A stretch of DNA of 63,491 nucleotides, filler included, from Globobulimina sp. (Eukaryota), in NCBI GenBank assembly GCA_003354225.1. It is 48 parts of 48 records of this genome, joined end to end, with 100 filler letters (N's around TTAATTAATTAA, not from the genome) between each part and the next. Parts side by side here need not be neighbours in the genome. Positions count along the whole stretch, not along the records: positions 7,957 to 9,182 come from PIVH01020605.1; 47 more parts are not named here. One strand, written 5' to 3'. This document shows, piece by piece, positions 1 to 63,491 of the stretch; position 1 is the stretch's first letter; each line of letters begins with the position of its first letter. A program made the translations under genes and the position numbers. The notes under the pieces were generated by a model. That model ran no database searches. It had not been told where the DNA came from and saw nothing but the letters and a program-made list of their open reading frames with translations.

Positions 1-4
1 CGCA

Positions 5-1069
5 GTGTCGGTGAAGTCGGCTAAAATCGGCATCGCAGTGGTTATATTCTGCTATAACCGGCATTCATATTTGGAGCGCACTTTGGAATCCGTCTTCAAT
101 ATCTTGCCGCCGGCCTCTTTTTCTGTGTTCATATCGCAACAGGGCTACGACGAAGGTGTCACGGAAGTGATTGCCAAGTATAGCGACGCGGGCAAGGCGT
201 ACTGGTTAGGTTTCGATTATGAAGAGACGGAGCAACAAATCATGCGAGGCTTCGAGGAGCAACGCTGGAAAGTTTACCACAAAATATCGGCGCATTATAA
301 GTTTGCATTTGAATATTTATTCGACACATTGAACTATGACAAAGTCATCTCGTTGGAGGACGACATGGAACTCAGTCCGGACTTCTTCAGTTTCTTCAGC
401 AGCACTGGCAAATTGATGGACGCGGACCCGTCGATTTTCTGCATTTCGGCCTGGAATGACTATGGACAGCGGGACTTTGTGTATGACTCGAAAGCGTTGT
501 ATCGGACGGATATCTTTCCCGGTTTGGGCTGGATGCTCAGCCAAAGTATCTGGAACGAGCTGCGGGCGGACTGGGCATTGGCTTTTTGGGACGATTGGCT
601 GAGGGAACACCAACAGCGGAGGAATAGGTCGTGTATCCGGCCGGAGATCAATCGCGTTTATACGTTTGGGTCGAGCGGGAGCAGTGAGGGGCAGTTTTTT
701 AATAAGTACTTGCGCACAATCGAGCTGAATAAAGATGATATTGACTGGAGTGAGCAGCATGATATGATGTTGAATTTGTCCCCGAGTGAGAATTATGACA
801 TTTATTTGCGAAAATTGATCGAGAAATCGAGGGAGACTGAGATCGAGGAAGTGTTTGCGTTGCGGCAGAAAGCGATGCCTTTGGACTATGTGGTGAGGTA
901 CCGCGATTTGGAGGATTATACGGCGAAGTCCAAAGTGTTGAATCTGATGGAGGATCATAAGGATGGAGTGCCGAGACAATCGTATCGCGGCATTGTAGTG
1001 GTGAGATGGAAAAATCATCGGATTATGTTTGTGCCGCAAAAGGTTGAATGGAGTGAAAGAACTTTTTAA
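5..1069 (+). CDS. MGAT1: Alpha-1,3-mannosyl-glycoprotein 2-beta-N-acetylglucosaminyltransferase (GnT-I, GT13), 5' truncated
   Basis: GT13 motifs: YHKISAHYK, LEDD, CISAWND, DIFPGLGWML, FWDDWLR, CIRPEINR, GSSGSSEGQFF, DGVPRQSYRGIV. Confidence 0.92.
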   Translation: MSVKSAKIGIAVVIFCYNRHSYLERTLESVFNILPPASFSVFISQQGYDEGVTEVIAKYSDAGKAYWLGFDYEETEQQIMRGFEEQRWKVYHKISAHYKFAFEYLFDTLNYDKVISLEDDMELSPDFFSFFSSTGKLMDADPSIFCISAWNDYGQRDFVYDSKALYRTDIFPGLGWMLSQSIWNELRADWALAFWDDWLREHQQRRNRSCIRPEINRVYTFGSSGSSEGQFFNKYLRTIELNKDDIDWSEQHDMMLNLSPSENYDIYLRKLIEKSRETEIEEVFALRQKAMPLDYVVRYRDLEDYTAKSKVLNLMEDHKDGVPRQSYRGIVVVRWKNHRIMFVPQKVEWSERTF

Positions 1070-1226
1070 TTGAAAGCTTGTTTTTGTGTAGAAATGTTGA
1101 GAACAAACACTTGTTTCTATATTTAAACAAACGGCTGAACGATGTGTCGATCGTAAATACATTTGAAACAAGATTTAGTTGAAAGGAAGCAACAAACAAT
1201 GTTATATTTCATCATCATTGTCAATA

Positions 1227-1326
1227 NNNNNNNNNNNNNNNNNNNNNNNNNNNNNNNNNNNNNNNNNNNNTTAATTAATTAANNNNNNNNNNNNNNNNNN
1301 NNNNNNNNNNNNNNNNNNNNNNNNNN
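1227..1326. other. Artificial contig-joining linker N44-TTAATTAATTAA-N44 (first of 47 copies, recurring every 1326, 1325 or 1324 nt)
   Basis: Identical 12-mer giving stops in all six frames, flanked by N runs at regular spacing; explains the XXX...LIN tails in the ORF track. Confidence 0.99.
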
Positions 1327-1518
1327 ACTGTTTATGACATTGTTTAAAATGACTCCGAAAAAAGTCCAAGTTTTACGAATATTACAAAACAATATATAAG
1401 ACATTGTTCAACAAAACACACTATACCCAATATTGTTTTGATATGCGTTATGTCAACAACAAACTCCATAACACCCCCCCCTGTCACGTGTTTTTAGTGA
1501 TCGGAGTTCAGCTTTTGC

Positions 1519-2319
1519 TCAGTCAATAACAAATTTTATGTTCATCTCGTCAATTATTTCAAACACATTTGATGCTCTCACCAACCCACTATCTATTAAT
1601 TGACATTCATGCAATAAAGTGTTTGCCATAAACTCCCAAAACATGACTGTTGGAACAGCTATCAACTGCTCAACTAATCCGATTTCCTCCATTGCAAACC
1701 AGCCCCAATCAATTGGAGATTGTTCAAATAGTCCATGTGCATATATATAAGCAGTGTCGTTGAGATCTGCTTTTGGAGACAGACCAAAAGGCACTGTCTT
1801 GTCAAGCATATCTTGTCTGGTCAATGAATGCTTAAAAGTTATCTTTCGAATTTCAGTCACAAATGCATAGCTAAAGTCTAACTCCATGGTAAAATTCCAA
1901 ATGGTATGTTCGAGCTCCCCACCAAGGTCCATCTCTACGAACATATGAAGACTCGCCGATCCATCATAAATCTTAAGCGTCACAGCAGTCTCAACACCAT
2001 CTACCATCGACCAATGAGCTGCGAATCGAAGCACTTTGTCTGTTGTGCTAAACTGGACAATATAGCATCGATGCTCCATAATCAATTTCTCATTTAATGG
2101 CATCAATATTGACACGATGTCAGTCATCGGCGAATATCGCAAGGTGAGATTCAAAAATATGCGCTCACTCTCATTGTACCGTGTTTTGAAGTTAGTGCTG
2201 TTTGTAACGAGTTTAAGGTCTTCAATATGTCCGCTATCAACTAAATAAACGCCTGGACTCTCAGGAATTTGATAGTCTTTATTGGTATTTGTAAATTTTT
2301 GCTGTGCACATACCATCAA
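1519..2319 (-). CDS. Hypothetical protein
   Basis: 266-aa open frame, no recognisable motif. Confidence 0.45.
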   Translation of the reverse strand: MMVCAQQKFTNTNKDYQIPESPGVYLVDSGHIEDLKLVTNSTNFKTRYNESERIFLNLTLRYSPMTDIVSILMPLNEKLIMEHRCYIVQFSTTDKVLRFAAHWSMVDGVETAVTLKIYDGSASLHMFVEMDLGGELEHTIWNFTMELDFSYAFVTEIRKITFKHSLTRQDMLDKTVPFGLSPKADLNDTAYIYAHGLFEQSPIDWGWFAMEEIGLVEQLIAVPTVMFWEFMANTLLHECQLIDSGLVRASNVFEIIDEMNIKFVID

Positions 2320-2703
2320 AAAATTATCTTTTCCTTTTTTAATATGTTTTGTTTCAAACCAATCTGTTAATATATCTTCTATCCATTTGTTAATAGTCGC
2401 ATTGTAATAATTGGGTTTTATTAAATCTTCAAAAATATTTATTGTTTACACTTGCGGCTGGTTTTCCATATCTAAATCTTCTTCTATTTGAATCCTAATA
2501 ATTATATGATGTCAATAGACCATTAATGCCCCAATAATCTGCGTTCCTTTTGNNNNNNNNNNNNNNNNNNNNNNNNNNNNNNNNNNNNNNNNNNNNTTAA
2601 TTAATTAANNNNNNNNNNNNNNNNNNNNNNNNNNNNNNNNNNNNNNNNNNNNCATTTAAGACCTATATTACCACCAAATTCACCAACAATTTTATTAGAG
2701 TTT

Positions 2704-3627
2704 TTGGATAAGTTTTTAAAAATTGCCCCAAAGAATAGAATTAAAGTCAACGCATTAACAGCTCCAACTTGGTTACATACATTCGATGTAGATTTATCGC
2801 AACTGGCTCAGTTACGAGAGATGCAAAATGAATGTATACAAACAAATGATCGGAGTTTTGGGAAATTATTATTTTTTATATCGGAGTGGATTGAGAAAAT
2901 GGAATATGAATTTCAAATATTTAAACTTATCTTTGGTGAAAGGTCGTATAGATCACAAAAAAACAAAAAACCTTTTAGAACGAGTATATTATATCAGGTG
3001 TTGTATGCAATTGAGAATGGAATAAACAATTTAAGTTTCTATAATTGGCAGACTGTATGTTATCTTCATCGGAATTGTGACCATCCTTCGGGTGCATTCA
3101 AAGACATTAGAAATCATTGGGCGAGCAAAGTCAGTATGTTTCATGAATTGGGACAATTTCCATGTCTTTTAGCATGTGGCAATGCATTGGATCGTGTATG
3201 GGTAGAAAGTCTAAGGAAATATATATTGCCCATACAATGTGTAGAATGTCCCGCATCGAGTCAACGGAAAACAATGCTCGATGATTGGTTGTCTAATAAA
3301 GCATTGATGTTAGATGAGCAACCAATTAATAATGGATTTGAATTTGCTACGATTGAGGAAGAAAAGGTTGATGATACAATATTTTTGGTAAATTATAATG
3401 AAAGGAATAAAGAAAATAATATGCTTCAATGTGATACGCAAAAATGCTTATTTGAGGAGACTATATTTGGAGAAACAGCAAAATATGACACGGAATTCGA
3501 ATGTGATAAATGCTCTGGAACAGATTTCTTGAAAAAAAGTGTGTGTTTTGAGTGTTTAAAATATAACAATGTTGTATGTGTTGAGTGTGCATTAAAATAT
3601 TATAATAAAATTGTAGATTCAGATTAA
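2704..3627 (+). CDS. Hypothetical protein with C-terminal Cys-rich (putative Zn-finger) region
   Basis: 307-aa ORF; CDKC...CFEC...CVEC cluster at the C-terminus. Confidence 0.5.
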   Translation: MDKFLKIAPKNRIKVNALTAPTWLHTFDVDLSQLAQLREMQNECIQTNDRSFGKLLFFISEWIEKMEYEFQIFKLIFGERSYRSQKNKKPFRTSILYQVLYAIENGINNLSFYNWQTVCYLHRNCDHPSGAFKDIRNHWASKVSMFHELGQFPCLLACGNALDRVWVESLRKYILPIQCVECPASSQRKTMLDDWLSNKALMLDEQPINNGFEFATIEEEKVDDTIFLVNYNERNKENNMLQCDTQKCLFEETIFGETAKYDTEFECDKCSGTDFLKKSVCFECLKYNNVVCVECALKYYNKIVDSD

Positions 3628-3979
3628 AATATTATATAATTTTCAGATTTAATCACACAAACTACTATTTTTTATCAGACCTGTTTTTTATTGATAATTG
3701 TCTCCGAATTGGTTGAATTTCGATAATTGTATTTCTTGTAACGACTTGGCAATGTATTTTCGTGTCATGTAATACCAGATACATTTGCAAGATTTGCAGA
3801 ACCTGAATCGACATATTTTTGATAGATCTTAATTGCATAAATAAATTGTGGTCGTTTGGCCAAACTAAAATCGACTTANNNNNNNNNNNNNNNNNNNNNN
3901 NNNNNNNNNNNNNNNNNNNNNNTTAATTAATTAANNNNNNNNNNNNNNNNNNNNNNNNNNNNNNNNNNNNNNNNNNNNT

Positions 3980-4741
3980 GGAGTTCTATCCTCGCAAATT
4001 ATTTTGAAAAAAGGCGACGATTTACGCAAAGATGCGGCGTGTATGATGGTGTTCAAATTTATGAATGAGATTTGGAAAAGAAATAACATAAATTATGACG
4101 GTAAAACCATAAATATATTGACTTACAAAGTGATTCCAATGACTCGCTGCTTTGGCTGCATTGAATTGATCGCAGATTGTGTAGGTTTGCGCGATATAAA
4201 CAGTATCAAAAAAGATTTGATTGACGATACTGCAGAATATGGCGATGATTTGTATATGAATAATCTGATCGCCTCGGCAGCAGCGGCCTATGTTTCATGT
4301 TTGATCATTGGAATAAGAGACCGCCATTACGACAATCAGATGATACGCAAATTCGATTATAAACTGTTTCATATTGATTTTAATTTTATATTTGGGGAGA
4401 AAGCGTCGTTGGACGCATCGGAACTTGGTATTACATATAGTTTGGCAAAGATCATGGACACAAAATATAAAATATTTGTCGAAGTAGCAGTGGCAGCACA
4501 TCAAGTGTTGCGAGAGTGTTGTCAGGAATTGATTGATTTTGCTATAATGGCATTTTCCTATGTGTATCAAGCCAAAATTATCAGGCAATAAATAAGCAAG
4601 AAATTGCGGTTAAATTTGGATGATTGTAAAGCGAAAAATTGGTTAAGGAAGAAATTATTGAAAGCACCGCAAAATACACAAACTGTGTTGAAAAATACTA
4701 TTCATAAAATTGCTTTGTTGAAAAATACACAATGGGATTAA
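3980..4741 (+). pseudogene. PI3/PI4-kinase catalytic domain (C-terminal part) interrupted by one in-frame TAA at 4589-4591
   Basis: KKGDDLRKD, GIRDRHYDN, LFHIDFNFIFG; the same frame continues after the TAA as ISKKLRLNLDDCKAKNW...KNTIHKIA, typical of PI3K C-terminal helices, to TAA 4739-4741. Confidence 0.8.
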
Positions 4742-4930
4742 TTGCTGGTAAATATATATCTACTCTTTTTTTTTTGTTGCAATGGATAAAGAATGTGTTT
4801 GGTTTCATATCCAAATCTCTTATTGTCTGTAGCTAATATCTAGTAACATTCATAAAAGAAAAAACTGTGTCTGTTCTAGTGCAAACATGGCAGTCGAATA
4901 ATTTAATTTGTAGTTCGATTGTAAACGACA

Positions 4931-5122
4931 ATGAACGACGTAAATGAAGATATAATAATGAAGCAATTAATTGAATTTGGATATAATAAGAAAGAAATTG
5001 AATTAGCAATGCAAACAGTCAATAATCCAAATGATATTAATTCCATTGTTGATAAAATTGAGCAGAATCAACAAATACATTTTACAGCGGAGAAGAAGAG
5101 AAAGAGATTGATTATAATTTGA
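4931..5122 (+). CDS. UBA-like domain fragment
   Basis: MKQLIEFGYNKKEIELAM...NDINSIVD resembles the UBA three-helix pattern (L..MGF....ALL). Confidence 0.45.
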   Translation: MNDVNEDIIMKQLIEFGYNKKEIELAMQTVNNPNDINSIVDKIEQNQQIHFTAEKKRKRLIII

Positions 5123-5304
5123 AATTAAGCGACAATGATATTTATCGATATTGCAAAGCAGGTTCAATATCAAAACATAAATTAGCACCGATACTTTATC
5201 ATGANNNNNNNNNNNNNNNNNNNNNNNNNNNNNNNNNNNNNNNNNNNNTTAATTAATTAANNNNNNNNNNNNNNNNNNNNNNNNNNNNNNNNNNNNNNNN
5301 NNNN

Positions 5305-6530
5305 ATATATTTTCACTGTCAATGCATACAATTTTGACATTAACAAATTTGTTCTGTGAGTGTCATAGTCCGTTTGTGATGGTTTCAGTGCTTTCAATTC
5401 CTTCTCCACACTGTTATTATGCTTGCAATTAATATTAATTCTTTCGTGGTGTATTCCATTGCGGATAAGAATAAGCACCTTACCGTAGCCATTTTTTTTC
5501 ATTGCCATCGTTTTATATCCTTTTATGTGCATTTTCCAATTATTACAACTCCGATCATAGAATTTATACGCTTCCTGCAACACAAATATATCCGGGCACT
5601 TTGTACAAATAATATAATGTAAATGCGTCCTAATATTCATTGTAAAACCATCGACATTCCATTGACAAATCAATAAACCGCTTTTGCGTTCAAATAAATG
5701 TTCGTTCCGCAGTTTATTATTTGTTTCAATCTCATTCAGAATTTCGTCTTGAATTAAATCGTCGTCATCAACAACAACATTATTTGCAATTTTGTCTTCA
5801 ATCAAAGTTAAATTATCATGCTTTAAATAAACAGTGTCCGCCTTTCCGTTTTCATCGCCAATAATGGCTCCAACTTCGGTGCAAACACTGTTTTCTAATA
5901 ATACATTTGAAACAGTATTTAAATTATGGATATTAACAATTTCAGAATCGTCGCATTCAGTTTCCTTGGTAACGCAAATAACGTCGCCAGATACCAAATT
6001 TTGCGGCGATTCAGGATCAATTCTTACAGTTTTGTCTCGAAATAAATCATAATTAAAACAATACTCCGCTGCAACAGTAATTTCGTGAGAATCGGAGGAA
6101 TTAACACGAAAATAATCAGTAATTTTACGTTTTGGGGGCTTGGGGCAATCCATCGTAATTTTTGGGTGTCATTATAGATGAGATTGCTCTCAGCCACTTA
6201 GTTCCTGTCAAATGAGAATTGACCGGATAAATTCTTCGCATTTTCAAATTTCTCGATACCATTTAATATCAATTTGCCGTCTACCTTTTGGATCGACCGA
6301 TTTCCGCACAATTCCGCAACTATATGGTCGCTGAAACAGCAATACTCCAAAATACTGCGTGCTTCATTTAATGTGACATTTCCGCCCTGATCAACAATTT
6401 TCTTCTGCAACTTCGTCGTCTGAACGCTACGCATTTTCTCCGCGAAGCTTTCATTCCCAAACTCGAACTGCGACGAGACATTAGATTCAGTGGGCAATGC
6501 ACCTGTACTGACACCAACTGATTCTGTCTC
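5305..6530 (-). mobile_element. Non-LTR retrotransposon (LINE) fragment: possible ORF1 tail (6198-6530) and start of ORF2 (6153 to contig end) with APE endonuclease
   Basis: APE motifs ICQWNVDG, PDIFVLQE, IKGY, GKVLILIRNGI. Confidence 0.8.
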
Positions 6531-7956
6531 NNNNNNNNNNNNNNNNNNNNNNNNNNNNNNNNNNNNNNNNNNNNTTAATTAATTAANNNNNNNNNNNNNN
6601 NNNNNNNNNNNNNNNNNNNNNNNNNNNNNNTGGAAGGTAATTAGGTAAGTTTTAAAGTTTTTTTTTAAGATGTTTTTGATTTAATTATTTTCAAAAAATA
6701 AGGAGAGACCAATTACGAAAATTACATAGCTCATGCAAACAGTTGATATTTCTTTGATTAGTCGTTTACTGGCATAATTATTAACGCTACAACTTTTATT
6801 TCACAATGCAACGAATTGTAGTATTTCTCTAACAAGTTTAATTTAATTTAAATAGTAAAATTTGTCTCATTTTGTCATATTGTAAAAGGCGAACAACTCT
6901 AAAATTATTAATCAAGTCAATGTATATGCATATGCTACATATCCTGACATTTTATTTTGACTCATTTTTGTGTGCATAAATAAACGAATTACAACAAATA
7001 TTGTAACCAAACATAATGCATTCCAAAAAATGCAATCTATTGATAACAATATCATTAAAATCTTACATGTAATTGAACTGCTTCTGATCTCTAATTGAAT
7101 AGCAAACCATCCATGGAATGGGCCAGCACTCAATAAAGAAAATACGCAGGTCATGGATGCTAATATAGTCTGTTTTGTATATATTTATCGGAAAATCATA
7201 ATCTTCAAATATCAGAAAAAACGTAACGTAAAGAAATATGCCAGATCTTTGTAATTTCGTTGTTTGGTAAATTAAAAAGCGATATGATATAAAGAACTAT
7301 GTGTAATTCATAATTATTGACAGTTAATTCAAAGAACAGTTGCAAACAACTTAACCGCATATGTTGCCAATGCCATTACTCCAAAACAAACTAGTACAAA
7401 ATTCAAAATATAAACAATTATAACAAACCTGCTACAAAAACGTAACTCAGAAATGACGATCCCAAGGTGTTGATATGTCTTTGTTTGGTTGCAAATAAAA
7501 TTATTGTTGTGATAAAGTCCATAACTGATGATGCTAATGTTCCGTACCATTGGTATTTAAATATTCTTGCTGCAAAAATGGAAGTCATATGCAGACCATC
7601 TTCCATTGGGGAAAAGTGAATAACAGGACACCAAGACGGAAATGTCCGAAAATGCCTTTGTATATGTCACCTCTTAATAATAATTAACATGATTTTACAT
7701 TAAAATCAAATGATCATACCATGGAATTGTGTCATTGTCACTTTGCAAAACGTCATCCGCATATTCTTCATCATATTTTTGCTCCTCAAGCATTTTAACT
7801 AGAGTTTTTGGTTTAACTTAAGTTTGTTTTTTGTTAATTGTGTTAAATTGGATAATNNNNNNNNNNNNNNNNNNNNNNNNNNNNNNNNNNNNNNNNNNNN
7901 TTAATTAATTAANNNNNNNNNNNNNNNNNNNNNNNNNNNNNNNNNNNNNNNNNNNN

Positions 7957-8961
7957 GATCCACACACCATCTACAACAAACCGGTATTGATATGTGCCGG
8001 GATCAAGAACGATACTCTTTGACCATGTGCCGTCTCCATTACGCTTCATGTCAGATTCTTTGGCCGGGTTCCAGTTATTGAAATTTCCTACAATTTTAAC
8101 GGAAACCGCTTTGGGAGCATGGAAGGCAAACTGCTGTTTTGCCTTTGTTGGAAAGGATAACGACCAGTCCTGTTCGACAGGTTTTTCTACCGGTCTTTTT
8201 TCTTCTGCTGTGACTTCCTTTGCAAGGGCCATATAGTCTCTGAAGCCCTGAGTTTTTTGATTAAAATCCACGATGGATTTTCCAAAACCTGCGGCTTCCT
8301 TCAGTTTAACATTCAAATTAACAACGGTTTTAAACTTGGAGCCATTAAAATGATTGTTAATATCATTCAGGACCTCTTTTGAGATTCGTGTTCGCCTATC
8401 ATACATGGTTGCAATAACGTTTACCTGAATTTTATGCCCGGTTTTTTCCCGGACCATGTTTATTATCTCCAGCAGTTTGCTGATTCCATGCAGGGAAAAC
8501 AAGCTCATTTCAATTGGAACGATTACTTCTGTGGATGCAATGAGCGCGTTAAACGTCAGCAGTTCGAGACTGGGCGGACAATCTATTAGTATGTAATCAT
8601 AAATTCGATTTAAACCGTCAATGGATTCCTTAAGTCTGGACTCTCTGCCCGCCACCCCGGACAAATGCTGGCCAAATGTGCTTAAGGATATGTTTGATGG
8701 CACCATATAGAAATTTTCAGCCACTTTAATGGTTGCATCATCAAGGGATGGTTTAACACCATCGGAGATGCAAAGGGTGTCAAACACCGTTTTTTCCAGA
8801 TCACCGGAATTGATGTTTAATCCTACGGCTGAATGCCCCTGGGGGTCCATATCGATAAGAAGTACGTTTCGCCCTTTATGGGCCAGGCATGCTGATAAAT
8901 TAATTGCTGTTGTTGTCTTTCCACACCCGCCTTTTTGATTGGCAATCGAAATAATCCTCAT
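7957..8961 (-). CDS. Bacterial ParA/Soj-family ATPase fused to a C-terminal CBM48 (AMPK-beta-type glycogen-binding) domain, 3' truncated
   Basis: Deviant Walker A NQKGGCGKTTT, A' LLIDMDPQG, Walker B DYILIDCPP, TMYDRRT; C-terminal GNFNNW...GTW...LDPGTYQYRFVVDGVW; ATG at 8961 with Shine-Dalgarno; intronless. Confidence 0.92.
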
Positions 8962-8967
8962 TTTACA

Positions 8968-8973
8968 CCTCCC
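8968..8973 (-). promoter_or_regulatory. Shine-Dalgarno GGGAGG for the ParA-CBM48 gene
   Basis: GGGAGG 6 nt upstream of the ATG at 8961 on the minus strand. Confidence 0.8.
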
Positions 8974-9067
8974 GTTGTTAATGAAATTGAATTTATGGTG
9001 CCGGGTCATCGTTATTTTTGCGAATTCATTTCTGCTGGTCGGTTCGGGTCGGTCTTGGAATCATACC

Positions 9068-9109
9068 AAAAAACCTCCAATGGATTATGAAAACTCCCAT
9101 GGAGGTTTT
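9068..9109 (-). terminator. Intrinsic terminator-like hairpin upstream of ParA-CBM48
   Basis: Minus strand AAAACCTCCATGG...CCATTGGAGGTTTTTT: inverted repeat followed by a T6 run. Confidence 0.6.
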
Positions 9110-9659
9110 ATACGAGTAGTTTTTGAACCCCTTTCATCATATTATATTTACAATACAGAGGTTTAAAATTTAAAGACAGATANNNNNNNNNNNNNNNNNN
9201 NNNNNNNNNNNNNNNNNNNNNNNNNNTTAATTAATTAANNNNNNNNNNNNNNNNNNNNNNNNNNNNNNNNNNNNNNNNNNNNACAATAACAAAAATCTGG
9301 AAAGATGAAAATTGCGTTTTGTATTGTTATGGCTTGTGTTTGTGTATTCATCTTCACTCAAATCGATCTGACTGTTTATATTGTTTGTGTTTTCGGTGAA
9401 TTTATAAGAGAAACAGATTGCTTTGTATTGAGCATGCTCAACACAAAGCAATCTGTTTTCTCGTGTATATTCACCGAAAACACAAAAGAGTCCAAATAAA
9501 ATATTGGAGTAAACCAATCAAACCGTGCAAGGATACCTTCATCATTATGAAGTGCAAGGATACTTTCATTATGAAATAATTATAACTTTAAATTTATGTT
9601 ACTGTTACACTTATATCTTGTAACAAAAACATAGAAATAATATAAGGTAATATATATAG

Positions 9660-10508
9660 TTAATGTTCAATTGCTAAAACCTTTTGAACCATTTTCTTTT
9701 TTGCTTTGCTCTCCCCCACCAATATACCATAATGCTGTGATAATATATCCCATTCAGTATGATCGCCATCCCTTCGATCGGGATGTGCGTCCAATGCAAA
9801 TTGCTTAAATCTTCGTCTTAATTCTTTTTTATTAAATATTCTCTTCTTCTTAATGTCTCTATATTGATAATGGAAATATTTCAACGCCTCTTTGACGGCA
9901 TCTTTTCTCGCTGCTTCTTCGCCATCAGGAAAATAATTTTCATATAAAAGTGCTGCTCCTTTACCACAAAGAAAACCAAGTATTGCACCAGCCACAACAC
10001 CAACAGCTGTACCTAAACCAGGACCAAATGCAGTACCAATAGCAGCACCTGCTTTTGCACCACCTATCATGCCACCGAATGCCGCTGCATTTCTTACCAC
10101 TATTTTACCAGTTAATCGTAGCCATTCTTTACCAGATATTTGTCCCGTTCCCCATCTATATCCATTTATTGCCATTTCCGCCAATGATACAATTAACATA
10201 GTTGCTCCTCCTGCATTTAAAACATTTTTAGTAGCAAATACAGCTTTTCCTCCTGCCTTTGCCGTAAATTCAACTAATTCCGTGTATAAAACAATTCCGC
10301 CGAAACCAGCTGCCATTACACTTGGTGCTTTTTCAATATATGGCATAACCGCATTAAATCTCTCCACTCCAATCATTGCCATTAGCATTTTTTTGCCCCA
10401 CTGTTGTAGTTAATATATATATATATAATATCACATAACTGATATAAATCAAATTACATATATTAATGTTACATAACTGATGCTTTATCATCATTTTGTT
10501 TTGCTTCC
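9660..10508 (-). CDS. Glycine-zipper membrane protein with C-terminal DnaJ (J) domain; intron 10401-10477; 5' truncated
   Basis: GMIGGAKAGAAIGTAFGPGLGTAVGVVAGAILG; KELRRRFKQFALDAHPDR (HPD); phase-0 GT-AG intron restores the frame. Confidence 0.75.
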
Positions 10509-11053
10509 NNNNNNNNNNNNNNNNNNNNNNNNNNNNNNNNNNNNNNNNNNNNTTAATTAATTAANNNNNNNNNNNNNNNNNNNNNNNNNNNNNNNNNNNN
10601 NNNNNNNNTACTGTATCATGGCTTGCGCGACAGCCCCAAAGCCGTAACATGGCTGAATTCACCCAATGCACTAAAACGGACAAACTTTGCTCCCCTGATG
10701 AACGCAGCAAGGAATGAAAAGAAAAGAAATGTTGTGCACATGTGTCGTGACTCATCAACTACCATACCATATTTTGTTACGACGAAATTCTTTTTTGTTA
10801 CAGTCGATAATGCTTCGTTCTAATATTATCATTCCTTGTCCGTCTAGAGGTCAGATACATAGTTATGAAAGATGGTCCTACCACAGAGTTGTTGGGTACG
10901 GGGAATTACTTTTTAACCGATTGGAAGTGAATTGCTAGCTAATCATTCAAAGCCAGTATAGAAGTGTCCGATTAGGTTGCTACCCCAGTGGTTTCGGTAA
11001 CGAGGGATTCAATCCACACAACACAGCGGCATTTCTCCAAACTGATCGGGAGT

Positions 11054-11268
11054 GTCATAATTACTAGCTAATTAGCATAGATCTGCTTGGTCAGCCTAGG
11101 CGGGGGGTCGGAGTAGTAATTTTCGAGGGGGTCGACCATTTTTGGTCAAAAAAGGCAAATTTTTCCAGTCTGAGGGTCTGTCTGGGGGATGGGTTGGGCC
11201 GGTCAAACGCTAAAAGTCGGGTACCCATACCCCCACCACACCTATGCTAATTAGTGCTAATTATCGAC
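11054..11268. mobile_element. MITE-like element with imperfect terminal inverted repeats, within an intron
   Basis: Arms 11054-11080 and 11242-11268 share CTAATTAGCATAG and ATAATTA in inverted orientation around a GC-richer core. Confidence 0.5.
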
Positions 11269-11497
11269 TTTTCTTTTCGTCCATAATTTGGTCAACAAGT
11301 AACCCATTTGGCTGAAACCTTTTTAACATGTTGACAACCATACATACATGCCTTTGTGCTCTTCGAGCAGTTTGCTCTGGTCCATTTATGTCACAATTAT
11401 TTAGTTTTCTTAATTCTTATTCGACAAAAAACATCGGAAGTCAACATTCCTTTACTCTAGCAATCGCGTGCAGTACATTAATTATAAATGTTTTCAG

Positions 11498-11662
11498 ATG
11501 TTGATTGTGACTCCTGAAAAATGGGATGTTGTGACACGTAAATCAACTGGTGATACTGGACTGTCGATGTTGGTTAAATTATTGATTATTGATGAAGTAC
11601 ATTTGTTACATGATGATAGAGGACCTGTCATTGAAACATTAGTTGCTAGAACTCTTAGACAG
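11498..11662 (+). CDS. ASCC3: Single internal exon (165 nt) of a Ski2-like helicase ASCC3/Slh1
   Basis: ttttcag|[19 protein letters not shown]...[28 protein letters not shown]|gtacat; phase-0 AG and GT boundaries. Confidence 0.85.
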
Positions 11663-12074
11663 GTACATACTATTTTGTCACTCCTCAAGTGTGTTTGGTC
11701 GAATTCGACGGGGGAGGGGGATTTGGCCTCGACCGTGGATCGCACAAAAATTTTTCAAAATCGACTGATTGCAAAATTGCAATTTAAGGGACATATCTTT
11801 ATTACATTACTACAATATAATTAAAGATAAATGNNNNNNNNNNNNNNNNNNNNNNNNNNNNNNNNNNNNNNNNNNNNTTAATTAATTAANNNNNNNNNNN
11901 NNNNNNNNNNNNNNNNNNNNNNNNNNNNNNNNNCGACTCGATCGCGAGCTCGACGTCATTTCCCGCCAAGGATATCCGAATTATGCATCGAATTTTACAC
12001 TTTAAACTCTCTGTTTTTGTGTTGTGTGCAAAGTTGACATTGTGTTAAAGTTTGTTGTTGTTGTTTAATTTTAA

Positions 12075-13158
12075 GAGTGGTACAAAAAACGTTTTGCTGC
12101 TACTCACTCGCTATCCGCTAAAAGACCAAAGACATCCAATTTCATCACAGAAACCAATCTATTGGACAAATGCCTTGGTACCAAAGTACAATACATATCA
12201 CATTTAAGAAATTGGGTCTTTTATTGTGTCACCCTAAAAGCGAACCCTTTCGCTTTACCTACAAATCCGTCTTTAGCGCTTTTCTGGATTGCGGACAGGA
12301 TCGAACAAGCACGAAATACTAATTGTATCCGTCAAGCCCAATCTATGCTGCTATGGTTGCATCAAGCAGCAGATATATCCTCTATTTTTAACTTCGACAA
12401 CGAATATAATCGGTTTAAGTCCGCAGCCATGAAGCGATTTGATACTCCATCCGATTCCCGATTGCCTCTCCAATTAAAACACCTGACCCGTTATACTTTA
12501 CATATGAACTGTGTCATTAATAACTATTCAACCATTCCATTGGATGATTTATTGAAAGTACTTATCATTCAAATGTACTTTTTTACAATGTCAAGGCCTT
12601 CGGAGTTATTACTCTCTCCATATTCCACCACCAAAAGAGGTGTACTGTTCAAACACTTGAAATTCTTTAAACCAAATCCTACCAAACCATCAACTCATTT
12701 TGTACGTATACAAGTTGTCTCGCATAAATCCATGAAGTCCCTGAATGATTCCAAATTGTTATATGTGGGCCACTCTTATTGCAGCGCAACAATCCATTCC
12801 AATAAATCCTGTCCCTGTAAATTACTAAACCCATTGCGATTATTACAAATATATTTAACACGAAGAAAGGCACTGTTCTCTTCCCTCCATAGCAATGAAA
12901 GTATTCGCAAAAATAAACTCCGACTAACTTCCAACAACAATGTCTTTGTTTGGTCAAATGGCAAAGTAGTAAAAACAACTTCCCTCTCTGCGATAATTAA
13001 AGAAGTTGTTTCTGTCAATTCCAAATATATTCTCGAGCCAAAACGTTATTCGTCGTATAGTTCCAGAATAGGTGGAACCACTAGAGCCTCCCAAGTAGGT
13101 ATCGCACACGGCATTATTCTCAAATATGTTGGCTGGAGTGACTCCAAATTACCAGACA
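12075..13158 (+). mobile_element. Tyrosine recombinase of a DIRS/Ngaro- or Crypton-like eukaryotic element, 3' truncated
   Basis: Box I FFTMSRPSELL, Lys region SHKS, box II YSSRIGGTT, VGWS; the catalytic Tyr would lie beyond the contig end. Confidence 0.8.
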
Positions 13159-13258
13159 NNNNNNNNNNNNNNNNNNNNNNNNNNNNNNNNNNNNNNNNNN
13201 NNTTAATTAATTAANNNNNNNNNNNNNNNNNNNNNNNNNNNNNNNNNNNNNNNNNNNN

Positions 13259-14152
13259 ATGATGAACGCACTTAGACTTGTTATTACTAGGTAATAATTC
13301 ATTATATTTATGTAATAATTCATTATAATCTTTATCCATTTCCTTTAACTTATCTTTACTTTTTTGACTATCATTATTAGTCAACGTCTTTATATTTAAC
13401 ACTAATTCTTCATTTTCATCATTTAACGATTGTAATAATATCTCATATTCAATTCTTTGCCTATTCATAGCCTCCACCAACATATCATTACCAACCTTAG
13501 GCGTCGCTGCACTTTGCATCCGCGAATATCGGTCATATCTCATACTGTTTGAAGTAGTTATAATAGTCTGCTCATCCTCATCATCCTCATCCTCCTCATC
13601 CTCCTCAACTGATACACACAACTTAGCATTTTCATTGCCACCGATATAGAGATTTGAATCATTTGATCGTATTCGTGGTGCAAACGTAAACGTATCCATA
13701 TTACCAATTGCATCATAAAGTGCCGTCGTCGTTGGCGAGTTCGAGGGTGCGTCCAATGGAAGCATGCCTATTGATATCATGTCAGTGTATTCTGATACCT
13801 TTAATGTATTTTCGCGCGGTAGTAAGGACCGCGGGGTTGACGGGTCGTAAACTGTTGTGGCTGCCGCTGCGGTCAATGATTTCTTATAACTGAGCAACGA
13901 GGATTGCAATAACTGTATCTCCGTCATTAAAAATTGATTTTCAGTGGTTTGTTGTTGATATAATGTTGTTTTATTTTTATTTTCTTTTGCGAGTTTACCT
14001 ATTTTTTCCTTTGTATTTTTTAATTGGTATTCATATTTTTGGTTTATTTGTGTGATTGTTTGATTTTCTTTGGTTAAATGGATTATTTGTTTCGTGTTTC
14101 TTTGTAATTTTAATAGTAATACTTGGTTTGTACAATGTTCGTTTTCTAACAT
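13259..14152 (-). CDS. Low-complexity coiled-coil hypothetical protein (eukaryotic)
   Basis: Long ORF with heptad Q/K/E-rich segments and an acidic EEDEEDEDDEDE tract. Confidence 0.5.
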
Positions 14153-14221
14153 TACGGCATTTGATTTATTGGGCGAAGAGTGGTATAAATTTCTCTTATT
14201 ATTTAAATTGAGGCGAAATAA

Positions 14222-14483
14222 ATGAACTCTGAAAAAATATCACTGGAAACAGCAAAACGATTGATGTTAAATGCGCAATTGTTAGATGGTGAAACAAAAC
14301 TATCCAGAGGCAAAAAAGGCGTTCTGGAAGTTATGGAGCGATTGGGTTATGTGCAAATCGATTCCTTGAGCGTCGTGAAACGTGCCCACCACCATGTATT
14401 GTGGACACGTTTGCGAGACTATAAGGAGTCCATGCTGGATGACCTGCTGGCAAAAGAACGAAAGGTATTCGAGTATTGGGGCC
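14222..14483 (+). CDS. ycaQ: YcaQ/AlkZ (HTH_42) interstrand-crosslink DNA glycosylase, N-terminal fragment, bacterial
   Basis: LGYVQIDSLSVVKRAHHHVLWTRL (QxD motif), VFEYWG; GAGG upstream of the ATG. Confidence 0.85.
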
Positions 14484-15222
14484 NNNNNNNNNNNNNNNNN
14501 NNNNNNNNNNNNNNNNNNNNNNNNNNNTTAATTAATTAANNNNNNNNNNNNNNNNNNNNNNNNNNNNNNNNNNNNNNNNNNNNGAAGTATAGGTGATATG
14601 GCCAAAATTATTGATGAAACCCAATCTTATTTTATCTCAAGAATCCATTGGTAACAGATACAATCTATTTGAAACATATTATTTTTGACATGAAAAGCTT
14701 TAAATATGGTTACTGTTGATTGGCGTTTTTTAAATATTAAATTATCAGACAATACCCATAGTTTTCGCAATGAATATATTGAAATTGGAATAAATATACA
14801 ACTGCATAATGCAATTGTGGTTATTGTATAACCGATAAATATATCAAACGCTATCTCACTACGAGTGCTCATCTAAAAGTGGAGTGACTTGCTTGCGTCA
14901 GTGAAAACGTTTCCATTTAACTATATTTTCGTCATCATTTTTCAGCCACAAACAACAAAGCACAAAAAACAGAAATCAAACTATAAACAATGAATATCGA
15001 TGGTTTATTAAAAGAATTGAAAACTGAAACAGATAGAGATGAGTCACAAGAAATCTCTGTGCCTCTTGGAAGTTATTTTGATGTGCTTGCCTTCATTGAG
15101 TTGAGTTATTTGCAATACTGAAAATACAAAAAATTATAAACTGTAACTAATTGATATAACAGAAAAAAAAGTTAAGTATTCACAGGTTGATGGTTCTACA
15201 TATTGTTGTTATATGATATTAT

Positions 15223-15808
15223 ATGTTTGGTGCAATTATAGGTGTGTTGGATGGAAGGATAAAAGTCGAAAATTCTATCCTTGTCGAAGAGATGATTAAT
15301 CAAATTGCTCTGTATACAGCTTTTTTAAAGAAGAAAATTGAGCGTTTAAATGAAATCCAAACGCAGTTACATGAAGAAACCGAACAGGTATCGGTGACAG
15401 TGGATAAGTTGGATGATGGAAAAACCGAACAGGTATCGATGACAGTGGATTCCGTATCAAGTGAAGAAACCGAACAGGTACAGGTATCAGTGCCATTTGG
15501 TAATTATAAGTTGGATGATGGTAAAACCGGACAAACACCGATGACAATGGATACCGTATCAAGTGATGATGAAGATGATGATGACGATGATGCTTATGAT
15601 GATGCTAAAGAATGTGGTCAGGAACAAAATGATCCATCGGTGAAGTCAATGTCCCGTCGATATACAGACGAACAATGTGCATTTTTAATGCAACATCAAG
15701 ACCTGGATCCAACAGAGGTTTTGACTCTATTCAATCACACTTTTGAGCAACAAAGGACAGTCAGCGGTATAGTTACTAAAATTAGCAGACTTAAAAAAAG
15801 TGCACAAT
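15223..15808 (+). CDS. Hypothetical protein with internal peptide repeats, acidic tract and Myb/homeodomain-like C-terminal HTH
   Basis: Repeats EETEQV and KLDDGKT (about 15373-15570); RRYTDEQCAFL...FNHTF...RTVSGIVTKISRLKK. Confidence 0.5.
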
Positions 15809-16049
15809 NNNNNNNNNNNNNNNNNNNNNNNNNNNNNNNNNNNNNNNNNNNNTTAATTAATTAANNNNNNNNNNNNNNNNNNNNNNNNNNNNNNNNNNNN
15901 NNNNNNNNTGTAATTAATAGTTTTTGCATTTATAATAAAAAACGTTGTATGTTTCAATAATTCAATACTTTCATAACAATCCTAACTGTCCTAACTGATA
16001 AAATGTGTTCTCTATTGCACATTTTTTGTTTTTATTGGCATGCAAACAA

Positions 16050-16448
16050 TTAGCAAATACAAGACATACTAAAAACAATTGTATCGTCTTCGACAGGGAA
16101 ATCAAAGTGCGGTCTGTCTCTGATTGGTTTGATATTATAGCTTTGTTTTATTATTTTACAAATATGGTTTATCCATTCATTTAAATCAGTCATTGATGAT
16201 GACAGGAATACACGCGTTTGTTTTGGCGATGATGATGTTAATTCAAATCGTCCTACTTCAGCTGTTTTAGAAATGAAAACTGCATCGAATTCAGTTAAAT
16301 CAATGATTTCCGTCGGATTGTAATATATTTGCATTTTTTTGTATGAATACAGCTTGGTTCCTTTTAAAACCATCCATCGTTCCCTCAATGTACCTAAATG
16401 TTTAGATTCCTTTTGTAAGTATCCTTCTTTAACAAGCTGTGAAGACAT
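16050..16448 (-). CDS. PH-domain protein
   Basis: VKEGYLQKES, RERWMVLKGTKLYSYK, FEL, DLNEWINHI. Confidence 0.85.
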   Translation of the reverse strand: MSSQLVKEGYLQKESKHLGTLRERWMVLKGTKLYSYKKMQIYYNPTEIIDLTEFDAVFISKTAEVGRFELTSSSPKQTRVFLSSSMTDLNEWINHICKIIKQSYNIKPIRDRPHFDFPVEDDTIVFSMSCIC

Positions 16449-16613
16449 TATGGAAAAATAAATTAAAATAAGGTTTTGTCTAAGTAGATGCGGCAGATAG
16501 CACCATGCAGCTGCTTGATCACATTATCAATGATTAATATAATTCGGTTATTCGCAACACAACAAATAAAAATTTGTTAATAAAAATTATAAAAATAAAC
16601 AGTATTACAGATA

Positions 16614-17099
16614 ATGATGTACATAACAAAAATTATAATAATTATCATGATGACTCACAAGTTATCCATATCCACAGACTCAGATAAAGATGATGATGAT
16701 AATGCATCCTTTGTCAATGATTTTGACGTAGATGCTGCCGTCATTGACCATATTGCTCCTAAAAAAGCAAATAAAGCATACATAGCGGAACATTATAACT
16801 CCGAACATGGATTTACAAGCAGTCATTATGAGGCTGTATTTAAATTTAGATTAAATGCAGGAACTGGAACAATAACAATACCACAAAGAAATAAAAATAT
16901 TTTACAATATGAAACAAAAATAATTGATGATGGAATGATGCAAGAAATAAATCTAAAGCAAAATATTAATATTCAACAGATATTATCGCCATTCCTATCA
17001 AATGAAACAACCATAAAAATGTTCAAATACAAAGATAAACTTTTAGCATTTTTTGTATTTCAAATTAACGATGAAATAATAACACAATACGTAGAATAA
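16614..17099 (+). CDS. Hypothetical protein
   Basis: 161-aa ORF divergent from the PH gene, no motif. Confidence 0.35.
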   Translation: MMYITKIIIIIMMTHKLSISTDSDKDDDDNASFVNDFDVDAAVIDHIAPKKANKAYIAEHYNSEHGFTSSHYEAVFKFRLNAGTGTITIPQRNKNILQYETKIIDDGMMQEINLKQNINIQQILSPFLSNETTIKMFKYKDKLLAFFVFQINDEIITQYVE

Positions 17100-17294
17100 A
17101 TCCGATCAACATTTCCACGAAACGCAAGTTTTCNNNNNNNNNNNNNNNNNNNNNNNNNNNNNNNNNNNNNNNNNNNNTTAATTAATTAANNNNNNNNNNN
17201 NNNNNNNNNNNNNNNNNNNNNNNNNNNNNNNNNGTTGCGGATGACAATGGAAAAAACAATGTGAGTGTTGATGGCGTAAAATACAAAGACAATA

Positions 17295-18397
17295 ATGACG
17301 ATATTTGGTATTATGACAACAGCGATCAATGCGAATCACATAAAAAGAATGATTTGCAACATATTGGTAATCCGTGGCATTGTTTTGGACATATTGACAA
17401 TATCCTTTCTAATCTTTGCATTGTCGCATTGGTATGGCAGTAAAATGTATGGCGGGGTGAATATATTTAAATTGCGATGGAAAAATGGTTGGTTTGCTGG
17501 CTGGGTGTATGACCCGTTGCGGTGCGTCATGTTTTCAATGTTTTTTTGCATCATCCCAATGCTTTGGAGTTGCAGCAAATTGTTCAAATGCATCGAGTAC
17601 GGCGATTATGTAATATTTTGGAATGCGCCGGGACAGGAATGCAATGACAGCGTTGTGGTTGGAATGGCGTTTATTTTTGTTGCATTGACAGCGGTTTATG
17701 TGGTGGGCAATATGTATTATAGCAATGCGCACTTAATCCACCATGAGGACATCGAAAACAATAAGAAATTGATCCCATTATATTTGCAGAGAATGCAGCC
17801 TTTTTATTTTATGATCTCCCCCTTCGATGATAAGAACTCGCGAAGACATAGCAAGATCTCTGCGGATCAAAAGTTAACGTGGCAAAATATTGAATTTCGG
17901 CGGCAGCGGCATTTTAAATATTTGTATATTGGCTGGATCTCGCCGTTTCTGCGCAAAATTACCTGTTTGTTGATATTTAACTGTGTTACGGGGGCCAAGG
18001 GACAGTCGGATCAGACATTTGTAGTTAAGAATTTGGTGTTGGCCACGTTGGTTTTCTATCAGTTATGGCCAACTACATAGCCAACTACACGTTGCATTTG
18101 TATTGCATGTATTTGTTGTATTGGTTGGTGTTGTTAATTGTGTCTGGTTCCACCAAAATTATCACTGAGAATTCGGATACGATGCAATCATTGAAAATTA
18201 TCGTCAATGTCATTATGTGGATACCGGTTGTTTGTGTTGCGTTTGTGGTGTGTTGGGCCATTTTATTATTGATTAATCCGGATTTTTATGTAAATAACTG
18301 TATATTTTACCATCAGGAACAAAACCGCTGCTTATTTATTATGGTATGCCAGCAGCCATTGGTACCGCTGCTATTTATTATGGTACGGCGTACGTAG
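17295..18397 (+). CDS. Multi-pass membrane protein with an apparent frameshift near 18065-18080
   Basis: Hydrophobic helices continue from ORF 17295-18080 into overlapping ORF 18065-18397. Confidence 0.5.
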
Positions 18398-18929
18398 CGC
18401 CGTGGACAGCTGCCACCTACAAATCTCTTCTTGTGATGATAGCTCAATGAGAGCGTCTNNNNNNNNNNNNNNNNNNNNNNNNNNNNNNNNNNNNNNNNNN
18501 NNTTAATTAATTAANNNNNNNNNNNNNNNNNNNNNNNNNNNNNNNNNNNNNNNNNNNNGTAAATCAACAAGATTGGGGCACTTTTAATGATAAATATACG
18601 GTGAAAGTTGATGCTACAGATGCTGTTATGTTGCGATTCTCAGACTTTAAACCACAATAAATTTTAATATATGTACAGCTTTCTGAAAATGAAAATCTAT
18701 GAATTCCTTACGCAATGTACTATGATCGACATTTAATAGAGACCATGCAATATCTATTATTTTCAATGCATTTTGTTTGAAACACTTTTCTTTTGAAATT
18801 GTATACATTGTCCTTGCACTGTATGTAAATCTTCACCGGATTTTAAATTGTTTAAACACGCGTTTCCAAAAGGTAGTATTCTAAAGTATTAATGACCGAA
18901 TTTTTGTAAACAATTATATTACGTTTGTT

Positions 18930-19783
18930 TTAATTCAACAATTTAATATTTCTCATCAATTTTAATTGAAGTCCAATTGTATTGACACCAATTAATTTTA
19001 ATGAATCTACATTTAATTCCTGTACAGTTTGCATATCATCGATATCATTCTCAATAAACATATCATAAACCTTTTCCGGCAAATTGCATTTTTCCAACCA
19101 TACTTTTACTTTCTTTTTTTCCACTTCTTTCTGATTAATATTCACATCATAACCAATTCTATCCTTATTTGTTTTATTCCGATGACACTCCAGATGCAAT
19201 GCTTGCAAATTCTTCCTATCATTGGTACCGCCCTCATGCACCGGCGTAATATGATCGATCTCAAAAATTCCTGGTAACCGTTTCTTGCAACACGCACATT
19301 CCCAGTTCTGCTCATCTCCCGCAATTTGCAATCTAATTGATACCGGAATATACCGTTTCATTTGCATTTGAACCCATTCATTGTCATCACTTATCACATC
19401 TTTATTATCTAAATGTACCCAATATGATTCTTCTTCATCTTCCCATATAAATTCTACTTTTATCTGTCCATTATCTTTCTCCTTAACAATGCATTTAATC
19501 CATCCTAATTTCTTATATTTTTTTTTATTTTCAAAACTTATTTTCAAATTTAAATATACAGTGTCTCCAATTTGTAAATGATTCAATCGATGTGCGGGTC
19601 GCGTGGATATATATTTATATTTTGCAAACTTCGCTAATTCCTTTTCTGCATAATCTGACCAAATCGTATCGTCAATGTCCAAATATTTTATTCTTAAATC
19701 ACTGCCTCGTTTATTGATAATTTTAGCTTCCATATATTTTCCATTACGATATTGATGGTCAATAAAATCGCCTTTTTCTAAAT
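18930..19783 (-). CDS. Tudor/Agenet-like repeats + HNH endonuclease + SAM domain protein, 5' truncated
   Basis: LEKGDFIDH...AKII...LRIKY and LQIGDTV...WIKCIV...IKVEF...YWVH (Tudor-like); CACC...FEIDH...GGTN..NLQALHLECHRNKT (HNH); VKVWLEKCNL...F.ENDID...LKLIGV..IG.QLKLM (SAM). Confidence 0.85.
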
Positions 19784-19883
19784 NNNNNNNNNNNNNNNNN
19801 NNNNNNNNNNNNNNNNNNNNNNNNNNNTTAATTAATTAANNNNNNNNNNNNNNNNNNNNNNNNNNNNNNNNNNNNNNNNNNNN

Positions 19884-21103
19884 ATATTTTTCCCATTTCG
19901 TTTCGGCACTTCACAAAATATCTTTAAATTTAATGGATGACTGAAGCAATCTATTGGATCCATATACTGATCAGCTTCAATCTTGTAGTGATCAAAATAG
20001 ACCTTTATGGCTTGATACGTAATTTTATCACTAAAACCTTCTGATCTCATTATGAGGCAGTTCTCAGGAAGAGCCTGTTGCGCAAATCCCTCACGGCTAT
20101 TTGTATTGGTAGGTTGTGGACGAGACCGATTATGCTTACCTGTTCTGAGCGTACAAATTAACACCACATTTGTACACCCGTTTAGCATTGGTTGAATTGA
20201 CTCTAGTATTGGCTTCCAGTCTCGAGGATCCTCAGCTTCGTTTAATCCATCAATAACAATTGGGAGACGGCAACCAGCGCGCGTACCAGCGGCGTCTATA
20301 GCTGAGATAAGAGCTTCAAAATTGTTAACTTGTTGGGTGTAAAAACTTATTCTTTGAGAAAGAGCATCCAGAGTTTGCCCGGATTTTAAATCGCGCCCCA
20401 ATAGTAGTACACCTGCTGGCCGCTCAGGGCTAGGCGAAGTTAATTCAGCAGCAAATTGTGTTTTTCCGCCTCCAGCATCAGCAACTACAGCAACTAACTG
20501 CTGGGTTAATAGCTTCTGAGCATCCTTTAGTAATGCTTTAGTGTCCTTTATGTAAGCAAGAGCATTAGTGATTACTAATGATAGTGGAAGGTTTTTCCGG
20601 CGTAACAACCTGAGTAAATTTTGAATTGAGTTTTGAGAATCTGAGGTTGTTGCTTCTGCTAAGTCTTTGATTCGAGCAATATGTTCACCACAAATGGGAT
20701 TTTGAAACAAACTACAATAGTCCGCATACATTTCACAGAGAGAAATAAACTTGTTTAGTTCAGAAGCAAAAGGATGGTAAACTGATTCCTCTATCATAGC
20801 ACCGATGGTCCGAATTGCCTCATTTAGAGATTGTCTCGTCTTTTCAAAACCTTCCCAAGCATGTGGTTCACCGAGTATTTTGCGGGATTGATGTTCGATA
20901 TCCAAGACTTGATGAACAACATGAAGCCATCGGTTGTTAATGGGAGCCACCGATTTTTCATGTTGGTCAGCCAGCATTTTAGAAGTTAATGCTAATTCGC
21001 CAAAATACGAATGTCTTAAATCAATTGCTACCCCTGATAGTTGCTCATCTAAATCACCTTCATTCCATAGGTGTAGCTTGAAACCGTAATTTCGACACAG
21101 ACT
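19884..21103 (-). CDS. Bacterial STAND/NACHT-like P-loop NTPase fragment (Avs/AVAST-like)
   Basis: Walker A ADAGGGKT, Walker B LPIVIDGLNE, LICTLR sensor strand, HPLNLKIFCE; intronless; truncated at both ends. Confidence 0.7.
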
Positions 21104-21763
21104 TTAAANNNNNNNNNNNNNNNNNNNNNNNNNNNNNNNNNNNNNNNNNNNNTTAATTAATTAANNNNNNNNNNNNNNNNNNNNNNNNNNNNNNNNNNNN
21201 NNNNNNNNAATTAACAAGTTGAATTTGCCGCGCAACTCTATCAGGACATATGCCAACCACAAATGATTATGGCACGCGGTAAGCCAGCCAGCCCAAATCA
21301 GCTCATCTTGGTGGCGTGATCGACGGAAATTTGCCTATGGCTGACCCAAAAGAATGCAACCACAACATGAACTGTATTCCCTGATAAGTGACTTTTGATC
21401 GACCATTCAGTCTCTTGATTATTGCTCTTGTCTCTGCACTCTTATTATATTGTGTCTGTCGACTGTGCTCTCAATATTGTGCTTTGTTGACGTACCGTGC
21501 TGAGCTCCGCCATAAAAAGGACTTTGGTTTTGCCGACACAAACACCTGTCATTCCTTCCGCCGTTTTGTAGCAGTGGCATTGTTCTCGCTCGTCGCCGCC
21601 ACAAGAACTCAGGTACATTAATTCAAGTCGATCAATAGGCTTGATTTATACACAGCGCCGGGTGTGATCCGTATTCATGCCATCCGAATTCGGTTACGCT
21701 ACCTAATATAACATCAACATCGTGTTTAGCCTAGCTGCCGTTTGAGTAGCATATAGGTTGGTC

Positions 21764-21829
21764 CAGTTCACGTGCATTGTGCAAGTAGAACAATATACAC
21801 AGTTCACGTGCATTGGGCAAGTAGAACAA
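21764..21829 (+). repeat. Two-copy 36-bp tandem repeat
   Basis: CAGTTCACGTGCATTG(T/G)GCAAGTAGAACAA at 21764 and 21800. Confidence 0.85.
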
Positions 21830-22615
21830 ATAACCTATAGATATTACAATTGGTGGCATCGGTCTCGGTTCTTGTGTATAGGTCTTGCCTGCCATCAGTT
21901 TTTGTGTGTAACGCCTCTTCCCTTTCATTCAGAAAGAGGAGTTATTGAACAATTGCTCACGGAAGGAAGGAACTAATAATATATGTGTATTGAAATTGCA
22001 TAAAGATTATATTAAAATAAAGTGTCAAAGCGAATATTATTATAGAATTATTGCAAAATGCCATTTCAATCCATAAACAAAGAGAAATTATATTGGCAAG
22101 CACGGAAGCGAGCAAACAAACGGCTGCGTCGGGGAGTACAGTCATGCGGTAATATTGAGTTTAATAGTAGAGACATTTGTAAAACTAACGTTTTTAGTCC
22201 GACCGTTTTGAATGATAAAATAAATAGTCAGGCTGTCTCGTGTATGCCGTCTAGTAGTGGCGTAAAGACAGACGTTTTTTATCCGCCTGACGTAACCACA
22301 TCTACTGGTATTGGCTCATCGATCGTTTCTAGCAAAAACATAGCTAAACCACAAATAATGGTTAATAAACCTAATTTATCTACCGATACAGGGGGTTTTT
22401 CACAATCGCCCAGTAGTGTGCAAAATCAAAATTNNNNNNNNNNNNNNNNNNNNNNNNNNNNNNNNNNNNNNNNNNNNTTAATTAATTAANNNNNNNNNNN
22501 NNNNNNNNNNNNNNNNNNNNNNNNNNNNNNNNNTGAAAAGCAAAAAGTTAAATGTTACCTTTAACATTTTATTATTAACCTATTTTCCTTCACAATCTTC
22601 ACCGAAAAACTGCCT

Positions 22616-23758
22616 ATGTCAACCATGTCTCTTGCATCACTATTAGCGTTACTGTCAGTTTACGAATGTGGCTCATCCTCAGTACATTGGGATTACACTG
22701 AGCGACATCATAACGTGTCAGAGTGGGTTAAACATTGGCCAGAATGTGGCGGACAACATCAATCCCCAATTGATCTCATCAGTACATCAGACTGTAATGA
22801 ATTATTAACCTTAGATTGGACATCGGAAAGCTCGCATTTTGGGATAAGAAATAACGGCCATACATTGCATGTGGTCCCCTTAGAAATATCGCATAAAGGT
22901 GGTTCAGATATATCTGGCTTAGAAATATTACATCATACAAATGATACAAATATACGTTTAAAAAATTCATTTTATAACACCTATAAATCTGCGGTAAATG
23001 CAGGTAATTTTCATATTTTTTGTACACTTAGTTTCTGTGACAAATCCGCAACAAAAATACAAGTTTCTGTGACACATTTTGTACACATATTTTCTGTACA
23101 AAAAAACAACATATTTGCAACAAATTCGCAACAACGTTCACGTTAAATCACTTTGTATAAATTAATTACGCGTGAGATTAAATAAATATTTTTGTACATG
23201 TTCTCCGCACAAAATTCGTTAATAAAATTTGTTTTGAACTTTTTATACATAGAATATTGTTTTGATTCTTTGCATTTCCATTGGGGCACAACAGACGAAT
23301 ATGGCAGTGAACATGCCGTAAATGGCCAACATTTCCCATTAGAACTACATTTGGTACATTATTCCTGTGATTATTACACTGTCGAAACTGCGTTAAATGC
23401 CTATACACAAAGCAATGACTATGACGACCACAATATCTTAGCTGTAATTGCCGTATTATTCGAAGTTGGTGACGAAGCACATCCTGTTTTAGATAAAATA
23501 TTCAGTGATGTAATCATCGATGGCGTTTTGCAATATGTCGACCCCGAAAGTGAACATGACAATGTTTTGAAGCTATTTTATACAGAATTTGATATTAAAG
23601 ATTTATTGCCGACCAATCGAGAAATGTTTGCCTATATCGGCTCATTAACCACACCGCCATGCTACGAGACTGTACGTTGGCATATTATGAAAGAAAAAGT
23701 GAGTGTGACACCGGCGCAGTTAGCTGCATTTCGATCTATTTTGGAGTCTGCCAATATG
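22616..23758 (+). CDS. Secreted alpha-carbonic anhydrase; intron 23004-23252; 3' truncated
   Basis: Signal-like N-terminus, QSPIDL, NNGHT, SLHFHWG, GSEH, FPLELHLVH, GSLTTPPCYETVRW; phase-1 GT-AG intron joins the two ORFs. Confidence 0.93.
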
Positions 23759-24230
23759 NNNNNNNNNNNNNNNNNNNNNNNNNNNNNNNNNNNNNNNNNN
23801 NNTTAATTAATTAANNNNNNNNNNNNNNNNNNNNNNNNNNNNNNNNNNNNNNNNNNNNCAACGATCTTTATCTGCTTCACATTGCATCATTTTTTGTGCA
23901 ATACTCTCTGTATATACCAAAATATCTCGATCCTGGATAAATATCAATAATCAATATGACCAAAATTATTTTCATGACAACCACAACTGAACTATCATTA
24001 TTAAAACACATAATTTTACTGCTCATTGAATGCTTTGCAGACCATTCACTCAATAAATTAAATATTGTCCTTATAACTAATGTCCCAAAATATTCCATTA
24101 ATTTTATCTGATTTCTCATATCTTGAAAAAATGTCAATTGTAAACCAATTTTTATGTCATATGTGGTGAAAATTTGCAGTTTCAGAACAAAATATGAAAT
24201 ATCGGCTCAACGGCGGTTTGGTGACAGTAC

Positions 24231-24420
24231 AATTATACCCAATTACACCTATAATTATACTGTTATACCTATAATTATACTGTATTATACCGTTATACTT
24301 GTAATTATACCTATAATATAATGATATACTTGTAATTATACTGGTATAATGGGTATAATGAGTGTAATTATAGTGAATATAATATATATAATTGTAGGTA
24401 TAATGAATATAATTATACTC
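24231..24420. repeat. Degenerate AT-rich minisatellite with mirror (inverted) organisation
   Basis: ATTATAC-type units on the left switch to GTATAAT-type units (the reverse complement) on the right. Confidence 0.6.
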
Positions 24421-25687
24421 AGAAACAAATGCCAGAAAAATACTTTCTCTGCTGTGTGTTTATTGTGTGTTTTGTAGCGAGCAGTCATTGAAATATAAGT
24501 TTAGAGTTTTCACTGGCTTCACGAACTTTTTTCATTGGCTGGCTCATATGCAGCTGCATTTCATAACCATAATTGTAAGTTATGTTATAAATAACTTCGG
24601 CACTAGATAATTGACTCATTTTATTATTCAAAATTGACTTATTTTCACAGTTAAATGTTTATCTGTTTTGCGCGTCGGATATAGCAGGAAAGCCCTGTCA
24701 CGCTGGAACCTCTGGTCCAGTGAACTTTAGTTCACTGGAGTTCACTTTTGCAAAACATTTTACTCACTAACTGTGGGAAATAAATCAAAAAGTCACTGCT
24801 TTAAATGATATGGTACATCAGATGATGTTTTTGATAGCACAAATCTGACACTTTTAGATATAAAAAGGTAAATATCACGTGGTAAATATTAATCAGATGT
24901 TGTTTAAAATAAATATTAAATAGTAGTTGGTGGAAAACGTATTCCTAAACCAGCCATTGAATCTATTCTTTTCACAAAAGATCATAATGCAACTAAAAAT
25001 AAGGCTAAAATTATACGTGTGGCAAATAAAAATGAAATTGTTTACAAAGAAATCAATTCTTTGTTTAATCAAAGAGCAAATATNNNNNNNNNNNNNNNNN
25101 NNNNNNNNNNNNNNNNNNNNNNNNNNNTTAATTAATTAANNNNNNNNNNNNNNNNNNNNNNNNNNNNNNNNNNNNNNNNNNNNAATGGAGCAATATTACA
25201 TGGTGATGCTGGTGCTGTTAATCAAGATACATTGGATGGAGATGATAATATAATTTATGAAATGGATGATGCAATGAGTGAGATATTGGCATTACGAGGA
25301 TTAAATATATCTGATTTAAGACCCTATGACAATAAAAAACAATATCGATTACGAAATAAACAAAAACAACTCGCACAAGCTATATTTTGGATTGCTGTTG
25401 GTGCCATGTTTGTTTTTGTTGTACCAAAATATTTGGGCAAACCAAAAAGATAAAAATAGTTTGCTGTTAATTTGTATGCCACTGATTGCCACAGTTTAAA
25501 GCTTTTAAATATTTTATGTTTGTTTCTCAGTACTTCTTTTCAGTTTTTTATTAAGTAACACCATGCAACTAAACAGCCATTGGAAGAATATTGGGGAGTT
25601 GATACCTACATCGTCAATGAATATTTGCTGACATCATCCATGTGATCATAATATATCTTAATATTATTAATTAATATATTCTAAAAT

Positions 25688-26221
25688 ATGAGTTATAGAG
25701 CCGGTGGCAGAACAGCGTTATATCGAAAGAGTGGACATCACCGAGAGCATGAAAGACAATATCATCGCCCCGGCGTCTCCCAAGATGAAATTAGCGAATT
25801 ACGGGAAGCATTTGACTTATTTGATACAGAGAAATCAGGAACTATTCAAATATCCGAATTAAAGCACTCAATGAATTCATTAAGTTATGATCGGAAAAAC
25901 AAAATCATCCATCAAATCTTAAATAAACTGGATAATTTAAAACAAGATAGAATTGATTTTGAAGAGTTTTTAGATTTAATGACCGCTCGAATTTCTGATA
26001 AAGATTCAAAAGAAAATATAAATAAAGTGTTTGAATTGTTTGATGATGACGGAAAGGGACATATCACCGTGGAAGATTTAAAAAAAGTCACTCAACAATT
26101 AGGCGAAGAAATGTCTGACGAAGAACTAAAGGAAATGATTGAAAGAGCAGACAACGATGGCAAAGGATACGTGAATGCTGACGAATTCTTCAATATTATG
26201 ACAAAGAAAACATTTACGTGA
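25688..26221 (+). CDS. Centrin/caltractin (ICL1-like subfamily), complete and intronless
   Basis: Four EF-hand regions; YHRPGVSQDEISELREAFDLFD, TARISDKDS, EMIERAD, FNIMTKKTF. Confidence 0.9.
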   Translation: MSYRAGGRTALYRKSGHHREHERQYHRPGVSQDEISELREAFDLFDTEKSGTIQISELKHSMNSLSYDRKNKIIHQILNKLDNLKQDRIDFEEFLDLMTARISDKDSKENINKVFELFDDDGKGHITVEDLKKVTQQLGEEMSDEELKEMIERADNDGKGYVNADEFFNIMTKKTFT

Positions 26222-28076
26222 TTGTAAACAAAATCTATTTGTATATCAACAAACAGCTAATTTTTTAAAAACACAACTTATATCGTTTCATTCGTTTGAG
26301 CCCTCTCCTATTTGCTGCATTCATTAATGACATGATCGACCTCCTACAAACCTCACAAATGGGCGCTACCTCGCCTGATCCAAATGAATTAATAGCTTGC
26401 ATCTTTTANNNNNNNNNNNNNNNNNNNNNNNNNNNNNNNNNNNNNNNNNNNNTTAATTAATTAANNNNNNNNNNNNNNNNNNNNNNNNNNNNNNNNNNNN
26501 NNNNNNNNCATGGTCTAAACAATGTACAGTTATTTATGGAATAAATAAAAGCAGAATCAAATGAAACTGAAATTTAATTTATCGGTCCAAAACCAATTAA
26601 TATCATCCGACACTTTAAACAATCGCAGCATGTTCAATTTTATCCAATGTGAGTCTCTTCAACATCGCCACCTCAATACTGCCGTAGTTCCGTTTCCTGG
26701 GAATACAAATTAATATTTACACGGATTTGCTATATTTAATTTATGGATAATGCCATATATCCGTCAAGTTTCCACAATAAGCTAGGCAATAAATTAAGAG
26801 TTATTGGACACATTATGTAATGTTTAAGTACTCATAATATGCTTATTCAACCAATCAAATATTTCGAACAGACGTACGTTAAAGTTACAACTATCTCTGA
26901 TGCCCCCCGCTGATCAAATTTTCGATTGGAACCGAGTCGGTGATTGGCATTACAGCACCATCTCAGTTATGTATTTCTATATTGATTCATATCATAAATA
27001 TTATTGACATATATATATATATGTTTAGATGTTAATGGCTTTATTCATCATGATATGCTGCGTATGTATGGGTATGTATTTCCTTGTCGATAGGGTATGT
27101 TTTAATATTCTTTTAATTAAAAACAATTTAAATGATTAATGATAGGACTTATTTGTATCAATCAGGCGCATGCTCGCGACGAAAGGCAGCAGAAAAAGGC
27201 ACAACACAAACGAATGCAACATTTTATGCAATATGGTCATTTCCCAGACGATAAAATAGCAGATAACTTATACAAAAATGGCAAACAACAATATACAAAC
27301 AGACGACCACCCAAAACGTATTAATATAAATACAAATATTATTATAGCTATACAACATTACTTATTTCGGATTTCGCAGTTAATAATTTTTAATTATAAC
27401 AGAAAACTCTTTGGCTCTCATATCTGTCCAAACAAATCTATCTTGTAAATAATTATTTTTTTTGTCGCAGCGATGATATCATTTGTTTTATATTGCCGTA
27501 CTGCTTTCTGGTAGTAACAATATTGACTGATTTCACTTCGTTCAAAGATTCAATATCTGCAGCAAATGATTTAATTGTTGAATTGCTAGATCTTATTATT
27601 TGGTGTTATATGATAAAATCTCTATTGATCCCGATCCATTAAAACTCTCCATACATACAGCAACATAATATTTTCCTTTCTTAATCTTTGACAAAACAAT
27701 ATTATGGTGGAGTGTATATGATCTCTAAAGGGGNNNNNNNNNNNNNNNNNNNNNNNNNNNNNNNNNNNNNNNNNNNNTTAATTAATTAANNNNNNNNNNN
27801 NNNNNNNNNNNNNNNNNNNNNNNNNNNNNNNNNACGTTGTCTTTCCATACGCAAAAATTTGAAGAAAAAAACAGTAAAAAAACTCACAAAACCATGGGCA
27901 ATAAGTTAATATTACGTATATATTGAGAATATTTAAACTTATTTGTTAATAATCTATGTTAATATAGGAACGATACAGTACACGAACAAAAGCAGCAACG
28001 CTCCAAACGCAACACCAACAATAAATGCAATAAACCGTCGCCCGATGGCCAAAGTAATAATTTTATTTTCAAAGCA

Positions 28077-28829
28077 ATGGAAAAGAATACAAAGAATGGC
28101 AAGGATGTTATTGAAACCACATTGGATCAGCGACGTATTGTATTTGTTAGCTTAATTGGTCTGTATTTGTGTTGGAAATCAGTGCCAGCCGCTTCTTTGT
28201 ACAATTCCTTACTTTTAATCCCATTCAAAAAAGTATGGGTTTATGAGCCAATAAAATATGAAAATGAATTAAAGCAATCATTTCTTGATATTGTTGCCAA
28301 ATTCGGTGATAAAACGGATTTAAATGCAGCAAATATCAGAGATTTTTTACAATTTCTAAAATGGAAACATTCGCAAGGTTTAGTGATTTGGATCGTTGAT
28401 CATTTTGGAGGCTCTGACCACAAATTCGCTTTTCCCAAACATTCATCCATGATTTCACCTTTTTGGCATTGTGTAAGCGATAAATTGTGCTCTTTATATA
28501 ATAATATATCTGCTTCAAATTACGCGCCACTCCGTTTTGAAGAGAAATGGTGGAAAAATAAAGCAAAATTTGTCAGTAAATATGACACAAAATATGCTCA
28601 AATCTCCAGTGAATATCAGTTTGTTACAATGAATTACAAAGCAATGTGTGAGATTTTATATCAATCCAATCCAAAATCATTACGTCCGGTGATTGTGTAC
28701 AGAAACAGATCAAATACAAAATGTTTATTAACCGCAAATAATAAAAAAGCAATCACAAATTCTAAATCAATGAATAACAGATCTGTAATGTCACCGTTGT
28801 CGCCAATAAAAGAAGTATTTAATATTTAG
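28077..28829 (+). CDS. Hypothetical protein
   Basis: 250-aa ORF, no recognisable motif. Confidence 0.45.
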   Translation: MEKNTKNGKDVIETTLDQRRIVFVSLIGLYLCWKSVPAASLYNSLLLIPFKKVWVYEPIKYENELKQSFLDIVAKFGDKTDLNAANIRDFLQFLKWKHSQGLVIWIVDHFGGSDHKFAFPKHSSMISPFWHCVSDKLCSLYNNISASNYAPLRFEEKWWKNKAKFVSKYDTKYAQISSEYQFVTMNYKAMCEILYQSNPKSLRPVIVYRNRSNTKCLLTANNKKAITNSKSMNNRSVMSPLSPIKEVFNI

Positions 28830-29167
28830 AAAAACTAAAATTGTATCAATTTATATGTTTTTAGCTATGTCAATCATAAAACACGTGTTTAAAATATTTT
28901 TAGCTATGTCAATATATATTTTATATAAATATTTTTTTTTCGTGTGATAAACACGTGTTTTGTAAAATGTTTTGTGTTTTTGTGTCGTGTCGTGTTTAAT
29001 TTTGCATCTTTTTGTGTCGTGTTTGCGTGTTTTTGTAAGTCTATGTTTTTTTGTATTANNNNNNNNNNNNNNNNNNNNNNNNNNNNNNNNNNNNNNNNNN
29101 NNTTAATTAATTAANNNNNNNNNNNNNNNNNNNNNNNNNNNNNNNNNNNNNNNNNNNNGGTAAACAT

Positions 29168-30383
29168 GTGATGCATATTGATTTTGATCAATCGCAATGT
29201 ACCATATATTTTGAGCAATCAACGCAAGATCAAAGTTGTAATCAAGCAATTGTAATACCAATAAATATGACTTATAAATCAATTACAGATAATTATTATG
29301 AATTTGCTGTATATTCATTTGATACAGAGATAATATCAGCAATACCACCATTTATAAAGAGAAAAATCCAAACCATTGATGTTTTGTTTCCGGACTCTGT
29401 AGCATTCGGCGGATATATTCCAATCAGAATCGATATCATTGATAATATAATAGTTCAGCCAACATCAACAATAAAAGTACGCTCGAATGAATTAACAATT
29501 GATGCGACAATATATGTTTTCTATGTTATGCCATCCTCAAAAATATATGAATATGAATATTATTATGACTATTATGATTATGATAATTATGAATATATTA
29601 TGGAGTGTTATATAGTTGATCATAATACAGATACAAATACAAATGAGACCTGCGAAAAGGGTCTGGGTCCTATATACGTAAGAAACGACGCATCAAATAG
29701 TAAGTTAAAAGATACCATACACTTATCATCACAGGATACATTCTTATTGAATGAAGAAAGTGTGGTGGCAGTGATTGAAGGCGAGTTAATTGAATATAAC
29801 CATTGGATTATTATGAGTGATTCGGGCAATATAATAAAATCAATATGTCCACATCACGATTGCTGCCAAGCTGTTGAAGGCTGCATTTATTTTCCTGACG
29901 AAGTAGAAGAACACAATGATTATTTATGTGCAGATAACAGAAATCACAGTATACCTTTATGTGGTGCTTGTGATAATAATTATGCACAGATATTTAATTC
30001 AGCAAATTGCAAACAATGTGATGCAGATCATTGGCAATATTTATTGTTTCCTTTTTTAATCTCCTTTAGTATAGTTTTTATTATAATTTTATTTGATACA
30101 TCACCCTCACAATCACAATCCAAACAGCATCAACAGCGCTCGAGACAAGAAAAAGAAACTGAAGCAATGCTAATTGTAATATTTAGAATATCGATATTAT
30201 TTTATCAAAGCATTAATTATATACTATGGCAGGCTGGCTATAGATTTTGGGCAACAATAATTGTACAAATATTGGCATTAGATTCATATTTTTGGTTTTA
30301 TATATTGGGCTATCCAGGCCTTGATGGTGTGTGTTTTCTAAAAAATCTAACTTTAATGCAATATTATGGATTGTATTTATATT
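29168..30383 (+). CDS. Receptor-like protein fragment: ectodomain, Cys-rich juxtamembrane module, then several TM helices
   Basis: CPHHDCC...CADNR...LCGACDNNY...CKQC followed by hydrophobic helices. Confidence 0.65.
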
Positions 30384-30612
30384 NNNNNNNNNNNNNNNNN
30401 NNNNNNNNNNNNNNNNNNNNNNNNNNNTTAATTAATTAANNNNNNNNNNNNNNNNNNNNNNNNNNNNNNNNNNNNNNNNNNNNAAAAAGAAAAATGTCAA
30501 CCAATTATGAATAGAGGATTTAGTGTCGCAGTTTATTTTCTGCGGCGTAAAAACAAAGATAAAGTGTCAAAAAAGAAAAATGAGGTAAGATTATACTTTC
30601 TGAAAAATGCAA

Positions 30613-31700
30613 TTATTTTTGCAATGCTTGCCACTGTTTAAATATTGATTGTATAGCAAACAATGCACCAAATGGCAACTCAATTTTATTTGGTGTGCGT
30701 AGATTTGTATTTATTTTTGACTCTTCTGCGGAAATATTTATTCTAATAAATGTATCAACCATATTTGAGGCAGCATTTGATTCAGAGTCATGTCTTATTC
30801 TCGGCACTTTCCCACCAGCGCCCATTTCGATTACACAAACATTATTTGCTTTGTTTTTTGTTAATCTGTTTCTCCAATCTTTTAATCTTTCATATTGCTC
30901 AGAAACACGATCAGATTTAAATCCAAAATCATTAAACATTAATATATTTGGTCTGGCTATCACTTTGTCGTTATTTGAGCATCTTTTACCAATGAATTTC
31001 AATAAACATTTTGGAATCATATCCTCTTTGACTTGGAATGTATTCTCATCAATTTGCAAATCATTCAGCCACTCCTTCCTATAATGAATGCCATTCAATT
31101 GACACAATGTCTCAATGCTTATGATTCCTGTCCTATATTCACCAATTTCTTCACAAGCAACACATGCTGGATCTGTGCATTGCAAATAATGAATAGATCC
31201 ATGGCATTCAACAATTCTATGTTTGTCATAGCCAGCTTTAAAAAAGTGGCCATCCACATTCGAAGTAAAAACAAAGTAACCAAAAGGTGCAGTATTTGCC
31301 ATTTCCAGCAGCATTTTATATCCGTTGTGGGGATCTGTTGATTCATATAATTTTAATCGATGTCCATAAAATCCCCATGCAAGTTTGGGATCCAATTCAA
31401 ACCATTCCGGATTTGCCATATCTGTAAACTGAATATTTAATTTTTGTAATGGTGGATAAGCTCTCCAAAAGCCTTTGTTACTTCGGAACTAATTTATCAT
31501 TGAAAATTTAAGTCCAGATTAAATATATGTATTTCATACAACAACCAACATACATCAGGCAATCCACTGTCTACACCCATTCCAGCGCCAGCGGTAATAT
31601 ATATTGCATCTGCTTTAAATATAGCATTCGCAGCTTTTTTGAATAGTTGCTGATGCTCGTTTGAAACTGTGGTGAATGATCTCTTTGCCATGAACAACAT
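30613..31700 (-). CDS. Sir2-family NAD-dependent deacylase (bacterial-like subgroup); intron 31489-31553
   Basis: ITAGAGMGVDSGLPD|FRSNKGFW, FTSNVDGHF, ECHGSIHYLQC, ARPNILMF, IEMGAG; 65-nt phase-0 GT-AG intron. Confidence 0.92.
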
Positions 31701-31808
31701 AATTTTGTNNNNNNNNNNNNNNNNNNNNNNNNNNNNNNNNNNNNNNNNNNNNTTAATTAATTAANNNNNNNNNNNNNNNNNNNNNNNNNNNNNNNNNNNN
31801 NNNNNNNN

Positions 31809-32641
31809 CATCAATATTATGGAAATCGTGCAGATTGGACCTTGCTAGATTTTGTAAAAAGATCTAATTTAGATAAAATCATCAAAGATATTAATGAATC
31901 ATTGTCCATTGTTGCTGAACAGTTATCAGCAGATTCATATGATATTTTAGGTATCGTTTTTTTGCAAAATGGCAGTACTCTTTGGAATGTACAACAATAC
32001 ACAACAAAATATTGATTGTAGGCGAAACTAGTTCAACATATGGTGGTGGTTCAGCTAATTTGTCATCGGAATTTATTGCAGGATTTTTGTGGTTGGACAA
32101 ACTGGGCTTATCAGCTGGGTTGTGACTACATGTGGTGACAAGACAAGATTTCTGGGGTGGCAATTATGGTTTAATTGGAAACCAATAAAAAGATTTTAAT
32201 CCCAATCCAGATTATTGGTCGTCATATTTATTTAAAAATTTGGTGGGTAATAAAGTGTTGTATGTTGATGGTGAGTTTGTGTATGGAAGAAGTATAAGAA
32301 CATATGCATGTTGTACAAGGATAAAAAACAATGGATCGATATTTGATTATAATATCGGTGATGTGACTGTGATGATATTAAATGTCGAAAATAATACAGT
32401 TAGTGTTAATTTAAGTGGTGTCGAAGGAGATAAATATGATAAATATTTATTGACATCATATCCAAATGTTATACAATCAAGAGATATATTTTTAAATGGG
32501 GAGGTTTTGAAAATGGTGAATGATAAAACCTTTCCAATCATGAAACCTGATACAGTGAATAGTGGAAGTACGATAAATATGGAGGCGTTATCATATGGAT
32601 TTGTAGTTGTTGTAAATGCAAATGCAATTACATGCTTATGA
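31809..32641 (+). pseudogene. Heparanase-like GH79 glycoside hydrolase (C-terminal half); intron 31951-32021; in-frame stops at 32123 (TGA) and 32186 (TAA)
   Basis: Spliced frame reads HQYY...[12 protein letters not shown]...[30 protein letters not shown]...*..PNPDYWSSYLFKNLVGNKVL...YACC, matching the heparanase consensus. Confidence 0.88.
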
Positions 32642-33220
32642 AATAATCATTTATGTAGCGTTGATAATAATTTAAAGTTTTTTATCTTCGCACTCAGTGC
32701 ACCGAAAGATCATGTCAACAGATAGTATGTTTGATGTATCAGTACATTATGACACCATTATTCACAAAGCACGACCAAAACAATTGAGAAAATTCATTAA
32801 TGCTTTGGATGATAAGTGTTTAAAGAATATGATTGGAATGTTCATAAATTCAATGATTAAACAACCAAATTACAATAAAATGACAGCGGCCCAAACACGA
32901 AAAAAAATGGAAGGAAAGAACGTGTTGTGATTTTCTTCAAATGTTGTGCAGACCAATAACCATATTTCCTAGTCCCCAAAGATGTGCCTAACACAAATCT
33001 GTGCTTCACAGCTTCCAAATAGTGGTGGAAGTTNNNNNNNNNNNNNNNNNNNNNNNNNNNNNNNNNNNNNNNNNNNNTTAATTAATTAANNNNNNNNNNN
33101 NNNNNNNNNNNNNNNNNNNNNNNNNNNNNNNNNTGTATTACAAAAATAAATATAAGAAAGATAAAAAAAAAGTTATAATAATGTAATAATATATCACATG
33201 CTATTTAATTATGATGCAGG

Positions 33221-34174
33221 TCATCTGCGAGAATCGTCACTATCCAAAGTATATCCCGTATCATCTCTAGTATCATCTTTACCCATTTTCCCACGCACCC
33301 ATCCATAAGAAATCTCACATCCCGCCTTGGTATACGCACATAAACCATATGTCCAAAATCCCCATTGTGGCGTATGCTGTTTTACCAATTTCCAATCTCT
33401 CGCCTCTTTCTCCATACGCATGGCACTCATAACATATCCAATGATACAATACAATAAAAACCCTACAAATGCACTGTAGAAATACATACATATACACATA
33501 TATTATATAATTTGTACACATAAATATACGCAAATAGCTCAACAGTATCAATACAACTGAGCCTGTGCCCAATCCGTCAGTATCAAAGGCAGCGGCATCA
33601 TGATGTTCTTCCCCCTCTACACAGGCATACACAGAGCGTATAGTCAATTCATGGAAACATTCATCGCCGTTGACTGTACCGCACGTGGTTTGCAAACTAA
33701 ATGGCTGCGCTGTTTCGTCGCATTGCCATATGATATGGAATCTGCGTGTTCCGCCAGAACACGACTGACCGTCACCGTTTTCGTATTCAAATGTCCACGT
33801 AAATGGGTCATCGCCATTCTTTCGAAATAATGGTTTTGTGTCACCATCATCCCATTCTGCTAAATAATAGGCACATTGACCATTGTTACGATTGAAATAT
33901 ACCGATTGATATCGTATACCGTTGCACAATGCATAGGACATGCATGGAGTGTATCCTTTGGGTGTTTGTATTGTATGTTTACAACTATGATTATATGTAT
34001 ATGTATAGAGATATATTATAAGCAATAACCGTATGCATGGTCTCCGTCAAGACACTGTATTTCATATCCTTGGGCGCCTTGTAATGAAAAATCATCCCAT
34101 TGACAATTGGACGTAAATTGACTCAATGTTGGATTTAGTACTAAAAACAAAAAAGCTAAACACAAAATTGCCAT
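33221..34174 (-). CDS. ATG27 / cation-dependent mannose-6-phosphate-receptor-like type I membrane protein (MRH domain); introns 33956-34029 and 33474-33543
   Basis: Signal peptide MAILCLAFLFLV; YENGDGQSC...RRFHIIWQCD...ECFHELTIRSVYAC; GLGTGSVVLIL TM helix; PQWGFW tail. Confidence 0.75.
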
Positions 34175-34460
34175 TCTTCAACGTACACCTTTTTTTAAGC
34201 TAGTAACTTTGATCAAATCTTTTATTTTCATTTATCAGAATAACAGAATAACAGAATCACGGATTCCATTCTTCTTACACAAAAGAAAGTATTACCATCT
34301 GTTTTATGCGTCGAAGGAAACATCGGCTCAGGTTTATACATAATATCTTTTATCCAAANNNNNNNNNNNNNNNNNNNNNNNNNNNNNNNNNNNNNNNNNN
34401 NNTTAATTAATTAANNNNNNNNNNNNNNNNNNNNNNNNNNNNNNNNNNNNNNNNNNNNCC

Positions 34461-34634
34461 CTCGTCGAAGGTGATATTATTAGAATGAATATTGATTTGG
34501 ATGCGTTATTATTATCATTTAATATCAATAATAAAGATTATGGAAAGGCATTCAATATAAAAAAAAGCAAATACAGAGCAGCAGTCAGTATTTATGAGAC
34601 AGGCTCTTCAATTGAATTAATATCAGCTACATAA
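34461..34634 (+). CDS. C-terminal end of a SPRY/B30.2-like domain
   Basis: GDIIRMNIDLD...LSFNINNKDYGKAF...YRAAVSI. Confidence 0.7.
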   Translation, partial: LVEGDIIRMNIDLDALLLSFNINNKDYGKAFNIKKSKYRAAVSIYETGSSIELISAT

Positions 34635-35204
34635 CTAAACTGACGATCGATTTATAATTTACTTTAATTGTTTGTGTGTTTCTAGTTTGAAACCAATTTT
34701 GTACAGCTTATAATCGGTTATATGTCGCGTATCTTATTATCATTCATCCACAACAACACAAAAAAATATACACATTACAAATAAGTAAATACAGGGCAAC
34801 AGTCAGTATTTATCCCCATAGAGAGTAGTATACGTCGTATGTGTATCTCTTTGGTTTCTAAACCTTAGGGTCTTTTGTTTTATTCGTATCTTACGAACCG
34901 TCTCACACATCGTGACACATATTGTCTATTGGTTCTTTTCTTTCGTTGTTTGCGGTCTTTTTTGGAGATTATTCGTTAATTAATGTGAAGAGAGAGGATA
35001 GATAAATTAATTAATTATTATTAATGCTGAGTCACGAAATATGACATTGTGTTAAATAAATGTCGATCCAATCGGCTGTTATTAAAACAGCAACCAATGG
35101 GATAAAATCAGTATAAAATCAGTGATTCAGTTTCATTGGTTCGCGTGCGAAAAACACATTTTTTTAAGTTGCCAGTCTTAAGTTTTTGTCTTAATTCTAG
35201 TAAA

Positions 35205-35683
35205 ATGGCACAACAGGCACTAGCACCACAAAGCAGTGGTTTAACCAAAGACTTAATAAAAAGAGCATTTGATTTGATCGATCTAAACGGCGATGGCCAA
35301 TTGCAAAAGGAAGAATTTAGTGCAGGTTGCGATTCCATGGGATTTGGACTCTCCACAGACGCATTTAATTCTATATTTGCATTGATTGACGAAGACGCCT
35401 CAGGTACGTACACATCCAGCACAAAAATACACACAACAAAACCCCAAATATTGGCATATACAACCAAGGCGAGATCGATTTGGATGAATTCTGTGCCTTT
35501 ATACTGAAAGCAAGCAGTACGGATTCGGCGCAATTAAAGGAATTCAGAGCGCGCTTAGTCGCCATTGCCCAGCAACAACGAAGTGGTTTAACCAAAGATT
35601 TATTGCAACGCGCCTTTGATTTGATAGATAAAAATGGCGACGGCCAGCTACAAAAAGACGAATTTAGTGCAGGTTGCGATGGC
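35205..35683 (+). CDS. Tandem EF-hand calcium-binding protein; intron 35404-35468; 3' truncated
   Basis: DLNGDGQLQKEEF, DEDASG|EIDLDEF, then a repeated unit GLTKDL..RAFDLIDKNGDGQLQKDEF. Confidence 0.88.
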
Positions 35684-35786
35684 NNNNNNNNNNNNNNNNN
35701 NNNNNNNNNNNNNNNNNNNNNNNNNNNTTAATTAATTAANNNNNNNNNNNNNNNNNNNNNNNNNNNNNNNNNNNNNNNNNNNNGCA

Positions 35787-36194
35787 ATGTATTTAGATGC
35801 AACATATATTACTAATAATCATTTGATTGAATCAAAAAAAAATTTGTTAAAATATGACTATGTATTAACAATGGATGGCATTGGCAATGACAACAAAATG
35901 AATACAAAACTTTTGTATTTCTTTATAAGACAAATCAACAGAATTTTTTTGCAAACGCCACCTTCGAACAATAATGATACAGAGTTAGTGGTGAAGCAGT
36001 TGCATCATTATCATTATCATTATGATGGAGTCACCAAAGATGATTTATGGAAATATTTTAACCAAAGCAAAGAACTCGATGTATTGTTTAAATACAATAC
36101 TTTGGATTTGGAATTGACGCAATTTGGACAAGGTATTGGTTTTCTGGACCTCATGTTTTATGACATAGTGAATCAATCAACTACAATTTCTTAA
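35787..36194 (+). CDS. C-terminal fragment, possibly sulfotransferase-like
   Basis: LLKYDYVL...YNTLDLELTQFG resembles Golgi sulfotransferase C-termini; weak. Confidence 0.3.
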   Translation: MYLDATYITNNHLIESKKNLLKYDYVLTMDGIGNDNKMNTKLLYFFIRQINRIFLQTPPSNNNDTELVVKQLHHYHYHYDGVTKDDLWKYFNQSKELDVLFKYNTLDLELTQFGQGIGFLDLMFYDIVNQSTTIS

Positions 36195-36258
36195 AGTTTT
36201 CAAGTCAACAAAGGGATTTTTCTATATATCGTTGCGTCTAATCCTAGTCATCGTCGAA

Positions 36259-37008
36259 ATGACACTACTTTTCATAGTTTTAACATTTTGGTTTTCTTGC
36301 TCGATGTGCCTAAGTGTTGATAGCGGTGAATGTATCAACGAATTGATTGCATGGATTAAACATAATGGTGGCGATGTATCAGACTCGATAGAAATTCGAT
36401 ATGAGGGTGATATTCGGCGCCGTGGTGTTTATACCGTAGATGCATTACATTCAAATGACATGTTAGCATCAATTCCCATCTCATTATTATTCACATTGCC
36501 CGACGCACAAAAATTATTAAAAACGGTTTTACCGCAAAATAAAAAAGAAGCATTGTCCAAGTTAGGACCCATTGACACATTGTCATTAGCACTGTTCATA
36601 GAATACCAAAATGGAGATTCGTTTTGGAATTCGTACTTAAAATGCTTGCCAACAATGAATGATATTAAAAATGAATTGAATATGCCATTATTTTGGAGCG
36701 AAAATGAGATAAATAAATATTTACAAAGCTCAAAAGTCGGATTATTTATGCAAAGAAGAATAGAATCCATTCATGAGTCCTTTAATGAAATCAATGAAAT
36801 CTTGCAAAATATCTCTTATTTAAAACACTTACAATTTACAATGGATGAATGGATGTGGGCATTATCCGTTGTTTGGTCGCGTTCATTCTCTGTGATGATC
36901 CAACATAAAAAAGTAAAAGTTATGTGATAAAAAACGTTTTTTTCGATATTATAAGTTATAATTTTGTACATTTAATATGCAGTGTTTGGTGCCATTTGGT
37001 GATTTATT
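36259..37008 (+). CDS. Rubisco-LSMT/SETD3-like SET-domain methyltransferase with an N-terminal hydrophobic signal; intron ending at 36982
   Basis: LIAWIKHNGG, RRGVYT, LASIP, SFWNSYLKCLP, PLFWS, WMWALSVVWSRSF, then CLVPFGDL after the intron. Confidence 0.85.
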
Positions 37009-37108
37009 NNNNNNNNNNNNNNNNNNNNNNNNNNNNNNNNNNNNNNNNNNNNTTAATTAATTAANNNNNNNNNNNNNNNNNNNNNNNNNNNNNNNNNNNN
37101 NNNNNNNN

Positions 37109-38333
37109 AAACTATGAATAATTAGATCCGACACGCAAGTTCTAACCAATTCATCTCTGGTGGTCAATATATATTGCTCCACATTTGATTCTTTCTGTGA
37201 TAAATATTGCAAAAACCAGGAACATAGATCAGTATTGTCTTTGTATACAAATTCCAAATAACTCATAAATTTCGTAAGCACTTCATTTTTTCCTGCTGTT
37301 CGCGAGACATATTTAAGACACGTTAACGTTGCCATTTTTGTAATATGTAATCCATCATCCTTTTCATCTTCGTGCTGTTGATATTTTGCTGCAGTGCGCG
37401 TTAAATTGTATAAAAACTCAAAATATGGAATATTAAATAATTGAATATCACGCATTAACGTGAAATTATTCGCTAATATTAGCCGTGCCAAATCTGGTAC
37501 TTTATCTGCAATTAATTGTTGCAAATCTATCCTCTCATTCTTCTCTTCAACTAATTGTTTTCGTTCATAAATTAAACCATACGCACAATCTGCTTTATCT
37601 TCATTGGTGACAGAATCAACTCCGCCAAACGTAGCATCATCCAAATTATTTATATCAAATAATTTAACCAAACCGTCATTAAATTCCAACCATTCATCAG
37701 GATCCCGAATATACGAAAAATAGTGTCCATTTTCTTCATCACCAGAATGGATTATAATTCCTGACAACTCATATGTATACGCACAACATTCACTATTTTC
37801 TTTCATTTCAAACCCAGATATTCCTGCTTTTGTAAACTGTTTTAATTCGATTTCCAAAGGAAATTCAAACCGATCGTACACTTTTTCCGACTGAAATGTT
37901 TGGAAATTTAATCCAAATCTCTTCAGCTGGAAAAATATTTTCTTTTGTAATTTCCCAATAACTTCACGTTTCAAAGTATCACATTTGGTTTGACATTTGT
38001 CACAGTATACACCTTCTAACTCTTCTGTGGCTACATACGATTTCAAAGCTTGTTCTAAATGGGTTTGGTCTTTAATACTCACAGATACCTCCATACATTC
38101 TTGCGTTCGTTCCCTAACATTGCCACAACCGCCTTTGCAAATCATTTGTGTGCAAATTTCAACACCGAAATTGTGCCATAATAAATCCGCAAATTTCGTA
38201 TTTTGTAATCCGTTGTGGATTCTTTCCGTCAAAATATTAAAAAATTCATGAACGTCTTTTTGTGTTCGCACATCGACGACTTGGCCTGTTTCATCTTTCC
38301 AACTCTTGCAAAAAGGCAATGTATCATACGTTT
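37109..38333 (-). CDS. Ubiquitin-specific protease (USP9/24/34-like) catalytic fragment
   Basis: QKDVHEFF, LKRF...RFEFP, YELSGIIIHSG...GHYFSYI, WLEFND. Confidence 0.9.
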
Positions 38334-39460
38334 NNNNNNNNNNNNNNNNNNNNNNNNNNNNNNNNNNNNNNNNNNNNTTAATTAATTAANNNNNNNNNNN
38401 NNNNNNNNNNNNNNNNNNNNNNNNNNNNNNNNNCTATCTGTGTCAGAATCAATCTCGAATTCATTTATAAATGGCAATAATATGACCACTAAAAAAACAC
38501 AAGTGAATGGGCAGACTGTTACTAAAATCTATAGAAATAATCAATTGATACAAACAACAATACATAATATTAATAATAACGCCAATAATATTTTAAATAA
38601 TAATATTCAACAAGTCGTACAACATAATTATAATTATAATAACAATAATATAGTTCATCAAAATCAAAACTTATCCACTCTGGAATCATTGATGGGAAAC
38701 GTTTTTGCGGTTCAATTTAATCAGAATCAGAATCAGAATCAATGCCAATGTGGTGCTACATATTGCAATTCAATTAATCAAACCTTACAAATTAATAATA
38801 ATAATTATTATGGTCCGATTCGTGGTGGATATCATATTAATTCTTCATTGCAATCTAGATATAGCCCATTTCAGTCGTTATAGACATGAAATTCGGATTA
38901 ATGTGATTTAAATGTATTTTTCGCTGACCATTAATCTATCTAAAAAATGCTTTTTTTTGTATTACCACTTCTTTTCCTTCGTACTTTATGTGGTGTCACT
39001 GTCTGCAATTTTATTATTTTTGTTTTTTTCGAAAACAGCGCAGTGTTTAATATGTGGTGCCACTGTCGACAATCTTACAGAAAAACAAACTAACATCTCA
39101 CCGCGCCGACCTATTCCATAGCGTACATTTGCTACACAATATCGATTGATATTGTACAGTACTAAATTTGTGGTCATAGCACACAATCAAACACAAAATT
39201 GCAAAGTGCAATTTTACAGTCTACGTAATTACAAACAACCACAGCTAGACTATTAACATAAAAACACAATCAAAAAATGGTATATCTATAAAAATATATA
39301 TGGCCTAAACCTATATATATATAATATATTAAATATAAAACAGACATCGGGCGGAGACTTTGATTACAAAATCTTTCGTCAAGATTGGGACAATTTATTA
39401 GAACGCCAAAAATACAAAGAAGCTGAGAAATTATGCCACGAAGGTTTAGCGAAATCCCCA

Positions 39461-39646
39461 TTGGACCAAAGCAGAGGTCGCTTATATAACCACTTAGGAT
39501 ATTTATACGAGAACTTCTTAGACGACAAAACCTTTGATGATATATTGGAACATTACGTGTTATCCTTACAAGTGGATGAATCCAACGCCAATTCACATTA
39601 CAATTTAGCTAATTTCCTCTTGGAACAAGGCATGCAATTTAGATAA
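39461..39646 (+). CDS. TPR-like fragment
   Basis: LYNHLGYLY...HYVLSLQVDESNANSHYNLANFL. Confidence 0.55.
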   Translation: MDQSRGRLYNHLGYLYENFLDDKTFDDILEHYVLSLQVDESNANSHYNLANFLLEQGMQFR

Positions 39647-40555
39647 GTATAAGTGAAANNNNNNNNNNNNNNNNNNNNNNNNNNNNNNNNNNNNNNNNNN
39701 NNTTAATTAATTAANNNNNNNNNNNNNNNNNNNNNNNNNNNNNNNNNNNNNNNNNNNNTTTTCCAAATTTAAATATCTGAATATTAGTAATTTGCTTGAT
39801 TACAATTTAATAATTATAAGTATAAATAAATACAAAAATAAATACAAATTATAATAATTTAAATAATAAAACATCGAACAACCATTAAATTGTATTTTCA
39901 GTTATATATTAAATAAGTTGTGCCGTAGATAAGTAAATATCTGCCATTAAATACTGTACAATTCCAACCAATGCACGTTTAAGTTCGATAAAATCCGATC
40001 CAAATATACGAGAAACGATTGTAAAATCCGATCCAAATAAAAAATTTCCATATAATTTTATGAATAATAAACAGCATAAATTAATACACATAATAATTTA
40101 TATTTACATTTATGTCTTCTTGATACATTAATTTATATTTACATCGCACAAACAGCAATGAAACAACGACAGAAAGTAATCCAATCAGCAATGAAATCCA
40201 ATCAGCAATGAAACAACGCGTTGTAGTGGATTAAAATTTGATAAACGTAGAGCTGCAAACATCACATCAACATATTCGATGAATATTAGATGACAAAGAT
40301 ATAGATATTAATGAATCGGATATAATATATATATTGATGGTGGAATGTAAACGGATATTAAAAATAGAGGGCGGTGTATATCAAACCAGTAACAAACCCA
40401 CCAAATTCAATGTAAATAATCCAATCAAATTCAGTAAACAAATTCAATTCAAAAACAATCGATATAAAATAAATACAATACAACAACCAAATTATTAAAA
40501 TTCCATAGAAAATGTCCATATGACCAATCAGCAAATAATTTAAGAAAAAAAAGAG

Positions 40556-40739
40556 AATTTTGAAAAGTAATTGGGTCTGGTCATTGTCAATCAAACAACA
40601 GCAACTTTATCGAAACAAAGTACTATTTACTGACAGTAACCGACGTAAAGGATAATTTTAAAAGGTAATTGGGTCTGGTCACTGCGTCAAATAACTTTAT
40701 CGAAACAAAGCTATTATTCACTGACAATGACTGACGTAA
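40556..40739 (+). repeat. Degenerate two-copy direct repeat of about 90 bp
   Basis: GTAATTGGGTCTGGTCA...AACTTTATCGAAACAAAG...CTGACA...GACGTAA occurs twice. Confidence 0.8.
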
Positions 40740-40946
40740 TTAAGAAATATATTAAAATTGCCGTATCTACAAATCGACGTGCGTTTGATGATTGTATTAG
40801 TTTTACACTGCAGATATTATACAACAATTTTGAAAATTAGTACACAGAGGGCTGCTGATCAAAATTGAACTGCAGCATTGAATAATTGACAGAGAATTAG
40901 TTTGTATATTCAGCAATGAAAGAAACAATAAACAAATCAACCTGCG

Positions 40947-40983
40947 TTTGATGTTTGGGATTTGAACCCAAATCTTCTTTAAT
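40947..40983 (-). tRNA. 3' portion of a tRNA-like sequence (T-arm) truncated by the contig end
   Basis: Minus strand TTGGG-TTCAAAT-CCCAA stem-loop preceded by a short variable-loop-like segment; anticodon arm not in the contig. Confidence 0.3.
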
Positions 40984-41456
40984 NNNNNNNNNNNNNNNNN
41001 NNNNNNNNNNNNNNNNNNNNNNNNNNNTTAATTAATTAANNNNNNNNNNNNNNNNNNNNNNNNNNNNNNNNNNNNNNNNNNNNTAATGTTATGATACATA
41101 ATAAAATATGAATCATATAGAGTACCTAAAATATGAGGAAAGGATGTCATATATTTGCTGTTGTTTCTTGCGCCGACGGCGGATGGAATTAAAAGTAATT
41201 TTGATTTCCAAGGATCCGTTGAATCACTGGAGCTCGAACTCGGATTGCTCACAACAATGATGATGATTAAGACAATGAGGATGGTGCATACAACTGCAAC
41301 TCGTGTTAGTATATATCGTTTTTTTTTCTCGTTGTTGCATAACTGTTGGAAACAGTGTTGTGTCAACGTTTTCTGTTGCCAGGTTTAGAACTACAGCACT
41401 TTAAAAAACATTTGGGTTGTTATTAAATTCCGCGAATAAACATCAATATATTTTAT

Positions 41457-41993
41457 ATGTTGGTGTTATTCTTTTTTTTATGCATAATGAATACATTATC
41501 AACTTCGCAATATTATAATCACAGCACTAATATTATGACGCAACTGGCTTCCGTTTGGTTTGGAGACTTTGAACAAGCACTCAATACAAAACCAGTTGAC
41601 CAAGAACAAATTTATAAAATATGGGTTCGCGGATTAGTTTTGAATTATAATCGACGTTATAATCATCATTTAATGGAGAATATGTTTAGAAATGCATACA
41701 AACTCATCTCCAATAATACGAAAATCATAAAACGAATGCATGCGAATCCGAAAAAAGGAAGAATTCCGAATCCATTCCAAAGACTGTACAGTGGCTCAAC
41801 GGAAATGTTTCAAAAGGAGTTACATTCTTTGGCATTGAAAGGAAATTGGACTATTCTAACTTTCTTAAAAAACAGAAAAAAACAGTCTCATATGGCAACA
41901 AATCAAGAAACTCTCCGTTCGTTAAGAGGTGATTTTAGTCGATTAATTGTGGCAAAAATCCACCTCATACCGTCTGTATATCGCTGGCGTTGA
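41457..41993 (+). CDS. Hypothetical secreted protein (AT-rich part of a chimeric contig)
   Basis: Hydrophobic N-terminus; the ORF ends at the GC transition. Confidence 0.4.
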   Translation: MLVLFFFLCIMNTLSTSQYYNHSTNIMTQLASVWFGDFEQALNTKPVDQEQIYKIWVRGLVLNYNRRYNHHLMENMFRNAYKLISNNTKIIKRMHANPKKGRIPNPFQRLYSGSTEMFQKELHSLALKGNWTILTFLKNRKKQSHMATNQETLRSLRGDFSRLIVAKIHLIPSVYRWR

Positions 41994-42307
41994 CCCCGAA
42001 GAGGCGCTCGGCGGTGGAATTCACGAAGTCGACGCGCCCGTCGCGGTCGGCGATGAGCACGCCGATCCGCAGGCGTTCGAGGAGCGCGAGGAGATCCGCG
42101 TTGCTCTGTTCGACGCGCTCGAGCGTTCGCTCGAGTCGGCGCTCCATCGCGACGCGCTCGGTGACGTCGGTCGCGACCCCCACCAGACCGTTCAGGGCGC
42201 CGTGGGCGCCGATGTCCGGCATCAGGCGCAGCTCGGCCACGCGGCGCTCCCCTTCGACCAACAGGCGAACGGGCTCGCCCTCGGCGACGCGTTCGAGAAG
42301 GCCGTCG
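41965..42307 (-). CDS. High-GC bacterial PAC/PAS sensor-protein fragment
   Basis: GLVGVATDVTERVAMERRL (PAC plus coiled coil), IGVLIADRDGRVDFVNSTAERLFG (PAS). Confidence 0.8.
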
Positions 42308-42407
42308 NNNNNNNNNNNNNNNNNNNNNNNNNNNNNNNNNNNNNNNNNNNNTTAATTAATTAANNNNNNNNNNNNNNNNNNNNNNNNNNNNNNNNNNNNN
42401 NNNNNNN

Positions 42408-43328
42408 AGCGCGGAAGACAACTATTTCAAAAAACAGCTGCAATGGAGACACAACAACGCGGCCAACATCGACCGCGTCATCTTAACTTCCAACGTCAGC
42501 AACAGCAAACGCAGCATGCCGATGATATTGCGGATCATCACCAGAGAGCATCGCCGACCAGAATTGGGCGATAAGTTCAGTTCTCGACATGGCCAGAAAG
42601 GCGTATGCGGCCTGATTGTGCCCCAAAGGGATATGCCTTTTACGGAGGACGGCATTGTGCCAGATTTGATCATGAATCCACACGGCTTCCCGTCCAGAAT
42701 GACCGTGGGCAAAATGATCGAGTTGGTGACGGGAAAAGTGGCGGTGGCCTCGCAATCGCACCGCCTGGGCACCGGCTTTCTGGCTGGCCAGCAATTTGGC
42801 GATGGCTCGGCTTTTGGCGCGAGGGACATTGTGGAAAATGTGTGCAGACATTTGATAGGTTTAGGATACTCGTACTCGGGCAAAGATTACTTGACGTGCG
42901 GCCTGAGCGGCAATGCGTTGTCGTCGTACATCTTCATCGGACCTGTTTTCTATCAGAAGCTGAAGCATATGGTCCGCGATAAGATGCATGCGCGGTCCCG
43001 AGGGCCCACTACTTCGCTGACCAGACAGCCGACGGAGGGCAGGTCGCGCAAAGGCGGGCTGAGAGTGGGCGAGATGGAGAGGGACTGCCTGATTGGGCAC
43101 GGTGCGAGTTATCTGTTGTTTGAACGGCTGATGGTGTCGTCGGATAAGTATCAGTGTCAGATTTGTAAGGAATGCGGATTGATTGTGTCGCTGCCAAACT
43201 ATTGCAACTATTGTCAGTCTGGTTTATCTTTGTCGAAAATCAACATTCCGTATGCGTGCAAGTTGCTGTTTCAAGAGCTAATGAGTATGAATATTGCTAC
43301 AAAGATACAGTTGACGGATGAGTTTTAG
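42408..43328 (+). CDS. POLR3B: RNA polymerase III second-largest subunit (RPC2), C-terminal part
   Basis: [78 protein letters not shown], clamp Zn cysteines. Confidence 0.92.
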
Positions 43329-43731
43329 TGGTTGTATTCAACAAAGTGGATATCGATCCAGTTGATGCGCATCGGAAATAAATGCAATGTTTGAAAGATG
43401 TCCTTGCACAATGCACATAGATTGAAGCTAATCCAGAGACTGGATATGATGTTATTAATTATTTTGTCATACATCAGCTAGTAACCTCGAACATCCTCAA
43501 TTTTACTGTTTTTTGAAAACTCAAGCTCGATCATTAGTTATCATTTTTACAATGGCGCATCCCCACAATCTGAACATATATGTTTCCTTCCTTTTGTTTT
43601 CAACACAGAAATGTCCACACGCAACCATTAGNNNNNNNNNNNNNNNNNNNNNNNNNNNNNNNNNNNNNNNNNNNNTTAATTAATTAANNNNNNNNNNNNN
43701 NNNNNNNNNNNNNNNNNNNNNNNNNNNNNNN

Positions 43732-44955
43732 TCATCGGTGCCAATTGCTTTGTCCGTATCCAACTCTGCCGCACAGTTTCTGACTTCATAGAAATAGATT
43801 TCAGAATTTAGTACATCGTCTGGATTATCTGTGAGATTGGGAATGTTTTGATGTACATCATTGATTATAAAGTTTGCTGAATGATCAATTATCTGATGAT
43901 GGTTAATATGGTTTGTATTAAACGGAGGTTTGGGTGGGTTGCATATGTGTTGGTGAATTAATGTAGCTTGTTCAGTGGGGTCGTTGGTTGTTTCTTGATT
44001 TGCATTAATTATGATTGGCGGGATTATATTATCAGATTTGTAGTTTTTCTGTTTAAGCGCTCTGTAAAATATGCGAGAATGGGATTTTGCATGTTGTATT
44101 TGGTGGTTTAGTTTCTTGTTGTACGCTGCTTTTGCTTTCCGTATCTCTCTTAATTTCTCGTTTCGGAGTTTTTTATATTTAAAGTTTGCTTGGTCCAATT
44201 CATAAATAAAGATTCTTTTTCTGATGGAATCATTTGGAGCATTTTTTACTTTTTTCTTGAATTTATTCTTTTTATTCTCCCATTTTCTCGCTTTCTTTTG
44301 TAACTTTCCTATTTTATTGTTCCACCATGGTTTATATCCATTAAAATATGCTTTTTTCCCAATGGTAAGATTTGCAACATCCGTAATTGTTTGGGATATT
44401 GTATCAGTGAGGGTATTAATTGTTTTGTTTTGTAGCGCTGTGTTTGCTGGGTTTTTTCGAAGGAGTTTGGTGTCGTGGTTTATAAATTCTTGCAGCTGAT
44501 TTGTTCGTTTGGTAAGTAATGCGGTGTAATTCTTCCATTTCTTAGAGTTAAGATTCCAAACTCTACGATTATAATTAAATCCATATGCCTGTTCCAATTC
44601 TATTTCAAATTTAATTAAATAATGGTCCGACAATTGGGGTTTGTGATGATTGATTGCTTGCCAATTCGATGCTGTGGTGTTATTCGACGTGAATGTAATA
44701 TCTATATTAGATTCATGTGCATGATTGGATGGGTCGCATCGGGTTGGTGTTTTTGAATTTATTATTTGGAACTCCGAATGGGACAAAAGGGTCACAAAGT
44801 CATTCGATGCTTTATTGTGTTTTTTGCTCCCCCACATTTCATGGTGGAGGTTTAAATCACCGCCGAGGATCACTTTTTCTCCTTCATATTTAAATTGAAA
44901 TAATTGTGTTGCTTCGCCATATTTTGGAGGGCGATAATAAGAATAGACTGCAATT
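43732..44955 (-). mobile_element. Non-LTR retrotransposon ORF2 fragment (APE endonuclease C-terminal half and linker towards RT)
   Basis: YYRPP, ILGGDLNLHHEMWGS, TPTR, IDITF, SDH, KPWWN, KAIGTD. Confidence 0.88.
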
Positions 44956-45074
44956 NNNNNNNNNNNNNNNNNNNNNNNNNNNNNNNNNNNNNNNNNNNNT
45001 TAATTAATTAANNNNNNNNNNNNNNNNNNNNNNNNNNNNNNNNNNNNNNNNNNNNTAAGTACTTTCGCAAAACA

Positions 45075-46279
45075 TTGGGGATATCTTTTTATCAAAAACA
45101 GATGAAAAAGAAAAGACAAACCTCCAGTTTGAAGGCAAACAAGTGTACAATGATAAAGATGCATATTAATTACATGTATAAATGGTATATACGGCAATAT
45201 TATGTTGATTCCGGTTTTTGGTGTTTCTGTGCAATCGTAAGGGAAGTATTTGAAATTGTTTTGCAAACACAAGCTCTGCTGTTATATAATGGCACGTATT
45301 TATTCAGAAATAACTATGAAAATGTTACATTAGCATACGAACCCCAATATATTCAATTATTTGCAGTATTCTTATTTTTAAATTGTATCTCCGGCGGTAT
45401 TTTATGGATTTTATACGCATTCAAACCCTTATTTTGTCATGGATTTATTTTTGAATTACTACTATATTTTTTTGATGCATTCTATGATATATTTTATGCC
45501 ATATTTCCATTAATTATTGTACTGAATACTTCAAATAAGAATACATCGGTTTTAGTGGCATTAGCGTCCTTACAAACAGACTCTCAGTTTGGTTATGCAT
45601 TTTGATATATTTTTGTTATATAATTATGTAAAATGAATCTGAATATCGCAAAAGTTTCAGAGTCATGCCTGAATATATATGATTTGTCAAACTGTTTTCA
45701 AAATAAAATTGATTTTGTATATATAGATTATCATTTTTGGCAACGTTTATGCCAATGATGTTTTTATTAATAAAATGTTGGTATTTTGCCAAAAAATCTG
45801 AGCGTGCAATGAAAGAATATTATGCAAAGAAGCACGTTACACCATCAACATTGACTGCAATTAGCTGTCAAACTGTTTCGCGATACTCCACAGTTAATTG
45901 GATTTTATCGCGTAACAAAAATATCCCACAAAACTCTAGTAACAGTACGAGCAGCACCAGCACCCAAAAGGACACAGATCTGAATGTTGTAATAACAGAT
46001 GCATTAATGCATTATTCTGTGTTTAAAACTGTGTGGCTCAGAAAATTAATTATATTGCTAATCTCTATAACGTTTATTGGCTATGGAACCTCTGTATTAT
46101 CGATTGTTTTGTTTCATTTTAATTTTGCTATAAATTATTGTAACGTATTAGTTGCTGAACAGTATAAACTTATTAATTCTTTCGACAACAATGAAACATT
46201 TACGTTCAGTGAAACTGCTGAGAAATTAATAGACGAAAACTCAGAATTGTTTTGGTGGGAATTTTGTGATTATAAGGTA
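45075..46279 (+). CDS. Multi-pass membrane protein, two exons
   Basis: Hydrophobic helices in ORFs 45075-45605 and 45737-46279, separated by an AT-rich intron-like segment. Confidence 0.55.
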
Positions 46280-46684
46280 NNNNNNNNNNNNNNNNNNNNN
46301 NNNNNNNNNNNNNNNNNNNNNNNTTAATTAATTAANNNNNNNNNNNNNNNNNNNNNNNNNNNNNNNNNNNNNNNNNNNNTTACCATTTTTTTACCTTTTA
46401 AGAGTACATCGTTTCGAAATCCGTAATATAATTTATTGCTCAAAAAGCATGTTTTTCATTGAAAATCATAGAATACGAAAACGGTGTAATTTTGATGCAA
46501 ACCAGTGTCATTGCAATGCATGTTTTTCAATGAAATTCACAGAATATGAAAAGTGTGTAAAATCAGTTCCATTTCAATGCAAACTGTGTATTTTCGATGA
46601 AAAGTATGTTTTTCAGTGAAAAAACAATGATTTTTATAATTCAAACTATTACAGTATATAGAAAGCAGCACTCCAAACCATACA

Positions 46685-47603
46685 ATGTCCCAAGCTCTAA
46701 AATTGGTGGATGTGTTGCTAAATAAATTTGATAAACAGATACCGTGCAATGATGCAAAATATAATCTACTATTTTTAACAAAATATGCAAAATGTGTCGA
46801 ACCACAATATAACTATGTAATAAGTGAAGGACATAAAGCAACATTAATTTGCACCAATTCAAGGAAGGAACTTGGTGAAAGATTGAATCATCATATTTTT
46901 ACAGAAGGAAAAGTTGATTACGATGCAATTATTATGCATTCAACAACAATCGATGAGCAAATATTAAATCAATTAGCATCGACCCCTAAATTTAAATTAA
47001 TATCATTAATGAGCTCTGGTTTCGATCATATTGATATTAAACATTGCCAAAAATTAGGGATTCAGGTAACAAATATATCGCCGTCAATGGGCGAATCCGT
47101 CGCAGATTATATTGTTGCTTTAATGCTCAGTCTTTGTCGTGGATTATTTTTTGCAAATAAACATCAATGGAATATAGTTCGGAGTAAATTCACTTGGAAT
47201 TATAGAGATTTACATTCCACAAATGTTGGGATTATCGGATTAGGAAATATTGGTAAAGCATTGAGTAAAAGATTGCATTTTGGGTTTAATTGTAATGTAT
47301 ATTATTATAATAAAAGTGGTCCAAAAGAATATGATACAAATGTTGGAGCACAATGTATAAATAATTTAGCAGATTTATTGAAAATAAGTGATTTTATAAT
47401 ACCGCTTTGTCCATTAAATGATGACACAAAATATATGTTTAATAGAAACACTTTTAAAATGATGAAAGATGACGCATGGTTTATTAATGTTGGTAGAGGC
47501 AAATTATGCGATACAAATTCAATTATCTATGCACTTGCAAATAAATATATTGGTGGTGCGGCATTGGATTGTACGGATCCTGAACCATTGGATGAAAATA
47601 CAT
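46685..47603 (+). CDS. D-isomer-specific 2-hydroxyacid dehydrogenase (glyoxylate/hydroxypyruvate reductase-like), 3' truncated
   Basis: SSGFDHID, VGIIGLGNIG, CPLNDDT, FINVGRG, AALDCTDPEPL. Confidence 0.9.
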
Positions 47604-47705
47604 NNNNNNNNNNNNNNNNNNNNNNNNNNNNNNNNNNNNNNNNNNNNTTAATTAATTAANNNNNNNNNNNNNNNNNNNNNNNNNNNNNNNNNNNNNNNNN
47701 NNNTA

Positions 47706-48927
47706 ACAAACAAAGGTGTAGTTAATAGTATTGTGGGGCTAAGAAATTTAGGGAATACATGGTTTATGAATACATCGATTCAAATATTATCGCAATCGCC
47801 ATACATTACACGTTATCTAAGCAAACGTGCGAAATTATCCAAAACAAAGGGTGGTGGTGCAGTCGGTTGGATATATAACAGTGCGCGTTCATACGTTGGT
47901 TATGGTAACAATGCTGATGATTCAATGTTGAATGCATGGACTGAATTATGTGATATTATTTACAATCAGCAACGATCATATTCCATAACATTAAAATCAA
48001 TTCCTGCAAATATTAGAGACGCATTAACTAAAATAGATAAGAATTTTGGTTCAGGTCTGCAAGACGATGCAATCCGTTCATTAGATTACATGTTACAAGC
48101 ATTAGATGAACAAATTGAACAGGAAATTAACAGTAAGAAAACTGGTCATGACATTATATACAAAGATAATATTCAAATATTCCATGGTCGAACATTAACT
48201 GAATTAGGACAAGAGGAACAGAGACATATTGGTGAGTTATTACGAGATCACAATCCAAATAATTCCATTTTGCGCAAATCATTTGATGGCATTGAACGTA
48301 TTATTTGCCAATGTTTAGAATGTAATACAATATTTCAACAGTATGCTACTTTACGTATTGTAGATTTGCCTGTTATTAGTCATGAAATCGTGTTGGGAAA
48401 TATAAATATTGTAACAAATAATAATTGTTATCGATTACCGCAAACATCAATGTTACAGCATTGTTCACTCAATTTAATAAAATATCATGTTGGGCAGTAT
48501 TTGTCCTCTCAATGTCAACATGCCGACAATCATAATTATGAAAACATGAAAATTGTAACAATCTCTGCAAAAAATGGTAAAGTGCAATGTATAAATAAAG
48601 CCAATTGCAAATTATCGGAATTACAATCAAATGATTGCATATTTGTCTTAGTTAGCAATAAACCCAAACACCAATGTCATAAATCGAGTGTATTGCAATT
48701 TAATTTATCTGTTGGTCAAACTAATAATCAATTGCAATTCACACAATTATCCGTTAAATATAATGATTATAATCCAAACGTTAGTTCTCTCCATCAACTG
48801 ATAAATAATGAAATTAAACAACAAGAAAATAACAATTGCGACGATATCGAAGAAAAATATGATTATTATATTGATTATGATGGACATATATCATATTATA
48901 ACAGAAATGAACCAAATCAACCAATTG
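47706..48927 (+). CDS. USP-family deubiquitinase-like protein with the Cys-box nucleophile replaced by Trp
   Basis: VGLRNLGNTWFMNTSIQIL (canonical GNTCFMN); QDDA; CLEC. Confidence 0.8.
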
Positions 48928-49027
48928 NNNNNNNNNNNNNNNNNNNNNNNNNNNNNNNNNNNNNNNNNNNNTTAATTAATTAANNNNNNNNNNNNNNNNN
49001 NNNNNNNNNNNNNNNNNNNNNNNNNNN

Positions 49028-49629
49028 AATGAATATATCCATAAAAAAAGGAATATTGCAGCAACAATATCTGTGGCGAGGCAGAGCCATAGAAACGAGT
49101 ATATTCCATCCATTCTGTTGTTAGTTGTGGATGGAATAATTGTTAGTAATTGAAGCAATGCATCAAATACTGTTAATATGATGGATATGATAAATGGTAA
49201 ATTGTTACCATTGTCGTAATCATTGTAGACCTTTATGTAAGCAATGATATGAACTATTGTTAATGGCATAAATTGAACTATTGTTTGTGTATGAAAACCT
49301 AACATCGCATCATTAACATTTTTAATAATAAATCCTTCCCAAAATATTAAAAAAGGTGCTAATGGAAAGAATATTAAAAAAGGTGCTGGGAATGCTTTAT
49401 ATAATAATCTAAAGTTTGCCATTGCTGCCAATATCATGATAGTGATTGAAAATATTAACAATGTGCTTTCGTCGTCATTTTTAAACATTACAGTGATTAG
49501 AATGTCATTCACGATGCTACAACACCAGATAATTAAGGTAACTGTCCCTATGCATGTTTGCCATGGTAACATCTTCAAATGTTTCTTAATTTTAAAGTTA
49601 ATTCTCTCACACTTGAAATTACTTACCAA
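49028..49629 (-). CDS. Multi-pass membrane protein fragment
   Basis: Several consecutive hydrophobic helices. Confidence 0.5.
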
Positions 49630-50351
49630 ACATCAACAACTTCCTTTCTTTCCATCCTTTCTTTACACCAACACTTATGATGGTATTTATCTTTTTTTTT
49701 GTTTATTGATAATAGATGATGATACATAATTCGATCGTACGTATTAAATGATAGTAAATATGCTTAAAAACCTGCCTCTACTGAGATCATTTCCTATTTA
49801 TGTAAAATAACAATATCTCACAAATGAGTCACAAGTTTTTCATTATAAATACACAGATGTCAAATAATTCTGGAAATTTCCAACATGATATTGATGATAG
49901 AAACAAATTGTCGTCGATCACTAACAACATATTACATACATTTTAATACAAGTTTAGTATGCAAATTAATACTTAATTATCAGTATTGCGGTCCTTATGC
50001 TTTTGTATCTGATTAATGAGAGTTTGAGGTGAGTACTGAGGTTAAAATAACTCCATTTTCTTGATTTTTCACCACAAATAATAGGAAATTACATTGCTTT
50101 TATTTGATTTGATGAGTAATATTGAATAATAATAAATAGATTTAGCTGACTAATTATTGTACGTTTTATGTGTTGGGACTTGAAAATTAAAAATTAGAAA
50201 ATGTGGATGTGCAATGGGTATGTTTTTATTTTTTATAGTTATTAGTTGCAANNNNNNNNNNNNNNNNNNNNNNNNNNNNNNNNNNNNNNNNNNNNTTAAT
50301 TAATTAANNNNNNNNNNNNNNNNNNNNNNNNNNNNNNNNNNNNNNNNNNNN

Positions 50352-50911
50352 ACTGTTGCATTGTCGGCAGTTAAATTCACAGTTGATACTTCTTTTTCTT
50401 TAATGAATCCTTTAATTTTTTTACCTACTGCCTTAGTCACCATGAATAAATTAACGATTTGGTTGTTTTGTTCTTCTGATATTCTTTTAGCAGTCCATGT
50501 ATTTCCATTTTGCTGCATTCTTTGCACTGAACCACGCATGGCATTACTTAACTGCACTCTTTGCAAGTTATTCCTTTCGACAATGGCAGCCGCATCATCA
50601 AAATACGGTCTAAATTCATCAATAATTGCACAGAATTTCTGATTTGGTTTGTTTCCTGTGAATTTATTACCTTGTGTTACACCATTTGGATTTACCTCAC
50701 AAATCATCTGCCCAATTCTTCTTTGTAATTTAAGTTGATCCTCATATTCTCTATATGATCGTTCATTACGGTGATCAAATGCCTCATTATCGTCCAATAA
50801 TTTGATAAGTTGAGGCATTTGATCACCCGGTTGAGTAAAGAGCAATGGACCCGGATATTTGGTCTTGTTAAATACTGGTTGATAATCTCGCGGTTGTTTT
50901 TTTTTTCCCAT
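50352..50911 (-). CDS. Hypothetical protein
   Basis: Open frame from ATG 50911 to the contig end, no confident motif. Confidence 0.4.
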
Positions 50912-51220
50912 TGTTGTTATTGTTGATGGAGAGAGTTATTTATAGTTTGCCGATGGAGAGAGTTATTTGTTAGTGTTGATGGGAAAGTTTGTTGATGTGG
51001 ATAGTTTGTTATTCCTGTCGATGAGGAGGTTTGTTGATGGAGAGATTTAGTTGTGAAATGTGAAGCTAATTATGTATTTTTAGCAAATTATGAACACGGA
51101 ATTCTGTATTTTTAGCAAATTATGAATACTATTACGAAAATTATGAATACTATTGTTTTAGCATATTACAGTATATATTTTATGTACACATATAATAAAT
51201 AACACACAACTGCCACTTAC

Positions 51221-51493
51221 TCAAACTGTTCTTCTACATTGAGGACATTTTCTGTTACCAACCTGTAACAAACATTTTTTATGAAAAGTATGAAAGCATT
51301 GTGTTTTGAAAATATTTTCACCTGCTTTCATTTCATCACGACAAATAGGACAGATACCACTATTACTATTCTTATTTACTAATGCAATTCTGTGTTTTTT
51401 CTTACATTGCCTTTCAGATGTGATCATGATCCAGTTGTTCCTTGATTTGTTTATCTTGTGCATTCCATCGCACTTGTAAACTCTTAGCTTCAA
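51221..51493 (-). CDS. RING-H2 finger protein C-terminus
   Basis: CPIC...CFHTFHKKC...CPQCR. Confidence 0.85.
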   Translation of the reverse strand: MKLRVYKCDGMHKINKSRNNWIMITSERQCKKKHRIALVNKNSNSGICPICRDEMKAGENIFKTQCFHTFHKKCLLQVGNRKCPQCRRTV

Positions 51494-52087
51494 TTGTTAA
51501 CTTTTTTGTGGAAAGATACAGGCAAAAAATCCTGCATATTCTCGATATTGTAATTCATGTGTAAGAACATAAAAANNNNNNNNNNNNNNNNNNNNNNNNN
51601 NNNNNNNNNNNNNNNNNNNTTAATTAATTAANNNNNNNNNNNNNNNNNNNNNNNNNNNNNNNNNNNNNNNNNNNNATGGTATTTTGCTTTGTTTCTGGGG
51701 GTAACTTTATTTTTATTGTATGTACATCAGAGGAACGATAGGCGCCATTATCAGTGTCTTTGGTCAATATGGTGTTTTTGTTATAATCCACGTTTATTAG
51801 CTTTGCGATATGTTTATGTGATTTGCCATCATTTGTTTTGCCCTCAGGATCTGAGTCATATTCAATTATTTGATGTTTGTTAAATTTTCGCGTTAACATT
51901 GCGTTTCCAGGCATCCATGTTTTCGGTACGGTGTCCTCTTTAGTTTCCTTTTTATCATCCTTTTGGAACATGATATAATTCACAGGATATAATAATGTAT
52001 GTAATGCATAATAACTGAATAACATACATATAACGCAACATTATTGAATACACCTTGCATTCCCTCGAAAATTCCCTCGAAAAATGA

Positions 52088-52604
52088 TTGCTGTTAACTG
52101 CCATGATGCAGTCACTGAAAACTCTTCAAAACATTTGTGGCATAATGACAACGGATAACAATGCAGAAGTCCCAACCAACCATGAACCGAAATCATCAGA
52201 ATTTGATTGCATCCAAAGTTCCCGCAAACACTCTATAAAACACTCATCCATTGGAGCAACCTCGCAAGGCACAGTAAACAGTGAGATCTTTAAATCAGTG
52301 GTGAAGATATTTGTTGTTCGCTGCTCACCAAATTATTCTCGTCCATGGCAAATGTCGTCACAAACACATTCCTCATCGACCGGTTTCATCATATCAAACC
52401 GCAGAATCTTATGCAACGCCCACGGTGTGACCTTTGCCTCTTCGATTCGTCTTCGCAAACATGGCGACAGCAAGAAATACGACGCCATCGTGGAACACAT
52501 CGGCCACGAATGCGATTTGGCGATATTACGTGTGGCCAACGACAAATTTTGGCGCAACTTATCCGCATTACATTTCGATGCAATAACCCCAGCTTTGCAG
52601 GACA
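52088..52604 (+). CDS. Deg/HtrA (Deg2/9/10-like) serine protease, N-terminal part
   Basis: [28 protein letters not shown] (His), HECDLAIL (Asp). Confidence 0.9.
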
Positions 52605-52899
52605 ACCCGAATGGGAATGCAATAACCGATATTTTGCGAATTTAAATGCGTCTCAAAGGCCACGCCGACCACTTTATTGTTCATAATGGTGGGCCCTCCG
52701 GAGTTTCCCGCATTGATCGCAGCGTCGATTTGCAATGAAAACAGGTTCTCCAAAGCATGCGAATACGATATAAAGCCGACGCGGCTCACTACGCCTTTGG
52801 TCACACAAATGTTGTCACCGCCAATCGGGTAACCGACCACAACGACGATGTCCTGCAAAGCTGGGGTTATTGCATCGAAATGTAATGCGGATAAGTTGC
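52605..52899 (-). CDS. Inverted continuation of the same Deg/HtrA protease
   Basis: [40 protein letters not shown] (Ser), NIGYCIP. Confidence 0.9.
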
Positions 52900-52999
52900 N
52901 NNNNNNNNNNNNNNNNNNNNNNNNNNNNNNNNNNNNNNNNNNNTTAATTAATTAANNNNNNNNNNNNNNNNNNNNNNNNNNNNNNNNNNNNNNNNNNNN

Positions 53000-54129
53000 C
53001 ATGCATTATAACTCGCCCTCGGACAATTAGCATGGAAATGAAGTGCATGCGCTGTATGTGTCAGGTTTTCAGAACATCGGATATTATGGATCTCATCTTC
53101 CAAAATAAACCGCGTGAGGTCAGATAATCTGCATTTCACTCTGTAATTAAATCTTTTAATCATATTATATGCCAATCGGTGCATAAGTTGAAAGCTCCGC
53201 GATTTGCCAATGAAATGAATCCAATGAGATTCAAAGTATTTTTCATGCACAAATATCTCGTCAAGTAATTCATTTTGAAACAGTTTATCATTGAAATTAA
53301 TAAACTTGTTTTGACCCAAATATTTGACATATTGCTTGTTATGATTTTGCATGATCCAAAAACTGCCATCCTTGTGTTTGTATGACATATATCTGTTACT
53401 GGTATGACTTGCAACTAACTGTGATTCATTAATATAATTTGGATCATTTTTAATAATCTGCACTTTTTTGCTAAACATAGACTTGAGCATAATATGATTA
53501 GTTGACGGCTTTTTTAAATTATTGATATGACAGTTAACAGTGCCTTGATATCCAATGAAATCTAAACGAATATTCATAGTGTACCAATTGTGTGTATTTG
53601 CAATGTAAGAGCCCGTATAAATTAGTCCAATATAAGTACCATTAAACAAATCAATTACAGAGCCTTCAATGAAATATGCATTGTGATTGGAATCAATATC
53701 GTTTGTATTTTGGAAATAAAATTTAAAACTCGCACCGCCAAAACTACAGTGCTCACCAAATTGGTCAAAACTTTCAATGACACATTTTATGTGCATATTA
53801 CTATAAAATACCCTATTATTTGATGGACGGCATAGTATTTTTATAAATGATATGTCGCACCATTTGTGCGTATTGTTGTAATTATCCCACTCATAACAAG
53901 TTGCATTTGTGTTGTCAGTGTTGTCAATAAACTGCATTGATGCATTTAGTGTTTCATCCCATATATCATCATTCCGTACATTGTAATATTGAGCATTAAA
54001 TACATTGTAATATATAATCACAGCACAAATAGTAATCAGTATGAGTGAAATTACGTACTTCTTTCGAATTTTAGGTTTACGCAGACTTGTCATATTTTTG
54101 ACTTTACTTCTCTGAACGATATATCCCAA
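53000..54129 (-). CDS. Type II membrane NXPE/PC-esterase-like protein, 3' truncated
   Basis: N-terminal TM; DQFG...GGASF...GSVIDLFNGTY (NXPE Ig-like module); WIHFIGKSRSFQ at the GDS position. Confidence 0.6.
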
Positions 54130-54323
54130 AAGATAACCCTCCCCCCTTGTCGATAAGTTGTATACATTTGATTCAATTATCTGAGAAACGCTTTGTAAAT
54201 GCAGAAGCTGTGTGCTATCGGTTNNNNNNNNNNNNNNNNNNNNNNNNNNNNNNNNNNNNNNNNNNNNTTAATTAATTAANNNNNNNNNNNNNNNNNNNNN
54301 NNNNNNNNNNNNNNNNNNNNNNN

Positions 54324-55319
54324 TGACATGGATAGGATATCATCATCATTTGGTGATAAATCAGGTAAAATATCTGCTTTCGAATTACAAATCCATGGAA
54401 GTTCACTGTAATCACAGATTTGTTTTGGTAAAGTGTTGTTTTGTAATGGTTTAAAAATGTACAATTCATCACAATTTATGTTGTGTATGGCATTGCTCAT
54501 AATTAAAATAATAGATCGCGAATATGATTTTGTATCATTAAGTTCATCAAATTGGCGTATTAAATCATATAAATCTTTGTCATAATAATCAGTTTCGTGT
54601 TGTTTGCTTTTATTTTTTTTTAATTGTTTGTATGTAATACCTAATTTATCAAAATATTTACAGTTAATGGTTGGGATGGAATATGGTACAAATATAACAT
54701 CCATTTGATGCATTTTATCGTTGTTAAAGTCGCCGACATTGATTTTAGTGCGGTATAGCAAATAATGATGGATTGTCGACGTATAATATAATATTCGAAA
54801 TAAATCGTTTTTCTTTTTGAGAATCGGTCGAGTTATTTCGTTCTCGTAACATTCACATTTTTGATCGTATTCATCCTCATAACTCAATGTTTCATCACTA
54901 TCAAATAAGGTAAGAGAAGATGCAGAAACATCCGATAAATCAGAATAACTGTGAAACATTGATTTATTTATTGGAGAAGCGATATATTTTGTATACTTTC
55001 GCAGATACGCACAAATCATGGAATATACTTTAACATTTTCTATCTTTAATATGGACAAAAATGTACTGTTTTCAATAAATTTTGGAATGGATATATTTTC
55101 TATATCTTGTTGCAGAACATATTGATCGTATATATCGTAAAAAAATTGTGGCGTAGATATAATTTCTAAATCAAACAAATCTTTTTGATGTATCTGTGGC
55201 ACATAATCTCCAGTACATGTGTTGAGAATACATGTATATGTATATGCTGCACATTTATTTGGTCTGCAATTACGTAGCGCCTTTGTTATGTTTTGAATAT
55301 AGAAACAGTTGATTTGCAT
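54324..55319 (-). CDS. Hypothetical protein
   Basis: Long open frame, no motif. Confidence 0.4.
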
Positions 55320-55647
55320 TTAATTATGTAGATATAGACAACTTAACGTTACAAAATGATGATACCATCTTTGTTGACAATGTTTTGTTGTCTCCTAAAT
55401 TCATATTTGTGCTTTATTCAGAGACCATGGAATTATTAGAGTAAAAAGTTTTGGTAGAGCAACAATAAAGTGCCAAAAAAGAAACATTTTTTGCAATGGC
55501 AAGCAGACTGACTGTGTTTTACTTTTTAAGTATTTTAGTTAAAATATNNNNNNNNNNNNNNNNNNNNNNNNNNNNNNNNNNNNNNNNNNNNTTAATTAAT
55601 TAANNNNNNNNNNNNNNNNNNNNNNNNNNNNNNNNNNNNNNNNNNNN

Positions 55648-56864
55648 TTTGATATTGAATTATAATGCAAATTAAAATATCTCTGGATTGACATTAAACA
55701 TTCTTTTGTTTGGATCATAGATCTTTTATGGTTGTCTTCAAAGTGAGTAGTTTTGGCCTCAGGCAACCCCATAAAAGATCGAATGTCAGCACCTCTCTGT
55801 TCATAACGATGAGATTCTAACATTGCAATATTAACAGCATCCATTTCTGACTGTGCATAATCAATATCGTCATTAATATCGATTTTTTGCTCATCATTCT
55901 CAAATTTTTCACATTCATAATCTTTCTTTGTGGTTTTCATCCAATTATATTCAGGATTATCAAACTGAAAAAACTGTTTATTTTCATCATAAAGACTGGG
56001 TAACAAAACTTTAAACAGTTTTTCAACATCTTTTCTTGCTCTGTTAAATTGCCTCTCTAATTTAACACCGCTCAATGATCGATCTGAAGTGATTGTGGTT
56101 TCATTTATCCTCTCATATCCATCCAATCGATTACTTTTAACGTCCCATCCAGGCCTTTCATTTAAAATTGCCAAAATAATATCTGATTTAAGTAATAATT
56201 CAGTTGCATCCAATGCTGTTAATGTACCATTTTGCATAGACCGAATAATCGAAAAAAGATCCTCCAAACTTTGTGATTGTAAATGATGCAAAAATATCTG
56301 ATATCCATCCATATGCAGCTTAAATTGGTCATCATTCAATAACTTATAAATAAATTGAAATACACCTTTTGCAGTCATTTGTTTCGCAACAATTTTTTGC
56401 GACGTTTCATATTTTGTACCGTTTCTATCAAAAAGTATCCAATTACCGCATGCTGCAAAAGCAAAATTATACAAAATATTATTCCAATTTATGTTTCTAT
56501 CAAATAAAGTGACCACATATGCTGACTGAATCTCAACATAAACAATAAATTCATTTAATTTTAACGCGTCCTGCCCACTTAATAATGTTTTTAATTCATT
56601 AATATTTTCATCCTCAATGATTTTGGTGCAAACATCAATAAAAAACAATTGATTTTTAACACTCATTGGATCTTTCTTGTAGCATACAAATAAATTATCA
56701 TATTTCTCTCTTGATTCTTTTAATTGTTTCCAAACTTCCAATTTATTACCAATTCGCTTAATGTATTCCAATGTTATGGTATATTTATATATTTTACATC
56801 CTTTTCTAGACATTAAACCAAATGAACTTTTCCCATTATGTCGCTGGTCACTTGTGAAAATCAA
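55648..56864 (-). CDS. Hypothetical protein fragment
   Basis: Frame open across the whole contig, no motif. Confidence 0.5.
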
Positions 56865-56986
56865 ATAATTTNNNNNNNNNNNNNNNNNNNNNNNNNNNNN
56901 NNNNNNNNNNNNNNNTTAATTAATTAANNNNNNNNNNNNNNNNNNNNNNNNNNNNNNNNNNNNNNNNNNNNGGTGATCCGAATGAT

Positions 56987-57928
56987 TTGCATTATTTTAA
57001 TGGCAAATGGGATAATTTAAATGCATTTTCTTTATGTTCAAACATGAAACGCAACATTGTGCATAATTATCATTATATATTAATGGAGGATGAGAGTCAT
57101 AGTAACCATCATGATATAGATTGCAATGCTTTTCTATTAAATGGAAATAATAATAAATTAATTGTATGTGATTTCGATGAGTATAATGTTAATGACTTAT
57201 ATTTTATTTCCTTATTTGCTGTTCCTCAAAACAATATCTTCAACAATAAATCATCAAAAATATACTTAAATTCACAATGGTTTGACATTAATGTTGCTGA
57301 GCAACAGAAAAGTACTTACAAGCAATGCGAATCATTATTATCACAACAATCGTCAACGCATACTTTGTATGGAATATTTGGGTGTGACATAGTAACTGAA
57401 TCACCAACATCTGAACCGAGTATCCATCCAACATTTAATGTATCGGGAAATGGCGAAGATGATAATTCAATGGATCGTTATCATTCAGATTTTATGACCA
57501 CAATCACTGTATTTTTGATTGTAACATTGCTTATATTGACTATAGTGGCTTTATTTGGATATCGTTATCGAAACCAACAAAAAAGAAAACACCAGTTCGA
57601 CACCAGGAAAATAATAAAAATGGAAACAGAAATTGCTGATTTAAAATCTACAATGAATAAGAATCAAAGTAATATTAATAAAGCCGTAAAACCGCCATCT
57701 TATTTGTCGAGTACAGACAGTGATCAATGTTTAGTTTGCTGTGATGCAGTGGCTAATATGTTTAATTATCCATGTGGCCATGTCTCTTATTGTTCAAACT
57801 GTTCAGATGATGCATTAAAAAATGATAACAAATGTCCAAACTGTAGAGAGATTATAAAAGAATGCAAACTTATATTTTCTGGAGGATTTAAACAAAATTC
57901 TGTTTATCAAAATACAATAAAAGACTGA
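56987..57928 (+). CDS. Single-pass membrane protein with a cytosolic C3HC4 RING
   Basis: TM ITVFLIVTLLILTIVALFGY; CLVC...YPCGHVSYCSNC...CPNCR. Confidence 0.85.
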   Translation: MHYFNGKWDNLNAFSLCSNMKRNIVHNYHYILMEDESHSNHHDIDCNAFLLNGNNNKLIVCDFDEYNVNDLYFISLFAVPQNNIFNNKSSKIYLNSQWFDINVAEQQKSTYKQCESLLSQQSSTHTLYGIFGCDIVTESPTSEPSIHPTFNVSGNGEDDNSMDRYHSDFMTTITVFLIVTLLILTIVALFGYRYRNQQKRKHQFDTRKIIKMETEIADLKSTMNKNQSNINKAVKPPSYLSSTDSDQCLVCCDAVANMFNYPCGHVSYCSNCSDDALKNDNKCPNCREIIKECKLIFSGGFKQNSVYQNTIKD

Positions 57929-59958
57929 GACTGAGAGCTCTTGCTCTGTGACACCTGTGCTTTTGCCTAATTTCAACAACAAAAAAAATCAACAAAATAG
58001 TTGCTTCGAAAATTAATATTATTTATATATAATGGCATTATAACTTTTTATAAGAACAAAACACAATATTTCAAACATATTTATTTATTTTCACGTTTAA
58101 TGGCAATATCTTTAGGTCCATGGAATCCCGTTTCTTTCATCAAACTCCAGCCGTTACTCTCAAATTGTAACTGAAATGAATCAAATATACTTTTGNNNNN
58201 NNNNNNNNNNNNNNNNNNNNNNNNNNNNNNNNNNNNNNNTTAATTAATTAANNNNNNNNNNNNNNNNNNNNNNNNNNNNNNNNNNNNNNNNNNNNTCTTT
58301 ACTTCTTTCGTAATATTGGTTGATAGTTTGATGATTGGTTTAGATGTCAGAGAGGATTGGTGGTTGAGATGGATGTGAATTGTGAACGAGACATTCATTG
58401 CTTGGATTAATATTAATTCCGATTTCCGAACTTGGAGAATTAAATCGCATTCGTCATTGTTTATGTGCACAAAGAATGAATGCAATGAACGTGAAACACA
58501 TCACAATTGTTTATGTGCACGTTTTTGTTGTTTAACCAATCACCATTCTCGACGCGTAACCACCATATTAGTGCATGTTAGATATTAGGTATATAACTAA
58601 TTCCAGCCATTGAAACACACCGTGATAAGTTGGTTTGGCCTCATGTGTACCGTGTACCGTGTACAGTATAGCATTGGCACGATTCAGTTTTTTTATTTGT
58701 TGAAGCAAAGCAAAGTTTTTTATAATCTCAAAAAAGTTATAAAAAAATACAGATGGGATCGTTGTGTCGGTAGTAATTGTATTATTAATAGTATTGTGTA
58801 AGTCTGTTGTGTGCGTGTTGTGTAAGTGAGTAGTTATCAATCAACAAAAACAAACAATTTATCTTCCTCTACCTCGGCCTCGTTGTCGACGATAATTCCT
58901 AAATCCACCCCTTCCTCGCTGCCATCGTTGTATATTATTATTAAGATTTTGAGCATCCATAAATGTAATATAGATATTGTATGTGTACGAATAGATAGTT
59001 TTACTTAACACAGAAATTAGTATCACCATAAAATATATTCGGTGGGTCAACACTTTGCAGCACATCAATAAATTCAATAACTTCATTGTTAGTATTTGTG
59101 ACACGGACTGTAAGCGGAGCACTGAATGACAAACCACCATAATCCGCATTAATTATCAAATTGCCAATCATTATATGTTGAATCTACACCAATTACATAC
59201 GATACATAATTACTGCCATCCTTAACTTCCACTTTTGTCACAGTGCCGCAGCATAACTCATCAATAAACTAAAAACATTTAATATATTAACACTGATATT
59301 TGTATAAAATATGTGCATAGATACTTAACAAATGCAAGCCACCACGATGAGCTTCCAGTTTGCAGTGTAAATTTGGCGAACAAACCACAGGATGGACCGG
59401 ACATTGATGAGGTTGTTGGCTGTGATACGGGTGCTGCTGTAACAGAGGTCGGTGATTTAGTGGTTGGAATTAAAGTCATTGCAGTCGGAGTTGCCTGATT
59501 ATTTTAATTGTACATATATNNNNNNNNNNNNNNNNNNNNNNNNNNNNNNNNNNNNNNNNNNNNTTAATTAATTAANNNNNNNNNNNNNNNNNNNNNNNNN
59601 NNNNNNNNNNNNNNNNNNNGCGATTGGATGAATTTGAGAAATTATTTGAATATTTGTCATTGAATTATGCGCCAAAGATTGAATATGAAATTATTGGTAA
59701 AATACCAAACTGGAATCTGGTCATAGAGTTACATTTAAATTCATTGCTAAAATGGTGTGAATATCATAATATTATTTGTTTTCAAGATATTGATAAGCAA
59801 CATATGTTAAACACAACTTGTTTGCAGTTATTACCACAAATAATCACAGATAAGCAAAAAAATAGTATACAATCAAGAAAACAGTTATTCAAAGACATAA
59901 AAACTACATTGTTTCAGTAATCCTTGCACTTTGCTGCTAAGTTTTTTTTACTGTAACA

Positions 59959-60843
59959 ATGGCAGATATGTTTTCTGAGACAAAGGGAAATGACCGTGAT
60001 AGCGAAGAACGTCTTTATAATCTTGGTGACATTGTAGAACTACGAAAGCCAAGAGGCATTTTAGGAACTATAAAGTATATCGGTCCAAAGAGAAACAGAA
60101 ACAATGACTTGATATCAAATGACACACATTATGTTATTCAGTTAGCCGAATATTTAGGTAATGGCAATGGTAAATGGAATGGATGCCAATACACACGATA
60201 TTTGCGGCCAGATAAAACCATGCATTTATGTAAAATCAACAATATTCGCTGTAAACGCAGTTGTGAGGATATTTTAAAAGCTTTGTATAACATATTACGC
60301 ACAAACAACAAATTAAAAAAACAAGTTAAACAGCAACAAAATTATATCACTGAATTACAAGATATTAATTACAAATTTGAACAGCATTTAAACTCACAAA
60401 TCTGTTATTTTATGCCAAAAAAATATGAAAATAGCAGTAATATGAAGCAATTACCAAATTTACCCATATTGCCCTCGGCTGCAGAGACAGTATCAACACC
60501 GCATCAGTTGGAATTCGGTGGCCGTTTACCTTCAAAATCGTCATTAATACCACATTCTGATCATAACAATGATATTGATACTTCTTCTTCGAATTCATCA
60601 TCTGAGCGATCGGAGAGATCGGAGCGAGTAAGAAGTGAGAAATGGGTCACATTGAATGCAAATAATACAACACCACCACCTCCATCCCATGCACATATAC
60701 AACGTCGACCACACAAATTCAATAATTCATTGACTATCGATACATTGCATCAGAAAACAAGGAGGTCACATCAACGGAATGAGAGTGAAGATTATCATGA
60801 AACATTTAATAAAAATAGGAAAATTATGCACATGCATCGACAT
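59959..60843 (+). CDS. CAP-Gly domain protein with coiled coil and disordered tail
   Basis: LGDIVEL...GTIKYIG...YVIQL...GNGNGKWNG.QY (divergent GKNDG motif). Confidence 0.7.
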
Positions 60844-60943
60844 NNNNNNNNNNNNNNNNNNNNNNNNNNNNNNNNNNNNNNNNNNNNTTAATTAATTAAN
60901 NNNNNNNNNNNNNNNNNNNNNNNNNNNNNNNNNNNNNNNNNNN

Positions 60944-61642
60944 GAAGACATTGCAGCACTGAAATCAGCAAAATCAATTTCTTTATTATTATCTATATCA
61001 AATTTACTCCACACTAATTTTTGTAAATCTTTATCGATATCAATAACCATTCCGAATGTACGCATTGCTTTTGCTAAGCCAACCATATCCATTTTATCCT
61101 TCTCCCAATTCATAGTTGCATATCGTTTAAATATTTCATACAAACTACATAAATTACTCTGGTTTTTGATTTGTTCATCGAATATGTTATCACATGCTAT
61201 AATTTAAATATGTTTGATGTTTCTGACACTCTGGAATCGGCATTGCAAATATAATTAAATTGTACATACTCTGTTTAACTTTTTCCCGCTCAAATTTTTG
61301 CTCTGTTTCTTGTATTTGCATTTGGATTTGAAATTGCAATCTATCTTCATCTAAACTTAAATCTAATCGTGACTTGATTGGGGAGTGTTGTATTGGTGTC
61401 ATGTCCCATGCCGACAATCTTTTTGTTGCAATTGATAAAGATTTGGTGATGGTTATTTTTATTTCTTTTATCTCTGTTGTGGGGATTCGGATAGATTCTT
61501 CTGGATTGTCACCTTCTACAGCTTTGGATGTTGTTGGTGTGTTATCTGCTGGCGACTGTGTACATGTTGTTGTTGTTGACGATATTGGAGATGTTGGAGG
61601 TGGGTCGGCATAGCTACTACTGAGTGAATTGCAACAACCCAT
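60944..61642 (-). CDS. Lipid-anchored (MGCC) EF-hand protein; intron 61197-61269
   Basis: N-terminal MGCC acylation-type motif; the phase-1 intron joins to DIDNNKEIDFADF. Confidence 0.7.
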
Positions 61643-61752
61643 CTTAGTAGAAAATGAAATGATAAAACTCTTGATAAAAAAAGTGATTAGGTTTTTTTAT
61701 CCCGTTTGCAAGTTTAATATTTTTGAGTATTATATAAAGTAACTTTTATAAC

Positions 61753-62167
61753 ATGACAACCCCACTCAAGTCCGATATTGAAATGCAAGTTGAAACACAA
61801 GAATTACAAAAAGAACAATCATGTGGTACTACATGGTGGTGTTATATTATATTTTTATGCTTTGGAATTGGTGTCTTATTTTATGAAATTTTACCACTTT
61901 ATGGAATTGTACCATTTTATGAAACTGAACGTATTTTGGTCATTAATTATAAAAACATTACTAATGATATCGATCTATTATCATTTATTCCAAAAGGAGT
62001 CATTCCAGAACTTGACAATGGATATATTAATTACACTGAGAATAAAGACATATTCCGTAAATCGCGAGTAATAACAGGCGATGTGTCATATTTTTGGCAT
62101 TTATTTCATAAAATATTGATTAAAAAAGAATGCATTCTCAGTTTGGTAATTGGTGGAAGTGTCAGTG
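61753..62167 (+). CDS. Type II membrane protein, possibly an SGNH hydrolase, truncated
   Basis: N-terminal TM; ends at LVIGGSVS (SGNH block I-like). Confidence 0.45.
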
Positions 62168-62430
62168 NNNNNNNNNNNNNNNNNNNNNNNNNNNNNNNNN
62201 NNNNNNNNNNNTTAATTAATTAANNNNNNNNNNNNNNNNNNNNNNNNNNNNNNNNNNNNNNNNNNNNGTTTTTGTTGATTGAGATTATATGCAAATGCTG
62301 TCAAAGTAAAAAAAGTCCATAATGTCAACATGAAAGCCATTTTGCTCGAGAGTTTATAATGATAACTAGCTTACTTCGTGAAAATCCTAAAATCACTATT
62401 ATCGCCTGCTAGATCACATAATATCAGTAC

Positions 62431-62868
62431 TTGACGATGCAAAATATTAACATTTTAGATCCAAACTTAGGTGCAACTCATCCAACATTAGTGCCATGGG
62501 TGCAAGGAATGAAAAACGCAGGTTATTCGAATGAACAAATACAAATGTATTTTAGACAGCAAATGACGGCACACATGCAAGGACAACAAGCAACTCAACA
62601 ACAAGCAGCACCACAACCCATTTCGAAGCACAGTATTAAATTGACGATGCAAAATATTAACAATATTAACATTTTAGATCCAAATTTAGGTGCAACTCAT
62701 CCGACATTAGTGCCATGGGTTCAAGGAATGAAGAACGCAGGTTATTCGAATGAACAAATACAAGTGTATTTTAGACAGCTACTGGCGGCACACATGCAAG
62801 GACAACCACCTCCTCCACCACCACAACAACAACTTATACAAAATCACTCTGTTCATCGTATGTACTAA
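62431..62868 (+). CDS. Protein with two near-identical repeats of about 55 aa and Q/P-rich linkers
   Basis: TMQNINILDPNLGATHPTLVPWVQGMKNAGYSNEQIQ.YFRQ starting at 62431 and 62641. Confidence 0.55.
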   Translation: MTMQNINILDPNLGATHPTLVPWVQGMKNAGYSNEQIQMYFRQQMTAHMQGQQATQQQAAPQPISKHSIKLTMQNINNINILDPNLGATHPTLVPWVQGMKNAGYSNEQIQVYFRQLLAAHMQGQPPPPPPQQQLIQNHSVHRMY

Positions 62869-62924
62869 ACACAAAACGCAAAATACTTTCATTTGTTCCA
62901 CATTCGGAAATTTTTAAACAGTGC

Positions 62925-63431
62925 TTGCTTGATTTTTGTACAGCACCAAGTCCTATTGATAATACAGGTGAAATCGCACAGTTTGCATCCAAGTCACCAA
63001 AGAATGGAAAGCGTATTAAAAGGAAAAGGAAATTGAGTGAGTTGGTTGATGTTGAGAATGGAAGTCCTGCCAAAAAGATTAAATTAACAAATTATAAACA
63101 AGAAAATGCAGCATTGAGGCAGGAAAATGAAATATTAAAAAAGCGGATAGATGCGATGGAAAACAATAATTTACATCCAATGAATTTTGATGAATTGAAT
63201 CAGCTGAAAATAAAAATGCAAAACAAAATAAAACTGATTGAAGAAGCGGAGAAACAATTAATTGATAATACATATAAATGTGTTGCCTGTATGGATAATG
63301 CAAAAAATATATCATTTGCGGATGGCTGTACTCATATTGCACTATGTGACAAATGTGAAGCATCGTTAGAGTGTAAATTGTGTCCTTTGTGTCAAACACC
63401 ATATACAAATGTCAAGAAAATAAATTTCTAA
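62925..63431 (+). CDS. Coiled-coil + C3HC4 RING protein
   Basis: Basic NLS-like KRIKRKRK; CVAC...GCTHIALCDKC...CPLC. Confidence 0.85.
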   Translation: MLDFCTAPSPIDNTGEIAQFASKSPKNGKRIKRKRKLSELVDVENGSPAKKIKLTNYKQENAALRQENEILKKRIDAMENNNLHPMNFDELNQLKIKMQNKIKLIEEAEKQLIDNTYKCVACMDNAKNISFADGCTHIALCDKCEASLECKLCPLCQTPYTNVKKINF

Positions 63432-63491
63432 AGCAATTGACTTTTTAGGCTTAAACTTCTAAACACTTCTTTTGTGATTGGCAAGGTTTTT

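Follow-up and report, generated by a model that had tools for sequence, protein, structure and literature searches.

Predicted proteins that join a Soj-type ParA ATPase to a C-terminal CBM48 module of the AMPK beta type form a widespread bacterial family spanning several phyla, and the evidence from their sequences and gene neighborhoods favors a putative system acting on glycogen over a defense system. The gene that led to this family lies in a window of 63,491 nucleotides, the whole stretch of DNA that was analyzed, and is a truncated further member of a family already in print. The initial reading of this gene was confirmed as to the fusion and upheld in part as to its interpretation.

The window is made up of 48 unrelated pieces of 1224-1226 bases each, ordered by size and separated by spacers. 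The contig of the fusion gene comprises positions 7957-9182 only (1226 bases, bacterial). An artificial spacer at 7857..7956 (no strand; N44, TTAATTAATTAA, N44) ends this contig on one side, and a second spacer at 9183-9282 lies beyond its other edge. Because the pieces are unrelated, the sequence to the left of 7957 and to the right of 9182 provides no context for the fusion gene. The GC content of the fusion contig is 0.41 versus approximately 0.30 for most neighboring pieces. The other pieces are mostly AT-rich, and the Pfam matches among them are eukaryote-type, including GNT-I, PI3/PI4 kinase, ubiquitin hydrolases, RING fingers, a LINE-type endonuclease, and a eukaryotic-type carbonic anhydrase. 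The fusion gene is bacterial, its source organism having been sequenced alongside a eukaryote.

The open reading frame for ParA, linker, and CBM48 occupies 7957..8961 on the minus strand, encoding 335 residues without a stop codon, and is cut at the contig end. Among the relatives listed, full-length proteins have 354-389 residues, mostly 357-358; since these are longer and the frame leaves the contig at 7957, the CBM of the window copy is short of about 22 C-terminal residues. The gene found downstream of the fusion in relatives is also absent from the window contig, which stops before reaching it. The start at 8961 was confirmed by a Shine-Dalgarno sequence, GGGAGG, read at 8968..8973 (minus strand), 6 nt before the ATG at 8959-8961, and by relatives, which begin at the same MRI as the window protein. 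Upstream of the gene lies a terminator-like hairpin with a U run (9070..9109, minus strand; -19.9 kcal/mol, z -4.16). None of 200 shuffles folded as well, and the hairpin probably ends the preceding transcription unit. A promoter and terminator scan of the whole contig gave a number of sites no higher than that in shuffled sequence.

A Logan contig of one sequencing run, X1, is identical to the window over 8062-8837 and spans the junction from ParA through the linker to the CBM; X1 may be the source sample, and the match is therefore not independent support. Fragments 90-99% alike are present in marine metagenome runs (Logan), and the sequencing-run matches listed include no RNA run. The window gene is almost certainly a genuine member of the ParA-CBM48 family. 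The copy itself adds little, being a truncated gene on a stray contig.

The Soj-type ParA ATPase domain (8212..8961, minus strand, residues 1-250) is supported by Pfam and structure-database matches. AAA_31 of Pfam matched residues 1-179 with an E value of 2e-54 and 184.7 bits against a cut-off of 27. The initial sequence-only reading had claimed a complete ParA/Soj ATPase, and all of the motifs it quoted are present in the translation. The deviant Walker A motif, NQKGGCGKTT, carries the signature K10, with D37 and D39 in Walker A' and D127 in Walker B; K10, K15, D37, D39, and D127 show little or no variation among 37 diverse and 120 close relatives. The ATPase of the fusion looks active. The same reading had noted basic residues in the DNA-binding segments of Soj, and indeed R190 and K219 of the window protein align to R189 and R218 of a 253-aa Bacillus Soj, the residues to which non-specific DNA binding is assigned in Soj of B. 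subtilis (PMC3778016). DNA binding looks intact given these matches, with K219 replaced by T in 23 of the 120 close relatives. The nearest structures to the ParA part are ParA of M. xanthus (8RAY, E 4.8e-50) and Soj of T. thermophilus and of H. pylori. The NCBIfam equivalog for partition ParA, NF041546, was not reached (117.5 bits versus a cut-off of 180).

The linker, at 8146..8211 (minus strand, residues 251-272), is charged, as first described, and poorly conserved, with a mean pairwise identity of 0.14-0.47, the value of 0.14 being that across the 37 diverse relatives. It leads into the AMPK beta-type CBM48 module at 7957..8145 (minus strand, residues 273-335), whose C-terminal part is missing and which includes W297, W313, R327, and W334. 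AMPK1_CBM of Pfam matched residues 285-334 (E 2.1e-9, 37.9 bits, cut-off 26.8), spanning only profile positions 11-57 of 85 because the contig ends, and CBM_48 matched residues 275-330 with 30.2 bits against a cut-off of 22.4. The motifs FNNW, QY(K/R)F, and D(G/D)xW are shared between the fusion CBM and the CBM48 of AMPK beta (1Z0M, 1Z0N, 2F15, 4Y0G), and in the alignment W297, R327, and W334 fall on the FNNW, QYKF, and DGQW motifs of the AMPK beta structures. We take these three residues to be the equivalents of W100, K126, and W133 of AMPK beta1, an assignment made partly through the K-to-W spacing of 7. In the AMPK CBM, the W100G and K126Q changes abolish glycogen binding, and W133L weakens it (PMC6274970). 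The AMPK beta-type pattern of sugar contacts claimed at the outset is thus recovered in the alignment, with W297, R327, and W334 at predicted glycogen-contact positions. The fusion CBM differs from that of AMPK beta in having R at the K126 position in the window protein, in carrying the extra tryptophan W313, and in being attached to ParA instead of a kinase scaffold.

Across the 37 diverse relatives, F294, W297, and G322 are invariant (37 of 37), W313, Y326, and W334 are each kept in 36, and position 327 holds K or R in 32. In the 120 close relatives, the CBM averages a pairwise identity of 0.68 versus 0.77 for ParA; the corresponding means in the 37 diverse ones are 0.41 and 0.47. By these alignments, the CBM is not fast-evolving, and its predicted sugar-contact residues are fixed. 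A predicted model of a full-length relative 57% identical to the window protein had a mean pLDDT of 84 and comprised a confident ParA part, a disordered linker at 256-272 (pLDDT below 50), and a confident beta-sandwich at 274-357. The ParA part of this model fitted Soj/ParA structures with target TM-scores of 0.89-0.94 at 36-43% identity, and McdA was found among the fold matches at ranks 17 and 19 with 23% identity.

Relatives of the window protein were drawn from a collection of 5.8 billion proteins. The best 120 relatives listed, at 61-73% identity, carry both PF13614 and PF16561 without exception (120 of 120), and by alignment the nearest kin of the window protein are Desulfobacterales-type metagenome proteins. 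The few named relatives among those listed derive from Desulfobacterales-type metagenome genomes. When contigs representing one genome per species were searched, 13 loci from several phyla matched query residues 1-334, with record titles naming Omnitrophota, Planctomycetales, Vicinamibacterales, Thiogranum, and others. Desulfobacterota, the phylum to which a Desulfobulbaceae genome belongs, were sampled at 401 genomes, of which 23 matched at E <= 1e-70 and 17 reached residue 334. One class of nine genomes carries the fusion in seven. The Omnitrophota sample, in which many genomes are small and incomplete, gave matches at E <= 1e-65 in 181 of 301 genomes, nearly all single-copy, and most of the 150 Omnitrophota matches listed cover the whole protein. 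The Desulfobacterota genome sample and narrower genome searches yielded no relative above 48% identity, where more than 60% was sought, and the gene context of the close clade of the window protein is known from three metagenome contigs, L111, L113, and L114. The fusion, with both domains in every listed relative and present in many genomes, is not unique to its contig, and a chimera was rejected because the same two-domain architecture recurs across relatives.

A ParA-CBM architecture has already been described by Li, Burroughs and Aravind in 2026 (bioRxiv 10.64898/2026.10.19.760177, section 29), and it is the same as that of the window protein, ParA followed by a C-terminal AMPK1_CBM. These authors call the CBM rapidly diverging and predict an immune role for the family (bioRxiv 10.64898/2026.10.19.760177), whereas neither a fast-evolving CBM nor a defense context is supported by the measurements made here. 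Our search of the literature on ParA with glycogen, CBM48, AMPK1_CBM, positioning, or granules found no experimental work.

To describe the gene neighborhoods, ORFs were called and clustered in 42 fusion loci, the fusion gene itself being called in 37. The Omnitrophota-type order is a porin, a GH57 protein, an approximately 190-aa single-pass membrane protein with a beta-rich domain, the fusion, an approximately 108-aa membrane protein, and a lysine-rich protein. This arrangement corresponds to one of two extensions outlined by Li et al., that with an upstream single-pass membrane protein having a beta-rich domain, a domain placed outside the cytoplasm both by our sequence inspection and in the preprint. 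In the Desulfobacterota-type order, the fusion is followed by a ParA-like protein of approximately 280-316 aa lacking a P-loop and then by an approximately 190-aa protein, corresponding to the second extension of Li et al., a degenerate ParA with a small nuclease-like protein. In the window clade (L111, L113, and L114; 57-69% identical), the gene after the fusion encodes an approximately 182-aa protein having a ParB-like peptide and a C-terminal domain, a third partner type relative to those of the preprint. Section 29 of the preprint mentions neither the ParB-like peptide nor the glycogen-gene neighbors found here. Genes flanking the fusion loci are of housekeeping type and encode PNPase, S15, FtsK, def and fmt, ATP synthase b, and DNA polymerase. 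Genes for MerR-type regulators, grouped in ORF cluster c14, are found directly upstream of the fusion in five loci.

The approximately 182-aa partner of the window clade belongs to no Pfam family, a protein atlas search for it returned no usable match, and its AlphaFold2 model was poor (pLDDT 40.4). The adjacent partner of the fusion is largely disordered and in this respect McdB-like. Outside the Omnitrophota-type loci, its N-terminus, for example LGRGLEDI, is followed by S-x-x-F-L-S, with the consensus MEKKSLGRGLEDI, and resembles the N-terminus of Spo0J/ParB. Within 35 window-clade partners, K4, L6, R8, and G9 are invariant, the middle of the protein is variable, and a C-terminal domain of about 70 residues is conserved. 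The ParB-like peptide was detected by regular expression in 13 of 31 same-strand downstream genes, whereas 1 of 501 other ORFs carries its first motif. As a control, the ParB proteins encoded after canonical ParA start LG(R/K)G(L/I)xAL in 16 of 34 cases by the strict regular expression, and 31 of 34 have an LG(R/K)G start by eye. The N-terminal peptide of ParB activates ParA. The L200 partner has an HTH after its ParB-like peptide. The sequence-only reading had envisaged a cargo adaptor built into the ATPase, where other orphan systems normally use a separate one. As worded, this was not supported: among 18 loci with an order other than the Omnitrophota type, a gene with the ParB-like peptide comes next in 15 (13 by regular expression and two by eye).

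The expectation that parB would not be adjacent was, on the other hand, correct. No ParB domain was found by Pfam among the neighbors in 29 loci of relatives, and a separate parA-parB operon, encoding a ParB with ParB_N, HTH_ParB, and ParB_C, was present in all three carrier genomes checked. Because carrier genomes keep an ordinary parAB elsewhere, the fusion is an extra, orphan ParA, and the reading of it as the chromosomal Soj was rejected on the basis of these separate operons. Chromosomal Soj/ParA proteins that act with Spo0J/ParB and parS (8RAY, 2BEK, 6IUB) share their Walker motifs and DNA-binding residues with the fusion, which differs from them in its extra CBM48 and, in relatives, in having no adjacent parB of the ParB_N/HTH type.

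Genes of glycogen metabolism are found near the fusion in several arrangements. By Pfam, GH57 is encoded two genes upstream of the fusion in L002 and L003. In L114, whose fusion is 57% identical to the window protein, a GT5 glycogen synthase gene directly follows that of the partner. A protein consisting of CBM48 alone is encoded in L192, together with a GH57 branching enzyme, and another such protein in L193. L197 has a 1440-residue fusion of glycogen synthase and phosphorylase encoded directly upstream, plus a GT5 gene, and L200 encodes GlgB and an amylase. In tblastn searches whose queries were seven glycogen enzymes taken from the fusion loci themselves, the 42 fusion loci included 12 with a glycogen enzyme gene no more than 3 kb away, versus 0 of 136 canonical ParA loci; since the 12 include five self hits, and eight GH57 matches represent one conserved synteny group, the linked loci amount to about five independent arrangements. 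When the distance was extended to 6 kb, 1 of the 136 canonical loci had a glycogen enzyme match. GT5 glycogen synthase is present genome-wide in 21 of 21 carriers versus 175 of 201 sampled Desulfobacterota, and co-occurrence at this level does not discriminate. The suggestion that the fusion would co-occur with glycogen genes was upheld for local clustering, in about five arrangements, whereas the comparison of whole genomes was uninformative.

We tentatively propose that ParA-CBM48 may function in tethering or positioning glycogen, a reading in which our confidence falls just short of even. In the proposed mechanism, an ATP-bound dimer of ParA-CBM48 would bind the nucleoid non-specifically through R190 and K219. 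The two CBM48 modules of the dimer would hold particles of alpha-glucan, that is, glycogen, so that glycogen would be held at the chromosome and distributed across it. The small partner encoded downstream would dock via its N-terminal ParB-like peptide and trigger ATP hydrolysis and release, and by repeated binding and release glycogen particles would become distributed along the nucleoid and reach both daughter cells. Glucan binding, stimulation of the ATPase, and positioning are here inferred. Tethering and spreading on the nucleoid would be the simplest mechanism using all of the conserved parts, namely the active-looking ATPase with its DNA-binding residues, the pair of CBMs that a dimer carries on flexible linkers, and the partner with its ParB-type peptide.

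The carboxysome positioning system McdA/McdB (6NON, 6NOP) likewise pairs an orphan ParA-family ATPase with a small adjacent partner gene, and the fusion keeps nucleoid-binding residues, as in orphan ParA cargo systems. The fusion differs from McdA in keeping the signature lysine of the deviant Walker A motif, and from McdA/McdB in that the ATPase, and not the partner, bears the putative cargo-binding module. In textbook ParA systems, the stimulator of the ATPase sits on the cargo. The presence of the cargo-binding domain on the ATPase itself, unlike that textbook arrangement, would make the formation of a gradient harder to explain. The porin and membrane protein of the Omnitrophota-type loci, moreover, point to envelope glycans as possible ligands as much as to cytoplasmic granules.

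A role as a glycogen-status sensor or enzyme scaffold is a serious rival to tethering, albeit one that we consider unlikely. CBM48 would in this case report the amount or branching of glycogen and so switch the ParA dimer cycle, and the cycle would in turn recruit or release glycogen enzymes or regulate another process. The linkage to glycogen genes would serve a sensor equally well, the CBM of AMPK serves to sense glycogen (PMC2642990, PMC6274970), and the MerR-type regulator genes directly upstream in five loci and the HTH that follows the peptide in the L200 partner are both consistent with regulation. A pure sensor, however, would not need the DNA-binding residues of Soj that the fusion keeps; the peptide of the partner is ParB-like, and no effector domain is fused.

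The role predicted in print, an anti-phage or anti-selfish-element system in which the CBM would sense infection-linked carbohydrates or glycogen depletion and ParA would multimerize to limit infection, appears improbable. The preprint (bioRxiv 10.64898/2026.10.19.760177) places the family in a conflict branch and describes inactive ParA and inactive restriction-endonuclease partners, which are the same partners as our ORF clusters c6 and c11. The patchy distribution in Desulfobacterota (17 of 401 genomes) would also suit such a role, as would fast divergence of the partners, given that clustering splits them into several clusters. Against these points stand a CBM that is not fast-evolving and whose predicted sugar-contact residues are invariant, the housekeeping character of the flanking genes, and the linkage to glycogen enzymes. 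The gene is also nearly always single-copy and was present in 181 of 301 Omnitrophota genomes even though these are incomplete. PADLOC, which dates from 2023 and is therefore blind to new systems, was run on 116 proteins (two fusion proteins and neighbors from 20 loci) and gave no true match to a defense system, returning generic domains only: ClpB, PolA, OmpA and MotB, methyltransferases, HTH, a response-regulator cyclase, and GlgB.

Finally, a chimeric contig, or transfer of the gene into the eukaryote that fills the rest of the window, is highly improbable, for although the contig has only 1226 bases, lies among eukaryote-type contigs, and differs in GC from most of its neighbors, more than 120 independent protein clusters share its two-domain architecture, the X1 contig, despite its possible origin in the source sample, bridges the domain junction, a Shine-Dalgarno site and bacterial-type terminator lie upstream, and closely similar fragments (90-99%) are found in marine metagenomes.

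One family is now the subject of two competing predictions, the published one of immunity and one of glycogen handling that is based on the gene neighborhoods described here. In E. coli, glycogen is reported to gather at the poles and to be unequally shared (PMC12706056, PMC4836754). A ParA with a built-in glycogen-binding module, if this proves true, would be a simple machine for both placing and inheriting glycogen. Such a protein would be without known precedent, both among ParA proteins for its built-in cargo adaptor and as a system that positions glycogen particles, and glycogen partition, if true, would overturn the immune role predicted in print. With somewhat greater reserve, we consider it possible that many phyla have a dedicated glycogen partition system, in which a nucleoid-binding ParA with its own glycogen-binding module would be reset by a partner bearing a ParB-type peptide, and through which glycogen stores would be inherited evenly.

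The window (1-63491) is made up of 48 contigs of 1224-1226 bases each, which are ordered by size and linked through N44-TTAATTAATTAA-N44 spacers. Several of these contigs are open from end to end (407-408 codons). The contigs with Pfam matches carry genes of eukaryote type: GNT-I (2-1066), PI3/PI4 kinase (3980-4588), HNH and SAM (18933-19781), UCH (37111-38331 and 47706-48926), a LINE-type endonuclease (43734-44954), and RING (56972-57925 and 62775-63428). The highest GC content among the window contigs, 0.476, was found in the contig at 42408-43631, which encodes RNA polymerase Rpb2 domains 6 and 7, as part of either a bacterial rpoB or a eukaryotic gene.

Sister ParA proteins of Desulfobacterota (loci L095-L110, e.g. 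L100:1501-2496) share 45-49% identity with the fusion across residues 1-255 and have, at the position of the CBM, an acidic tail that is probably disordered. The sister paralogue and the CBM fusion were found together in nine genomes.

Some relatives' loci hold glycogen-related neighbors. A stand-alone CBM48 or AMPK1_CBM protein is encoded no more than three genes from the fusion at both L192 (97 residues; 6373-6666, minus strand) and L193 (119 residues; 9124-9480, plus strand). At L197 the gene adjoining the fusion on its upstream side (9364-13686, minus strand) encodes a 1440-residue protein with Glycogen_syn, DUF3417, and Phosphorylase domains. Immediately upstream of the fusion at five loci lies a MerR-type HTH gene of ORF cluster c14 (L012:5146-5598, L191:7481-7957, L203:7474-7947, L205:7856-8239, and L202:9189-9665).

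The downstream partner, which bears a ParB-like N-terminal peptide, has at L200 an HTH of its own, C-terminal to that peptide. At the closest locus, where the fusion is 69% identical, the variable middle of the partner (L111:7546-8106) contains a cysteine-rich insert that none of the 34 remaining partners in the alignment has.

In loci of the Omnitrophota type, the gene immediately preceding the fusion encodes a membrane protein of cluster c1 (L003:9401-9958, L006:9380-9976, and 13 more loci), whose N-terminus reads D/E-I-Y-E/D-H-L-A-K-I/V-Y-L. Compared by eye only, this start is similar to E-D/E-I-S-H-L-F-L-S, the latter half of the peptide on the partner, and the membrane protein could serve as a docking point for ParA at the membrane.
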